Below are positions 1-57,984 of a stretch of DNA of 57,984 nucleotides, in pieces. The stretch is from Bacteroidota bacterium (GTDB lineage: Bacteria > Bacteroidota > Bacteroidia > Bacteroidales > NBLH01). The stretch spans positions 1-57,984 of the forward strand of contig JBDLJL010000006.1 in NCBI GenBank assembly GCA_039714415.1, written 5' to 3'. How positions within the stretch are numbered: position 1 is the stretch's first letter; each line of letters starts with the position of its first letter. Under the pieces are notes generated by a model. That model ran no database searches. It was given only the letters and a program-made list of their open reading frames with translations, and was not told the origin of the DNA. Both the position numbers and the translations under genes were made by a program.

Positions 1-150
1 AAGGAAATTTATTTTCTGTTACTTGATAACCAATCGGTATAATTATGAGTAAAATCTGCGGTAATCTGGATAATCTGCGGATAAAATTAATAAAACCCAA
101 ATATATTATATCATAGCCACAAGTTTTTAAGAGGTAACATATTTATCATT

Positions 151-277
151 TAGTCTTTGATAAGAAAACGTAAAAGACAAGGCTTTCGAAGTCCTGAAAA
201 CTAAGGAATTTACTTTTGTAAATGACTGTTTTCAAGACAAGAATAACGCAGTATTTGGCGTTTTTTTGCAAAGACTA
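151..277 (+). repeat. Structured dispersed element, copy A (terminal inverted repeats with nested stems)
   Basis: TAGTCTTTGATAAGAAAACG (151-170) is inverted against CGTTTTTTTGCAAAGACTA (259-277). The core CAAGGCTTTC...GAATTTAC-TTTT-GTAAATGA...GAATAACGCAG is shared with copies B and C read on their minus strand. Confidence 0.8.
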
Positions 278-1369
278 TTTAGCTATTTTTAGCCAGTATC
301 TTTCATCAAGAATTAAATCTTCATCTCCAGCTTTAAGGGAAATGGAATATTTAGCTGATGCAAAATTTTTGTTTGGGATAATAATTTTTAGTTGTTCTGA
401 ATTAACCAGCTTAATAGCGCTATAAATTTCAACATTAAGGGAGTTGTATAGTTTTAATTCAACCTTTTTTATTTCGGTCCCAAATAAGTCCTTTGCAATC
501 TTGAACTCCACATAAATATTTGGTTTTTTACGAATAAAATATTTTACAAATTTCTCAGAAATACCTTGTGATGTCAAATAAATTTTGGCTTCTTCAATAG
601 AATTACCTCTTTCATAAATATAATAACAATCAACATTAACTTTCCTGATAATTTCACCTAAATCCTGAATTTGTTCATTCTGTATTTTAATTGTTTTATT
701 ACTTTCTATCAGCTTTCTTTCAATTTCATCTTTTTCTTTCTTTAATAGTTTAATTTCACGGCCTGAAGTTGAACCTTCCAATTCAAGGTATTGAATTCGA
801 AGTTTTATCTGGCCAACTTCTTCACTTAAACCAATGTTTTTTGACTTTTCCTTTTCAAACCTTTCAACTGACTTTTTAAGATTATAGTAAAGTTTTCTAT
901 TATCTATGGTTAATTTTTTGTTATTTTCATTAATCTCAACAATCCTTTCTGCCAAAACTTCTTTTGACATCTCAAGTAATTCATTTAATTGTTTTGTTCT
1001 TGTATCTGTTGCTATTTTGGCTGAATCAGTAATATTTTCTTTAATTTTTCCTTTTTCTTCTTCAATACTAATTAGTATTTGGGTAAGATTCTCTTTTAAA
1101 ATAGCTAAATTAATATTATCATCAGCAACAACACTTTCGATATCATCAATGGTAGTGTTATATGCTAATTCAAGTTTCTCATACTTTTTACGGATCTTAT
1201 CCTGTTCTGTTTCAACTACAACAGTTTCCTGCACATTTTGTTCATTTTTTAGATTTCCCTCGTCAGTTCTGAAATACTTAACAATAAAAAATATTCCACC
1301 AGCAACAATAATTACCAAAAGAATAATAATTATTAACCACTCCAATTTTAATTTGAACTTTATATTCAT
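275..1369 (-). CDS. Membrane-anchored coiled-coil protein of unknown function with a C-terminal beta-rich domain
   Basis: 364 aa ORF; single N-terminal hydrophobic helix (WLIIIILLVIIVAGGIFFIV), long E/K/L heptad-rich region, beta-strand-like C-terminus. Confidence 0.75.
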   Translation of the reverse strand: MNIKFKLKLEWLIIIILLVIIVAGGIFFIVKYFRTDEGNLKNEQNVQETVVVETEQDKIRKKYEKLELAYNTTIDDIESVVADDNINLAILKENLTQILISIEEEKGKIKENITDSAKIATDTRTKQLNELLEMSKEVLAERIVEINENNKKLTIDNRKLYYNLKKSVERFEKEKSKNIGLSEEVGQIKLRIQYLELEGSTSGREIKLLKKEKDEIERKLIESNKTIKIQNEQIQDLGEIIRKVNVDCYYIYERGNSIEEAKIYLTSQGISEKFVKYFIRKKPNIYVEFKIAKDLFGTEIKKVELKLYNSLNVEIYSAIKLVNSEQLKIIIPNKNFASAKYSISLKAGDEDLILDERYWLKIAK

Positions 1370-1753
1370 GTGTTTATATTTATATTATTTAATTGGTAAC
1401 ATGGAACTTACCATGATAAAGTAATCATTACTTTTTTTGATTATAATGATAATTTTATCATGGATATTTCACGAGAATATATATTAAGTTAAACTATTGC
1501 TTTTCAATAAAACATTTGAACAAACATTGAAATGCTGTTTTCAAATACCACGGAACACTCATGTTTTTTTCTTTTCATTATGTAAGCATTTACTCGTGAG
1601 TGTTTCATGTTTAATTTTTTTTGCAAAATAAATATTAGGCAACCATTATCCCAGGTTTGCATACTCAACAAAAGTTATTTTTTATATGAAACAGAACAAA
1701 TATAAAATTATTTTTTATTAAATTTAAATTTTTGTTCTTAGTTCTGCTATTCA

Positions 1754-3274
1754 ATGTTTTTACATTCTGGTAAAAAAATAAGTTTATTTCTTATCATGAG
1801 CATCATACTCTTATATTGTTCTGAAAATCAGCAAAATAATATTGGAAAAACATTAGTGAGAAATATAACCCTTTCTGATTTAACTGATAAATATAAATTT
1901 GCTATTGATTATAACTGCCAAAACCACAACAAAATTTCATTTTTCAATAAATCAAAAACATGCATTAATGCAGGGGATATTTTTCAATTTAGAATAGATG
2001 TACCTTTGTACGTTAAGGACATAAAACTTTTAAACACCCACAGAGATAAAATAGCATCATTGTGTTTTTTCAAGATGTACATCAATGATAAGCTCATTGG
2101 AAAGTTTAAAGTGGATGAAAAGGTTTTAATTAACAAAAAAGTATCGTCAATTAGGGTGCTTTTTTTAAAAACTAATAACGAGTATATAGTTGAAGGATGG
2201 AAAACAAGTACTATCTTTAAGTTTATTAAACAACAAAACCATCAAAAACATCCATTCAGCCCTCAAATTGATATTTCCGTGTCAAATAAACAGAAATTAA
2301 GCTTAAAAGCATCCAGGCTTAGGCAACCTGGGGATGCAAAGGCTTTGCGTTTAAACCTAATATTTGCAGAAAAACATTTCAGCAATAACCAACTAACTAT
2401 AAGTGGATTACACTATAAAAAAAAGAAGCCGAAAACAATTCAATATAACATTAAGCTCAATAAAAATGGATCATTCAGGATTTACCAGTTAGTGAGCAAC
2501 AATGTCAGCAAAAAAATAATCCGGGAGTTTTTTATTAATGGTAACTGGCAGTGTACGGAAATAAGAAGCGATCATGCAAAATTGGAATTTGAAGGAAAAC
2601 TTACCGGCTATTTTCCTGATAAAGAAACACAATTGATACATGGTGAATATATTAAAGTAAAAAGCATACTTAATGGTAAAGTTTTACAATCAGACAATTT
2701 ATTAGATGAAATTTATTTTGATTTTCCAGATGACGCCTTAGTGAATGTAAAAAGTTTGATCCCCGATTTAAGAGTAAATATGGCTTATGCAGGGGGAAAT
2801 AATTTCACAGGTGAACGTTTATATCCCTGTAATAAGTGTTTTTTGCGTTATGAAGTAGCCAGGGCTTTAAACAAGGTTCAATTAATTTTAGACAAAAAAC
2901 AAATGAACCTGAAACTATTTGACTGTTACCGCCCATTTTCTGTTCAATCAATAATGTTTAAAAAATTTCCTGTTCCGGGCTATGTTGCAGATACTATTGG
3001 CGGTTCAGTTCATAATCGTGGTTCAGCGGTAGATCTTACTATTATTGATAAAAATGGTAAAGCTTTGGATATGGGAACCGAATTTGACGAATTAAGCATA
3101 AAATCCAATCACCGCTATCTTAATTTCCCTGATACGATTTTAAAAAACAGGATTTTTCTGAAAGAACTCATGCTTTCGTGTAATTTTTTGCCAATACGTA
3201 GTGAATGGTGGCACTATAACTATATTAATGCCAGGAAATTTCCTAAAATTAATGATGAATTCATTTGCAATTGA
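1754..3274 (+). CDS. Exported D-Ala-D-Ala dipeptidase (VanX/M15D domain) with a long N-terminal extension
   Basis: C-terminal ~190 aa carries DCYRP, SVHNRGSAVD (SxHxxGxAxD), DMGTEFD and EWWHY. The N-terminal hydrophobic segment ends in Cys. Confidence 0.85.
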   Translation: MFLHSGKKISLFLIMSIILLYCSENQQNNIGKTLVRNITLSDLTDKYKFAIDYNCQNHNKISFFNKSKTCINAGDIFQFRIDVPLYVKDIKLLNTHRDKIASLCFFKMYINDKLIGKFKVDEKVLINKKVSSIRVLFLKTNNEYIVEGWKTSTIFKFIKQQNHQKHPFSPQIDISVSNKQKLSLKASRLRQPGDAKALRLNLIFAEKHFSNNQLTISGLHYKKKKPKTIQYNIKLNKNGSFRIYQLVSNNVSKKIIREFFINGNWQCTEIRSDHAKLEFEGKLTGYFPDKETQLIHGEYIKVKSILNGKVLQSDNLLDEIYFDFPDDALVNVKSLIPDLRVNMAYAGGNNFTGERLYPCNKCFLRYEVARALNKVQLILDKKQMNLKLFDCYRPFSVQSIMFKKFPVPGYVADTIGGSVHNRGSAVDLTIIDKNGKALDMGTEFDELSIKSNHRYLNFPDTILKNRIFLKELMLSCNFLPIRSEWWHYNYINARKFPKINDEFICN

Positions 3275-3449
3275 TAAAAACGAACTCTTATCGCTTTTTA
3301 GCCTTAGGTAAGCTCTACAAATCCAGACCTCTGCATTACTCACCTTTTTTATGATTATTCATTGTTATTATTTGATGAAACAACAAAAGATTGTTGAATA
3401 AAATAACTATATTTAACTTTCATAAAAACTAAAAAATAATATACCCGAT

Positions 3450-4754
3450 ATGTTAGAAGAAAAATATAAGTTAGCCAATGATCTAATTGATTTTATTGAT
3501 GCCAGTCCTAGTTCTTTTCATGCAGTACGAAACATAAAAGCCGCTTTAATTAAAAATGGGTTTAAAGAACTCTTGGCAGGTGATAGTTGGGATTTAAGGC
3601 GTGGTGCAAAATATTTTATTTCCAAAAATGATTCTGCGGTTATTGCTTTTGTTACAGGTACCGGGAAAATTGAAAAAGCCGGATTTCGTGTAATTGCAGC
3701 ACATACGGACTCGCCGGGTTTAAAAATTAAACCCGCACCAGAAATATATGTTAAAGATAAATACCTGAAATTAAACACAGAAGTTTATGGAGGGGCAATT
3801 TTATCCACTTGGTTTGACCGTCCTTTATCTATTGCCGGAAGGGTAAGTTTAAAAAGTGATAATCCCCTAAAACCGATAGCAAGATATTTGAATATTAAAA
3901 AGCCGGTAGCAATAATTCCTAATGTTGCCATCCATTTAAACCGTGAAGTTAATAATGGTGAAAAAATTGAAAACCAAAAAATGCTATTGCCCATTTTGGC
4001 AATGATTAATAAACAATTTGAGAAAGATAACTTCTTACAAAATTTAATTGCTTCAGAACTAAAAATTGATGCAAATGATATTCTGGATTTTGATTTAAAC
4101 CTGGCAAATTATGGAAAGGGTATGTTAGTTGGTTTAAATAACGAATTTATTTCATCAGGCAAACTGGATGATTTATCAATGGTACACGCCGGCATTCAAG
4201 CATTAATCGACAGTAAACCAACAGAAGCCACACAAGTAATGGTGTGTTTTGACAATGAGGAAGTTGGTAGCTTATCGAAACAGGGCGCAGGTTCACCGTT
4301 TTTAAGAAGTGTATTACAACGGATTAGTTTCCGTTTCAGAAATGATATTGAATCGTTTTACCGTGCTGTTGCACATTCATTCTTAATTAGTGCTGATATG
4401 GCACATGCAATCCATCCGAATTACCAGGAAAAACACGACCCTGTAAATCAGCCGGTTATAAATGGCGGACCGGTAATTAAAATAAATGCGAATCAAAAAT
4501 ACACAACTGATAGTGATTCAAGTGCTGTCTACGAGATGCTTTGCCAAAATGCTAATGTTCCCGTTCAGAAATATGTAAATCATTCAGATATTAAAGGTGG
4601 GTCTACTTTAGGAAGCATATCATCGGGACAACTTGATTTCCGCTCAGTTGATATTGGTAACCCCATGCTGGCTATGCATTCCATTCGCGAATTAGGTGGT
4701 GTTGATGACCATTACTGGGTATTGAAATCATTTGAAGAGTTTTATCGGTATTAA
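3450..4754 (+). CDS. apeB: M18 family aspartyl aminopeptidase
   Basis: Motifs AHTDSP, LDDL, FDNEEVGS, SADMAHAIHPNY and MHSIRE. Confidence 0.92.
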   Translation: MLEEKYKLANDLIDFIDASPSSFHAVRNIKAALIKNGFKELLAGDSWDLRRGAKYFISKNDSAVIAFVTGTGKIEKAGFRVIAAHTDSPGLKIKPAPEIYVKDKYLKLNTEVYGGAILSTWFDRPLSIAGRVSLKSDNPLKPIARYLNIKKPVAIIPNVAIHLNREVNNGEKIENQKMLLPILAMINKQFEKDNFLQNLIASELKIDANDILDFDLNLANYGKGMLVGLNNEFISSGKLDDLSMVHAGIQALIDSKPTEATQVMVCFDNEEVGSLSKQGAGSPFLRSVLQRISFRFRNDIESFYRAVAHSFLISADMAHAIHPNYQEKHDPVNQPVINGGPVIKINANQKYTTDSDSSAVYEMLCQNANVPVQKYVNHSDIKGGSTLGSISSGQLDFRSVDIGNPMLAMHSIRELGGVDDHYWVLKSFEEFYRY

Positions 4755-4814
4755 GAGGGATAGAATCAAGGGAATTTATAAGCCATATAGTAAAGATAAG
4801 AAAATGTCAATAAC

Positions 4815-4943
4815 TTAAGGCAACCTCTAAATATCCTAACTTCTTCGTTACTCTGATTTTTTAAGACATTCATTTACAGAAGTAAAATCAAGCCTAAAAA
4901 AATCAGAAAGCCTCGAATTTTGAATTTTTAGAGACCACCTTAA
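4815..4943 (-). repeat. Structured dispersed element, copy B (MITE-like, TTAA at both ends)
   Basis: TTAAGGCAACCTCTAAATA is inverted against TTTTTAGAGACCACCTTAA. Closely similar to 29398-29524. Internal stems TGATTTTTTAAGAC/GCCTAAAAAAATCA and TTTAC-AGAA-GTAAA. Confidence 0.88.
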
Positions 4944-5116
4944 TTTTAAAAACTTGTTCGTAAGGCTTTCTTAATAACCACTAAAAAACATGATGTTTTC
5001 TCTTGAAAGAGCTATATAAACTTCCAATACAAAACTAATAGGGGAAATGGAATAACTTAGCTTAAAAATAAAACTTAGGTTATATCCTTCAATAAAAAAA
5101 TAAATTCTTATTTAAT

Positions 5117-7696
5117 ATGTTAAAACAAAGCAGTCTTAATGAAGTTGGTGAAAAAAGAATACTCTATCTGCTGGCAATTATTTCAATCGTTGGCTATTTA
5201 ATAGATATGCTTGCTGTTGCCCCCCCTCAATTAATTTTTATAATTAATATAATTGCCATTATTATAGTTTTTTTAACACTAATTCTTGAACATTATACCA
5301 TTTTCAGTAAAGTAAAATCCTTTGGTATTATTTCATATTTACTGATAATCAATATATTAACAAGTCACTATTTAGGCCTTAAAATTAATTCAGATGCTGA
5401 CATTTTGCGCTCATTGCTAATAATATGTGCACTTTTACCAATATCTGCCCTGGTAATTGGTAAAAAACATGCTATATATATTTTTACTATTTCAATTGCC
5501 TTTATTATTTCTTATAATCTCAATACAAACAATCATTATATTAGTAATAATATTTACATGTTTATTCTCATTATATTTGGCTATAGCATTGGTATATACT
5601 ACTTTATCAATCTGTTTGAGTTAAAAACAAAAAATGAACAATTCCTATCGTTGGAGCTTAAAAAAAATAACAATGACATCACTTTTTTAAACTCACTGGC
5701 TTTTGAAATGGTAGACTTTGCCTCTGAGAATGAAACTATTCCAAAAATACTAAAAAAAATAAAAAAACATACGGGAGCTAAATTTGCATCATTCAGTATA
5801 TATGATCCAAAACAACAAGCATTAATACTGCGCAGCATAGAAGCAGATGGAACTCTTTTAAAAGCTTATGTAAAACTTACCGGAAAGAAAATTCTTAACA
5901 CCGCTTCGCCTGTTACTAATAAAATGTATAATGAAATATTAGAGCAGGTGGTTGGCCTTAAAAATTCACTTACAGCAGTTACATTTGGCGCAATACCTGA
6001 AAACATTAGTAAATCATTTAGGAATTTAACAGGGATATCGCATTTTTATGGTATGGCACATATTATTTCGGGCAAACTGTATGGAACAACTATGTTGGCT
6101 TTTAAAGCAAAACAAAGCTTACCTAATAATGAACTTCTAAAATCTTATGCTCACCTTACAGCACTCTTATTGAGAAGAAACCTGATAGAAAAGCAATTAC
6201 AAGTAAGTGAAAATAAACTACGCAATATTACTGATAATATTTCAGATGTGATTATCAGAAGCAACATGGAATTAAAAACTACCTATATTAGCCCCTCTAT
6301 CAAAAAGCTAACTGGTGATACACCGGAATGCTTTTTAAAGAAAAGCCAGGAAGAAAGATACACAACCGAATCGATTAATAAAATCAATTCAATATTTTCA
6401 GAAGAGTTTGAAATAGAAAATGATCCCAAAGTCAATAAAAAGAGAACAAGAATTATTGAATTAGAGCTATTTAAAGCAGATGGCAAGAAAATTCATGTTT
6501 CAGCCCACACATCATTTATGCGTGATAGTGAAGGAAATGCAATTGGGGTTCTGAGTGTAATAAGAGATATTACAAAACGAAAACAGGCAGAACTAGCTCT
6601 TAATCAAAGTGAAGCTAAGTTTCGGTTATTGATTAATTCATTGGGTGAAGGAGTAATGATTTTAGATAAAAAGGGTGATATTGTTTTTTCTAATCCAGCA
6701 GCTGAGGGTTTAATGGAAACTGAATCTAAGCAGTTAGAAGGGAGCTCTATTTATGATTTTTTATCTAAACAAGATATTCAACTTGTAAATAAAGAAATTG
6801 AAAAACGAAATAGAGGACTATCAAACACCTATGAAGTCGAAATTATTTCCAAAAAGGGGAATATTAGAAATATCATAATTACTGCTACTCCTTATGTGAA
6901 TAATCAAATTTCTTTTCAGGGTTCACTGGTTATATTCAGAGATATTACTGAAATGAAAAAATCTGAAATTCAATTGAAAAAATATTCAAAAGAATTAAAA
7001 CAACTGAATTCGGATAAAGACCGGTTTATGCAGATCCTTGCCCATGATTTAAAAAGTCCATTTAACTCCATAATAGGTTTTTCAGACCTTCTATTAACTA
7101 ATCTTCACAAATACCCTGTTGACGAAATTGAAAAACAATTGACAGTTATAAATAGTATCTCACTCAAAACATTTGATCTATTAAACGATTTATTATTGTG
7201 GTCAACTTCACAATCTGGCAATTTACCTTTTAATCCTGAAAAACTTAATTTTATAGATATTTGCATAAATTCAATTGAAGAAAAAAAAGAACAGGCTTAT
7301 CAAAAAAATATTACAATAAAATGCCTTACAAACGATACAATTTATATTCAATCAGATAAAAATTTACTAAAAACGATATTGCGAAATTTAATATCTAATG
7401 CAATTAAATTCACCCATAAAAATGGACGAATTGATATCTCTGCTGTAAATAATGAAGATGCAACATTAGTAACTGTATCGGATAATGGAATTGGGATGAG
7501 CAGCGAAGACATATCAAAACTTTGGAATTTCGCTAAACCATATACAAATGAAGGTACTGCCAAAGAAAAAGGAACAGGTTTAGGTTTAGTTCTTTGCAAA
7601 GAATTTGTTGAGAAACATGGAGGAAAAATATGGGCTGAAAGCAAAGAAGGTAAAGGGTGTAGTTTTAAATTCACCCTACCATTAGGTAGCCTCTAA
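5117..7696 (+). CDS. Membrane sensor histidine kinase (TM region, GAF-like region, 2 PAS, HisKA, HATPase)
   Basis: N-terminal TM helices; two PAS/PAC ends (IRDITKRK, FRDITEMK); H-box LAHDLKSP; N-box NLISNAIKF; G boxes DNGIG and GTGLGL. Confidence 0.92.
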   Translation: MLKQSSLNEVGEKRILYLLAIISIVGYLIDMLAVAPPQLIFIINIIAIIIVFLTLILEHYTIFSKVKSFGIISYLLIINILTSHYLGLKINSDADILRSLLIICALLPISALVIGKKHAIYIFTISIAFIISYNLNTNNHYISNNIYMFILIIFGYSIGIYYFINLFELKTKNEQFLSLELKKNNNDITFLNSLAFEMVDFASENETIPKILKKIKKHTGAKFASFSIYDPKQQALILRSIEADGTLLKAYVKLTGKKILNTASPVTNKMYNEILEQVVGLKNSLTAVTFGAIPENISKSFRNLTGISHFYGMAHIISGKLYGTTMLAFKAKQSLPNNELLKSYAHLTALLLRRNLIEKQLQVSENKLRNITDNISDVIIRSNMELKTTYISPSIKKLTGDTPECFLKKSQEERYTTESINKINSIFSEEFEIENDPKVNKKRTRIIELELFKADGKKIHVSAHTSFMRDSEGNAIGVLSVIRDITKRKQAELALNQSEAKFRLLINSLGEGVMILDKKGDIVFSNPAAEGLMETESKQLEGSSIYDFLSKQDIQLVNKEIEKRNRGLSNTYEVEIISKKGNIRNIIITATPYVNNQISFQGSLVIFRDITEMKKSEIQLKKYSKELKQLNSDKDRFMQILAHDLKSPFNSIIGFSDLLLTNLHKYPVDEIEKQLTVINSISLKTFDLLNDLLLWSTSQSGNLPFNPEKLNFIDICINSIEEKKEQAYQKNITIKCLTNDTIYIQSDKNLLKTILRNLISNAIKFTHKNGRIDISAVNNEDATLVTVSDNGIGMSSEDISKLWNFAKPYTNEGTAKEKGTGLGLVLCKEFVEKHGGKIWAESKEGKGCSFKFTLPLGSL

Positions 7697-7709
7697 AAAT
7701 CCAAACTTC
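7683..7709 (-). repeat. Truncated end of the B/C-type element overlapping the kinase stop codon
   Basis: TAGGTAGCCTCTAAAAATCCAAACTTC matches the copy C end ATGGTAACCTCTAAAAATCCAAACTTC. Confidence 0.75.
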
Positions 7710-7712
7710 TAA

Positions 7713-8291
7713 TTAATAATAATACATTCTAATTAAGGCCTTTCCTCTTCGAACATCTAAATGCTCAATGGTAATTTTTTGAATATCCAGACCAGTAAAT
7801 TCTCGCAATTCCTCAATTAGTTTAGCATGTTTGTCAGGCCTGATATTTTCCAGGGAAGGATAATCAATTGTTTTCGATTTTTGATTACGTATTAATATAT
7901 TACCGTCTACAACAAATACAGCACCAATTATAAGTACATTAACAGCGATTATTTCAATGTACGATCCACTCATTATGGAATTAATAAGACCAATAGTCAT
8001 AGTTGTAAAAAGGTAGCTCATATCAGTGATAGAAATGGTCACTGTCCTAAAACGAAGTAGTGAAAAAGCAGCCAATAAAGCAAATGCTCCTCCATAGGTA
8101 CTTATACTACCTGTTTTGAAAAGAATGTATGATAACAAGAAAACAATAAAGTTGAGAACAAAGAAGGCAAAAAACCAGTCCCTCTTTTTATAGCTGTTAT
8201 AATAAACAATCCGAACCAAAAAAATCATGGAAACCACATTGATCAATAGCCTAAGAAAAAAATACCCTGTAAATATTAGTGAATCTTCCAT
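7713..8291 (-). CDS. DUF4956-type membrane protein
   Basis: Multi-TM protein with AFSLLRFRT (family pattern FSxxRxRT) and a soluble C-terminus ELREFTGLDI. ATG at 8291 is preferred over 8336. Confidence 0.75.
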   Translation of the reverse strand: MEDSLIFTGYFFLRLLINVVSMIFLVRIVYYNSYKKRDWFFAFFVLNFIVFLLSYILFKTGSISTYGGAFALLAAFSLLRFRTVTISITDMSYLFTTMTIGLINSIMSGSYIEIIAVNVLIIGAVFVVDGNILIRNQKSKTIDYPSLENIRPDKHAKLIEELREFTGLDIQKITIEHLDVRRGKALIRMYYY

Positions 8292-8358
8292 TGTTAAATA
8301 TAAATTAAAATTAGCGTTGCATTTTTCACGACCCACTTTCCGGGCTCAATCTGAGATA

Positions 8359-9366
8359 TTACCTTCCAGTCAAGGTTTTAGGTATCCGGCCCGATTTAAT
8401 AGTTTCAGAACGAAGACGGCGTCCTACTATTTTTTCAACCATTTTACCTGCTTCCAATAGTTTATCAATATTTATACCAGTATCAATACCCATTTCATCC
8501 ATCATTACAATCATATCTTCGGTTGAAACCAGCCCGGCAAGATTAGGATCAGCATAATAATATGAACCTGTACCGGTTACAGGAACACCGCTTACAAAAT
8601 TTGCCGGTTGCCCACCAATGCCTCCAAGCGAGGATTCAAAATGGGTCATCCCAGCTTGCAAAGAAGCCAGAATATTAGCCAAACCCCAACCCCGGGTAGT
8701 ATGGAAATGTACAATATGTTTAGAGGTGTCAGGTATGGCATCCAATATCATAGAATAATATTCAAATACCCTGTCCGGCGAAGCAGATCCATCATGGTCA
8801 GCATGTTCTACATCACTGGCACCAATATCTAACCAGCGTTTGGTAAATTCTACGGCCTTTTTCATTTCTGTGGGACCTTCAATAGGGCAACCCCAAATTG
8901 TACTCACTGTTCCATTTACTTTTATGCCGGCATCATTTGCCTTCTTTATATACTCTTTACTCATTTTCCAATAATCATCCAATGACAATCCGGAATTTTT
9001 CATGTGGTGGGATTCACTGGTCGAAACCATTAATAATATTCGATCCGGCCCCCACCCTTCTTTCTTTGCTTGAATAGCACGTTCAATAGCTCTTTCACGA
9101 ATAGTTACAGCAGTAATGGTAACATCATCAATTAAATCAACTATTTTTTTGCTGGAATGAAGACGTTTCATCACCTCATCGGCATCCTTAAACTGTGGCA
9201 TACCCCGTGGGTTACCGAAATTGGTTACCTCAATATTTTTAAATCCTGAAATGATTAATTGTTCTGCCAGCCAAACTTTAGCATCGGTAGGAATAAAAAT
9301 TTCTTCATGTTGAAACCCATCTCTAACAGTTATATCACCAATTGTAACTTTTTTTGGATAATTCAT
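8359..9366 (-). CDS. HMG-CoA lyase-like DRE-TIM metallolyase (HMG-CoA/citramalyl-CoA lyase family)
   Basis: DITVRDGFQ, STIWGCP, HFHTTRG (HxH metal site) and STEDMI. Confidence 0.85.
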   Translation of the reverse strand: MNYPKKVTIGDITVRDGFQHEEIFIPTDAKVWLAEQLIISGFKNIEVTNFGNPRGMPQFKDADEVMKRLHSSKKIVDLIDDVTITAVTIRERAIERAIQAKKEGWGPDRILLMVSTSESHHMKNSGLSLDDYWKMSKEYIKKANDAGIKVNGTVSTIWGCPIEGPTEMKKAVEFTKRWLDIGASDVEHADHDGSASPDRVFEYYSMILDAIPDTSKHIVHFHTTRGWGLANILASLQAGMTHFESSLGGIGGQPANFVSGVPVTGTGSYYYADPNLAGLVSTEDMIVMMDEMGIDTGINIDKLLEAGKMVEKIVGRRLRSETIKSGRIPKTLTGR

Positions 9367-9418
9367 CTGTTTATATTTTTATTTTCCAGTTTATACAAAT
9401 ATAATATTATATTTTTAA

Positions 9419-9589
9419 ATAATAGACGGGGAAGTAATTCTAGGCGGTTGGGACATTGCCAGGCACGGTGTTAAGAATTATTCTTCCATTGAATTTCTAT
9501 GGTATAATATGAAAAGCAGGCTTCAGGAAGAATTTCATGGTAGCATACCTTACTTGGTTGAAGTTTTAGAAGAAGCAATTATACAATAA
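9419..9589 (+). pseudogene. Possible gene remnant (no ATG at the 5' end)
   Basis: Stop-free frame IIDGEVILGGWDIARHGVKNYSSIEFLWYNMKSRLQEEFHGSIPYLVEVLEEAIIQ* with protein-like composition; in-frame TAA directly upstream. Confidence 0.3.
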
Positions 9590-9749
9590 ACAGTTTAAGA
9601 TGAGCATAAATTTCTATGCATCCTTAATTTTGCTATTAAAAGCAATCTGACAGCTACATTTTCAATTGCAGAAAACAAAAAAACTGATATTAACTTGAAT
9701 TGATCCCTGATACCTTTGAAGGATAATAAAAACCCTCACTTTTGTCCAT

Positions 9750-9778
9750 AAAAAAAGCCTTGTCTATTGACAAGGCTT
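9750..9778 (-). terminator. Rho-independent terminator of tRNA-Lys
   Basis: Minus strand AAGCCTTGTC-AATA-GACAAGGCTT followed by a T run, 11 bp past the tRNA 3' end. Confidence 0.85.
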
Positions 9779-9789
9779 GACATATAAAG

Positions 9790-9862
9790 TGACCCGTCTG
9801 TGGCTCGAACACAGGACCCACGCCTTAAAAGGGCGTTGCTCTACCAACTGAGCTAACGAGTC
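9790..9862 (-). tRNA. tRNA-Lys (anticodon UUU), CCA not encoded
   Basis: Minus strand GACTCGTTAGCTCAGTTGGTAGAGCAACGCC-CTTTTAA-GGCGTGGGTCCTGTGTTCGAGCCACAGACGGGTCA folds into a full cloverleaf; acceptor stem GACTCGT/ACGGGTC. Confidence 0.97.
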
Positions 9863-9886
9863 ATACTTTTTTCTTTAAAAGCGATG

Positions 9887-9917
9887 CAAAGATAAAATCA
9901 TTTTTTTAATGTGCAAA
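9887..9917 (-). promoter_or_regulatory. Bacteroidota primary-sigma promoter of tRNA-Lys
   Basis: Minus strand TTTG-N19-TATCTTTG matches the -33/-7 consensus TTTG-N19-21-TAnnTTTG. Confidence 0.8.
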
Positions 9918-10017
9918 ATAGTTTTAAAAAAAAATAGTATTTTTTTTTCATCATCTTTCATTCATCTAACTTTGTGCAAGTTACACCTTTAATAATCAAA
10001 ATAAAAATTATATTTAA

Positions 10018-12930
10018 CTATTCTTTAGAACAAATTACTTTATATGGACAATATGTGCAATTTTCTTCAAATTCTGTCTGAACAAACGGAATTTCCGGGT
10101 TAAAAAGCTCTGTCAATTTCTCAGATAAATATGATTCAAAATCTTCTATTAAGCCTTTAAAATTGTGGTCATTTACTATAGTTCTATTTTTATTTTTCCC
10201 CCAATAAATAGATGCATTAAAATCTGCTTTGTGCATATCTCTTAAATCATATATTCCAGGAGTAAAAGGTTTCCCCTTATAATCTTCGTGCTTTTTGAAT
10301 AGAATTCCGTAAATAAACAGCTGGAAAATAGCCTTTTTCCTTTTGCGTATAAGAGGCTGAAAAAGTTGAAGATAGTCGCTAAAGTCTTTCTCCGCTTTTC
10401 CCGTTTTATAATCAATTAATCGGTAAATACCGTTCTTTTTATCTATGCGGTCAATTATACCTTTTAAACCAATTTGTTTTTCTTCACCATCATGATTAAA
10501 AGAAAAAGTTGTTTGAAACGAATGGTCTTCTTCCAATTGTACAATTTCAAAAGGTGTTTGTTTTTCATCAACCTTTAAAATAGTTTTAATATACTTATGA
10601 ATTACTTCTTTAATCACCAACAGGTTTCCTGTGAATTTAAAATCAGGGGAGTTTGATTTTCCATAATATTCTTTAAAAGCTTCCGTAATAAAACCTTCAA
10701 TTAGATCATATACTGTTTTTATGTCTTTTTTTTGAATTAAAGATGAATTATTTTTTTTTATTATTGATTTGTAAATTAACTCCATCACGGAATGGATAAT
10801 AATTCCCAAATCAACGGGACTGAATTCTTCTTCTACTTTATCTACTTCTTTGATTCTCGCAATGTATCTGAAATAAAACTTAAGCGAACAACTCAGATAA
10901 CTATCTAATGCCGTGGCTGTTAATTGTTTTTTAGCAACGTTTCCCTCAACAAAATAATCACTTAAAATTTCCTGTACCTTTTCGTCCTTTTCTATTAGAA
11001 TTTCTTGCTTATGAGCTGTTTCCAAATGTTGATCTAATTGAAATTCCTGAAAATCAATACCTGATTCAAGTTTTACCTGCTGTACAAACCGGCTTAATTC
11101 ACCTGAAAGGCTTGTTCCGCTCAAATTATTATATACAATGTTTATATTTTTAGCCCTTTGTAGCAAACGATAGAAGAAATAAGCGAAAATAGCATCCTGG
11201 TATTTTAAAACGGGCAATCCAAATGCATGGCGCATACTTTCCGAGATAAGACTCGGTGCCCTGTTCAAATTTGGTAAAATTCCCTCATTAGCATTTAGCA
11301 AAATTACGTTATCAAAATCAACATTCCTGGTTTCAATTAAGCCCATAATTTGCATACCATCAGTCGATTGGCTTTCAAAAGGGACCCTAATACCACTAAG
11401 TAATTGTTTTAGTAATTGGCTGGTTATTTCTTTATTAAGGTCAATTTGCTGAGCATGCTTCTCTATTACTTCATTTAGTCTTTTAACCGTAATATAAGTC
11501 TGATAAATATACTCTTCCTCTACCGACCCCTTTTTGTCTTTAGGAAGTTTATTAAATACAATAAATAAAATATTAAGTAATTTGGTTAATAGTCCTCCTG
11601 CCTGATTTTCTTCAGAAACGGTTGTAAAAATTAACTCGTATAACTTTTCTTTATCTCTGAGTAACAAATCCTGATTTACGTAATTTAATTGTTGATTATT
11701 TATAGTATCTAAAATTTGCTGTGCAGTTTCCTGATGAGAAGGGTAAATGTATGGATGGTTCAGGATGGCTTGCACCTCCTTATAGTAAAATACGGATTTT
11801 CCATCAGTTTGTTTGGTCATTGTTTGCTGGATACGAAGAAAATACATAATTAACGAAAACAGAGCAGTATCATTCAAAGGATACCCCATGGTAATATTAA
11901 ATGTTTCAATTTCATCAGGTAATGAATGAAGTACAGGGAAAAGCATACTTTCATCTGTTAATACAATTACCGTTTTATCCGGTTTGTTCTTAATTTGTTC
12001 CCAATTTTTATGTTTTTTCAAAATTTCGGTAATTACTTTTGCTTGTCCCACATTTCCCGGAACTCCAAATAAATTTATTTTTTTACCCGGCGTATTAAAA
12101 TTGGCAGGTATTTTTTCTTTAGCTTCATCTAGTACTTCAAAATTCACCCTTAAAAAATCACCGGCTTCCTGAATTTGGTTTTTGAAATAATATGCGTCAG
12201 TATCCCAATAAAAATACGCTTTTCCTTTATTTTTTAAATATTTGAAAAGCTTTTTCTGTGCAGCGTTTAATGCATTAAATCCTATAAATAGCAAAACTTC
12301 ATCTCCATCTTGAAGATTCCCATTTGTAAGCTGATCAGCTATTGATCGGTAAATTAATCCTTCATAAGCAAGATTTTTACTTAATAATGTATTTTTAAAG
12401 TGTTTATATACAGCAGGTAATATGTTCCATAATTCAATAAACTTTGCTTTTTCCCGGCTCATATCCTCAACCGAGAAATTAAGCCAGTACTGTTTGATAA
12501 TGGCAATTTGTTCTTCAGTTAAATCACCATATTTTTGATCAATTTCATGAATGTTTTTAATATTGGTAAAAATCTGGTCAACATCTACCAAATAGCTATC
12601 TACTTCATTGAAATCGTTCAATATTAATTCACCCAGCCCAAAAAAAGTATCAAAACTCATATTAAATTCAGGGTCAATTGCCTTGAATGAATCATACAGG
12701 ATAAATATCAAAGCAATTTTATCGACTTTTTGAATACGACTCAGTTTGGAAATATAAGATTGAATGGTATAAGTTTTTGGCGACCAAACAGTTTTATTCA
12801 TTGCTTTGGCAAAAGCAGTTTGAAAAAAGTATCCGGTCCTTTTATTTGGGAAAATAATTTGAATATTCTCTAAATCCTTACCAAATTTTTGGATAATGTT
12901 CTCAACGGTTTCCTGTAGAAATGTTTTCAT
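10018..12930 (-). CDS. AddB-like PD-(D/E)xK nuclease with a degenerate helicase-like N-terminus
   Basis: IFPNKR N-terminus; GIIDRID...IDYKTG nuclease motifs; four Cys (YLSCS and CTYCPYKVIC) typical of the AddB Fe-S staple. Confidence 0.85.
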   Translation of the reverse strand: MKTFLQETVENIIQKFGKDLENIQIIFPNKRTGYFFQTAFAKAMNKTVWSPKTYTIQSYISKLSRIQKVDKIALIFILYDSFKAIDPEFNMSFDTFFGLGELILNDFNEVDSYLVDVDQIFTNIKNIHEIDQKYGDLTEEQIAIIKQYWLNFSVEDMSREKAKFIELWNILPAVYKHFKNTLLSKNLAYEGLIYRSIADQLTNGNLQDGDEVLLFIGFNALNAAQKKLFKYLKNKGKAYFYWDTDAYYFKNQIQEAGDFLRVNFEVLDEAKEKIPANFNTPGKKINLFGVPGNVGQAKVITEILKKHKNWEQIKNKPDKTVIVLTDESMLFPVLHSLPDEIETFNITMGYPLNDTALFSLIMYFLRIQQTMTKQTDGKSVFYYKEVQAILNHPYIYPSHQETAQQILDTINNQQLNYVNQDLLLRDKEKLYELIFTTVSEENQAGGLLTKLLNILFIVFNKLPKDKKGSVEEEYIYQTYITVKRLNEVIEKHAQQIDLNKEITSQLLKQLLSGIRVPFESQSTDGMQIMGLIETRNVDFDNVILLNANEGILPNLNRAPSLISESMRHAFGLPVLKYQDAIFAYFFYRLLQRAKNINIVYNNLSGTSLSGELSRFVQQVKLESGIDFQEFQLDQHLETAHKQEILIEKDEKVQEILSDYFVEGNVAKKQLTATALDSYLSCSLKFYFRYIARIKEVDKVEEEFSPVDLGIIIHSVMELIYKSIIKKNNSSLIQKKDIKTVYDLIEGFITEAFKEYYGKSNSPDFKFTGNLLVIKEVIHKYIKTILKVDEKQTPFEIVQLEEDHSFQTTFSFNHDGEEKQIGLKGIIDRIDKKNGIYRLIDYKTGKAEKDFSDYLQLFQPLIRKRKKAIFQLFIYGILFKKHEDYKGKPFTPGIYDLRDMHKADFNASIYWGKNKNRTIVNDHNFKGLIEDFESYLSEKLTELFNPEIPFVQTEFEENCTYCPYKVICSKE

Positions 12931-13011
12931 TAAAAAGAATAAATATCTTATTTGACATACAAATTTAACATAAAACCTGTATTTTTAACTAAAACTTATA
13001 AATCAGAACAA

Positions 13012-13548
13012 ATGAATTTCTTAAAACTGGCAAAACAAAGATATTCTTCAAGAAAGTACAAGAACAAGGAAATTGAAGAAGAAAAATTAAATTATGTGCT
13101 TGAAGCCGGACGAATTGCCCCATCAGCAAATAATACCCAACCATGGGTTTTTATAGTAGTTAAGGATAAAAATAGGGAAAAGTTAAGAGCTTGCTATCAT
13201 CGCGAATGGTTTAATTCAGCACCCGTTTACATAGTAATTTGTGGAAATCATCAACAATCATGGAAACGTGCAAGTGATGGAAAAGACCATTGTGATGTAG
13301 ACGCCTCTATTGCAACAGATCATATGACTTTGGCCGCAACTGAAAAAGGTCTGGCTACCTGTTGGGTTTGCAATTTTTATAAAGAAATGACCACTGATTT
13401 ATTAAATTTACCAGAACATATTGAACCCATTGCTATCTTATCTTTGGGTTATCCTGATGATGAAGTGAATGTAAACCGGCATGAAACAAAAAGAAAAAAG
13501 TTTGAAAATGTGGTTTATTCTGAAGAGTATAAATCAACACTTCTTTAA
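13012..13548 (+). CDS. Nitroreductase family protein
   Basis: RYSSRKY, APSANNTQPW, GLATCWV and LSLGYP. ATG at 13012 is preferred over the upstream TTG. Confidence 0.9.
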   Translation: MNFLKLAKQRYSSRKYKNKEIEEEKLNYVLEAGRIAPSANNTQPWVFIVVKDKNREKLRACYHREWFNSAPVYIVICGNHQQSWKRASDGKDHCDVDASIATDHMTLAATEKGLATCWVCNFYKEMTTDLLNLPEHIEPIAILSLGYPDDEVNVNRHETKRKKFENVVYSEEYKSTLL

Positions 13549-13724
13549 ATTTTTGTTTCGCGCAAAGTCGCAAAGATTTGATTATTAACCTATTAATCTA
13601 TGTTGCTGTTAATTCTTAATGATTTGATATATAGGTATTTATAGAAATTCACCGAACTATTGTAAATAGAACATTGTTATTATTACGATTATTAAGAAGA
13701 AGTTAAACATTAGTCTAAAAAACT

Positions 13725-14489
13725 ATGAAAAACATTTGCCTTTTAGTTGTTTGCTTATTTTTCATTTTTTCATTTAATGAAAATATTGAAAGCCAGGAAA
13801 AAAAAGAACCGAATATTACTAAAGTGGATGATTCAAAATATCCTTATGGGTTTTATATGATAAATGTATCAGCTTCAGCTAGTGTAAATGAAGCTGTTCA
13901 GCAAGTACAGGAACTTCAAAAAAAAGGACACCCTGCGGGATATTTATGGTTGCCGGATTACAAATCGCTAAGCGATAAAGAATTATATGCAGTATTCATT
14001 GGCCCTTTTATGGGCAGAGATACTTGCATTAAATATCTAAATTATTATCAAAAAGAAGAACCCAAAGCTTATGCTGTAAAAGCTGAGCATAGCAAAAGAA
14101 GGGTAACCATACATAATAAATTTGATATTAGGGTAAATGGCAAGAAACAATTCATGATATTAACTTATGCTACACCAGAAGATTCAAAGGAATATGCTAA
14201 AGGTGGTGGTGAAGATTGGGCATGGTTTGTAAATGATGTGGCTACTTATTTTGATAAATACCATGCAGATAATGTGTTTTTTGGACGTGTTTATTATAGT
14301 TGGTTAAATAAAAAGGATATTGCAAAACTAGTTGAGGAATTAGAATTGGAAGATTTTGGTTATGTTTTAATTAAAGGAAAAGAAAAAAGTTTCACCCCAC
14401 ATGATATGCCAGACGGGGTTATTTCAGAAGCATGTGATTTTTTTGGTTTTGAGATGAATAAAAATTGGCAGGAGGAAATGAATAATTAA
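13725..14489 (+). CDS. Exported protein with a SPOR-like domain
   Basis: Signal peptide; the segment YMINVSAS...VQELQKKGHPA...YAVFIGPF resembles a SPOR peptidoglycan-binding fold. Confidence 0.55.
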   Translation: MKNICLLVVCLFFIFSFNENIESQEKKEPNITKVDDSKYPYGFYMINVSASASVNEAVQQVQELQKKGHPAGYLWLPDYKSLSDKELYAVFIGPFMGRDTCIKYLNYYQKEEPKAYAVKAEHSKRRVTIHNKFDIRVNGKKQFMILTYATPEDSKEYAKGGGEDWAWFVNDVATYFDKYHADNVFFGRVYYSWLNKKDIAKLVEELELEDFGYVLIKGKEKSFTPHDMPDGVISEACDFFGFEMNKNWQEEMNN

Positions 14490-14537
14490 TTGGTATTTAT
14501 TTAATTGATTTTAAATCACAATTTTTAATATAACATA

Positions 14538-15170
14538 ATGAATAATAGATTATTAATATTGATGCTTTCACTCCTTAGCTACATGGCTAAAGCACAAACA
14601 ATTGCAATCTCTAACGCTAGACAAAACATAATATATATTGGGATTGATAATCCATTAAATGCAGTTGCTGAAAATATGAAATGTGGTTCTTTTTTTCTTA
14701 CAACGGACAACGGAACCATAAAAGGTGAATCATGTCATTTTAGAATACATCCTAAAAATGTCGGACTGGCAACGATCTATATTCAAAAAATAAAAAAAAA
14801 GGATACTGTTTTAATTGGGAAAAAAGTATTCAGGGTAAAAAGTCTTCCCAAACCAACCACACGGATTGCAGGTAAGAAATCTGGTATGATTAATAAAAAA
14901 GTCTTGGCTGCTCAAACTGGTATAAAAGCAAGTTTAGAAAACTTTGATATCAACATCTTCTATCCTATTCATAGTTTTTCAGTAATTGTGGTAAATGATC
15001 AGGATTCATGTTTTTTTAATAATATTGATGGACAGAAATTTACACAAGAAATGAAACAAGCTTTTTTAAAATTGAAACAAAATGACAGAGTCTATTTTAT
15101 TGATATAATTGCTGTTTTACCAAACAAAAAAACGGTAGAATTATATCCAATAAAATTCATTATTAAATAA
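14538..15170 (+). CDS. GldM/PorM C-terminal domain-like exported protein
   Basis: Signal peptide ending AKA-Q; NIIYIGIDNPL, FRVKSLPKP and DRVYFIDI resemble the GldM C-terminal domains. Confidence 0.7.
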   Translation: MNNRLLILMLSLLSYMAKAQTIAISNARQNIIYIGIDNPLNAVAENMKCGSFFLTTDNGTIKGESCHFRIHPKNVGLATIYIQKIKKKDTVLIGKKVFRVKSLPKPTTRIAGKKSGMINKKVLAAQTGIKASLENFDINIFYPIHSFSVIVVNDQDSCFFNNIDGQKFTQEMKQAFLKLKQNDRVYFIDIIAVLPNKKTVELYPIKFIIK

Positions 15171-15175
15171 GACCG

Positions 15176-15871
15176 TTAAACAGCAAAATAGCCCGTAAGT
15201 TCCCTTAAAGTGTTTTCATTAGTTGGTTTATCATTTACAATTTTTCCTTTTTCAAGGATTACAATTCGTTCGCAAACCTCAGTAATATGAGTTAAATCAT
15301 GACTGGAAATTAAAATGGTTATACCATTTTCCTCTTTGAGTTTGTTTATGAGGTTTTTTAACCTGATTTGGGTAGTAGGATCTAAACTGTTAAATGGTTC
15401 ATCAAGAACAATCACTTCCGGTTTAGCCATTAATGCAGCAGCGATTCCAATTTTTTGTTTATTCCCGCTTGAAAAATCACGGATATACTTTTTCTTACCT
15501 AAAACCTCATCATTAAAAAATTCTTCAAAGTTTGCATAAAACTCTTCCAAATCACCTTTTGATATATGATGTACACCGGCCAAAAATTCAAAATACTCCT
15601 CAGGTGTTAAAAAATCAATCAAAAAACTTTCATCAAGGAAAGAGCCGGTATAAAATTTCCAGTCATTATTCACTGGCACTTTGTTTCCATTGGTTGAAAT
15701 ATAACCAGAATTGGGTTTTATTAAATCCAAAATCAAGCGAAAAAAAGTGGTTTTTCCTGCGCCATTATTTCCAACCAATCCAAAACTTTCACCTTTGGTA
15801 ATTTTTAATTCCTGAATGTCCAGCACTTTCTGGTCACCATATATTTTTGATAAATTATTAACTTCAATCAT
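15176..15871 (-). CDS. ABC transporter ATP-binding protein
   Basis: Walker A GNNGAGKT, signature FSSGN, Walker B VLDEP, H-loop SSHD. Confidence 0.93.
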   Translation of the reverse strand: MIEVNNLSKIYGDQKVLDIQELKITKGESFGLVGNNGAGKTTFFRLILDLIKPNSGYISTNGNKVPVNNDWKFYTGSFLDESFLIDFLTPEEYFEFLAGVHHISKGDLEEFYANFEEFFNDEVLGKKKYIRDFSSGNKQKIGIAAALMAKPEVIVLDEPFNSLDPTTQIRLKNLINKLKEENGITILISSHDLTHITEVCERIVILEKGKIVNDKPTNENTLRELTGYFAV

Positions 15872-15947
15872 TCTATTTTTTAATTAAATTCTTAACTTAT
15901 TGTAAAAGGTAATTTTTATAAAGAACACAGAACCCTATATCTAAAAA

Positions 15948-16115
15948 AAGGCTAAAGTCCAGGCTAAGGCTAAGGTGGCTTTAATGAAACTTATCGGTTT
16001 TTGAGCAGACTTGCTTCGACTAGGCCTCTCTCCAATTCCTTATTTACAACATACACATTTTAAAATTAACAAAGGCATCTTCAATAAGCTTCCTTGGCCT
16101 ACGCCTCAGCCTTAA
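15948..16115. repeat. Inverted pair of degenerate hexamer (AAGGCT) tandem tracts
   Basis: AAGGCT-AAAGTC-CAGGCT-AAGGCT-AAGGTG (15948-15977) faces CCTTGG-CCTACG-CCTCAG-CCTTAA (16092-16115). Confidence 0.6.
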
Positions 16116-16117
16116 TT

Positions 16118-17602
16118 TTACTCACTTTGCCTGAATCCTTCTGCCATTTCATACCTCCTCTTTAAAAATTGTTTCATTACCCATTGCATCATCCATTTGT
16201 TCATTAATAAACCTGTAAAACCTAAAACACCAATAAGAAATAGTCCCACATCAGGATATCCTGCCAAAGAGAATGGCCAATAGATTAACAAAGGTAACAG
16301 AAAAAAGGGCAGCATAGAAAGCCAATGAGCTATCCCCATTCCCTGATAATTAAATGCAGCACCTTTGCTTAAATCCATTCTTTTTTTACTTAAGGTGGCT
16401 GTATAAAATAAAAGGTAAGATAAAAATCCTATATTGTACAGCCAGGTCATGGTATTAATAAACAATATTTTCATACCAAAGAACAGGTAAGGTATTGTTA
16501 TAATAAATGAAACAGTTGATATAACAATAGCAAACAGAAATTTTTCTCTTAAATACTTATCATAACTTTTATAATTTGACAAAATAAAATCAAAATGACC
16601 ACTTTCGTAACTAAAAGCATAATTCAAATAGTTAAGCATCATCCCACCTGTCATAAAAATCCCCACAAAAATTAAAAACCCGTTTTGATCCAGGTAAATC
16701 TCCTGTGGATAAAAGAAAAATCCGTAACCCAGAAATAATGGAAGCATATATACAATCGACCTTGTACGTTTGTGCCGCCAAATCAATTTAATATCCTTAA
16801 GTGCCAGTTGCCCTATAAATCCATATTGTTTTAAATATTGAAATGCCTTAGCCGAATCACTATTCTCATTTACTTTAATTTTTATTTCTTCAGGATAAAG
16901 CTTGGATTTTAATAAAGAAAAATTCATTAAATAAAAAACCATCACCATTCCAACAATAATTAATATTCCCAAAGGATAATGTAATAAAGCCGAAAACAAA
17001 GTTTTTGAAACAATTGAAAAAGATACAATGTGAAAAATGTCGAGTAAAATCAGTGCTGTTATTATCAAAGCAGCAATTAAGGTAATAATTGGTTTACTTA
17101 CCAGATGTCTTTTTAAATAAATGATTAAAAAATTATTACTAATTGATATTAAAAACAAACATAATACCCAAATAAAGGCAATTAACGAACCATATTCCAG
17201 AGAGACAGCCTTAGTTGCGAAAGGAATAAAAACAAGTAAAGGCAAATAATTACCAATCCCTGTTAATGACCTTAAATTTAAATAATGGATAATCGAAGAT
17301 TTTTTTACCGGAAGCTGCAAATACGGTGTAATATTAAGGGTTGGTAGGGTTTGCATCATAAACCGAAATAAAAGCTCAACACCAAAATAATAGAGCAAAA
17401 TACCATTAAAAATATCAATCGGTGATTCGTCAGGATACACATCTAAAAGAATTTTATCAATAAAAATTCCCAAAACCACCAAATACATAAGCATCAATAA
17501 TAGAAAAAAGCCAATAATAATATTTATAGCAATTTGTTTTTGCCAAATACTTGAACGCATGGATTCTTTCAATTGGTGAGCAACAAACCATTTATAAATC
17601 AT
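16118..17602 (-). CDS. DUF5687-type multi-pass membrane protein, probable ABC permease
   Basis: About 12 hydrophobic segments; PYLQLPVKK and LIWRHKR motifs; upstream of and co-oriented with the ABC ATPase. Confidence 0.75.
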   Translation of the reverse strand: MIYKWFVAHQLKESMRSSIWQKQIAINIIIGFFLLLMLMYLVVLGIFIDKILLDVYPDESPIDIFNGILLYYFGVELLFRFMMQTLPTLNITPYLQLPVKKSSIIHYLNLRSLTGIGNYLPLLVFIPFATKAVSLEYGSLIAFIWVLCLFLISISNNFLIIYLKRHLVSKPIITLIAALIITALILLDIFHIVSFSIVSKTLFSALLHYPLGILIIVGMVMVFYLMNFSLLKSKLYPEEIKIKVNENSDSAKAFQYLKQYGFIGQLALKDIKLIWRHKRTRSIVYMLPLFLGYGFFFYPQEIYLDQNGFLIFVGIFMTGGMMLNYLNYAFSYESGHFDFILSNYKSYDKYLREKFLFAIVISTVSFIITIPYLFFGMKILFINTMTWLYNIGFLSYLLFYTATLSKKRMDLSKGAAFNYQGMGIAHWLSMLPFFLLPLLIYWPFSLAGYPDVGLFLIGVLGFTGLLMNKWMMQWVMKQFLKRRYEMAEGFRQSE

Positions 17603-17677
17603 AAAAGTTACATTAAAATTTAGGTAAATATAGTACTTTTATGATGGTAAAGTTTAGGATTTGAGTAATTTTTTAAC

Positions 17678-18277
17678 ATGATTAACTGGGAAGATATTTC
17701 ATACCTAAAATTTGGGAATAAAGTTCAAAAACATGCTCATACTTGTTTATTGGCTTTAGGGGTTTTTGAACAATTATCCAGCTACAATCCTGTTCTGGTT
17801 GGAACGGTTCCCATTAGTATCAACCTTAAAGATAGTGACCTGGATATTATTTGTGAAATTAAGGATAATACTGAATTCAGTAATAATCTAAACGCCTTAT
17901 ATTCAGCAAATCCAGAATTTAATATAAAGAAAAGGAAAACCTACGTTGTTTGCTCGTTCTTTTATGATGGTTTTCCAATAGAAATATATGGAGAACAAAA
18001 ACCTGTTAAACAGCAAAATGCATATTTGCATATGCTTGCAGAATATAAAATTTTAAATTTAGCTGGTAGTCGTTTTAAACAGGCGATAATACAATTAAAA
18101 CAGAATGGTTTTAAAACCGAACCTGCATTTGGATACCTCCTTGGTGTAGAAAATGCTTACACAGAACTTCTAGAGTTTACCTCCAAACCGGATATAGAAT
18201 TACTGGAAATCATAAATAAATCTAATTGGCAAAAAAGGATTAATAAAATCAGGCGTTATTTTGGAACTTTGAAATAA
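17678..18277 (+). CDS. DUF4269-type protein (nucleotidyltransferase-like motif)
   Basis: LVGTVPISI...SDLDIIC, IEIYG, NAYLHM and KTEPAF. Confidence 0.75.
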   Translation: MINWEDISYLKFGNKVQKHAHTCLLALGVFEQLSSYNPVLVGTVPISINLKDSDLDIICEIKDNTEFSNNLNALYSANPEFNIKKRKTYVVCSFFYDGFPIEIYGEQKPVKQQNAYLHMLAEYKILNLAGSRFKQAIIQLKQNGFKTEPAFGYLLGVENAYTELLEFTSKPDIELLEIINKSNWQKRINKIRRYFGTLK

Positions 18278-18328
18278 GCTGTTATATTTGAATTATAAAA
18301 ATAATGTCACAAATTAATACCTCAACTG

Positions 18329-18991
18329 ATGACACTACTATTTCTTTCACTGGCTCCGGTAATCCTTATTCTGATTTATATTAATTATCGTGATAAATAC
18401 GAAAAAGAACCGCTGGGCTTATTATTAAAGGCACTTGTAGCTGGAGCAATAATTACCATTCCCGTAGTTTTTGTTGAGCGTAGCCTGGATGTATATAAAA
18501 TGGATGATAAATTAGTAGATGCATTTTATAAAGGTTTTATAGTTGCAGCATTAACAGAAGAGGCTTTTAAATTTTTTGCGTTTCGTATTTTAATTTGGAA
18601 AAATAAAAATTTTAATGAGTTTTTTGATGGTATCATTTATGCCGTATTTATATCACTTGGCTTTGCTGCAGTTGAAAATATCTTATATGTATTTCAGGGT
18701 GGTGGTACAGTAGGAATATTAAGGGCATTTACTGCCGTTCCCGGCCATGCCATTTTTGGTGTTGCAATGGGTTATTATTTTGCTTTGGCAAGATTCATAC
18801 CTGAAAAAAAATCATATTATATGAGCATGGCAATTATAATTCCGGTATTACTTCATGGATTTTATGATTTTATCATTTTTGCAGAAAATGAATGGCTACT
18901 GCTTTTGTTTGTTCCTTATATTATATTTATGTGGGTTTTTGGTTTTAAAAAGATGAAAAAACTTTCTGAAAATTCTCAGTTTAAAGGATAG
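18329..18991 (+). CDS. PrsW family intramembrane glutamic protease
   Basis: DKYEKEP, EEAFK, FAAVEN and two His motifs (PGH, LHGFYD). Confidence 0.88.
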   Translation: MTLLFLSLAPVILILIYINYRDKYEKEPLGLLLKALVAGAIITIPVVFVERSLDVYKMDDKLVDAFYKGFIVAALTEEAFKFFAFRILIWKNKNFNEFFDGIIYAVFISLGFAAVENILYVFQGGGTVGILRAFTAVPGHAIFGVAMGYYFALARFIPEKKSYYMSMAIIIPVLLHGFYDFIIFAENEWLLLLFVPYIIFMWVFGFKKMKKLSENSQFKG

Positions 18992-19145
18992 AAAGTAACA
19001 GCTACAACCGATTAAAGAATTGTTAAATTGCAATAATTTGTTGTGTAAAATAACTATTAATTAAATATTAATGGTACGCCAGTAGTCGGAAGGGTTTGCA
19101 ATAAATAAACAATCCTTCCAACAATTGGCAAAATTTTAAATCAAT

Positions 19146-19649
19146 TTACTTGATTTCTTCTTTAATTTGTTTTACCCAGCTTTTTACACGGCCTTCTGTT
19201 AATTCAGCTTGTATATCTTCATCAATAAGTAAACCGGAAAATTTTTCACCACGCAAAGCTTTAGATTCTTCAAAATCATATCCTTCGGTGTTAGTAAAAC
19301 CAATTAGTTGTGCATTTTTATCTTCAAATATTTGAGCAAAAACACCAACTGCATCACCAAAATTATCAGGATAACCTTTTTGGTTACCCAAACCAAATAT
19401 GGCAATCTTTTTCCCTGTAAGATTTGCATTTTCCAATTCCGGCAGGAACTCATCCCAATAAGATGGTAATTCACCATCAAACCAGGTAGATGCCCCTAAA
19501 ATTATCAAGTCATAACTCATAAATTTCTCAGATATGATCTCTTCCACATTGTTTGATTCTATTTGACCACTGCCAAATTCATCAATTATTCTTTTGGCCA
19601 CACCTAATGTTTTTCCGGCACTATAGCCATAAAAAATTCCAGTTTTCAT
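19146..19649 (-). CDS. fldA: Long-chain flavodoxin
   Basis: GIFYG..GKT, GASTWFDGEL, FGLGNQ..YPDNF and GLLIDEDIQ. Confidence 0.9.
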   Translation of the reverse strand: MKTGIFYGYSAGKTLGVAKRIIDEFGSGQIESNNVEEIISEKFMSYDLIILGASTWFDGELPSYWDEFLPELENANLTGKKIAIFGLGNQKGYPDNFGDAVGVFAQIFEDKNAQLIGFTNTEGYDFEESKALRGEKFSGLLIDEDIQAELTEGRVKSWVKQIKEEIK

Positions 19650-19752
19650 TTTAAATAATATTTATATTATACTTTTTTTAACTTAAAGATGCTTTTATTT
19701 TATGATATTTGCATCTTATTATCTTATTTAAACACAAAGATATAAAAATATT

Positions 19753-19775
19753 TTATTTAGAACCATTCTAAATAA
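19753..19775. promoter_or_regulatory. Perfect 10-3-10 palindrome upstream of flavodoxin, candidate iron (Fur-type) operator
   Basis: TTATTTAGAA-CCA-TTCTAAATAA lies over the -33 region of a minus-strand TATCTTTG -7 box (19735-19742). Confidence 0.7.
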
Positions 19776-19813
19776 TCTTTTTTAATAAAAAAGATAGTGT
19801 GAAATAATCTATA

Positions 19814-20815
19814 TTAATGTAAAATTTTAAACATCAATTCTTTGAGAAGATCATCCGGTTTGGCGCTAACATTGTCCACACCTTTTGATTTTAAGTCATA
19901 TTCCCTTAAATAAGCGATAATCTGAACGACCTTTTTGGGATTATAGCGACGTGCAGCTGTTTGGTAATCCTTAACAAAATAAGGGTTAACCTGAAGGGTT
20001 GCAGCAACATTTCTATTGCTTTTATCTTTCATAAAATGATAAATAAGTATTTTTCTGAAATAATGGTATAATGAATTAATTGTTAAAACTAAGGGGTTTT
20101 CCTTTTGGTTTTTTCCAAAATGGTCAATAATCCGGTTGGCCTTTAAAATATCCTTTTTTGCAAGGGCATTTTGCAATTCAAAATTATTATAATCCTTACT
20201 AATCCCAATGTTTTCCTCAATGTGTTTTGTTGTAATTTTAGAGTTCAACGGTAGGCTAATAATCAGCTTATCCAACTCATTCACAATTTTACTCAAATCA
20301 GTTCCGAGGTAATCATTCAGCAATGCTGAGGCTACAGGATCTATTGTATATAATTTATTATTCAGATACTTATTAATCCAAGCGGGTACCTGGTTATCAT
20401 ATAATTTCTTTGATTCAAAAAGAATTCCGTTTTTATTGATTTCCTTGTAAAGCTTTTTGTTTTTTGCAAGGGTTTTATACTTGTAATTAATTACGAGGAT
20501 TGTTGATTTTAAAGGATTCCCTGCATAATATACCAACTTGTCCAGATTTTTAACAACCTGGGCTTCTTTGACAATTATGACCTGATGACTTGCCATCATT
20601 GGGTAGCGTCGGGCCAGGTTATCAATATCTTTAACCTCAACATCACGTCCATATACAATCGTTTGGTTAAAAGCCTTTTCAGATTCTGCCAAAACATGTG
20701 TGCTTATATAATCAGTAATTTGATCTATATAATATGATTCAGCCCCCATCAAAAAGTAAATAGGTTTATAAATCTTATTCTTTAAATCAGCTATTATTTG
20801 GTCAAATGAGAGCAT
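19814..20815 (-). CDS. holA: DNA polymerase III delta subunit
   Basis: PIYFLMGAESYYID, RYPMM...VIIVKEAQ and NIGISKDYNNFEL; sits downstream of amn as is usual in Bacteroidota. Confidence 0.93.
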   Translation of the reverse strand: MLSFDQIIADLKNKIYKPIYFLMGAESYYIDQITDYISTHVLAESEKAFNQTIVYGRDVEVKDIDNLARRYPMMASHQVIIVKEAQVVKNLDKLVYYAGNPLKSTILVINYKYKTLAKNKKLYKEINKNGILFESKKLYDNQVPAWINKYLNNKLYTIDPVASALLNDYLGTDLSKIVNELDKLIISLPLNSKITTKHIEENIGISKDYNNFELQNALAKKDILKANRIIDHFGKNQKENPLVLTINSLYHYFRKILIYHFMKDKSNRNVAATLQVNPYFVKDYQTAARRYNPKKVVQIIAYLREYDLKSKGVDNVSAKPDDLLKELMFKILH

Positions 20816-20852
20816 TATTTAATTTTAGATTGACAATATATTAGCGGTCACC

Positions 20853-21016
20853 TAGTGCCCGTTAAGAAACAACCTTTACATTCAAACTTGTTCTTTTACC
20901 CTTTTTCTGCTTGAAAAAACGCTTTAAATAGCTCGCTATTTGCAGTTTTTTTCAATTTGAAAAAGAACAAAACAACTGCCTTTTAATTGTAAACTTTATT
21001 CCTAAACAAGCACATA
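20853..21016. repeat. 164 bp imperfect palindromic (MITE-like) element
   Basis: Ends TAGTGCCCGTTAAGAA / TTCCTAAACAAGCACATA. Nested arms TTTACA/TGTAAA, CTTTTTC/GAAAAAG and TTGAAAAAA/TTTTTTCAA; centre AAATAGC-TC-GCTATTT. Confidence 0.65.
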
Positions 21017-21027
21017 GTTGATTGAAT

Positions 21028-21801
21028 TTAGCCAAACTTTAAGTGTTTAACAGACTTCCTGTTATTTATTATTTCCAGCAAAGCATCAATACCTAATTTA
21101 AGATGATCTTCAACATGGTTAGTCGTAACATCTTTATCAGATTCATCAGTTTTAACACCATCAGGTATCATTGGTTGATCAGAAACTAATAACAATGCCC
21201 CGGAAGGGATTTCATTCACAAAACCAACAGTAAAAATAGTTGCAGTTTCCATATCAATAGCCATGGCACGGGTCTTTGCCAAATATTTTTTAAACCGTTC
21301 ATCATATTCCCAAACCCGTTTATTAGTTGTGAACACTGTTCCTGACCAATAATCCCTGCCAAAATTCCGAATTGCGGTTGAAACGGCACGCTGCAAATTA
21401 AATGCAGGTAAGGATGGAACTTCAGGCGGTAAATAATCATTTGATGTACCTTCGCTTCGGATTGCTGCTATTGGTAGAACAAGATCGCCAACTTTGTTTT
21501 TCTTCTTTAAACCACCACATTTCCCCAAAAATAAAACAGCTTTAGGATCAATCGCACTTAATAAATCCATAATAGTTGCAGCATTTGGACTACCCATCCC
21601 AAAATTAATCAGCGTAATTCCATTCGCTGAAACACTTGGCATTGGTCTTTCTTTACCAATAATTGGCACATTATACCATTCAGAAAATAGATCGAGGTAA
21701 TGTTGGAAATTAGTAATTAAAATATGTTTTGAAAAATCTTCTAATGCCCTATTTGTATATCTTGGTAACCAGTTCTCTACAATTTCTTCTTTTGATTTCA
21801 C
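21028..21801 (-). CDS. amn: AMP nucleosidase (Bacteroidota short type)
   Basis: NWLPRYT, INFGMGSPNAATIMDLL, FLGKCGG, AIDMETAT and LLVSD; GTG start. Confidence 0.92.
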   Translation of the reverse strand: MKSKEEIVENWLPRYTNRALEDFSKHILITNFQHYLDLFSEWYNVPIIGKERPMPSVSANGITLINFGMGSPNAATIMDLLSAIDPKAVLFLGKCGGLKKKNKVGDLVLPIAAIRSEGTSNDYLPPEVPSLPAFNLQRAVSTAIRNFGRDYWSGTVFTTNKRVWEYDERFKKYLAKTRAMAIDMETATIFTVGFVNEIPSGALLLVSDQPMIPDGVKTDESDKDVTTNHVEDHLKLGIDALLEIINNRKSVKHLKFG

Positions 21802-21864
21802 AAATTCAAGTTTTAGTTAAAGTATTAAAGTATTAATTTTACCACATAATTGCACAAAGATACG

Positions 21865-22314
21865 ATGACAAATTTAAATAATAAATATCCTATAAAAATA
21901 ATTACAAAAGACCAGAAAAAGTACATTTTTGATTTTATTAGAAAAAAACACATAAAATTAACACCTGAAGAATGGGTAAGGCAAAATTTTATTAAGTATT
22001 TAGTTGAGATGAAAAATTATCCGATGGGGCTAATCGGTATTGAACAAAAATTACCTGGTAAAAATCAAAAGTTCCGTACAGATATTGTGGTATTCTCAAA
22101 ATTTGCCAAAGCAATAATGATTATTGAATGTAAATCAGAGAAAGTTAAAATTACCCAGGATGCGTTTGACCAGGCTGCCAAATATAATATGCAATTCAAA
22201 GCTGATTACTTAGTTGTAACAAATGGGATTAGTCACTTTATATGTAAATTGAACTATCAGGAAAAATCATATATATTTCTCAAAGAAATTCCCGAATATA
22301 TTGGTTCAAATTAG
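21865..22314 (+). CDS. Stand-alone type I restriction enzyme HsdR N-terminal-like domain protein
   Basis: LTPEEWVRQ, RTDIVV, IIECK, Q..KYN and VVTNG. Confidence 0.82.
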   Translation: MTNLNNKYPIKIITKDQKKYIFDFIRKKHIKLTPEEWVRQNFIKYLVEMKNYPMGLIGIEQKLPGKNQKFRTDIVVFSKFAKAIMIIECKSEKVKITQDAFDQAAKYNMQFKADYLVVTNGISHFICKLNYQEKSYIFLKEIPEYIGSN

Positions 22315-22356
22315 AGTTTGTCCATACGGATCACTTATTGTATAAATTTATTTAAC

Positions 22357-23400
22357 ATGAAAGTAAACAACAAACATTACCGGACTATCTGGATGGAAAA
22401 AAAATCAGTATTTATGATTGAGCAAAACCTGTTGCCCTTTGAATTTAAGATATTTGAATCAACTAGCTATATTGAAACCTGCGAGGCTATTAAAACGATG
22501 ATTGTAAGGGGTGCAGGCGCAATAGGTGCTGCAGCTGGCTTTGCATTAGCCCAAGCAGCACTCGAAGCTGATGAGAATAATTACGAAAATTATATATCTA
22601 AAGCAAAAAAAACAATTGAAGGAACCCGACCGACTGCCCGAAATCTTTTTACTGCAACTGAAAGAGTTTATTTCGCAGCAAAACAATCTAAAAAACAGGC
22701 AATTAAAGAAGCCCAACAAATTGCTGATGAGGATGCGCAAACAAGCCTTGCCATTGGCCAATATGGTAATGAACTAATAAAGTCCGGCTTTGGGATAGAG
22801 ACTCATTGTAATGCTGGTTGGCTTGCATTTGTAGACCACGGAACTGCCCTTGCCCCTATTTATCAGGCACACAAATCTGGCAAAAAAGTATTTATTTATG
22901 TAGATGAAACCCGCCCACGAAATCAGGGAGCTAAGCTTACAGCCTGGGAACTACAAAATGAAAATGTTCCATATGCAATTATTCCGGATAATGCGGGTGC
23001 CCACCTAATGTCAAAAGGGAAAATAGATATAATGATTACAGGTGCAGACAGAATAGCCAGAAACGGTGATACAGCTAATAAAATAGGAACTTTAGAAAAA
23101 GCAATTGCAGCTAATTATTATGGAATACCATTTTATATCGCTGCACCAAAAGCTACTTTTGATATAAATTGTACAAGTGGTAATGAAATAATTATTGAAG
23201 AACGAGACGAGGAAGAAGTTCTGTATCAAATTGGTATAAATGAACAAAACATTTCAAAAAAAGTAATGGTTTCAGCGCCAGGTTCAAATGCTATTAATCC
23301 TGCTTTTGATGTAACCCCGGCAGAGCTTATTACAGGCATTATCACTGAAAAAGGGATAATTAAACCAACCGAAGGTGAAATAGTTAAATTGTTTAATTAG
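22357..23400 (+). CDS. mtnA: S-methyl-5-thioribose-1-phosphate isomerase
   Basis: [43 protein letters not shown] and [11 protein letters not shown] at 22357 is preferred. Confidence 0.93.
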
Positions 23401-25289
23401 ATCTTAAAATATTCAATCGCATCGTTAAGCTCTTCCGCCATTTTTGTCAATTCCTGTGATTGATCATTTATTTGGTCAGATGTTGATTTATTTTCGTCTG
23501 CCATTGTATTAAGCGTACTTATTATTTCACCCAATGTATTAATTCCAGAGTCTTGGTCACGGCTCTGGGCAAATATTTCTTTAACCAATTCAACCGTTCT
23601 GTTAATTTCAGGAACTAATTCTTCAATGCCGGATCCGGTATTCTCAATGGCTATTACACTTTTTGAAGCTAAGTCAGTTATTTCAGCGGCTGCCAACTTA
23701 CTCCTTTCTGCCAGTTTTCTTACCTCTGCGGCAACAACTGAAAAGCCTTTTCCCTGCTCACCGGCCCTGGCAGCTTCTACAGCAGCGTTTAAAGCCAGAA
23801 TATTAGTCTGAAAAGCTATTTCTTCAATTATCATTATCTTTTCAGCTACTTGTTTCATAATGGTTATTGCCTCTTTTGATTCATTTGTGCTAATCAACAT
23901 TTTATCAGCAGCCTTAACCGCAATTTTTTCTGTAATTTCGGCATTTTCAGAACTCATGCGTACATTATTTTGCATTTCTGCAATGGCTTCCATAACCTCC
24001 TTTGCCGAAGTTTTCTGGAAAACAGAACCTTCTACTAATTGCTTAGAGTTTATTAAAAGATTATTACCCCCAGTTTTTAGTCTTCTTGAGTTTTTCTTAA
24101 TTCTTTGAACAATATCTTTTAATTTGTTAACCATTATACTCATATGATTAGCAAGCTCTCCTATTTCATCATTTCCACTAACCTTTAACTCTGCATTTAA
24201 GTCACCCTCACTAACTTTCTTTGTAAATTTCACCCCTTCTTTTATTGGTTTACCTATATTGTTGGATATAAGAGCTATTATTACAGATAACAAAATCAGC
24301 CCTGCTAAACCAACGCCTATTGATTTAATTAAAAGGCTATTCCATTCAGGCATAACATCTTTTAAAGGAACTAATACACCAAGTGCCCAAGATTTTTCAG
24401 TACTTCCGATTTTTATTGGTACAAAAACTACATGAAGCTTATTGCCTGTATCAGTATGCTCTGCATTAAATGAATACCGTTTGCCACTTTTAATCTTTTC
24501 TGATATTTTATATAGTTGATCTTCATCAGGGTTAAGTTCAGCAAAAGTTTTTCCAATTTGTTCTTCTTCAGGATGGCTCACATAAGTTCCTTCATTTGTT
24601 AATAAAAATGCATATCCTGTTTTAAAAGGTTTCATTTGTGATACCAATTCATGAAAATCGGTCAATAATACATCAACACCTGCTAAACCGGCAAATTTAT
24701 CATTGTGTAGTATAGGTTCGCAAATACTGGTCATCATCAAAATATTATCCGGCGTTTTTACAAAAGCAAACTCATAAGGCTCCATTATTGTTTCTTTTTT
24801 AGAAACTTTCATTTGATAATACGCACCTTGCTTATTTTCCGCATCAACATCTAAAATTTCTTCATCAAAAAGTAGGTTCCCATTTGCATCCCGCAAATAG
24901 GTTACTCTTTTTCTACCATGGGTTTTTGTATAATTGTTATCAATTGCATTTAATTCCCAGTTAGCCCAAACAGAAACATATCCCGGGTTATCAACAGCCA
25001 CCTTTTCAAGAATATTTTTGAAATACTGCATTTTAAGTGAATCTGCCATACGGTAATAATTACTAAATGCATTTGCAATGGTTTTAGATACTGCAATATC
25101 AGTTGAAAACTGGGTTTCAATAGTCCTTGCTTTTTCATTAATATATGCATCCACAAATTTTTCAGCGTCTTTAATTGCCCTATTGTTAAAGTTTAACAAT
25201 AAGAATATAACAACCGCCCCATATATTACCACAGATGCTGTTATAATAAAAAGCATTAAACGACTCCTAATTGATAATTTTATATTCAT
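23397..25289 (-). CDS. Methyl-accepting chemotaxis protein (TM-Cache-TM-HAMP-MCP)
   Basis: Two TM helices flank a Cache-like region; HAMP (GDL...DEIGEL); hairpin tip [40 protein letters not shown]. Confidence 0.95.
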
Positions 25290-25338
25290 ATTAATATTAT
25301 TTTTTAATGATGCTTTTCATGTGTGGGAAGCCAAAGAT

Positions 25339-27120
25339 TCATAAGTCACCATAAATCTGGTCAAATCTCTTCTTATATTTTTGTTTTACAAATCTGCGTT
25401 TTAACTTTAAAGTAGGAGAAAGTTCACCTGTATCCGGAGTCCATTCTTCACAAACAAGTTGAAATTTCTTAATTTGTTCTGTTTTCCCTAACCGTTTATT
25501 GTAAAAATCTATCTCTTCCTGGTATCTTTCAATAACAAGAGGTTTTTCAATCAAATCTACGTTATCACGAAAATGAAGTTTCTTTTTATGGCACCAGTCA
25601 TGTAAGAACTCAAAGTTAGGTGACACTAAAGCACCAGCAAATTTCTCATTTTCACCCACTACCATCAATTGTTCAATAAAAAATGATTCTTTAAAAATAT
25701 TTTCCACTACCTGTGGGGCAACATATTTACCTGTTGAGAGCTTAAATATCTCTTTTTTCCGATCAGTAATTTTCAAGTTTTTGCCATCAATTAATTCACC
25801 AATATCTCCTGTATGAAACCATCCATCTTTATCTATTGCCTCATTAGTTTTTTCCAGGTCTTTATAATAGCCCAGCATAAGGTTAGGCCCTTTAAACAAA
25901 ATTTCTCCATCTCCTGCAATCTTTATCTCTTGTTCACTTCCTAATTGAGGTCCCACGGTACCAAACATTATTTCCGGATACTCATACCTATTAACACAAA
26001 TTACCGGGGCTGTTTCAGATAATCCGTATCCCTCGTGAACAGGGATCCCGGCAGACCAGAATATCCGGGCTAAGCGTTCTTGTAAAGCAGCCCCACCGGA
26101 AATTATCATTTTTACATTACCACCCAAAGCTTCACGCCACTTTTTAAAAATCAATGTATTAGCAACTTTCAGTTTGGCAAGATATATTAAACTGTTATTG
26201 TGTTCCTTAAATTTTAAGCCTATATCTACAGCCCAGAAAAACAAGTCTTTTTTAACTCCTTCCAGTTCTTTTCCAATACCAATTATCTTATCATAAATAC
26301 GTTCAAGCAACCTGGGGACAGTTATAAATACGTGAGGTTTTATTTCTTTTATATTTTCTGCAATTTTCTCAACACTTTCGGCATAATATATTCCCAATCC
26401 CTTATATTGCCAGGTATAACAACCGATTCTTTCTAAAACATGACAAAGTGGTAAAAAACTTATTGCTTTATGTTTATGGTTTACGCGAAGGATTTTAGCA
26501 ATTTCCTGTATCTGGTACATAAAATTCCAATGCGAAAGCATCACACCTTTAGGCAACCCGGTAGTTCCTGATGTATAAATAATAGTAGCAAGGTCATCTT
26601 TTTCTATACTGTCTCTTCTCAATTTTACCTTACCCCGCATTTCAGGGCCTTCAAGCTTTTTTCCTATTTCAACAATCTCATTCCAGTTTTTTGCACCTTC
26701 AACCCTGTTGAAAGTAAAAACTTCCTCCACACCTTCCACCTTATCAGCAATAGGTTTTATTTTATTGTAAAGTTCTTTGTCAGAAACTATAATAATTTTT
26801 GCCTCTGAATGTTTCAAGATATGCTCATATTCAGTTTCACTTATTGTTGGATAAATAGGAACATGGACCACACCAATCTGGCTCATACCCATATCAACAA
26901 AATTCCATTCAGGCCGATTATTAGAAACGGTGGCAATTTTATCATTCTTTTCGAAACCCATATCCAAAAGACCATAACTAAAAAAATTGGCAGACTGGAT
27001 GTAATCATCAGTACTATAATTCACCCATTTCCCATTTTCTTTTGCTGAAAATACATTTTTTTTATTGGGGAATTTCTTCTTAAACCGATCAAGCAATTCA
27101 AAAATTCTGGTCTCTTCCAT
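25339..27120 (-). CDS. Long-chain fatty acid-CoA ligase (AMP-binding family)
   Basis: YTSGTTGLPKG, EGYGLSET, WFHTGDIG, DRKK...GKYVAP and SPTLKLKR. ATG at 27120 is preferred. Confidence 0.93.
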   Translation of the reverse strand: MEETRIFELLDRFKKKFPNKKNVFSAKENGKWVNYSTDDYIQSANFFSYGLLDMGFEKNDKIATVSNNRPEWNFVDMGMSQIGVVHVPIYPTISETEYEHILKHSEAKIIIVSDKELYNKIKPIADKVEGVEEVFTFNRVEGAKNWNEIVEIGKKLEGPEMRGKVKLRRDSIEKDDLATIIYTSGTTGLPKGVMLSHWNFMYQIQEIAKILRVNHKHKAISFLPLCHVLERIGCYTWQYKGLGIYYAESVEKIAENIKEIKPHVFITVPRLLERIYDKIIGIGKELEGVKKDLFFWAVDIGLKFKEHNNSLIYLAKLKVANTLIFKKWREALGGNVKMIISGGAALQERLARIFWSAGIPVHEGYGLSETAPVICVNRYEYPEIMFGTVGPQLGSEQEIKIAGDGEILFKGPNLMLGYYKDLEKTNEAIDKDGWFHTGDIGELIDGKNLKITDRKKEIFKLSTGKYVAPQVVENIFKESFFIEQLMVVGENEKFAGALVSPNFEFLHDWCHKKKLHFRDNVDLIEKPLVIERYQEEIDFYNKRLGKTEQIKKFQLVCEEWTPDTGELSPTLKLKRRFVKQKYKKRFDQIYGDL

Positions 27121-27253
27121 AGCAGTTAAGTACAATAGTTTTATTGCCTAAAGTTAACTAATTATTAATCAATTTTGTGTGTTTATCATAATATTTTATT
27201 TGTCACTACATATTCAGCCAAAGCTGAATAGAACTATATTTAAAAAAAACGAA

Positions 27254-27277
27254 AAATATTAAGCATGCATAATATTT
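27254..27277. promoter_or_regulatory. Near-perfect palindrome between divergent fatty-acid genes, candidate repressor site
   Basis: AAATATTAAGCATGCATAATATTT (one mismatched pair) reaches the -33 region of TAAATTTG (27299-27306) upstream of fadH. Confidence 0.55.
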
Positions 27278-27350
27278 CTTAAAATGAAAGGAATTTAATA
27301 AATTTGAATCCGCAGAAAGAAGGGCATGTTTTTAGGAGTTAACGAAATAA

Positions 27351-29387
<2,037 letters not shown>

Positions 29388-29397
29388 GAAATTTTCT

Positions 29398-29524
29398 TAT
29401 GGTAACCTCTAAAAATCCAAACTTCATTGTTATACAATTTTTTTAAGACGCTCATTTACAGAAGTAAAATCGAGCCTTTAAAAAATTGAAAGCCTCGAAT
29501 TTTGATTTTTTAGAGAACACCTTA
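29398..29524 (-). repeat. Structured dispersed element, copy C
   Basis: GGTAACCTCTAAAAATC is inverted against GATTTTTTAGAGAACACC; shares TCATTTACAGAAGTAAAATC and GAAAGCCTCGAATTTTGA with copy B. Confidence 0.88.
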
Positions 29525-29527
29525 TGT

Positions 29528-29624
29528 AACTTAGTAAGTCTTTTTTTTTGACTTGCTAAGTTTTATAAATAGATACCTACGAACAAAAAAATAAACTTAC
29601 AAAGTCTTTCAGACTTTGTAAGTT
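29528..29624. repeat. Pair of related REP-like hairpins, possible bidirectional terminator
   Basis: AACTTAGTAAGTC/GACTTGCTAAGTT (29528-29562) and the perfect AACTTACAAAGTCT-TTC-AGACTTTGTAAGTT (29594-29624) lie between convergent genes. Confidence 0.75.
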
Positions 29625-29626
29625 AG

Positions 29627-32600
29627 CTACTCATCAACAGCAACTTCACCGAAAATATGTTGCATTATTTCAGTTTGGTCAACCAACAGATTATAGTAAT
29701 CAAATCTTTTTGCTAAAAGCAATGTGGTTTTGACTTTACCTTTTAGTTTAGTAACATTGGCATTCAAGTTAATACCAAGTGTTATTATATCATTTTTACC
29801 AAAAACAACAGGCTCGTTATTAGGATTTACAGCTTCAAGTTCCCCTCTCAACAAAATAACAACACTATTTGTGTTATCGTCATTTGTAATGTCTATTTCC
29901 TCACCTGCCTGAATAATTTTAACCCTGATAAATTTAGCCATTTTAGCAAGGTAATTTTCAGGGACACTAAAGAACATGGGGTGCTTTTTCAAATGTTTAA
30001 TACGGTCAGCAATTAAAAATCCATTGTTTGAAAGATTTTCAAGTAATTCTTTTTTATCATCCGACATTCTCTCCAGATAATCCGCGCACTTAATAGGGTT
30101 TTCTTCATAAATGATTTTAGCTGCCGTTGAATATACTAATTCATCAGGATGAAATAAACATACGAATATTTCATCAGGCATTTCACTTCTTCTAATTTTA
30201 TAAAGTGTCTTATTTACCTGTTCAGATGTCCATATTCCAATATCACTATATGACCTGGTTTTATCCTCCTGTTCAGCTCCTGATTTCTTTTTTGCATGAA
30301 GCCTACCCAAAAGGTCAATGGATTTTGTCATTGTCCACGGACCAACTTTGTCAAAATCTTTGATAATAATATTTTTTAACCTGTCTCTAAATTTCAAACG
30401 ATCCTGAGGGAAAAAAGAATTTAGTTTTTTTATTTTTTGACCAGAAGATATATCATCAAACAAAGGTATTAAAAGCTGTTTTGTTTCAAGGCTAATAAAA
30501 TTATCAATAATTTCTATGGCAAAAATAGTATTCTTCCCAATTATGTTCTTCTTGATAAGGTTAATTATCCGTGGTTCATAAAGAAAGCTTAGTAGTTTAA
30601 ATAAATTCTCAAAATTGTACTCCCGTTCCAGATCAAGTGCCTGAACAATTTTTAAAGTATTACGTTCTGTTTCAATATCTAATATACAGGCATAAATCCA
30701 TAGAATATTGTCAATAACTCCATCAAGTTTCTTTTTAATAATAGACTGTTCTTTTCCGTCTGCCTGATATTTACAAAAATATAACCCCGAGATTAATTCA
30801 GTCTGAACATTTCTGTCCGGATAATTTAAATATCTAACTAGTATTGATTTAGCTTTAGACGATCCATTTTTAGCAAGAATTTCAATTATTCTTAATAAAA
30901 CTTTAGAATCTTCTTCCTTTATGAAAAATTCCTCAAGCTCATCAAGAACCCTGTCACCCACTTCAAGTAATGCATCACCACAAATATGATAATATTCATC
31001 AGACCTAATTAAATCAACTAATTTTTTTATAAGCTTGGGTGATTTACTTTTACTTGCCAAATTAATAGCGGCACTTTTTATAATTTTGTCATCATCCTTT
31101 AGCAAACGGTTAATTAGCTTATCATCATATTCAATTAATCCTTTAACAAGAAGTTTCTCAATTAATAATTTATCACCAAAGGTCCATGATTTTATTAATT
31201 CATTAACTTCCCCCTTATTTATTTCTTTTAGGTTTGTGTAGTCAAGAATATTTTTTGCTTTAAATGCTAAATCTCTAATTTCTTCTGACTTATCAGCAAT
31301 ATATATTTTTTTTACTGAATGCATTATCCTTGTTCGCCATGATGGATCAATTTTACTCAAAATAGCATGTTTAATGCTATCTATACGCTTATTCAACAGG
31401 CTTGTAGCGTAGGGCTCCATAACACGAGGATTTGTTTCAGAAAGCAAATTAACACTCATCTGAACAACTTTGTCATTGAATTTTTTGAATTTTTTGGTTA
31501 GAAACTCACTGCCATAAAAATGCCGTGCTGAATCCCTTTTTTTATTCCGGCTGATATCAATAAGAATTTGCCTTAATCTTCCTTTATATGACAAATACAG
31601 CTGCCTTGCGACGAGTACCCAAACTATTAGTAGAGGAAGAATAATTATTGGATAATATTCAAGCCTGTAACCATCAGGAGTATTAAGAATAAAGTTTGTC
31701 AGAAACAATATTAGCCCGGCAACGGCTATTGATACCTGCATAACCACACCTACTTTAGTCTGAACGGCCATTTTTTGTCCACTTGGCAAAGGTTGATATA
31801 AGATATTAAAAGCAGGATCGTCCAACCCACGTCTTAAAATCCTCTCCATTGATTTATTAAGAGTCATTAAAGCCAAAAAGGCTATAGTAGCCACACCATA
31901 AGTCAATCCAATTATAAGAGAAATTGCAACAATCAATGTTATTGTAACAGGTAATATGGTAAGACCAAGCTTAACTCCATATTTACTGAGTATACGACTT
32001 GAAAAATAAGAAATTGCCAATTCACCAATTTTTAACCCACCTAAAGCGAGCGCCAAAAATTTTGATATCTCGGCCTCAGTTTTAAAATTCACTTTAATAC
32101 TTGAAAGGAATCCAAAATCCACAACATAAATAGCTACCATTGAAAATATTGCCGATAAAAAAATTAATCGAAAATATTTATCTTTTATTAAAACAAAAAA
32201 TTTGGTATCGCTTTGGCTAACTTGCTTAACAACTTCTTTTTGTGAAGATATTTTCAAAGTTTTATACAAAGCCAAAAGGATAAAAACGGCGGCAATAAGT
32301 CCTATATTCCCTATATGTAAAAGGTCATAAGAATTCCCAAGATATGGTAACAAAACACGTATAGAAAGATAACCTATAATTGATGCAATAACCCCACCCA
32401 TGTTCATTAAACCATACATCCGTTTTACCTGTGATAGATTTAGGAATTGTAGTGCCAGACCACCTGAAACAATACCCACTAACGAAATAAAAGGCCAGAC
32501 CCAAATAAATACGAAAAAACTTAAATATTTAGGATCAACATATGTTAAAGAGAACCTTGATACTAATGTTATTGCAAACATAAAAATAACAGCCCCTAAA

Positions 32601-32857
32601 AATAAGTTTTTATTGTTTATCCTTTTTTGCAATGAAGAATAAATTGTTGAGGTAAGATAACCTGCAATACCAGCAATTACATATGCAAGAGGTAGTTGTT
32701 CGCTTCCATAATTTTTGATAAAAACTGAGTTTGCCGGAACAAAATAAAAGGCAATAAAAAGACCAAGGAAGAATGAATGAAAAAACAATAATGTAAATTT
32801 CAAACCTTCTTCAGGCTTTAAATCAAACCATTTTATAAATATTTTGCTTAAACTCAT
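29627..32857 (-). CDS. Npt/TLC-like MFS transporter fused to HEAT-like repeats and a C-terminal cNMP-binding-like domain
   Basis: About 12 TM segments in the first ~420 aa with QVKRMYG and LRRGLDDPAFNILYQPL; helical repeat region; C-terminal LKKHPMFFSVPENYLAKMA...ILLRGEL resembles a degenerate cNMP domain. Confidence 0.75.
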   Translation of the reverse strand: MSLSKIFIKWFDLKPEEGLKFTLLFFHSFFLGLFIAFYFVPANSVFIKNYGSEQLPLAYVIAGIAGYLTSTIYSSLQKRINNKNLFLGAVIFMFAITLVSRFSLTYVDPKYLSFFVFIWVWPFISLVGIVSGGLALQFLNLSQVKRMYGLMNMGGVIASIIGYLSIRVLLPYLGNSYDLLHIGNIGLIAAVFILLALYKTLKISSQKEVVKQVSQSDTKFFVLIKDKYFRLIFLSAIFSMVAIYVVDFGFLSSIKVNFKTEAEISKFLALALGGLKIGELAISYFSSRILSKYGVKLGLTILPVTITLIVAISLIIGLTYGVATIAFLALMTLNKSMERILRRGLDDPAFNILYQPLPSGQKMAVQTKVGVVMQVSIAVAGLILFLTNFILNTPDGYRLEYYPIIILPLLIVWVLVARQLYLSYKGRLRQILIDISRNKKRDSARHFYGSEFLTKKFKKFNDKVVQMSVNLLSETNPRVMEPYATSLLNKRIDSIKHAILSKIDPSWRTRIMHSVKKIYIADKSEEIRDLAFKAKNILDYTNLKEINKGEVNELIKSWTFGDKLLIEKLLVKGLIEYDDKLINRLLKDDDKIIKSAAINLASKSKSPKLIKKLVDLIRSDEYYHICGDALLEVGDRVLDELEEFFIKEEDSKVLLRIIEILAKNGSSKAKSILVRYLNYPDRNVQTELISGLYFCKYQADGKEQSIIKKKLDGVIDNILWIYACILDIETERNTLKIVQALDLEREYNFENLFKLLSFLYEPRIINLIKKNIIGKNTIFAIEIIDNFISLETKQLLIPLFDDISSGQKIKKLNSFFPQDRLKFRDRLKNIIIKDFDKVGPWTMTKSIDLLGRLHAKKKSGAEQEDKTRSYSDIGIWTSEQVNKTLYKIRRSEMPDEIFVCLFHPDELVYSTAAKIIYEENPIKCADYLERMSDDKKELLENLSNNGFLIADRIKHLKKHPMFFSVPENYLAKMAKFIRVKIIQAGEEIDITNDDNTNSVVILLRGELEAVNPNNEPVVFGKNDIITLGINLNANVTKLKGKVKTTLLLAKRFDYYNLLVDQTEIMQHIFGEVAVDE

Positions 32858-32951
32858 ATTTTAAAAAATTTCAAAATTAATAGAACCAATCATGTAAGTT
32901 TGTAAAGTTATTCATTTTTTTCAAACTGAATAATTCTTATTTTAATCAGTT

Positions 32952-33130
32952 TAGCCTGCATTATTCATAAATATTATCTTTTTCAATATTTATGGGCAAT
33001 GCAGAGCCAGTTCCGTTGGATAACGGAATTAACCCCGATTTAGAAAAACTTGGGTTTCAATTTTCCTGAAACCCTTAGTTTTACTTAATCGTCAGGTTAA
33101 TTCATAAAAGTTTATGAATTAATCGGGTTA
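32952..33130. repeat. Multi-hairpin intergenic element
   Basis: Hairpins at 32956-33004, 33009-33030, 33031-33098 and 33097-33122; the ends TAGCCTG / CGGGTTA can pair. Confidence 0.65.
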
Positions 33131-34486
33131 GATTTCAATATAATCCTTAATGAACAAAAGTTGTCCTCTTTTTCGTTTGTACATGCTAACCATATATAAT
33201 ATACCTATACTTATTAACAAACTAATACTACCAACAATTAGAATTAGGTCATTCTCTCCGGGTAGCTCATAACCGAAGCCTGAACTTATAGACTTAACAA
33301 CACTCATAGAACCCAGTATCATTGTTATCCAAACTATTGCACCTAACAGTATATTTGAAAACCAGCCGTTTGTTCTGCCTTTACCCATTAAAACCGGGTC
33401 GTTAATTACAAAAATAAGAAAAACACTAAGAAAGGGTAATATTAACCCGTTTAATGCCTGGGCAATTATAATAGCTGGTATTGGCTCAACTTTAGCAAAG
33501 CCAAAACCCAAACCAACAATGAGAACACCGATATATACCATTTTATAATACTGTCCCTGGGTTCTCCATTTATTTTCATTTTTTTCTTCAAAAAAGCTTT
33601 TTGCAGTTATAGCAGAAACTAGGGGGGCAGTTATAGCTGATGAAAACCCTGCTGCAAACATTCCAAACCCAAAAACATAAACAGCAAAAGGTCCAATTTT
33701 ATATGTCAATGCATTTGCAAGTGATTCATAAGTAAACTCACCAGTAATTATCGTTCCAACAGTCATAATAGCCATTGAAATTAATCCACCTAACATAATA
33801 GCAACGGTTAACCCGAAGCGCATTTCGCTTATTTCCTGACTCTTATCTATAACACCTGATCCCAAAAATAAATCATAAGGGACTACGGTAGTTCCAATAA
33901 TTCCAAGAACCAATAATCCGGCACCTGCCCCTTCAGGTATGGTTGGAACAAATATTCCATTTAAAATTGAAGATAAAGAAGGTTTTAATAAAATAGCAGT
34001 GGTAATAAAAGCTATACCCATTAAAAAAACTATACCCCCCATTATCTTCGCTATGGTTTGTACCGACCTCAAACTCAGTGCCATAAGCGCCAATATCCCA
34101 ATAGCAGTAACTATAATATATTGCGGTATCTCAAAAATCAATTTTAACCCGGCCATTGAACCTAATATATTTCCGGTTTCGTATGCAGCTGAACCAAGAA
34201 CTATTGCACCAATTACCAGTAAAAGAACAAGGTTTTTAGTTGGGCGGTTTTCAAACTGTTTCGCAATTGCTTTGGCAAGGTTCATTCCTGAATGAATAGT
34301 TATTCTAGCACTTGCCTCTTGGAGTAAAATACAGGCAAATGTTGAAAATGCCAAAGCCCATAACAGATCAAAATGAAAATAAGCACCCGCTTTGGTTGCT
34401 GTAGTTACTGTGCCCGGCCCAATAAAAGCCGCGGAAATAACCGACCAAAACATTACATTAAGTATGCGGGATTTAAATGAATTCAT
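33128..34486 (-). CDS. NRAMP-fold transporter, non-DPGN type, paralogue 2
   Basis: AAFIGPGT, LLQEASAR, GTTVVPYDLF, AAGFSS and AQALNG; 11-12 TM. Confidence 0.85.
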   Translation of the reverse strand: MNSFKSRILNVMFWSVISAAFIGPGTVTTATKAGAYFHFDLLWALAFSTFACILLQEASARITIHSGMNLAKAIAKQFENRPTKNLVLLLVIGAIVLGSAAYETGNILGSMAGLKLIFEIPQYIIVTAIGILALMALSLRSVQTIAKIMGGIVFLMGIAFITTAILLKPSLSSILNGIFVPTIPEGAGAGLLVLGIIGTTVVPYDLFLGSGVIDKSQEISEMRFGLTVAIMLGGLISMAIMTVGTIITGEFTYESLANALTYKIGPFAVYVFGFGMFAAGFSSAITAPLVSAITAKSFFEEKNENKWRTQGQYYKMVYIGVLIVGLGFGFAKVEPIPAIIIAQALNGLILPFLSVFLIFVINDPVLMGKGRTNGWFSNILLGAIVWITMILGSMSVVKSISSGFGYELPGENDLILIVGSISLLISIGILYMVSMYKRKRGQLLFIKDYIEI

Positions 34487-34489
34487 ATT

Positions 34490-35827
34490 CTATTTTAACA
34501 GTAGTTCTCTTTCTTTTCTGTACCTTTTAATCATTAATAAAATGCCAATACTAATAAATAAACTAAGAATACTTACAAAAACAATTAACGTATCACCTTG
34601 TTTAACAGGTTTTTCTATAGCTGAACCAATTGCTTTAATAATACTAATCACTCCCATAATCATGGTCACCCACATTACAATTGCCATTAATATATTAGAC
34701 AGCCAGCCATTTGTATTGTTTTTGCCCATTAATACCGGGTCATTTATCACATAGATTAAAAATATGCTGATAAAGGGTAAAATCAAACCATTTAAAGCCT
34801 GGGCTAAAATAATTGCCGGTATTGGTTTAACCTCAGCCAATCCAAAAACTAAGCCAACAATTAAAACACCGAGAAAAACCATTTTAAAATATAGCCCCTG
34901 GGTTCTCCACTTTTTTTTGGATTTTTCTTCAAAAAGGCTTTTAGCCGTAATTGCTGAAGCAAGGGGTGCTGTAATTGCTGATGAAAAACCTGCAGCAAAC
35001 ATTCCAAAACCAAAAATATAGACTGCGTAAGGCCCAATTTTATAAGTTAATGCCTGTGCCAGGGTTTCATAAGTAAATTCGGTTGTTATTATGGTGCCAA
35101 CAGTCATAATAGCCATTGATATAACTCCCCCAAGTATAACTGCTACCGATAAACCAAAACGCATATCGTTGATTGTCTGCTTTTTATTTAATACTCCGGA
35201 ACCTAAAAACAAATCGTAAGGTACAACCGTTGTTCCAATAATTCCCAGAACCAACAAACCTGCCCCTTCAGTATTTGGGATGGTTGGAACAAAACTACCC
35301 TTTAAAATTTCCGTGATGGGCGGATTTAGCTGGATTGCAGTTGTAAAAAAAGCCAGTCCCATAAAAAAAACAATTCCACCCATGATTCGGGCAATTGTTT
35401 TAATTGAACTAAGACTAAGCGCAAAAAAAGCCAACAATCCAATTACAATGACCAATATTTTTTGAGGAATGTCGAATATAAGTGATAAGCCGGCTATGGA
35501 ACCTAAAATATTACCTGTTTCATATGCTGCAGAACCCAAAACAATAGCACCAATAACTAAAAACAAAACCAAAGTTTTTGTCGACTTTCCTTCGAATTGT
35601 TTTGCAATGGCCTGCCCTAAATTCAATCCCGAGTTTATAGTTATCCGGGCACTTGCTTCCTGAAGCAGCAAACAAGCAAATGTTGAAAAAACCAATGCCC
35701 ATAACAAATCGAACTGAAAGTTAGCCCCCGCTTTTGTTGCAGTGGTAACTGTACCCGGGCCAATAAAAGCAGCAGATACTATTGACCAAAATAACACATT
35801 TAGAAAACGGGATTTAAAAGTGTTCAT
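34490..35827 (-). CDS. NRAMP-fold transporter, non-DPGN type, paralogue 1
   Basis: Same motifs as its neighbour; 55 of the first 64 aa are identical. Confidence 0.85.
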   Translation of the reverse strand: MNTFKSRFLNVLFWSIVSAAFIGPGTVTTATKAGANFQFDLLWALVFSTFACLLLQEASARITINSGLNLGQAIAKQFEGKSTKTLVLFLVIGAIVLGSAAYETGNILGSIAGLSLIFDIPQKILVIVIGLLAFFALSLSSIKTIARIMGGIVFFMGLAFFTTAIQLNPPITEILKGSFVPTIPNTEGAGLLVLGIIGTTVVPYDLFLGSGVLNKKQTINDMRFGLSVAVILGGVISMAIMTVGTIITTEFTYETLAQALTYKIGPYAVYIFGFGMFAAGFSSAITAPLASAITAKSLFEEKSKKKWRTQGLYFKMVFLGVLIVGLVFGLAEVKPIPAIILAQALNGLILPFISIFLIYVINDPVLMGKNNTNGWLSNILMAIVMWVTMIMGVISIIKAIGSAIEKPVKQGDTLIVFVSILSLFISIGILLMIKRYRKERELLLK

Positions 35828-35836
35828 TTACTAAAA

Positions 35837-36352
35837 CTAAAAGTTCAGATAATCTGTTATCTTATTAATAATCTCATTTTGATTAAGGTCACGATTTCTT
35901 TCTGCAACAAGGAATTTTTCCAATGCTTCAATAGGTTTTTTCCTATTTGTCCAATCCCCGCACTTCACTTTTACGGGTTCATTTCTTCTTCTGTAAAACA
36001 AAGCAATAGATTTATTTTCTTCAGAGAAATTAATTTTTTCACCTTCAGAATAAGGCCAAAATGGGATTAAATCCAAATCATATCCTGCAGGAAATTCACC
36101 GGAAGTACTTTCTAAATGGTCGATTCTTAATAAACAGTAAAAATTTACCAAATACAATTCACCTATTGTATAAGCATTTTTTTCTCTAAAATCAATATAT
36201 GCACTTCCAATCTCAGATTTCATTAATTGACCTTGCGTATAATACATTCCCTGATATTCGCTTCCTTCCATATAAAAGTCAAGCCTACACCCTTTACGCA
36301 GGGTTCCAAAAACAAATACCCGGATATTTGGTGTACGAAGATTGTTAAACAT
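35837..36352 (-). CDS. Gamma-glutamylcyclotransferase (GGCT/AIG2-like) family protein
   Basis: VFVFGTLRKG (family pattern xFVYGTL), GELY, and IDHLE with the catalytic-type Glu. Confidence 0.8.
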   Translation of the reverse strand: MFNNLRTPNIRVFVFGTLRKGCRLDFYMEGSEYQGMYYTQGQLMKSEIGSAYIDFREKNAYTIGELYLVNFYCLLRIDHLESTSGEFPAGYDLDLIPFWPYSEGEKINFSEENKSIALFYRRRNEPVKVKCGDWTNRKKPIEALEKFLVAERNRDLNQNEIINKITDYLNF

Positions 36353-36546
36353 AATTTAAAAGTTTCTAAATAATTACTTTAACGATCATATTATACAAGA
36401 AATAAGCCAAAATATTAGAAAATTTATTGATTAACCCACTTTATTAGAATTCGCTGAGCACTTCGTGGTTCACAAAATGCGTTTATGTTGCAGGTTAAAA
36501 CAAATTTTTATTAATTTTCCAAAAAATTTGATAATTACTATTAATT

Positions 36547-37314
36547 ATGGACAACAGAATTCTTAGAAAATTTGGATTTAAAAATGACCAACAAGGGATT
36601 ATGAACCGGTATATTCGTGAATCAAGTGGGTGGGACAATCACCTAAAAAACACCAAAGAATTTATCATTCAATCCGCAGAACTAAAGAATAAAACAAGTT
36701 GTATTATTCTTGGAAGCGGTTGGTTACTTGATGTTCCTATTGTTGACTTGTCATATTTATTTGAAAAAGTAACTTTAATTGATATAATTCACCCTGCTCA
36801 AATCGTACATAAAATCAACATTTACCCAAATGTAGAAATTATTGAATCAGATATAACCGGTTTTATTGAACCTGTTTATCATTTTATGAAAGAAGCGAAA
36901 AAATCAAAATTAAATCTTCATCAAATTGAAGCTATACATTCAGATTTTTGGTTTAATGATATAAAAAATGCTGATTTTGTGGTTTCAGTTAATATTCTGA
37001 ACCAGTTAGATATTCTGATTTGTGATTATATAAAAAAATTTGATGTCTACTCAGAACAGGAAATTACTGAATTCAGAAAAACTATTCAACAGAATCATTT
37101 AAATGTTTTACCAAAGGGAAAATCCTGCCTGATTACAGATTATGAAGAGCTGAGCATGGATGAGAATAATAAAGCTATCAAGAATAAGCCTTTGGTTTAC
37201 ATTGATTTACCTAAAAGAGATAATTCAAAAAAATGGCAGTGGAACTTTGATATGAGCCAATCTTACAATAAAAATTTAAATACAGTTTTTGAGGTTATTG
37301 GAATGAAAATATAG
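36547..37314 (+). CDS. Hypothetical protein with a SAM-methyltransferase-like Rossmann motif
   Basis: IILGSGWLLD, VTLIDI, ESDITG and DFVVSVNILNQL. Confidence 0.55.
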   Translation: MDNRILRKFGFKNDQQGIMNRYIRESSGWDNHLKNTKEFIIQSAELKNKTSCIILGSGWLLDVPIVDLSYLFEKVTLIDIIHPAQIVHKINIYPNVEIIESDITGFIEPVYHFMKEAKKSKLNLHQIEAIHSDFWFNDIKNADFVVSVNILNQLDILICDYIKKFDVYSEQEITEFRKTIQQNHLNVLPKGKSCLITDYEELSMDENNKAIKNKPLVYIDLPKRDNSKKWQWNFDMSQSYNKNLNTVFEVIGMKI

Positions 37315-37413
37315 CGTCTGAAGGGGAAATGACGCACCGAAAAACTAAAAGCCCGGAATAAACCAGGCCATTATATTTTCGCTGCGTATTGTTTGCAGCC
37401 CATGTTCTAAACT

Positions 37414-37914
37414 CTAACCATTATTAAACTGTACCAAAAACTCTCCGGTATAAGTTCCTGAAAAAACTTTTCCGTCAACCATGGTCAGGTTCATTTTTAC
37501 TGTGTAATTATTTCCACCGTTATGCACAATGTTTAAAGTTCCAGTTTGCAGGTTTGTAGAATTACTTGTTGTTCCACTAATTTCCGTATAATTGGTTAAC
37601 CAATCATCTATTAAACGTGCATCACCGGATTGTGGGTATGCATAATCCCCTTCAATAGGTTGATTAGTTGAGTATTCAATATCAATAGCCAGTGATTTTG
37701 ACCCTGATTCACTTACACTCATAAAGTTTACACCCGCATGTCCATCACCATCAATAGATACACCAATAATTGATGCAGTAGTAATTTCGAATGCCGCTCC
37801 ATCTATAGTTAGCGAGTTTTGATTAGAATTAACTTCATCTTTTTCACAACTGCTTATGCTTAGCATTGCAACTGTTAAAAAAAGAATTACTCTTGTAATT
37901 TGAGAAATTTTCAT
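37414..37914 (-). CDS. Lipoprotein of unknown function
   Basis: Lipoprotein signal ISSC followed by the acidic stretch EKDE; beta-rich mature part. Confidence 0.75.
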   Translation of the reverse strand: MKISQITRVILFLTVAMLSISSCEKDEVNSNQNSLTIDGAAFEITTASIIGVSIDGDGHAGVNFMSVSESGSKSLAIDIEYSTNQPIEGDYAYPQSGDARLIDDWLTNYTEISGTTSNSTNLQTGTLNIVHNGGNNYTVKMNLTMVDGKVFSGTYTGEFLVQFNNG

Positions 37915-38045
37915 TTCTTTTTTTTAATTAATAATAGCCTACTCTTTTGATTTTCGGCTGGCTCACCTAATCCTGTTTTTTAGATGGTTTTTTAGGAATC
38001 ATCCATCAATGTTTAGAAAATGTATGCTTCTACCCTCTTTTACTT

Positions 38046-38072
38046 ATACGTAATTCCTGTAAAAAAGTTTCA
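38046..38072 (-). promoter_or_regulatory. ECF-sigma-type promoter upstream of the lipoprotein gene
   Basis: Minus strand TGAAAC-N16-CGTAT matches the AAC/CGT ECF consensus. Confidence 0.6.
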
Positions 38073-38200
38073 AAATACTCATGAATTATTAGGGAAAATT
38101 CTGTGTAATGGCCATCGAAGACAGATATCCTTCAAATTAGTAAAATATTTATCGGCATGACACACATTTTTTATAAACTTTATGGGGTGTGATTGACCCC

Positions 38201-38252
38201 CGATAAGCGAAGTTTGCAACTTCGCTTATCGTTCCAGTAGTTTTCAACTACT
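38201..38252. repeat. Two related hairpins (REP-like)
   Basis: Perfect 14 bp CGATAAGCGAAGTT-TGC-AACTTCGCTTATCG followed by AGTAGTT-TTC-AACTACT. Confidence 0.7.
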
Positions 38253-38588
38253 ATGCTATAACATTTATTCATTACCAAATTAAACACAATTTATACTGTT
38301 TTTTTAACGATTTATTCGGAAATTCCTGTAGATTATCTTATTTTTAACCCTTATTGAGCAATACTTTTAGAAAATTGTATACTTTTAAAGAAATATAATT
38401 AAATCCCGCTCTAGCTTATATTGTCTGGAATGTTTTTAATATCTATATTACTTATATTTTACAAGTAATTACGAATGTTAGACGTTTATTTTAGTTACTA
38501 ATATCTAATACTTATTAATTAAAGCATAACAAATCGTCTAATGTATCACAGGTATATTAAACCAGAGCCTTAAACTTTATACTCAAAA

Positions 38589-41375
38589 ATGGACTATAAC
38601 GACTTTACCATAATAACACAAAAAGCCTTAAAAAGAGGCTCTCAGATTGCGAAGGAAAGAAAATGCAGTGCAATTGAAAATGCCCATATTTTAAAAGGTA
38701 TACTCGAAATTGATAAAAACGTAACCCCATTTATTCTCAAAAAACTGGATGTTGATATCGCAAAATTTGAAGAAATAATTGACCAGGTAATGGATAACTA
38801 TCCTCAATTAAAAGAAGGCAAAGAATTAATTGTTTCCGGAAATGTTGACAAATCGTTAAAAACAGCCAAAAGAATTGCCGAACATCTTAATGACGAGTAC
38901 ATTTCTATTGAACACATATTTTCAGGTATATTGCTGACCGGTGATATGGTTTCTTCTGTAATGAAAGATAAAGGAATTGACCAGGAAAAACTTGAATCTG
39001 CAATAAAAGGATTAAGAAAGGGGGTTAAAGTTGAACGCAGAAATAAAGATGAATTTGAAAACCTGAATAAATATGCAGTAAACCTTAATGAAAAAGCTCA
39101 ATCAGGTAATTTAGACCCGGTTGTTGGCCGAACAGAAGAAATCAGACGTATTTTGCAGATTGTATCACGACGCAGAAAAAACAACCCTGTAATTATTGGC
39201 GATCCGGGAGTTGGTAAAACGGCAGTTGTTGAAGGGCTGGTTCATAGGGTAATAAAAGGGGATATTCCTGATAACCTCAAAAATAGCCGTATATTCTCAT
39301 TGGATATGGGATCATTAATAGCAGGTGCAAGTAAACAAGGCGAATTTGAAGAGCGTTTAAAAGCAGTAATCCGTGAAGTAAAAGAAGCTGCCGGAGCAGT
39401 GATCCTGTTTATTGATGAAATTCATTTGCTGGTTGGTGCAGGGAAAGGTGGTGGTACCATGAATGCTGCGAATATTTTAAAACCTGCACTTGCCAGGGGG
39501 GAAATTAAAGTTATTGGGGCAACAACCGTTGATGAATACCAGAAATATTTTGAAAAAGATAAAGCCCTGGAACGACGTTTCCAAAAAGTAATGATTGAAG
39601 AACCGGATAATGATGATTGCATATCAATTTTGAGGGGAATAAAAGAGAAATACGAGAACTTCCATAAAGTACAAATAAAAGACGGAGCATTGGTTGCTGC
39701 CGTTGAGCTTTCCAAACGCTATGTTACAGACCGCTTTTTACCTGATAAAGCCATAGATTTAATTGATGAAGCAGCATCAAAACTTAGATTAGAAATGAAC
39801 ACCCTGCCCGGGGAAATTGATGAAGTGGAAAGACAAATTGTTCGTTTAGAAACTGAACGAAGTATGGTTATTAAGGAAAATGATGAAAAATCAGAAAAAG
39901 ATTTATCAGAAAAAATTGTTAACCTTAAAGATGAACGAACAAAACTGCGTGCGATTTGGGAATCAGAAAAAAAATTAATTTCAGATATCATTGCTGCAAA
40001 AGAAAAACTGGTAAGCTTTAAAAAAGAAGCAGAAAAATTACAAAAAGAAGGTGAATTTGATCAGGTTGCAGAAATAAAATATGTGAAAATTCCTGAAATC
40101 CAGGAAAAGATTAATAAACTGGAAAAAGAAATGGCCGAAAGCTCATCAGAAGTTATTTTGGCTAAAGAAGCGGTTGATCGTGACCTGGTAGCAGAAATTA
40201 TTGCTAATTGGACGGGTATCCCGGTAACAAAAATGGTTAAAAGTGAAAAAGAAAAACTGGTAAAGCTTGAAGAAGAGCTTCATAAACGCATTATTGGTCA
40301 ACATGAAGCAATAATAGCTGTTTCTGATGCGGTTAGGCGCAGCCGTGCCGGTCTGCATGATGCTAAAAAACCTATTGGCTCTTTTATTTTCCTTGGGACA
40401 ACCGGTGTTGGAAAAACTGAATTGGCCAAAGCACTGGCTGCTTTCCTGTTTGATGATGAAAGTTCAATGGTCCGCATTGATATGTCTGAATATCAGGAAA
40501 AACATACGGTTTCACGTCTGGTTGGTTCCCCACCCGGCTATGTTGGTCACGATGAAGGTGGCCAGCTTACTGAAGCAGTACGGCGGAAACCCTATTCTGT
40601 AGTTTTATTTGATGAAATTGAAAAGGCGCATAAAGATGTTTTTTACACTTTGTTGCAGGTTTTGGATGATGGCCGGCTTACGGACAGTAAAGGAAGGACT
40701 GTTAATTTTAAGAATACCATCATTATAATGACCTCAAATGCCGGTTCTGACAAGATTATGGATCATTTTGAAAAAATGACTTCTGCAAACCGAAAGGAAA
40801 AGATACGAAAAGCAAAGGAAGATGTTTCAAAAGTGTTAAAAGAAAAGATGGCACCTGAATTTCTGAACCGTATTGATGAAATTATCATGTTCACCCCCTT
40901 ATCGGTTTATGAAATAAAACAAATTGTTGAATTACAATTACGTAGCTTAAAGAAAAAACTGTTAAACCAGGAAATAAATATTCATGTATCAGAAAAAGGC
41001 ATTAACTGGATTACCCGTTTATCCTACAATCCACAATTTGGTGCCAGACCAATAAAAAGAACGATACAAAGGCATATTTTAAATGAACTGTCCAAACAAA
41101 TATTGACTGATACGGTTACTAAAGATAAAATCATATTGATAGATTACAAGGAAGGAAAACTTGTATTTTCAAATATTACAGAAGACGAGAAAACAAAACT
41201 TATTGAAGTAGAGAAAAAAGAAGCTGAAGCCAGAAAAAAAGAACTTCAAAAACTTCCTTCAAAAGTAAAAAAAGAAAAAAGTACGGAAGTAGAAAAGAAA
41301 AAAGGTATATTTGGTCGCTTTTTTAGTTGGGTTGGTGAACTTTTTAAAAGGAAAAAGATTGAAGGGACATCGTAA
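38589..41375 (+). CDS. clpB: ClpB-family AAA+ ATPase, atypical (variant pore loop, C-terminal extension)
   Basis: Clp_N repeats, NBD1 [14 protein letters not shown], coiled-coil M domain, NBD2 [18 protein letters not shown]; no IGF loop. Confidence 0.85.
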
Positions 41376-41503
41376 ATAATAATAAATTAATTACTCGATT
41401 AGCAATGGAAGATATACGATTACTCGATGGAGGAAAAATCGTAAATCAAATGTTCGTCAATCTCTTAATCGTAAATAATATTAAAACATATAATTTATTT
41501 TAA

Positions 41504-42322
41504 ATGAAAACATATATACTATTATTGAGCATTGTATTTTTTTCTTTCCATTGCGTTCCACCTTCAAATGACAATGAAGATTTCGATGAAAAAGACATAG
41601 AAGAGATTGAAGAAGAAGAAGAAGAAGACAAAGATGACTTTTTTGATCTGGAAGAAAAAATGGAAGAGATTATGGATGATGAAGAACCTTCTGAACTGAT
41701 TAAAGATGTAGTAAAACAAAATGCAGAGGGTGCCAAATTTGTTCAGGTTGATATTAATATTGCTGCATGTAAGCTTAAGTTATCAAGTGGTTCAAAACAA
41801 TTATTTACCGGTGGTTTTGCATACAGCAAAAAAAAGTGGAAGCCGGAAATAAACTATGAAGTAGTAAAAGAAAAAGGATTCTTAACTATTGAGCAACCTG
41901 AAACACATAATATAAATATTGATAACACAGACCAATATGCTTGGAACCTGAAATTTGGTAAAAATATCCCATTGGATATTAATTTGGAATTAGGTGCCGG
42001 AGTAAGTGAAATAAAATTGGGGGCTTTGCCTATCAATAACTTTAATATGGTTATGGGGGTTGGCAAAACTGAATTGGACTTACGAGGAAAATGGAAACAA
42101 AATGCTGAAATCCATTTAGATGGTGGAATTGGCCTATTGAAAGTCTATTTGCCGGAGAATGTTGGTGTCCAAGTCAATACCATTAAAGGTTTGGGTAATG
42201 TTGAGGTATTAAACATGATTAGAAAGGATAAAAACACCTACGTAAATGAATGGTATAACAAAACAAAAATTACAATCAATATATATCTTAAAACAGGGAT
42301 TGGGAAAATTGAGATTGAGTAA
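41504..42322 (+). CDS. Probable lipoprotein with an acidic linker and a toast-rack/DUF2154-like beta domain
   Basis: Signal ending FHC; D/E-rich run; repeated motifs ELGAG, MGVG, DGGIG, KGLG and KTGIG. Confidence 0.7.
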   Translation: MKTYILLLSIVFFSFHCVPPSNDNEDFDEKDIEEIEEEEEEDKDDFFDLEEKMEEIMDDEEPSELIKDVVKQNAEGAKFVQVDINIAACKLKLSSGSKQLFTGGFAYSKKKWKPEINYEVVKEKGFLTIEQPETHNINIDNTDQYAWNLKFGKNIPLDINLELGAGVSEIKLGALPINNFNMVMGVGKTELDLRGKWKQNAEIHLDGGIGLLKVYLPENVGVQVNTIKGLGNVEVLNMIRKDKNTYVNEWYNKTKITINIYLKTGIGKIEIE

Positions 42323-42330
42323 AACCCAAA

Positions 42331-42512
42331 TTGAGCGATTATTCCCTTTGGTCATGAGCTAAAGGTTCTCGCTCACAGCCCGTCCCGCTTTTTTTTGCGG
42401 GAATTGAGAAATATTAAGGTTTTCACTACGCCCATTAGGTGAAAACCAACTATTTCTATATCGGGGTTATATCCTAAGTAAAGCGCTATTTCGCTACACT
42501 CATACCACTCAA
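42331..42512. repeat. GC-richer structured intergenic element
   Basis: Ends TTGAGCG / CACTCAA; hairpins TCCCGC-T8-GCGGGA and AGAAATA..GGTTTTCAC/GTGAAAACC..TATTTCT. Confidence 0.55.
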
Positions 42513-42519
42513 CTTAGAT

Positions 42520-42550
42520 AAAAAAGGCGATGCCAAAATTGACACCGCCT
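42520..42550 (-). terminator. Rho-independent terminator of the lipoprotein gene
   Basis: Minus strand AGGCGGTGTC-AATTTT-GGCATCGCCT followed by a T run; the mismatches are G-U wobbles only on this strand. Confidence 0.8.
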
Positions 42551-42588
42551 CCAAGGTTTGATTGATTCTATTTTGGTTAGATTTTATA

Positions 42589-43704
42589 TTACTTTACAGA
42601 AGCATTGGCTTTAAATTCTAAACTTAAGTTTGATATAGCAAGAGGACTAAACGGTACAAGATTTTCAATAGCTGCACTAAAGGGAATATAATCAGTACTT
42701 GGTGCAATACCTCCTTGTACAAAGCCATTTGCATCAAAATATCCCGGTGCATCCGTATTTTGAAGGTATAACCCTAATAATGCCGGATCAATTCCTGGAT
42801 AAGTATCAATAATTTCATTCGTGAAAACATTTTTTATAGAATATCTTCCTAATATTACTTCACGGTCATTTGAATTTAAATCACTTGGAGGTAAACCAAC
42901 TTCAGCTACACCCAAGTCCGTTTCTAATTGTCCGGCAGCAACAAATGCCCAGTTAAAACCGGTTGAAACAGTGAACAATGTAGCATTTGGGTGGTTTGAG
43001 TTACCAAATACTTCAACTACATTACCATTCCTGCCTGCAGTCATTTTCAAGGTTTCCATCGCATATGGTTCTAATGAAGCATCTGGAAGAGTAATACCTG
43101 AAATATAAACAGTCATTTCCTGCTCGTAAGCATTTTCACCAGCTTCGCTGTAGTCAATACGGAACATTGCCTGGGCAAATAACGCTTCGGTATTACGGTC
43201 AATATTGAATGGCTTCATAATCGCAATGCCCATAATTGTACCGGTATTCCAGAATATTTGCATGCCAACACCACCATCATCATTTCCTTCTGAATCAGCA
43301 TCGGTAACAGTCATTTGATAGTTCCATAATGTTCCTTCATATTCCGAATCAGCAATAATTACCACATTTTTTGTACGTCCATCATCATCTCCTTCGTAGC
43401 TGAAACTCATCGGCTCGCTCAAACCGTATAATCTAATAGCTATAATAACTTCTTCAACAATTTTTGCAGCCTCATCTCCAACATGAATAAAAACTCTAAG
43501 ATGTTCATAAATTATATTACCGTTTAAACCATCTTCTTCACCATTTTTCAATAATTTCAGTGTTGAACTACTTAAAGACTGTGGTATTTCCACACTAAAA
43601 GTTTCAGGTAGGATGTTATTATCCATTATTTCAGCAGAATCTTTCTGACAAGAAGCAAAAAAAACTGCAACTACTATTGTTAAAATAAAACTTAACTTTT
43701 TCAT
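42589..43704 (-). CDS. Lipoprotein of unknown function
   Basis: Signal FFASC-QKD; acidic, beta-rich 371 aa protein. Confidence 0.8.
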   Translation of the reverse strand: MKKLSFILTIVVAVFFASCQKDSAEIMDNNILPETFSVEIPQSLSSSTLKLLKNGEEDGLNGNIIYEHLRVFIHVGDEAAKIVEEVIIAIRLYGLSEPMSFSYEGDDDGRTKNVVIIADSEYEGTLWNYQMTVTDADSEGNDDGGVGMQIFWNTGTIMGIAIMKPFNIDRNTEALFAQAMFRIDYSEAGENAYEQEMTVYISGITLPDASLEPYAMETLKMTAGRNGNVVEVFGNSNHPNATLFTVSTGFNWAFVAAGQLETDLGVAEVGLPPSDLNSNDREVILGRYSIKNVFTNEIIDTYPGIDPALLGLYLQNTDAPGYFDANGFVQGGIAPSTDYIPFSAAIENLVPFSPLAISNLSLEFKANASVK

Positions 43705-43764
43705 GATCTCTCTTCTTTTATATTATCTAAGTAAATTATTTTTCAAAATTAAAGGCTTTTTTAA

Positions 43765-43804
43765 ATGCTTTCATAACTATAACACGGAACTTTGGTTTTA
43801 CCCT
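43765..43804 (-). promoter_or_regulatory. Candidate ECF promoter, copy 2
   Basis: Minus strand AGGGTAAA-N11-GTGT-N8-TGAAAGCAT, with the same spacing as 48781-48820. Confidence 0.75.
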
Positions 43805-43864
43805 GATGTTTTTTTAATTGGCTACCATTTTAGCCTGCATGTTGTCTTTATTTAAACAGTATTT

Positions 43865-43915
43865 TTACGAGTTGCGAGATACGGGGTAAACGCACTCGAA
43901 ACCCACAACCCAATA
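43865..43915. repeat. Inverted pair of heptamer tandem tracts
   Basis: TTACGAG-TTGCGAG-ATACGGG faces CTCGAAA-CCCACAA-CCCAATA. Confidence 0.55.
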
Positions 43916-43975
43916 CCACTGAATTAAGACTTATTGATTATCAAATATTTATGTAAATGCAATACATTCGCTAAT

Positions 43976-44136
43976 AATATTGCCGGTGCTCTGCACCTTA
44001 ATTAAAATCATAATTTAATATGCTACAAATATTTCCGCGGCTATGCCGCTACTTTAAATGAAAAGGTGCAGAGCACCGGCAATATTTGTAGTACTTATTT
44101 GCACATCCTAATGTAGGTGCAGAGCACCGATAATAT
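43976..44136. repeat. REP/BIME-like cluster of four units
   Basis: AATATTGCCGGTGCTCTGCACCT (+), CTACAAATATTTCCGCGGCTATGCCGCT (+), AGGTGCAGAGCACCGGCAATATTTGTAG (-) and AGGTGCAGAGCACCGATAATAT (-). Confidence 0.85.
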
Positions 44137-44250
44137 AACATTCTGACAATATTTATTCAATGACATTGACCTGTAACCCCCAACAGCAACCTAGTCAAAA
44201 CGGAATTTCACTTTCCCCTAGTAATTGGTTTATTTGATGTTGAAAATTCA

Positions 44251-45066
44251 TTATCTTACCGTTAAGGTATCACTAATTACAGTACTTGCGCCAAAAAAAC
44301 CAAGTCCACCATTGGAGATATTGGTTCTTACATTAGCCTGGGTAACATCAAAAAAACCTCCCCTCCATTCCGTTTCTGAAAGCATCGACCGTATAAATTC
44401 AGCATGCTGAGGTGCCAAAGAATACTTTTTTTCCAATATTCTTGCACCTAAAGGAAAATAGGCAGTCTCTTTATCAGGGGCAAAAACCTGGCTAATATCA
44501 ATAGTTCTTAAAGTATAATAATATAAAGTAGCCCTTTTTTCTGTGAAAGGTAAATTGGCATAATCAGGCAAATGTGACCAATCAATAATAATCTCGTACA
44601 TAGCTGATTCTTTTGAGCTAAAACTTTTCGCTACAGAATCAATATAATACATATTATTATTGGGATTATATACATATGACAATTTATTAAAAGGAGTAAC
44701 AGGTACCATTCTTGCTGTAGCAGTATACCTTTCGCCATTATATAAAATTTGCAAACTGTAAATTTTATTAATTACAGGCCAATAATTTGAGTCCGTTTTA
44801 TAAATACCTGAATTTTCAGGAAATTCAGTTAATATTTGTACAGTATCACCATTATTAATGGTTACAAATGCCTTGCTAACAGGTTCAGGTTCCTCATTTA
44901 ATTCAGCCACCGATTTGGTGATTCTTATAAGATGAGATTTTTTTACATTCGTTAATAATCCATCAACAGCAATTTGGCTAGTTGTAGGTTCAAAAGTCCA
45001 CGCAACCTCTTTTTCACATGAAGTAAAAACTAAAAAAAGCAGTATTACAAAACTAAGTTTATCCAT
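44251..45066 (-). CDS. DUF4249-type lipoprotein (TonB-receptor partner)
   Basis: Signal FTSC-EKE, IAVDGLLT and C-terminal TNISNGGLGFF; directly downstream of the TonB receptor. Confidence 0.8.
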   Translation of the reverse strand: MDKLSFVILLFLVFTSCEKEVAWTFEPTTSQIAVDGLLTNVKKSHLIRITKSVAELNEEPEPVSKAFVTINNGDTVQILTEFPENSGIYKTDSNYWPVINKIYSLQILYNGERYTATARMVPVTPFNKLSYVYNPNNNMYYIDSVAKSFSSKESAMYEIIIDWSHLPDYANLPFTEKRATLYYYTLRTIDISQVFAPDKETAYFPLGARILEKKYSLAPQHAEFIRSMLSETEWRGGFFDVTQANVRTNISNGGLGFFGASTVISDTLTVR

Positions 45067-45067
45067 G

Positions 45068-47707
45068 TTATTTGAATTTAAATCGATACGTTAAAGACGG
45101 AACCACACCAAAAAGATGAATAGCTGTTGGAACAATCTGACTTTCAGAAATAAAATCAGAAGGAATTACAAAGCTCCCCCCACTAGTTTCAATTTTATTA
45201 TAATTAACGGAAATAGGATTTTCTCTTCCATAAAGATTGTAAAGCGAAAATATTAGATGATGCTTAAACTTATTATTAGGTTTTTTGTTCAATTGAAAAC
45301 TTGCTGAAACATCCATACGATGATATTCAGGAAGTTTGGAGTTGTTCTTTTCAGAATAAATAGGTACACTATAGCCCTGATAATAGTAAAATCCTGTAGG
45401 CGAACTAAATCGTAAACCTGATGAATATACCCAATTCAAATTAAAAAGCCATCGCTCATGCAATTTATAAGATAAGTTTAAAGTAATGTAATGAGGTTTA
45501 TCATAAACAACCGGATAATTTTCATTATTGTTTACATCTTTAATTTTACGATATGTACGTATATAGGAATAACCCAGCCAGCCTGTTAAATCACCCTTTT
45601 GCTTGTTAAGGAATAATTCCACACCATAAGAAGTAGCTGTACCAAAACGTAACTCCCCTTCAATTAAGGGGTTGAGAAACATATTAGCATGGTTAGCATA
45701 ATCAATTTGATTGTACATTTTTTTATAATAAGCTTCAGCCGTAAATATTAACTCAGCTGTTTTTTTATGAAAGCCAATAACATACTGATCTGATTTTTGA
45801 GGTTTAATATTAGGCCCGGCCGGCATCCAAACATCCAGGGTTGTGAACGGGCTAACCGAATTAGACAATAAATTAAGGTACTGAATGTGGTGATTATAAC
45901 CCAGTTTAAAGGAAGTTGATTTATTCAACGCATAAAGTATTTCTATTTGTGGTTCTGTATTAAAATATGAGTGAAAAGTCCCCTCTGAAAAACGGGTTGA
46001 ATCTTTAACTGTGTAATTATCATTAAAATTATAGATTACAGCTGGCCCTGTATTGTTCCAATTTAGCCCTCTTATACTATAATTTAATGAAAACTTATTT
46101 GAAAACTTTATTTCATTACCAAAATATATTACTTCTTGTAACGCGCTACTAGAGGAAACAACTTCTTCAAAAAATTCATCATTTTGGTTACCGGGATTAA
46201 AATAATGGAAATTTAGTTCAAAACCAAAGCGCAATGTATTATCAGGGTTAATATAATAGGTAAAATCATTTTTAAGGCTTAAATTTCCAATAAAAGAATT
46301 CCAGTATTGATTATCTTCAATTGAAGAATAAAGGAAATAATCATACTTGCTTGTATATATAGTTAAATTTGAGAAAAAACGATCTGAGAACAAATGGTTC
46401 CACCGTATAGTTGCCCCAATGTTTTGCCACGACATGGCATATGTATTATAACCTGTTTTAAATGATTCAATAAAATCACTACCAGAATATAATGAAAGAA
46501 ATAAACGGTTTTTCCGGTTAAATTTGAAATTAAGCTTTGTATGAAAATCATAAAAATCCATTTTCAGGTCGCCAGGTTGTTGTTTAAATATCCAATTTAA
46601 TGTAGAGGTTCTTAATGTAGCAATATACGAGGCTTTTTCTTTTACTATTGGACCTTCAAGGCTTAGGCTTCCTGTAAAAGGGGAAAAATTACCATGAAAA
46701 CTAAAATGGTTCATATTTCCGTCTTTTGTCCTTACGTCAACAAAGGAAGAAAGACGACCACCATATTGAACAGGGAAATTTCCTTTATTTACACTGATAC
46801 TATTAATGGCATCCGGGGCTATGGATGAAAAAAAGCCCAACATGTGCGAAGGGTTATAAATTGGTGCTTCATCAACAATAATAAGGTTTTGATCTTTATT
46901 CCCCCCCCTCACATAAAACAAAACAGAACCATCTCCATAAGGGCTGATTCCCGGAATAGAATTTAAGGTTTTTACCACACTGGGCTCACCCCCGATATTG
47001 GGAGTTTTATTAATCATTGCACTTGTAAGGTATAGTTTTTTTAAAGGATTAATTTCCAGGATATCAACATTTTCCCTATCGGTAACAATAATCACATCCA
47101 AATCGGTTTCATCCAATGCCAGTTTTTGAGAAATTTTCTTGTCTTTACTTAGCTTTACAGGGATAATTTTACTTTCATATCCAATATATGAATATTTAAA
47201 AAGATAATTATCTGACGGCAAAGTCAGAGAATAAAATCCGTAGGAATTGGAAACCGTACCCAGGATTGTTCCATCAACACGAACTGCGGCACCAATTAAT
47301 ACTTCGTTAGTTTCACTATCTTTTAAGTAACCACTAATAGTAAATATATTTGGTTTTACTTCTGTAACCGATTCGTTTTTTTGAACTTTGGGTTTTAAGA
47401 TTACCTGTTTTTCCACAACAAGGAAGTCAATTCCAAGCTCACTGAACAATTTTGAAAAAACAGATTCAATGGATTGCTTCCTTGCTACAATGGTAATAAT
47501 CTGTTTATCATTAACTTGTTCATTACTGTATGAAAAAAGGATATTCCCTTTTTTGCTAATCTGATCAAGTGCTGACTTCAATGGCTTATTTCTAACAACA
47601 AGCGAAATTTTATTGCTTAAATCAATTTCCTGTGCAGTAATAATAGTCACCAATATTAATTGGAATATAATAATCGTAAAAATCTTTTTCCAACCATCCA
47701 TCAGCAC
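45068..47707 (-). CDS. TonB-dependent receptor with an N-terminal signalling (STN) domain and a carboxypeptidase-regulatory-like domain
   Basis: STN-like NKPLKSALDQI; ISGYLKD..E.LIGA; plug YVRGG..DQNL and YGGRLSS; barrel C-terminus YHRMDVS...YNLYGR. Confidence 0.92.
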   Translation of the reverse strand: MLMDGWKKIFTIIIFQLILVTIITAQEIDLSNKISLVVRNKPLKSALDQISKKGNILFSYSNEQVNDKQIITIVARKQSIESVFSKLFSELGIDFLVVEKQVILKPKVQKNESVTEVKPNIFTISGYLKDSETNEVLIGAAVRVDGTILGTVSNSYGFYSLTLPSDNYLFKYSYIGYESKIIPVKLSKDKKISQKLALDETDLDVIIVTDRENVDILEINPLKKLYLTSAMINKTPNIGGEPSVVKTLNSIPGISPYGDGSVLFYVRGGNKDQNLIIVDEAPIYNPSHMLGFFSSIAPDAINSISVNKGNFPVQYGGRLSSFVDVRTKDGNMNHFSFHGNFSPFTGSLSLEGPIVKEKASYIATLRTSTLNWIFKQQPGDLKMDFYDFHTKLNFKFNRKNRLFLSLYSGSDFIESFKTGYNTYAMSWQNIGATIRWNHLFSDRFFSNLTIYTSKYDYFLYSSIEDNQYWNSFIGNLSLKNDFTYYINPDNTLRFGFELNFHYFNPGNQNDEFFEEVVSSSSALQEVIYFGNEIKFSNKFSLNYSIRGLNWNNTGPAVIYNFNDNYTVKDSTRFSEGTFHSYFNTEPQIEILYALNKSTSFKLGYNHHIQYLNLLSNSVSPFTTLDVWMPAGPNIKPQKSDQYVIGFHKKTAELIFTAEAYYKKMYNQIDYANHANMFLNPLIEGELRFGTATSYGVELFLNKQKGDLTGWLGYSYIRTYRKIKDVNNNENYPVVYDKPHYITLNLSYKLHERWLFNLNWVYSSGLRFSSPTGFYYYQGYSVPIYSEKNNSKLPEYHRMDVSASFQLNKKPNNKFKHHLIFSLYNLYGRENPISVNYNKIETSGGSFVIPSDFISESQIVPTAIHLFGVVPSLTYRFKFK

Positions 47708-47751
47708 AATTATTAAAACATTTTATTGGGGGTATGGATAAAATTAAAAGT

Positions 47752-48777
47752 TTAATGATTGTTTTTGGTAGAACCCCCTTCACCATCTATTTCATATACT
47801 TCACCCATTTTCTTAATTTGAATATCTAAAGTAGCTTCCAGGACTTTTAAAATGGATTCAAGGCTTTGATCATTAAACTTATTGGTTAAAGTACATTTCT
47901 TTAGCGAAGGATTTTTAATAATAATTTGAGTATTATATGCCTTATTTAATGTATTTACGATGTTTTGCAGTTCATCTTCGTCAAAAACCAAATATTTGGT
48001 TTTCCAGGCAAGATAATTAATATCTTCATTCACTTTTTTCTGAATATTGTTTTTCGTATTGTTAAATAATGCCTTATCACCCGCATAAAGCATAACACTG
48101 TCTGATTTATCTCTTTTTGTATATGTCCTGACTATACCTGTTTCAACAATAACCTCAACATCACCTTTCGCACTTTTTGCATTCACGTTAAATGAAGTCC
48201 CGATAACTTCAATTTTGAGTTTACCTGTATTAATAATAAAAGGTTTTTCCGGGTTGGATTCCACTTTAAAATAAGCTTCACCTTTTAGTTCTACTTCTCT
48301 TGCCTTTTTATTAAACTTTTTTGAATATTCAAGCTCAGAATACTTATTTAAGCTAATAAGTGAACCGTCAGGCAAATTGCTTTCAATAATACTATTTTCA
48401 GCTACTAATTCATTATTTTGAGTATTAAACGTATATAATACTCCTGCTCCAATAACAAATATAGCAGCAATGGCTGCTGCAATTTGTAAAAATGGCCATT
48501 TTTTCTTTTTGGCTTGTTCTAAAGATATTATTTTCGCCGAGGTTTCTGAACTAATCTGACTATTAAATCTGCCCCACTCATCATCAATATTAATTGAAGA
48601 AACTTCAGTATCAAGGCCTGTTTCAGAAAAATCCCAGGCTTTTTTATAATCCTCAAATTGCTTTTTATTGGCAATATCAAGTTCAATCCAGCTATAAAGG
48701 AGCTGAATTTCTTCCGGATTAGCCTCACCAGCTAAATACTTAGGAATTAAGTCAATATGTTTATCTAAATTTTTCAT
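47752..48777 (-). CDS. FecR-family anti-sigma factor
   Basis: Single TM, LPDGS.I.LN, REVELKGEAYF, VIGTSFNV and LAWK. Confidence 0.92.
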   Translation of the reverse strand: MKNLDKHIDLIPKYLAGEANPEEIQLLYSWIELDIANKKQFEDYKKAWDFSETGLDTEVSSINIDDEWGRFNSQISSETSAKIISLEQAKKKKWPFLQIAAAIAAIFVIGAGVLYTFNTQNNELVAENSIIESNLPDGSLISLNKYSELEYSKKFNKKAREVELKGEAYFKVESNPEKPFIINTGKLKIEVIGTSFNVNAKSAKGDVEVIVETGIVRTYTKRDKSDSVMLYAGDKALFNNTKNNIQKKVNEDINYLAWKTKYLVFDEDELQNIVNTLNKAYNTQIIIKNPSLKKCTLTNKFNDQSLESILKVLEATLDIQIKKMGEVYEIDGEGGSTKNNH

Positions 48778-48780
48778 TTC

Positions 48781-48820
48781 ATGCTTTCAACCATAATACA
48801 CATTAGATTGTGTTTACCCT
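48781..48820 (-). promoter_or_regulatory. Candidate ECF promoter upstream of fecR, copy 1
   Basis: Minus strand AGGGTAAA-N11-GTGT-N8-TGAAAGCAT immediately before the fecR start. Confidence 0.75.
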
Positions 48821-48853
48821 TACTTTCTTTTTGAGTTTTCGTGCAAAAACTAT

Positions 48854-49384
48854 TTACCAGTTACCAATTACAAATAATAAAACAGTAATATATTCTGATA
48901 AATTTTTTCTCAATGCTTTTAATGCTTTTGACATTTGTGTTTCCACCGTTTTAATAGAAATATCCAATTTTTTTGCAATTTCTCTATATTTCATTTCCTC
49001 ATACCTGCTCATTACAAATATTTGTCTGCATTTTTCAGGTAAATAATCAAGTGTTTGGGTAATCTTCGCTTCAATTTCAGTAGCGGTCATATTATTGGTC
49101 TGATCCCAGTTTTCACTTTGCTCTAACAATTCTGTTTTACCCTCTGTTCTGTCAAACTTTTTATTATCCCTTATATAGTTGAGGCTACGATTATAAACTG
49201 TTGTATATAAATAAGATTTTACCGATTTGCTTGTATCTACCTCTTCACGCTTTTCCCATAACTTTAGAAACGCTTCATGAACAATTTCTTTTGCCACATC
49301 AATATCGTTTAAATACTTTTTGGCAAATGCAGTTAAAGGTTTGAAGTATTCACGAAATAATGCTTCAAACTCTTGTTTACTCAA
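48854..49384 (-). CDS. ECF RNA polymerase sigma factor (Bacteroidota FecI-like type)
   Basis: FEALFREYF, EIVHEAFLKLWE, SYLY..VYNRSLN, LPEKCRQIFVMSR and ISIKTVETQMSKALK; TTG start. Confidence 0.93.
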   Translation of the reverse strand: MSKQEFEALFREYFKPLTAFAKKYLNDIDVAKEIVHEAFLKLWEKREEVDTSKSVKSYLYTTVYNRSLNYIRDNKKFDRTEGKTELLEQSENWDQTNNMTATEIEAKITQTLDYLPEKCRQIFVMSRYEEMKYREIAKKLDISIKTVETQMSKALKALRKNLSEYITVLLFVIGNW

Positions 49385-49429
49385 TGTACTGCTATGTTTA
49401 GCTACCGTTTTCAGTTTCTTATTTTTTAA

Positions 49430-49461
49430 CGAAGATATAATTTTTACAAACTAAAATCAAA
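49430..49461 (-). promoter_or_regulatory. Primary-sigma promoter of the ECF sigma gene
   Basis: Minus strand TTTG-N20-TATCTTCG. Confidence 0.6.
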
Positions 49462-49480
49462 ATTCATCAAATGGAAATAG

Positions 49481-50248
49481 CTAATTTTCCTTTTTGCAAA
49501 AGTAAATCATTTCATTTTTATCAAACCGGTATCGTCCTACTTCATCATCACTAAACTTTTTCACAAAGTCATCAGCTGTAACTTTTAACCCTGACTTTTC
49601 AAGTCTTTGGGCATAATCCCTACCATATAACCGTACATGGTCATATTGACCAAAATGTTTTTCCCTTTCTTTTGGATCAGTAATGTTTAAATCTTCATAA
49701 GTAGTTTCTAGGCTTGTATCAAGAGGAACTTGCAAAATAGCCCAACCGCCCGGCTTTAAAACACGCTTAATTTCATTGGTTGCTTTCAGTTCATCATCAA
49801 TATGCTCTAATACATGGTTACAAAGTAAAACATCAAAAGAATTATCTTCAAAAGGCATTTCCCTAATATCCATTTTTACCTCGGCTATTGGCGATTCTAA
49901 ATCAGCAGTTGTATAATTTAGGTTTTCCAGTTTTTCAAAACGTTTATAAAAGGGTTGTTCCGGAGCTATATGTAATACATCCAATTTATCAGTAAAAAAG
50001 TTGGTTTTGTCTTTTAAATAAAGCCAAATTAAACGATGTCTTTCCAGGGATAAACAGGAAGGACAAAGCCTGTTATCCTGCCCCAGGTTACCATAAGGAA
50101 GAAATTTTCTGAAATGTTTACCACAAACCGTACATTCAACTTTATTTCCAATATAAAAAAAGCTCACAATTTTGCCAAAAACAAAACTAAACTTGATCAA
50201 AACAGGTCTTGGTATTTTTCTAACAATGAATTTGATTAATTCTCTCAT
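49481..50248 (-). CDS. Class I SAM-dependent methyltransferase with N-terminal CxxC pairs
   Basis: CTVC...CPSC.SLERHR, LHIAPE, FDVLLCNHVLEH and RVLKPGG. Confidence 0.87.
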   Translation of the reverse strand: MRELIKFIVRKIPRPVLIKFSFVFGKIVSFFYIGNKVECTVCGKHFRKFLPYGNLGQDNRLCPSCLSLERHRLIWLYLKDKTNFFTDKLDVLHIAPEQPFYKRFEKLENLNYTTADLESPIAEVKMDIREMPFEDNSFDVLLCNHVLEHIDDELKATNEIKRVLKPGGWAILQVPLDTSLETTYEDLNITDPKEREKHFGQYDHVRLYGRDYAQRLEKSGLKVTADDFVKKFSDDEVGRYRFDKNEMIYFCKKEN

Positions 50249-50263
50249 TTATTTCTACTTTTG
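50231..50263 (+). promoter_or_regulatory. Primary-sigma promoter of the LTA-synthase-family gene
   Basis: TTTG-N21-TACTTTTG; the -33 box lies inside the divergent methyltransferase CDS. Confidence 0.65.
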
Positions 50264-50306
50264 CACGTTCAAATGAAGCTGCGAATTTATTTATTTAACA
50301 GACAAT

Positions 50307-52259
50307 ATGGAAAAAAACATTAATAATAATCAATGGTCATTATATAACCTGCAGGAAGAGTACGTTCTTTTAAAACGTATTTTTTTGTTGATGGTGTTGT
50401 TTTCAATTTCAAGGTTGGGGTTTTATTTATTTAATGCAGAATATTATACTGATTTAAATTTGCTACGCACTTTAAAAATTTTTGGCGGAGGACTCAAGTT
50501 TGATATTTCAGCCATCATGTTCATTAATGTTTTATATGTATTATTATTTCTGCTTCCTTTTCCATTTCGTTACAAAAAAATTTACAAGAATATCTTAAAA
50601 TACTTGTTTTTCATATCAAATGGAATTGCTTTGGTTGCCAATACCATTGATTTTTTCCTTTTTGATTTTATTCTGAAACGCAGTACCACAGATGTTTTCA
50701 TGTTTGCCAAAGAAGGGAATATTCTTACTCTATTGGGATTGTTTTTTATTGATTACTGGTATGGAATAGTATTTTGGCTTGCACAGATAATCTTAATGAT
50801 TTTCTTTTATAACAAAACAGATATCCGCAAACCTCAAAACATTAATAAAAAGCGTTATTATTTAAGTGGAGTAGCCTGGCTGTTGATTAGCCTGTATTTT
50901 TCCATTATTGCCATGCGTGGCGGATTTACTGGTACTACGAGACCAATTACCCTTGGAAATGCTGGAAAATACACCGAGAAACCACTTGAAATGGCCATCG
51001 TTTTAAATACACCGTTTACCATAATCCGTACACTTGATAAAAAGCCTTTAAAAGTAAAAAAATATTTTTCGGATAAAGAATTAGCAAATATTTATAACCC
51101 TGTTCATAAAAGCAAGCCGAAAGGGAAATTTAAAAACTTAAATGTTGTTGTTTTTATTATTGAAAGCATGGCCAAGGAATATACCGGCGCTTTAAATAAA
51201 GATTTGGATAGTGGTCAATATCAAGGATATACTCCGTTTTTAGACTCTTTAATGCATCAAAGCAAGACCTTTACACGTGCATTTGCCAATGGAAGGAAAT
51301 CAATTGATGCATTGCCATCTGTTACTGCAAGTATCCCTTCAATGGTTAATCCATATGTAACATCAAAATATGCTACCAATAGAATAAACAGCATGGCAAG
51401 TTTGCTTAGGGAAAAAGGATACGAAACAGCTTTTTTTCATGGTGCACCAAATGGTTCAATGGGTTTTGAGTCGTTTATGAAAGTGGCCGGATATAATAAG
51501 TATTTTGGCATGACAGAATATGGGAATGATGATGATTATGATGGTGCCTGGGGAATTTGGGACGAGGAATTTTTTCAATTTTATGCCGATGAATTAAATA
51601 AAATGCAGGAACCTTTTCATACAACTATATTCTCTTTGTCATCTCATCATCCTTTTAAGGTTCCAGAAAGATATGAAGGAAAATTTCGAGAAGGCACACT
51701 TGGCTTTCATATACCTATGCAGTACACTGACATGGCTTTAAAAAAGTTTTTTGCCAAAGTGTCTAAAATGCCTTGGTTTAAAAATACGGTTTTTGTAATA
51801 ACCGCCGACCATTCTAACCATGCCTGGCATAACGAATATAAAACAAGTATCGGTGATTTTTCCGTTCCAATAATATTATTTCAGGCCGGTAACGATAGTC
51901 TTAAAGGTTTTGATTCTACCATTGTGCAACAAATGGACATTATGCCAACAGTTTTAAATTTATTAAACTATGATAAAGACTATGTTTCATTTGGTACAGA
52001 TGTTATGGATAGTACGGCTAATCACTTTTCAGTGAACTATAACAACAGTACATACCAAATAATTAAAGGAGATTATGTATTGCAATTTAGAGATGACCAT
52101 GTGATTGCCATTTATGATTATATTAACGATAGGCTTTTACGGGAAAATTTAATAGGTAAATTACCAGAGATAGAGGCTGACATGAGAAACCTGATCAAAG
52201 CATTTATTCAACAGTATAATTATAGAATGATAAATAATGAATTGAGTATTAGAAATTAA
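50307..52259 (+). CDS. LTA synthase/phosphoglycerol transferase family (sulfatase-fold) membrane protein
   Basis: Five N-terminal TM, MRGG, NVVVFIIES, YTPFLDSL, SSHHPF, ITADH and QMDIMPT. Confidence 0.9.
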   Translation: MEKNINNNQWSLYNLQEEYVLLKRIFLLMVLFSISRLGFYLFNAEYYTDLNLLRTLKIFGGGLKFDISAIMFINVLYVLLFLLPFPFRYKKIYKNILKYLFFISNGIALVANTIDFFLFDFILKRSTTDVFMFAKEGNILTLLGLFFIDYWYGIVFWLAQIILMIFFYNKTDIRKPQNINKKRYYLSGVAWLLISLYFSIIAMRGGFTGTTRPITLGNAGKYTEKPLEMAIVLNTPFTIIRTLDKKPLKVKKYFSDKELANIYNPVHKSKPKGKFKNLNVVVFIIESMAKEYTGALNKDLDSGQYQGYTPFLDSLMHQSKTFTRAFANGRKSIDALPSVTASIPSMVNPYVTSKYATNRINSMASLLREKGYETAFFHGAPNGSMGFESFMKVAGYNKYFGMTEYGNDDDYDGAWGIWDEEFFQFYADELNKMQEPFHTTIFSLSSHHPFKVPERYEGKFREGTLGFHIPMQYTDMALKKFFAKVSKMPWFKNTVFVITADHSNHAWHNEYKTSIGDFSVPIILFQAGNDSLKGFDSTIVQQMDIMPTVLNLLNYDKDYVSFGTDVMDSTANHFSVNYNNSTYQIIKGDYVLQFRDDHVIAIYDYINDRLLRENLIGKLPEIEADMRNLIKAFIQQYNYRMINNELSIRN

Positions 52260-52320
52260 ATATTCTTACTTAAAATAAACAGATTGACATCAAGAAATGA
52301 TATAGCATTTTTTAAACGTT

Positions 52321-52398
52321 TTACGGGTTACGGGTTTCAAGTTACGGGCTGTTTTTATGTGCTGTTCAACCTGCAACTCGAGACATTAAACTCGCGAC
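52321..52398. repeat. Inverted pair of heptamer tandem tracts
   Basis: TTACGGG-TTACGGG-TTTCAAG-TTACGGG faces CCTGCAA-CTCGAGA-CATTAAA-CTCGCGA. Confidence 0.65.
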
Positions 52399-52450
52399 AA
52401 AATACTTATTCAATAAAGACAACTTAGAATCTAAACAAACAAATGAATGA

Positions 52451-53176
52451 ATGATTAGTAATAAAAAACTATCAATAATTATTCCCGCATATAATGAAGA
52501 GGAAACCATTAAACTGATACTTGATAAGGTAAATGAAGTAGAACTTATTGATTTTATTGACAAAGAGCTAATAATTGTTAATGATTGCTCTACTGATGGT
52601 ACTGATAAGGCTGTTTTGGATTATATAACCAGCCATAAAGAACTAAGTATCAAATATTTTACACATAAAAAAAATCAGGGAAAAGGTGCTGCTATACATA
52701 CAGGAATTAAGGAAGCTACTGGTGATTATTTAATTATTCAGGATGCAGACCTGGAATATGACCCAAATGAATATAATGATTTGTTAAAACCTATAATAAC
52801 AGGGTTTGCAGATGTAGTTTACGGATCACGCTTCATGGGAAGCAACCCTCACCGAATTTTATTTTTTTGGCATTCAATTGGTAATAAATTCCTAACATTT
52901 TTATCAAACATGTTCACTAACCTGAACCTGACAGATATGGAGAGTTGTTATAAGCTTTTCAGGTCTGATGTTATTAAGAATATTAAACTAAAAGAAAAAA
53001 AATTCGGTTTTGAACCGGAAGTTACTGCCAAGATAGCCAGAATACCAAAAATCAAAATTTATGAAGTAGGTATTTCGTATTATGGCAGAACTTATGAAGA
53101 AGGAAAGAAAATTAATTGGAAAGATGGTGTTCGGGCAATATATTGCATTATCAAGTATAATGTATTCAAGAGGTAA
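52451..53176 (+). CDS. GT2 glycosyltransferase (polyprenol-phosphate glycosyltransferase-like)
   Basis: [35 protein letters not shown] and FGFEPEVT. Confidence 0.93.
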
Positions 53177-53266
53177 TAATTTATCTTCTTCTTTTGCTTT
53201 ATTAATCGCATAAATAATTTAAAGATAAAGTAGAATGTTTAAGTTATTTATAATAATTTATTTTGT

Positions 53267-53283
53267 TTGGCACTCAAATTGCC
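53267..53283 (+). promoter_or_regulatory. Sigma-54 (-24/-12) promoter candidate
   Basis: TTGGCACTCAAATTGCC has GG-N10-GC spacing and matches TGGCAC-N5-TTGC. Confidence 0.65.
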
Positions 53284-53342
53284 TCTAATATCGTTTATAG
53301 CAAAGCATGACAATTTTTTAACTTAGTAATGCTATTTTTTAT

Positions 53343-53903
53343 ATGTTTGTTTCTGATTTTATCCCGTTTATGCAACTAAAAAGACTTGCTTTCATTTCAT
53401 TTTTGTTTTTATTAGCATGTGGACTTTATGCCCAGGAACCACTAAGAGGACCAAACGTATATGTTTCGCCCAGAATAAATATTGGATATACTTTCGGTGC
53501 GGGTATAACCTATGGTTTTGATGTTGTTGTGGGTGCCTACAGTACAAAAAATTTCAACTTTGGTTTAGCATATTCACATTATTTTGTAAATGTTCCAAAG
53601 GATTTTCACCGATTTAAAACAATTAGCTTAGTAATAGAAAATTCGATGTTCAATGCAAAATTTGGTGCTGGTATGGTTTCCAGAAAATGGGGCCTTAGAA
53701 ATGTAAACACAGCTAAGGTCCATGGAATGAGTATTGATATCTCTGCCGGAGTTGATGAATATCATGCACCGTGGGTTGGCGTAAAAAGCTTTATCCAAAA
53801 CAGAAAACGCTGGACCTTTTTCGACTATCCATCCTACATTTCCATTTATACCTACTTTAAAACCCCAGAAATTGAAATTTACGACCAGAGGATGCCTTTG
53901 TAG
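53343..53903 (+). CDS. Exported beta-strand-rich protein of unknown function (small beta-barrel-like)
   Basis: Signal peptide ending LYA-Q (true start may be ATG 53370); alternating aromatic/Gly strands. Confidence 0.65.
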   Translation: MFVSDFIPFMQLKRLAFISFLFLLACGLYAQEPLRGPNVYVSPRINIGYTFGAGITYGFDVVVGAYSTKNFNFGLAYSHYFVNVPKDFHRFKTISLVIENSMFNAKFGAGMVSRKWGLRNVNTAKVHGMSIDISAGVDEYHAPWVGVKSFIQNRKRWTFFDYPSYISIYTYFKTPEIEIYDQRMPL

Positions 53904-54049
53904 AATATAAGGGGTGCAATGTAATTTACATTAATAGAAATGTTATTTTTGAAATAAGTTTCTTTTTTTTTTTAACGATACAACTTGCTTTATAATAGGG
54001 TTGCTCCACAAAAACATTATTCCTCCATCTAATCTTTTACATTTTTTAC

Positions 54050-55117
54050 TTACAGCGATTCATACTGAGTTTTCAAATAAGCCAGATATTCCCTGAAATT
54101 TGAGTGGAATTCATTATTAAATTGCTTTGACAGTTCATCCTGATCTTTATGATAAGTTATATAGCCAACAAAAAAAGCATTGTTTGGTAAATTTTCAGGG
54201 GTTTTCAATTTAGAAAAATCACGTGCTTCATAAAACTGAACAGTATCTATATCATTTACAATCTTTGTTATAAGATTTTTCTTCATTTGCTGTTTATCCT
54301 CAATGCTTTCATTGGAAAAACCTTTATACAAACTATCCAATAAATTAGCACCTTTAAGCACATGTTCTGAAAATTTCTCAATATCAGACAATTCGCCTAA
54401 ATAGTCCTGATATTGTTTTGAGTTGGCACCGTATTTATCAGTCAAATACTGTTTAGCTCCCTGGGTACCTACAAAAGTGGCAAGGTTTTCATTAAACTGG
54501 GAATTACCCTTCACATACAAAGTAGAATGGGTTAACTCGTGAATAATGAGCCGGGCAATCATTCCTTCAGGCTGGTTCAACATTTCGGAAAGTATCGGGT
54601 CTTTAAAAAAACCAAGTGTTGACCAGGCACTTACGGTTCCTATCCGGGCATCATACCCTTCTTCTTTCATTTTTTTGCCTTCTTTAACTGCTTTTTCATG
54701 ATCAAAGTAGCCTTTATATGGTACTTTACCTAAAAAAGGGAATTTCCACTCATAAGTTTCCATTTTAAATTTTTGTGCGGCCACCACAACCCATAAAATA
54801 TCCTTACCCTCTTGATCGTATAATGTATTATAATTTTTTGAAGGGTTTAAGCCTAAGGTCTCTTCGGCATATTTCTTTATTTTTGCAACTAACACCAATT
54901 TCTGCCTCAACGAATCACTTGTTAAAGGATCATTGAGTATTACTTCAATAGGTTCTGCATTACGTAAAATCCGTATTTGCCCTGCACCTTGCTGAATACC
55001 ATATATCATCAATTTACAATTACTTAAAACAAGGGTTAACAGAAGAATCGTGATAATAGAAATCACTTTATATACTATTTTCATAGCTTTCCATTTGTTG
55101 AAAATTTCACGCCACAT
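54050..55117 (-). CDS. Putative zinc aminopeptidase (HExxH)
   Basis: W.FPFLG.VPYKGYF, AWSTLGFFKDP, LIIHELTH and FNENLATFVG. Confidence 0.85.
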   Translation of the reverse strand: MWREIFNKWKAMKIVYKVISIITILLLTLVLSNCKLMIYGIQQGAGQIRILRNAEPIEVILNDPLTSDSLRQKLVLVAKIKKYAEETLGLNPSKNYNTLYDQEGKDILWVVVAAQKFKMETYEWKFPFLGKVPYKGYFDHEKAVKEGKKMKEEGYDARIGTVSAWSTLGFFKDPILSEMLNQPEGMIARLIIHELTHSTLYVKGNSQFNENLATFVGTQGAKQYLTDKYGANSKQYQDYLGELSDIEKFSEHVLKGANLLDSLYKGFSNESIEDKQQMKKNLITKIVNDIDTVQFYEARDFSKLKTPENLPNNAFFVGYITYHKDQDELSKQFNNEFHSNFREYLAYLKTQYESL

Positions 55118-55322
55118 TTTTTGCTTTGTATCCGGGGATAAATTTCTTTAATAATTGCAATGTAACAATAATATTGGTAATGGAAAGTAATTTTGTACTT
55201 GGTGGTTTATTTATTAGTTTTCTAATTACCCTGAACGAAAAAGCATTAAATTTCTATTTTCAATGACTTTTAGGGTTGGGGTCAAACAGATTTTTGATGA
55301 CGAACCCTTTTCCGTTCAAATA

Positions 55323-56906
55323 CTAATTATTAGACACTTTTTTTTGCTGTTCCAGTTTGAGCTTCAATTTATTAATAGCTTCCTGCCAATTATCATCCGG
55401 TTTAATGAAATTATAGTCTTCCCAAAAGGTATTATCATATTCCCTGACCTCATTTACAAAAATAGTATTCAGTTTATCTGTTTCTTTTCTTTTTGGTTTT
55501 TGAACATTTATCGTATCAATACTGCATACAGCCATTTCTAAACAAGTTTCAAAAGTAGTGGCAAATAATTTTCTTTTTTTCTTTACCCTAAATTTTAATT
55601 CCCCTTTTACATGCCTCAAATAATATTTACCATTAACTTCATGATAACTTATACGATAATTGGCATATTTAACCCTCAATCTTAAACCCCGTTCCTTTTT
55701 AACAATAAAACGTGAATGTGCTTTATTAATTTTTTCCGGATTAATACTAAATTCTGCACCAATTATAGCCAATTTGTCAATATCAACATATAACTGGCCT
55801 ACATACAAAGCGTCTTGAACAAATTCTTTTTGCTTAAATTCAATTACATATGCAGGATGATTATTATAGGTAATAATATCCACCATTTTATAATTATAAA
55901 GATGAAAATTATCTTCATCAATGAAATCAATTTTATTTTTAACAAGATCAAGAGATAATGAAGCTCCAAGCCCTGATTTCAGTCTCAACCGAACGGTATC
56001 TTTTTCAGACACATCATGAAAACTTCTTGATTTTAATACTTTTAACTGATCCATATCAAATGAATTAGTATAGGCAGCTTTATATACTTTCAAAACGGCT
56101 TCAGAAAAAAACATGAATTTATCTTTCTGCTTTACTGATTCCCGATAAAAAGTAGTCAGGGAGTTTGGTTTTGAACAGAAATTATTTTTTATATTCTTGT
56201 TTGACTCCCTGATAATGGATTTAGGATCAGTACTTCGTATAATTACTTCCTGAACAGAAATATAGTTACGTTGTAATTCAATCGTCTTGTTCAAACCGTA
56301 AAGCTTCTCCACCGGAATACATGTATTCAAATATCCGATGAAAGAAACACAGAGATTTGCATTTATTAGTTCTTTTGGGATTTTTAAAATAAATGATCCC
56401 TGTGCATTTGTTATGGAACCAACATTATGGTTTTCAATGCCAATTGCGGCATAAGCTAAACTTTGACCATTTTCTTTGTCAATGACTTTTCCATGTAGTT
56501 CAATAATATTTATGGTGGTATCATTAATTAAAACGGAATTTAAATCCTTAAGCTCCTTTTTATTAATTACGATATGATTGTCAATGATTTTATATTCCAG
56601 GTCCGGGTCATCAAAAATACGATCAAGACAATTCTTCAGTGGTTCATCTTTAAAAGAAATGCTAATTATCCTCTTAGCATCCAGGATTTTCCCATCGAAA
56701 GTGAAATAATAGTTAATTTTTTGGGTAATTTTTGAAAGGGCTTCATGAACAGCAATATTCTTTAGCTTAATAGAAATATTAGATTCAAGGATATTCTCTT
56801 GAGCAAAAATAGGATTAGGATGTAAAATACCAATTATAAGAACTACAATGGAAAGTGAGTAATAAAATAACGTGCTCTTTTTTCCCTTTTTGCACATCCT
56901 GCTCAA
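55323..56906 (-). CDS. Exported STN and carboxypeptidase-regulatory-like domain protein without a TonB barrel
   Basis: Signal peptide; STN-like HEALSKI...YFTFD; GKVIDKENGQSL...TNAQGSF...SFIGY; C-terminal FYRE...FWEDYNFI region; only 527 aa. Confidence 0.75.
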   Translation of the reverse strand: MSRMCKKGKKSTLFYYSLSIVVLIIGILHPNPIFAQENILESNISIKLKNIAVHEALSKITQKINYYFTFDGKILDAKRIISISFKDEPLKNCLDRIFDDPDLEYKIIDNHIVINKKELKDLNSVLINDTTINIIELHGKVIDKENGQSLAYAAIGIENHNVGSITNAQGSFILKIPKELINANLCVSFIGYLNTCIPVEKLYGLNKTIELQRNYISVQEVIIRSTDPKSIIRESNKNIKNNFCSKPNSLTTFYRESVKQKDKFMFFSEAVLKVYKAAYTNSFDMDQLKVLKSRSFHDVSEKDTVRLRLKSGLGASLSLDLVKNKIDFIDEDNFHLYNYKMVDIITYNNHPAYVIEFKQKEFVQDALYVGQLYVDIDKLAIIGAEFSINPEKINKAHSRFIVKKERGLRLRVKYANYRISYHEVNGKYYLRHVKGELKFRVKKKRKLFATTFETCLEMAVCSIDTINVQKPKRKETDKLNTIFVNEVREYDNTFWEDYNFIKPDDNWQEAINKLKLKLEQQKKVSNN

Positions 56907-56994
56907 ATTAAATTAGGGCTTCAACCATTTACCCTTGTATACAACTTAGATTAATTTATTATTTCACAATATAGCCAAAATATCTTTTAATAAT

Positions 56995-57846
56995 TTACTT
57001 CGCCTTCAATATAATAATGCTATCCTGCTCTAACATTTCCAGTTTATGAGATGTACAAAGTAATTTTAAGATTGTATCTAATGAATTATTATTATAAGTT
57101 GTATGATGCATTCTCTCAGAAAGTTCTTTATCAGCCAATTCAATACTTACTCCATAGGCCCTATTTATAGTAGCGATAACCTTTCCTAAGTTTTCACCCC
57201 TGCTAAAATCAAAATACTTTGTTTTCCAGGACATGTAATTGAGGTCATTGTTTTGTTTTGTTTCTGCTCTTTTATGAATTATTCCAATGGCACCAGGTTC
57301 CAGAATAAGTTCTTTTTTAGTATTTCCAGGTTCATAAAACTTTACCTTTCCTGTTTCCACAAATACTTCAACTTTTCCGCCCTCAAAATTAGTATTTACA
57401 TTAAACGAAGTACCCAAAACTTTGATTTCCTTATTTCTTGCTTTAATGATGAAAGGTTTTTGAGGATTCTTTTTTATAACAAAAAATGCCTCGCCTTCTA
57501 TTTCAACAATTCGTTCATCTGCGTTGAAGTTTTCTGGATAATATAGTTTTGATTTTTTATTTATATGTACTATAGAGCCATCAGAAAGTTCCATGACTTT
57601 TATGTTGTTTTCAGAAAATGTTTCCGCTAATTGCATTCCACTATGTTCGTTCACAATAAAATGATTATATGCTAAATAACTCACAAAAATTCCAACGATA
57701 AATATCGCAGCAATTTTTACAATCATTTTAAAATCAACACTTCTAATTTTATTGTTTGTTGCTAATAAACCATCCTGATCAAACCTGTTATTTAGTTTCA
57801 CCCAAGCAGCATCAACATTATATAATTCCTTTTCTTTTGTATTCAT
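56995..57846 (-). CDS. FecR-family anti-sigma factor
   Basis: Single TM, LSDGS.VHIN, R.VEIEGEAFF, VLGTSFNV and MSWK. Confidence 0.9.
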   Translation of the reverse strand: MNTKEKELYNVDAAWVKLNNRFDQDGLLATNNKIRSVDFKMIVKIAAIFIVGIFVSYLAYNHFIVNEHSGMQLAETFSENNIKVMELSDGSIVHINKKSKLYYPENFNADERIVEIEGEAFFVIKKNPQKPFIIKARNKEIKVLGTSFNVNTNFEGGKVEVFVETGKVKFYEPGNTKKELILEPGAIGIIHKRAETKQNNDLNYMSWKTKYFDFSRGENLGKVIATINRAYGVSIELADKELSERMHHTTYNNNSLDTILKLLCTSHKLEMLEQDSIIILKAK

Positions 57847-57924
57847 TTTCTTTTAACTTTCTAATTTTTGCTTTCTACTTTTTATCTTTCTACTTTTTAT
57901 CTTTTGTCTTGTGCACTATTGTCC

Positions 57925-57984
57925 TTAAACTACATCCACATATTGTTTTAAATTTTTTCGTAAATGTTTTAGTGCTCTACTTAT
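57925..57984 (-). CDS. 3' end of a probable ECF sigma factor (truncated by the window edge)
   Basis: Minus frame reads ISRALKHLRKNLKQYVDVV*, matching MSKALKALRKNL in the other ECF; lies upstream of a fecR gene. Confidence 0.75.
   Translation of the reverse strand: MSRALKHLRKNLKQYVDVV

Follow-up and report, generated by a model that had tools for sequence, protein, structure and literature searches.

A short element without coding capacity occurs in three dispersed copies (A, B and C) along the window, by which we mean the whole stretch of 57,984 nucleotides that was analysed. The locus raises the question of whether this element is a transposon, a structured RNA or a structured module carried by a transposon. 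The three copies were found at the places and on the strands that an earlier note on this DNA had given, and they share the skeleton that it had described (outer stem-CRAGGCTTTC-stem 2-GA-wTTTAC-4-nt loop-GTAAAT-GA-stem 2'-TAAC..AG-outer stem'). The GA/GA flanks of the apical hairpin are present in all three copies, and the final block is indeed degenerate in copy C, where it reads TAACAAT. The cargo between the ends forms a single long hairpin, broken at two places by conserved non-Watson-Crick junctions: J1, in which AAGGCUU stands opposite UAACGMA, and J2, in which tandem GA stands opposite GA, with UUUAC-UNNU-GUAAA as the cap. The copies and their parts are located as follows, the exact ends of each copy being set by its target-site duplications.

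148-151, no strand: left target-site duplication of copy A, ATTT, read from the sequence
152-276, plus strand: copy A, complete element of the subfamily 4 type with a single left repeat (R1, 109 bits), ends AGTCTTTG...CAAAGACT
179-185, plus strand: 5' strand of J1 in copy A, AAGGCTT (region identity 0.79)
206-225, plus strand: J2 and apical hairpin of copy A, GA-ATTTAC-TTTT-GTAAAT-GA (helix 5, 99.4% paired)
244-250, plus strand: 3' strand of J1 in copy A, TAACGCA (region identity 0.81)
277-280, no strand: right target-site duplication of copy A, ATTT, read from the sequence
4815-4818 and 4940-4943: target-site duplications of copy B, TTAA
4819-4939, minus strand: copy B, complete element of subfamily 1, ends GGTGGTCTCTAAAAA...TATTTAGAGGTTGCC
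4914-4908, minus strand: 5' strand of J1 in copy B
4889-4870, minus strand: apical hairpin of copy B with its GA flanks
4850-4844, minus strand: 3' strand of J1 in copy B
7685-7709, minus strand: remnant (25 nt) of the right end of a subfamily-1 element, GGTAGCCTCTAAAAATCCAAACTTC when read on the plus strand
29397-29400 and 29522-29525: target-site duplications of copy C, ATAA
29401-29521, minus strand: copy C, complete element of subfamily 1
29496-29490, minus strand: 5' strand of J1 in copy C
29471-29452, minus strand: apical hairpin of copy C with its GA flanks
29432-29426, minus strand: degenerate 3' strand of J1 in copy C

Folded as RNA, copy A reached -39.3 kcal/mol (z = -5.6) and its opposite strand -31.9 kcal/mol; the corresponding values were -37.1 versus -20.5 kcal/mol for copy B and -35.6 versus -29.9 kcal/mol for copy C. 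Near-identical copies of B (96.7-99.2%), a sign of recent activity, are present on contigs C184, C9 and C4. Copy C is placed between the convergent ORFs 27363-29387 (plus strand) and 29627-32857 (minus strand). The right ATTT duplication of copy A (277-280) overlaps the stop codon of the minus-strand ORF 275-1369, and a terminator-like site at 245-262 (plus strand), returned by the promoter/terminator scan inside the same copy, is a local alternative hairpin and no feature of the family. Remnants of the element also provide gene ends: in the window, ORF 5117-7696 takes its final codons and its TAA stop (7694-7696) from the CTCTAAAAA of the remnant at 7685-7709.

The size of the family was determined by an iterated nhmmer search of the 5.89-Mb genome, in which 253 matches resolved into 156 distinct loci, 121 of them near full length, a number well beyond chance. 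Only two of the 156 loci fell within crude ORF calls, 20 were at contig edges and 12 lay less than 150 bp from a contig end; the family thus accounts for about 150 intergenic repeats, and probably for some of the contig breaks, in this genome. The element measures approximately 121-125 bp in the window and approximately 150 bp in its commonest form elsewhere. It was detected in 21 of 41 relatives and in nine of 11 congeners, and in none of the 150 genomes of a phylum-wide sample, a screen of low sensitivity in which 22 first-look candidates were scored per genome. The family occurs in many marine Bacteroidota, the core being present in Bacteroidales, Flavobacteriales, Chitinophagales and two MAGs labelled Chlorobiota, and very similar copies (E ~1e-20) are shared between different families. 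Cryomorpha ignava and Geofilum are among the named hits. Searches of plasmid and phage collections (blastn) and of viral contigs (pattern scan) gave no match. The sequencing records listed with this DNA comprise two rows, both DNA contigs, from one marine-metagenome study.

The family is a non-autonomous MITE: it has inverted repeats at its termini, is flanked by target-site duplications of 4 bp and has an IS5-like relative, and on these three counts the previous argument that the element is unlike a MITE fails. Identical 4-mers flank 40 of the 66 anchored subfamily-1 copies, compared with 0 and 2 at offset positions and with a mean of 6.9 (maximum 16 in 2000) for shuffled partners. The duplications are AT-rich and include the non-palindromic CAAA, TTAT, ATAA and TATG. 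Subfamily 1 has the terminal inverted repeats GGTGgtCTCTAAAAA / TTTTTAGAGGTTaCC, and the widespread type has AGTGYCTGTCCATAAAGTC / GACTTTATGGACAAACACT. The ends of copy A had been called unrelated to those of B and C, which is incorrect: both represent, in diverged form, a single terminal repeat, (A/G)GTGnnnnnTnnnRAAA, and are linked through intermediate subfamilies and the ends of related insertion sequences. In this genome, other cargos and 45-bp deletion derivatives are also bounded by like ends, and because the same kind of ends bears other cargos, the description of a core carried between ends is a fair one. In the congener G004, a gene pair orthologous to the flanks of copy C is separated by a spacer approximately 130 nt shorter, from which the element is absent; this spacer is too diverged to give an exact empty site. 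At the copy B locus, synteny was lost in the orthologous comparison.

A related insertion sequence in this genome that bears such ends is 1699 bp long (contig C143) and encodes a 458-aa DUF772 + DDE_Tnp_1_2 transposase. Its ends are AGGGTCTGCCTGTAAAT, and it is flanked by the 4-bp duplication ATTT. A homologue in the congener G002 ends in AGGGCAACTCTAAAAATTCACAA and has 13 consecutive bases in common with the subfamily-1 end. The C143 transposase scored 172.7 bits with the NCBIfam model IS5_1 (cut-off 275) and 32.4 with Pfam DUF772 (cut-off 23.1); for Pfam DDE_Tnp_1_2 (cut-off 29.2), the protein scored 24.7 and the genome scan gave 28.9-29.4. Matches to this type of transposase occurred in seven of the 41 genomes, all seven being among the 21 that carry the element, and the group was not found in the copy-rich draft MAGs G006, G032 and G039. 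The C143 and G002 insertion sequences have like ends, and no insertion sequence with identical ends was found. A scan of G000 for inverted end-motif pairs spaced by 250-5000 bp returned only two trivial pairs, and the end motifs at contig edges gave a single candidate, C201, without continuation. The IS4 (four genes) and IS1634 (two genes) transposases of G000 were rejected as the source, their ends being unrelated. According to the ISfinder description, the IS5 group makes 4-bp duplications. It is highly likely that the MITE is moved by this IS5-like group (DUF772 + DDE_Tnp_1_2). None of the three insertion sequences inspected showed the cargo hairpin of the MITE in its subterminal parts; they carry instead an everted GTAAAC-TATT-GTTTAC hairpin 3' of the transposase gene.

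The pattern of a conserved middle with drifting ends was confirmed by the mean pairwise identity among 43 diverse copies, which was 0.79-0.81 for the junctions and 0.77 for J2 with the apical hairpin; the ends had 0.55 and the stems 0.51-0.59. RNAalifold predicted 32 pairs for these 43 copies, and compensatory change was seen at 28 of the pairs. When 108 distinct copies of other genomes were compared, two-sided change was observed at 29 of the 32 stem pairs, and 91.1% of the cells were paired versus 72.3% in shuffles. The covariation score was 0.529 versus 0.194 in shuffles (0.529 was reached in none of 500) and 0.07-0.12 in slid controls; these values, like the G.U counts given below, refer to cells of related copies and not to independent events. 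The model to which alignment A3 was fitted had been built on the top strand, and 80 of the 99 loci behind A3 were picked by a pattern with fixed junction motifs. As had been proposed, stem 2 covaries, and so does the outer stem. At set positions within J1 and J2, optional additional hairpins are inserted, and these covary as well (UUCCGC/GCGGAA here versus CUCCGA/UCGGAG in L073), and the apical stem may be swapped for other stems with GA..UGA retained. No Rfam family matches the element: at the gathering threshold, Rfam 15 returned only tRNA for the window, and in E-value mode copies A and B gave hairpin noise, the best hit scoring 23.6 bits against a gathering score of 100. A brief literature search did not find a published description of the family, which the supplementary tables of a 2024 MITE census may list; the portions consulted of 10.1101/2024.01.18.576219 and PMC3184786 do not describe it.

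The fold is a property of one strand. The mean RNA minimum free energy was -43.8 kcal/mol for the top strand, the one that had been read originally, versus -31.6 kcal/mol for its complement. As RNA, the top strand was the more stable one, by 12-15 kcal/mol, in 113 of the 119 copies examined here and in all 82 elsewhere. G.U pairs outnumbered A.C mismatches by 144 to 26 and by 307 to 83 in the cells counted; G.U exceeded A.C at 23 of the 32 pairs, and the reverse held at three. Private single changes within subfamily 1 showed the same asymmetry, with 80 changes to G.T versus 31 to A.C. The claim of a folded core under selection is thus upheld by the higher conservation of the junctions and apical hairpin relative to the ends, by the strong covariation and by the one-strand fold, and selection very probably acts on the fold of this one strand.

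The explanation that we consider probable is a MITE moved by the IS5-like transposase group, the cargo of which is a one-strand, single-stranded fold, most likely RNA. DDE transposases of this group (DUF772 + DDE_Tnp_1_2) would move the element in trans, binding its terminal inverted repeats and leaving 4-bp AT-rich target-site duplications, and between the ends lies a cargo hairpin not seen in the parent insertion sequences. The stems turn over through compensatory change, with the junctions, the apical stem and the folding ability of one strand being preserved across Bacteroidota orders. The cargo would work as a single-stranded fold of the top strand, most likely as RNA made on read-through of a copy from a neighbouring gene. 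Such a folded RNA may be bound by a protein of the host or of the element, or may signal an RNA end or processing, and in this role would keep the element tolerated or useful. The data establish that the element is mobile and linked to the insertion-sequence group, and that its core covaries and differs in folding between the strands; we infer the RNA nature of the molecule, as well as its function, and hold only tentatively, a little short of an even balance, that the fold acts as RNA. Among the copies of other taxa, 56 of 82 could be placed relative to genes (22 were at a locus edge and four inside an ORF), and their orientations were near random: 16 antisense, 15 sense, 14 divergent and 11 convergent. 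Many copies would therefore be unable to make top-strand RNA by read-through. In this genome, the tandem contexts leaned towards antisense (52 versus 29), and no promoter was seen inside the element by eye against the Bacteroidetes promoter consensus. The stronger proposal, that the cargo represents a novel class of functional structured RNAs (a hairpin with two conserved non-Watson-Crick junctions and optional stems), spread through Bacteroidota on IS5-like MITEs, is in our judgement rather doubtful; such an RNA would bind a protein, be processed, self-cleave or act as a cofactor of its own transposition.

Several of these observations would also be expected of a purely selfish palindromic MITE with a core that has no role. 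The patchy distribution (21/41 relatives but 0/150 genomes in the low-sensitivity phylum-wide sample), the very similar copies in different families (E ~1e-20), the random orientation relative to genes and the non-independence of the counted cells all agree with junctions and a G.U excess inherited from one successful recent founder that was spread by horizontal transfer, pairing in the stems being maintained only through palindromic copying or repair of foldback DNA. However, the stems are completely turned over between subfamilies and taxa while the junctions stay, and the optional hairpins covary too. The G.U excess at 23/32 pairs extends beyond a few founder positions and is repeated in the private changes (80 versus 31), and a DNA-palindrome mechanism, which treats both strands alike, does not predict a gap of 12-15 kcal/mol. 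We regard this account as improbable. The random orientation could equally be accommodated if the fold acted as single-stranded DNA, independently of the direction of host transcription, either in a strand-specific transposition or replication step or as the substrate of a HUH/Y1 enzyme. Strand-specific folding and tolerance of G.T are compatible with such a role, tandem G.A pairs are stable in DNA as well, and the genome has four intact and one broken Y1 transposase genes. Nevertheless, 4-bp duplications and terminal inverted repeats mark double-strand DDE transposition and not IS200/IS605 or REP/RAYT, and none of the five Y1 genes had the element, the apical-hairpin motif or the right-junction motif within 400 nt; the 6-nt left-junction motif AGGCTT occurred near three of the five. 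The hairpin substrate of a transposase that the earlier note had listed among the possible roles is, for a single-strand (HUH) transposase, not supported, given the target-site duplications and the absence of the element and of the two former motifs within 400 nt of the Y1 genes. No replichore bias was apparent in three complete chromosomes with only four, 19 and seven copies; in G191, ten plus- and nine minus-strand copies are interleaved, which argues against the single-stranded DNA role at low power. Overall, a single-stranded DNA role is unlikely, somewhat more so than the purely selfish MITE.

The conserved junctions, the covarying and optional stems and the lack of an Rfam match would suit a free-standing, immobile non-coding RNA gene family (a ribozyme or protein-binding RNA) with repeats that merely resemble transposon ends. 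This is very improbable given the controlled target-site duplications, the 156 copies, the same ends around other cargos and 45-bp deletion derivatives, and the orthologous spacer that lacks the element. Moreover, no recurrent neighbour gene was found among 80 loci of other taxa, the largest cluster consisting of three ORFs that overlap the element itself. An RNA mimic of a CRISPR repeat, acting as an anti-CRISPR decoy, was suggested by the apical 5-bp stem and 4-nt loop, which we take to resemble the Cas12a repeat hairpin with one base pair different. The cas12a gene (TIGR04330) was present in none of the 12 genomes of the genus (this genome and 11 congeners) and in only two of the 41 relatives, G039 (63 copies) and G013 (no copies); no CRISPR array was detected here in a crude array scan, and no Rfam CRISPR-DR family scored meaningfully. 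This idea was rejected as scarcely credible.

MITEs are usually seen as junk with ends that matter and a drifting middle; in the present family, it is the middle that is kept best, retained as a one-strand fold across several Bacteroidota orders and two Chlorobiota-labelled MAGs. Should the fold function as RNA or as single-stranded DNA, the family would represent a defined and testable case of a transposon spreading a structured nucleic-acid module; if a new RNA class is involved, a DNA transposon would serve as the 'gene' of a structured RNA. On the practical side, the family could be masked or annotated in MAGs of marine Bacteroidota.

Among known systems, REP/REPIN sequences with RAYT and the IS200/IS605-derived palindromes are likewise short dispersed palindromes, recognised by an enzyme as a single-strand fold; in contrast to the present element, they lack target-site duplications and adjoin Y1 genes. 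The IS5-family insertion sequences share ends that start with (A)GG/GGTG followed by CTCTAAAAA or CTGTAAAT, as well as 4-bp AT-rich duplications, whereas the present MITE has no transposase. ERIC elements have longer variants that arise by insertion at fixed internal points. The Correia/NEMIS elements of Neisseria are MITEs that form hairpins in transcripts and alter the expression of neighbouring genes, according to the part of PMC3184786 consulted; unlike the present family, they duplicate TA, contain promoters and IHF sites, and are conserved at the ends instead of at an internal junction. ERIC/IRU, the approximately 127-bp MITEs of Enterobacteriaceae, are described in the same part of PMC3184786 as small dispersed intergenic imperfect palindromes with terminal inverted repeats and a short duplication, forming a long RNA hairpin when co-transcribed and having RNase E effects on mRNA that depend on orientation. 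ERIC duplicates TA rather than 4 bp and belongs to another host phylum, and its description sets it apart from the two conserved non-Watson-Crick junctions and the measured one-strand bias observed here. The bcr1 repeat of the Bacillus cereus group (approximately 155 bp) is, as far as the consulted part of PMC3184786 goes, a mobile repeat flanked by short direct repeats, in which compensatory changes keep the RNA structure; bcr1 is transcribed, and it differs in its 5-bp duplications, its cruciform-like fold with two stem-loops and its host phylum, Firmicutes. The family belongs with structured MITEs such as ERIC and bcr1, and, as in these, compensatory changes keep its hairpin.

The three stretches of the window lie at the positions given in the earlier note, and the skeleton described there is common to all of them. 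Their bounds were set from the flanking 4-mers:

152-276, plus strand: copy A, bounds from ATTT flanks
4819-4939, minus strand: copy B, bounds from TTAA flanks
29401-29521, minus strand: copy C, bounds from ATAA flanks

Iterated nhmmer with A, B and C as queries gave 253 matches in the studied genome (5.89 Mb, 470 contigs, 32.9% G+C; the window is its contig C6), many loci being matched on both strands because the element is nearly palindromic. Merging left 156 distinct loci; 121 were near full length and 12 had a contig end no more than 150 bp away. The 119 full copies with flanks fell into subfamilies of 71 (subfamily 1, the B/C type), 10, 10, 9 (subfamily 4, the A type), 5, 3 and 3 copies, with eight singletons. 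The ends vary by subfamily yet are recognisably one repeat, (A/G)GTG followed by approximately five variable bases and a T-/A-rich run. The ends of A and B/C, previously considered unrelated, are therefore diverged homologues. A 25-nt remnant of a subfamily-1 end was also found at window positions 7685-7709, where it gives the 859-aa ORF 5117-7696 its final codons GGT AGC CTC and its TAA stop (7694-7696). The sole Rfam match in the window was a tRNA gene (9790-9862, minus strand).

The subfamily-1 element extends from GGTG.. to ..(C/T)ACC. The left and right 4-mers outside it matched each other exactly in 40 of the 67 anchored copies (4 of the 71 were not anchorable); the others agreed at three of four positions in 15 cases, two in 5, one in 4 and none in 3. 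For the 66 copies with enough flank, offset controls gave 0 and 2 identities, and shuffled flank partners averaged 6.9 identical 4-mers and never exceeded 16 (2000 shuffles). A longer inverted repeat as the source of the identities was excluded by the non-palindromic duplications, which include CAAA, TTAT, ATAA and TATG. In other taxa, 4-bp AT-rich duplications were likewise read by eye outside AGTG...CACT. Copy B has near-twins on contigs C184, C9 and C4 (96.7-99.2% identity), and thus movement was recent. In congener G004, the orthologues of the convergent gene pair flanking copy C are separated by 111 nt, versus approximately 241 nt, without the element, in a spacer diverged too far for an exact empty site to be read.

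A related insertion sequence was found on contig C143. It is 1699 bp long, with ends AGGGTCTGCCTGTAAAT.. and ..ATTTACGGACAAACCCT, lies between two ATTT and encodes one 458-aa protein with DUF772 and DDE_Tnp_1_2 domains, which scored 172.7 bits on NCBIfam IS5_1, under the cut-off of 275. Among congeners, homologous insertion sequences have the ends AGGGTCTGCCTAAAAAT (G004) and AGGGCAACTCTAAAAATTCACAA (G002), and the G002 end has 13 consecutive bases in common with the subfamily-1 end. The C143-type transposase was present in 7 of 41 genomes, all seven among the 21 in which the element occurs (one-sided Fisher test, 0.005, the related genomes not being independent). It was not found in the draft genomes of the copy-rich relatives G006, G032 and G039, and a search of the studied genome, covering inverted end-motif pairs and contig edges, revealed no insertion sequence whose ends match those of the element exactly. 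The ends, duplications, relatives and copy dynamics show that the element is a MITE of an IS5-like group, and it would be moved in trans by a transposase of that group.

The IS5-like elements of C143, G002 and G004 also carry a conserved hairpin near the right end, 3' of the transposase stop (by eye, approximately 65 nt in C143). It reads GTAAAC-TATT-GTTTAC in G002, with close variants in the other two, and contains half-site words as in the MITE apical stem, in everted order. The IS4 (four genes) and IS1634 (two genes) transposases of the studied genome were rejected as partners, their ends being unrelated. Its Y1 transposase genes (IS200/IS605- or RAYT-type), four intact and one broken, are located at C51:7267-7605, C186:5925-6266, C138:12340-12684, C395:1188-1532 and C103:11636-11972. 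Two tandem-repeat loci, neither a CRISPR array, were also observed: a 94-bp unit that flanks a small ORF left and right (C138:8994-9803), and three units of approximately 100 bp resembling a tRNA fragment, beside a tRNA-like sequence (C111:4904-5103).

The cargo between the ends is a hairpin, listed here from the outside inward:

outer stem
J1, the first conserved junction: AAGGCUU opposite UAACGMA
stem 2
J2, the second conserved junction: GA opposite GA
apical hairpin: UUUAC-UNNU-GUAAA

Copies A, B and C each have a single left repeat. In the commonest form elsewhere, and in subfamilies 3-5 of the studied genome, the left side is longer than first noticed, with an outer repeat L1 (AGTGYCTGTCCATAAAGTC) and then a direct second copy, L2, which pairs with the sole right repeat. 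In one J1 variant the left side has G for U and the right side C for U (AAGGCG.. with ..CAACG), which suggests that these two bases face each other. Optional parts occur at fixed points, almost exclusively within the family: a 24-26-nt hairpin or an insert of approximately 60 nt after GUAAAU, and a hairpin within AAG|GCUU that covaries (UUCCGC/GCGGAA in the studied genome, CUCCGA/UCGGAG at locus L073 of another). In some copies the apical stem is swapped for other stems, GA..UGA being retained. In copy A (245-262, plus strand), the conserved J1 sequence AACGC is able to pair locally with right-end GCGTT, followed by a T run; this terminator-like alternative fold was observed only in subfamilies whose outer stems contain ..CGTC../..GGCG...

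The same ends enclose other cargos in this genome. The 45-bp deletion forms (C15:9396-9440, C35:25415-25459, C85:6023-6067 and C273:1158-1202; AT-rich flanks) join the outer left repeat directly to a ..TAACGAAG.. right arm and look as though a deletion spanning a short ATAA match had produced them. Further MITE families have ends of this kind around different cargos: elements of 131-133 bp lie at C12:49803-49933 and C426:469-601, and a family of many copies of approximately 200 bp, 80-96% identical, at C21:13305-13501, C99:9418-9617, C242:2042-2244 and on at least 12 further contigs.

In a set of 43 diverse copies, the mean pairwise identity was 0.79 and 0.81 for the J1 strands and 0.77 for J2 with the apical hairpin, versus 0.55 at each end and 0.51-0.59 in the stems. 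RNAalifold returned 32 pairs, 28 with compensatory change. The covarying stems proposed earlier were confirmed in 109 matches (108 distinct) from other genomes, aligned with covariance model R1: 91.1% of cells were paired versus 72.3% in shuffles, two-sided changes occurred at 29 of the 32 pairs, and the covariation score was 0.529, compared with 0.194 when shuffled (0/500 reached 0.529) and 0.07-0.12 in slid controls. Predicted RNA folding energies averaged -43.8 kcal/mol for the strand read in the earlier note and -31.6 for the opposite strand, the former being better in 113/119 copies of the genome and 82/82 of other taxa (A, -39.3/-31.9; B, -37.1/-20.5; C, -35.6/-29.9). G.U exceeded A.C cells in two counts (144 versus 26; 307 versus 83) and led at 23 of the 32 pairs (A.C at 3, equal at 6). 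Within subfamily 1, single departures from Watson-Crick consensus pairs comprised 80 G.T and 31 A.C. The covariation and pair counts carry the reservations that cells are not independent events, that the alignment of copies from other genomes was fitted to a top-strand model, and that 80 of its 99 source loci were chosen by a pattern fixing the junction motifs. With these reservations, the data show that selection acts on the cargo hairpin to keep one strand folding.

Model R1 detected the element in 9 of the 11 further genomes from the genus and in 11 of the 29 further families within the order, with the highest copy counts in G006 (at least 82), G039 (63) and G032 (43). Scanning a single genome from each species for the motifs gave at least 115 stretches; the 80 loci among the matches listed came from Bacteroidales MAGs, Marinilabiliaceae, Prolixibacteraceae, Draconibacterium, Saccharicrinis, Geofilum, Lentimicrobiaceae, Salinivirgaceae, Vicingaceae, Cryomorpha ignava, Saprospiraceae and Chitinophagales, as well as from two MAGs labelled Chlorobiota. 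None was found in 150 genomes sampled evenly across the phylum (22 candidates scored per genome) or in plasmid, phage and viral collections. Such patchiness is as expected of a horizontally moving element. Of the loci of the studied genome, 20 were at the edge of a contig and two within crudely called ORFs; at the remainder, the neighbours were both antisense to the folding strand in 52 cases, both sense in 29, divergent in 32 and convergent in 21 (16, 15, 14 and 11, respectively, in other taxa). Copy A adjoins the stop of ORF 275-1369 (minus strand), copy B lies between two plus-strand ORFs, and copy C between convergent ORFs. No neighbouring gene recurred at the 80 loci of other taxa.

The folding molecule may be an RNA produced by read-through, our first choice, held tentatively. 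In its favour are features typical of structured RNAs: tolerance of G.U, tandem G.A, asymmetric junctions that are conserved, and optional stems that covary. Copies oriented at random or antisense to their neighbours, and the absence of a visible promoter, speak against it. As precedents for an RNA reading of such MITEs there are bcr1 and ERIC (PMC3184786). The main alternative is single-stranded DNA folding in a strand-specific transposition step; it is made less likely by the DDE-type duplications, the absence of a Y1 neighbourhood around the element and the absence of a replichore pattern of copies, the last a low-power result. A functionless founder effect is possible, but fits poorly with the G.U lead and with junctions kept through complete stem turnover.

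Comparison with Rfam matched no family, and the literature search, which did not extend to supplementary tables, found no published description of the family. MITEs that carry a conserved RNA-type hairpin are a known kind; the novelty of this family lies in its phylum, in its connection to IS5-like elements, in a pair of conserved non-canonical junctions accompanied by optional stems, and in the strand bias measured here.
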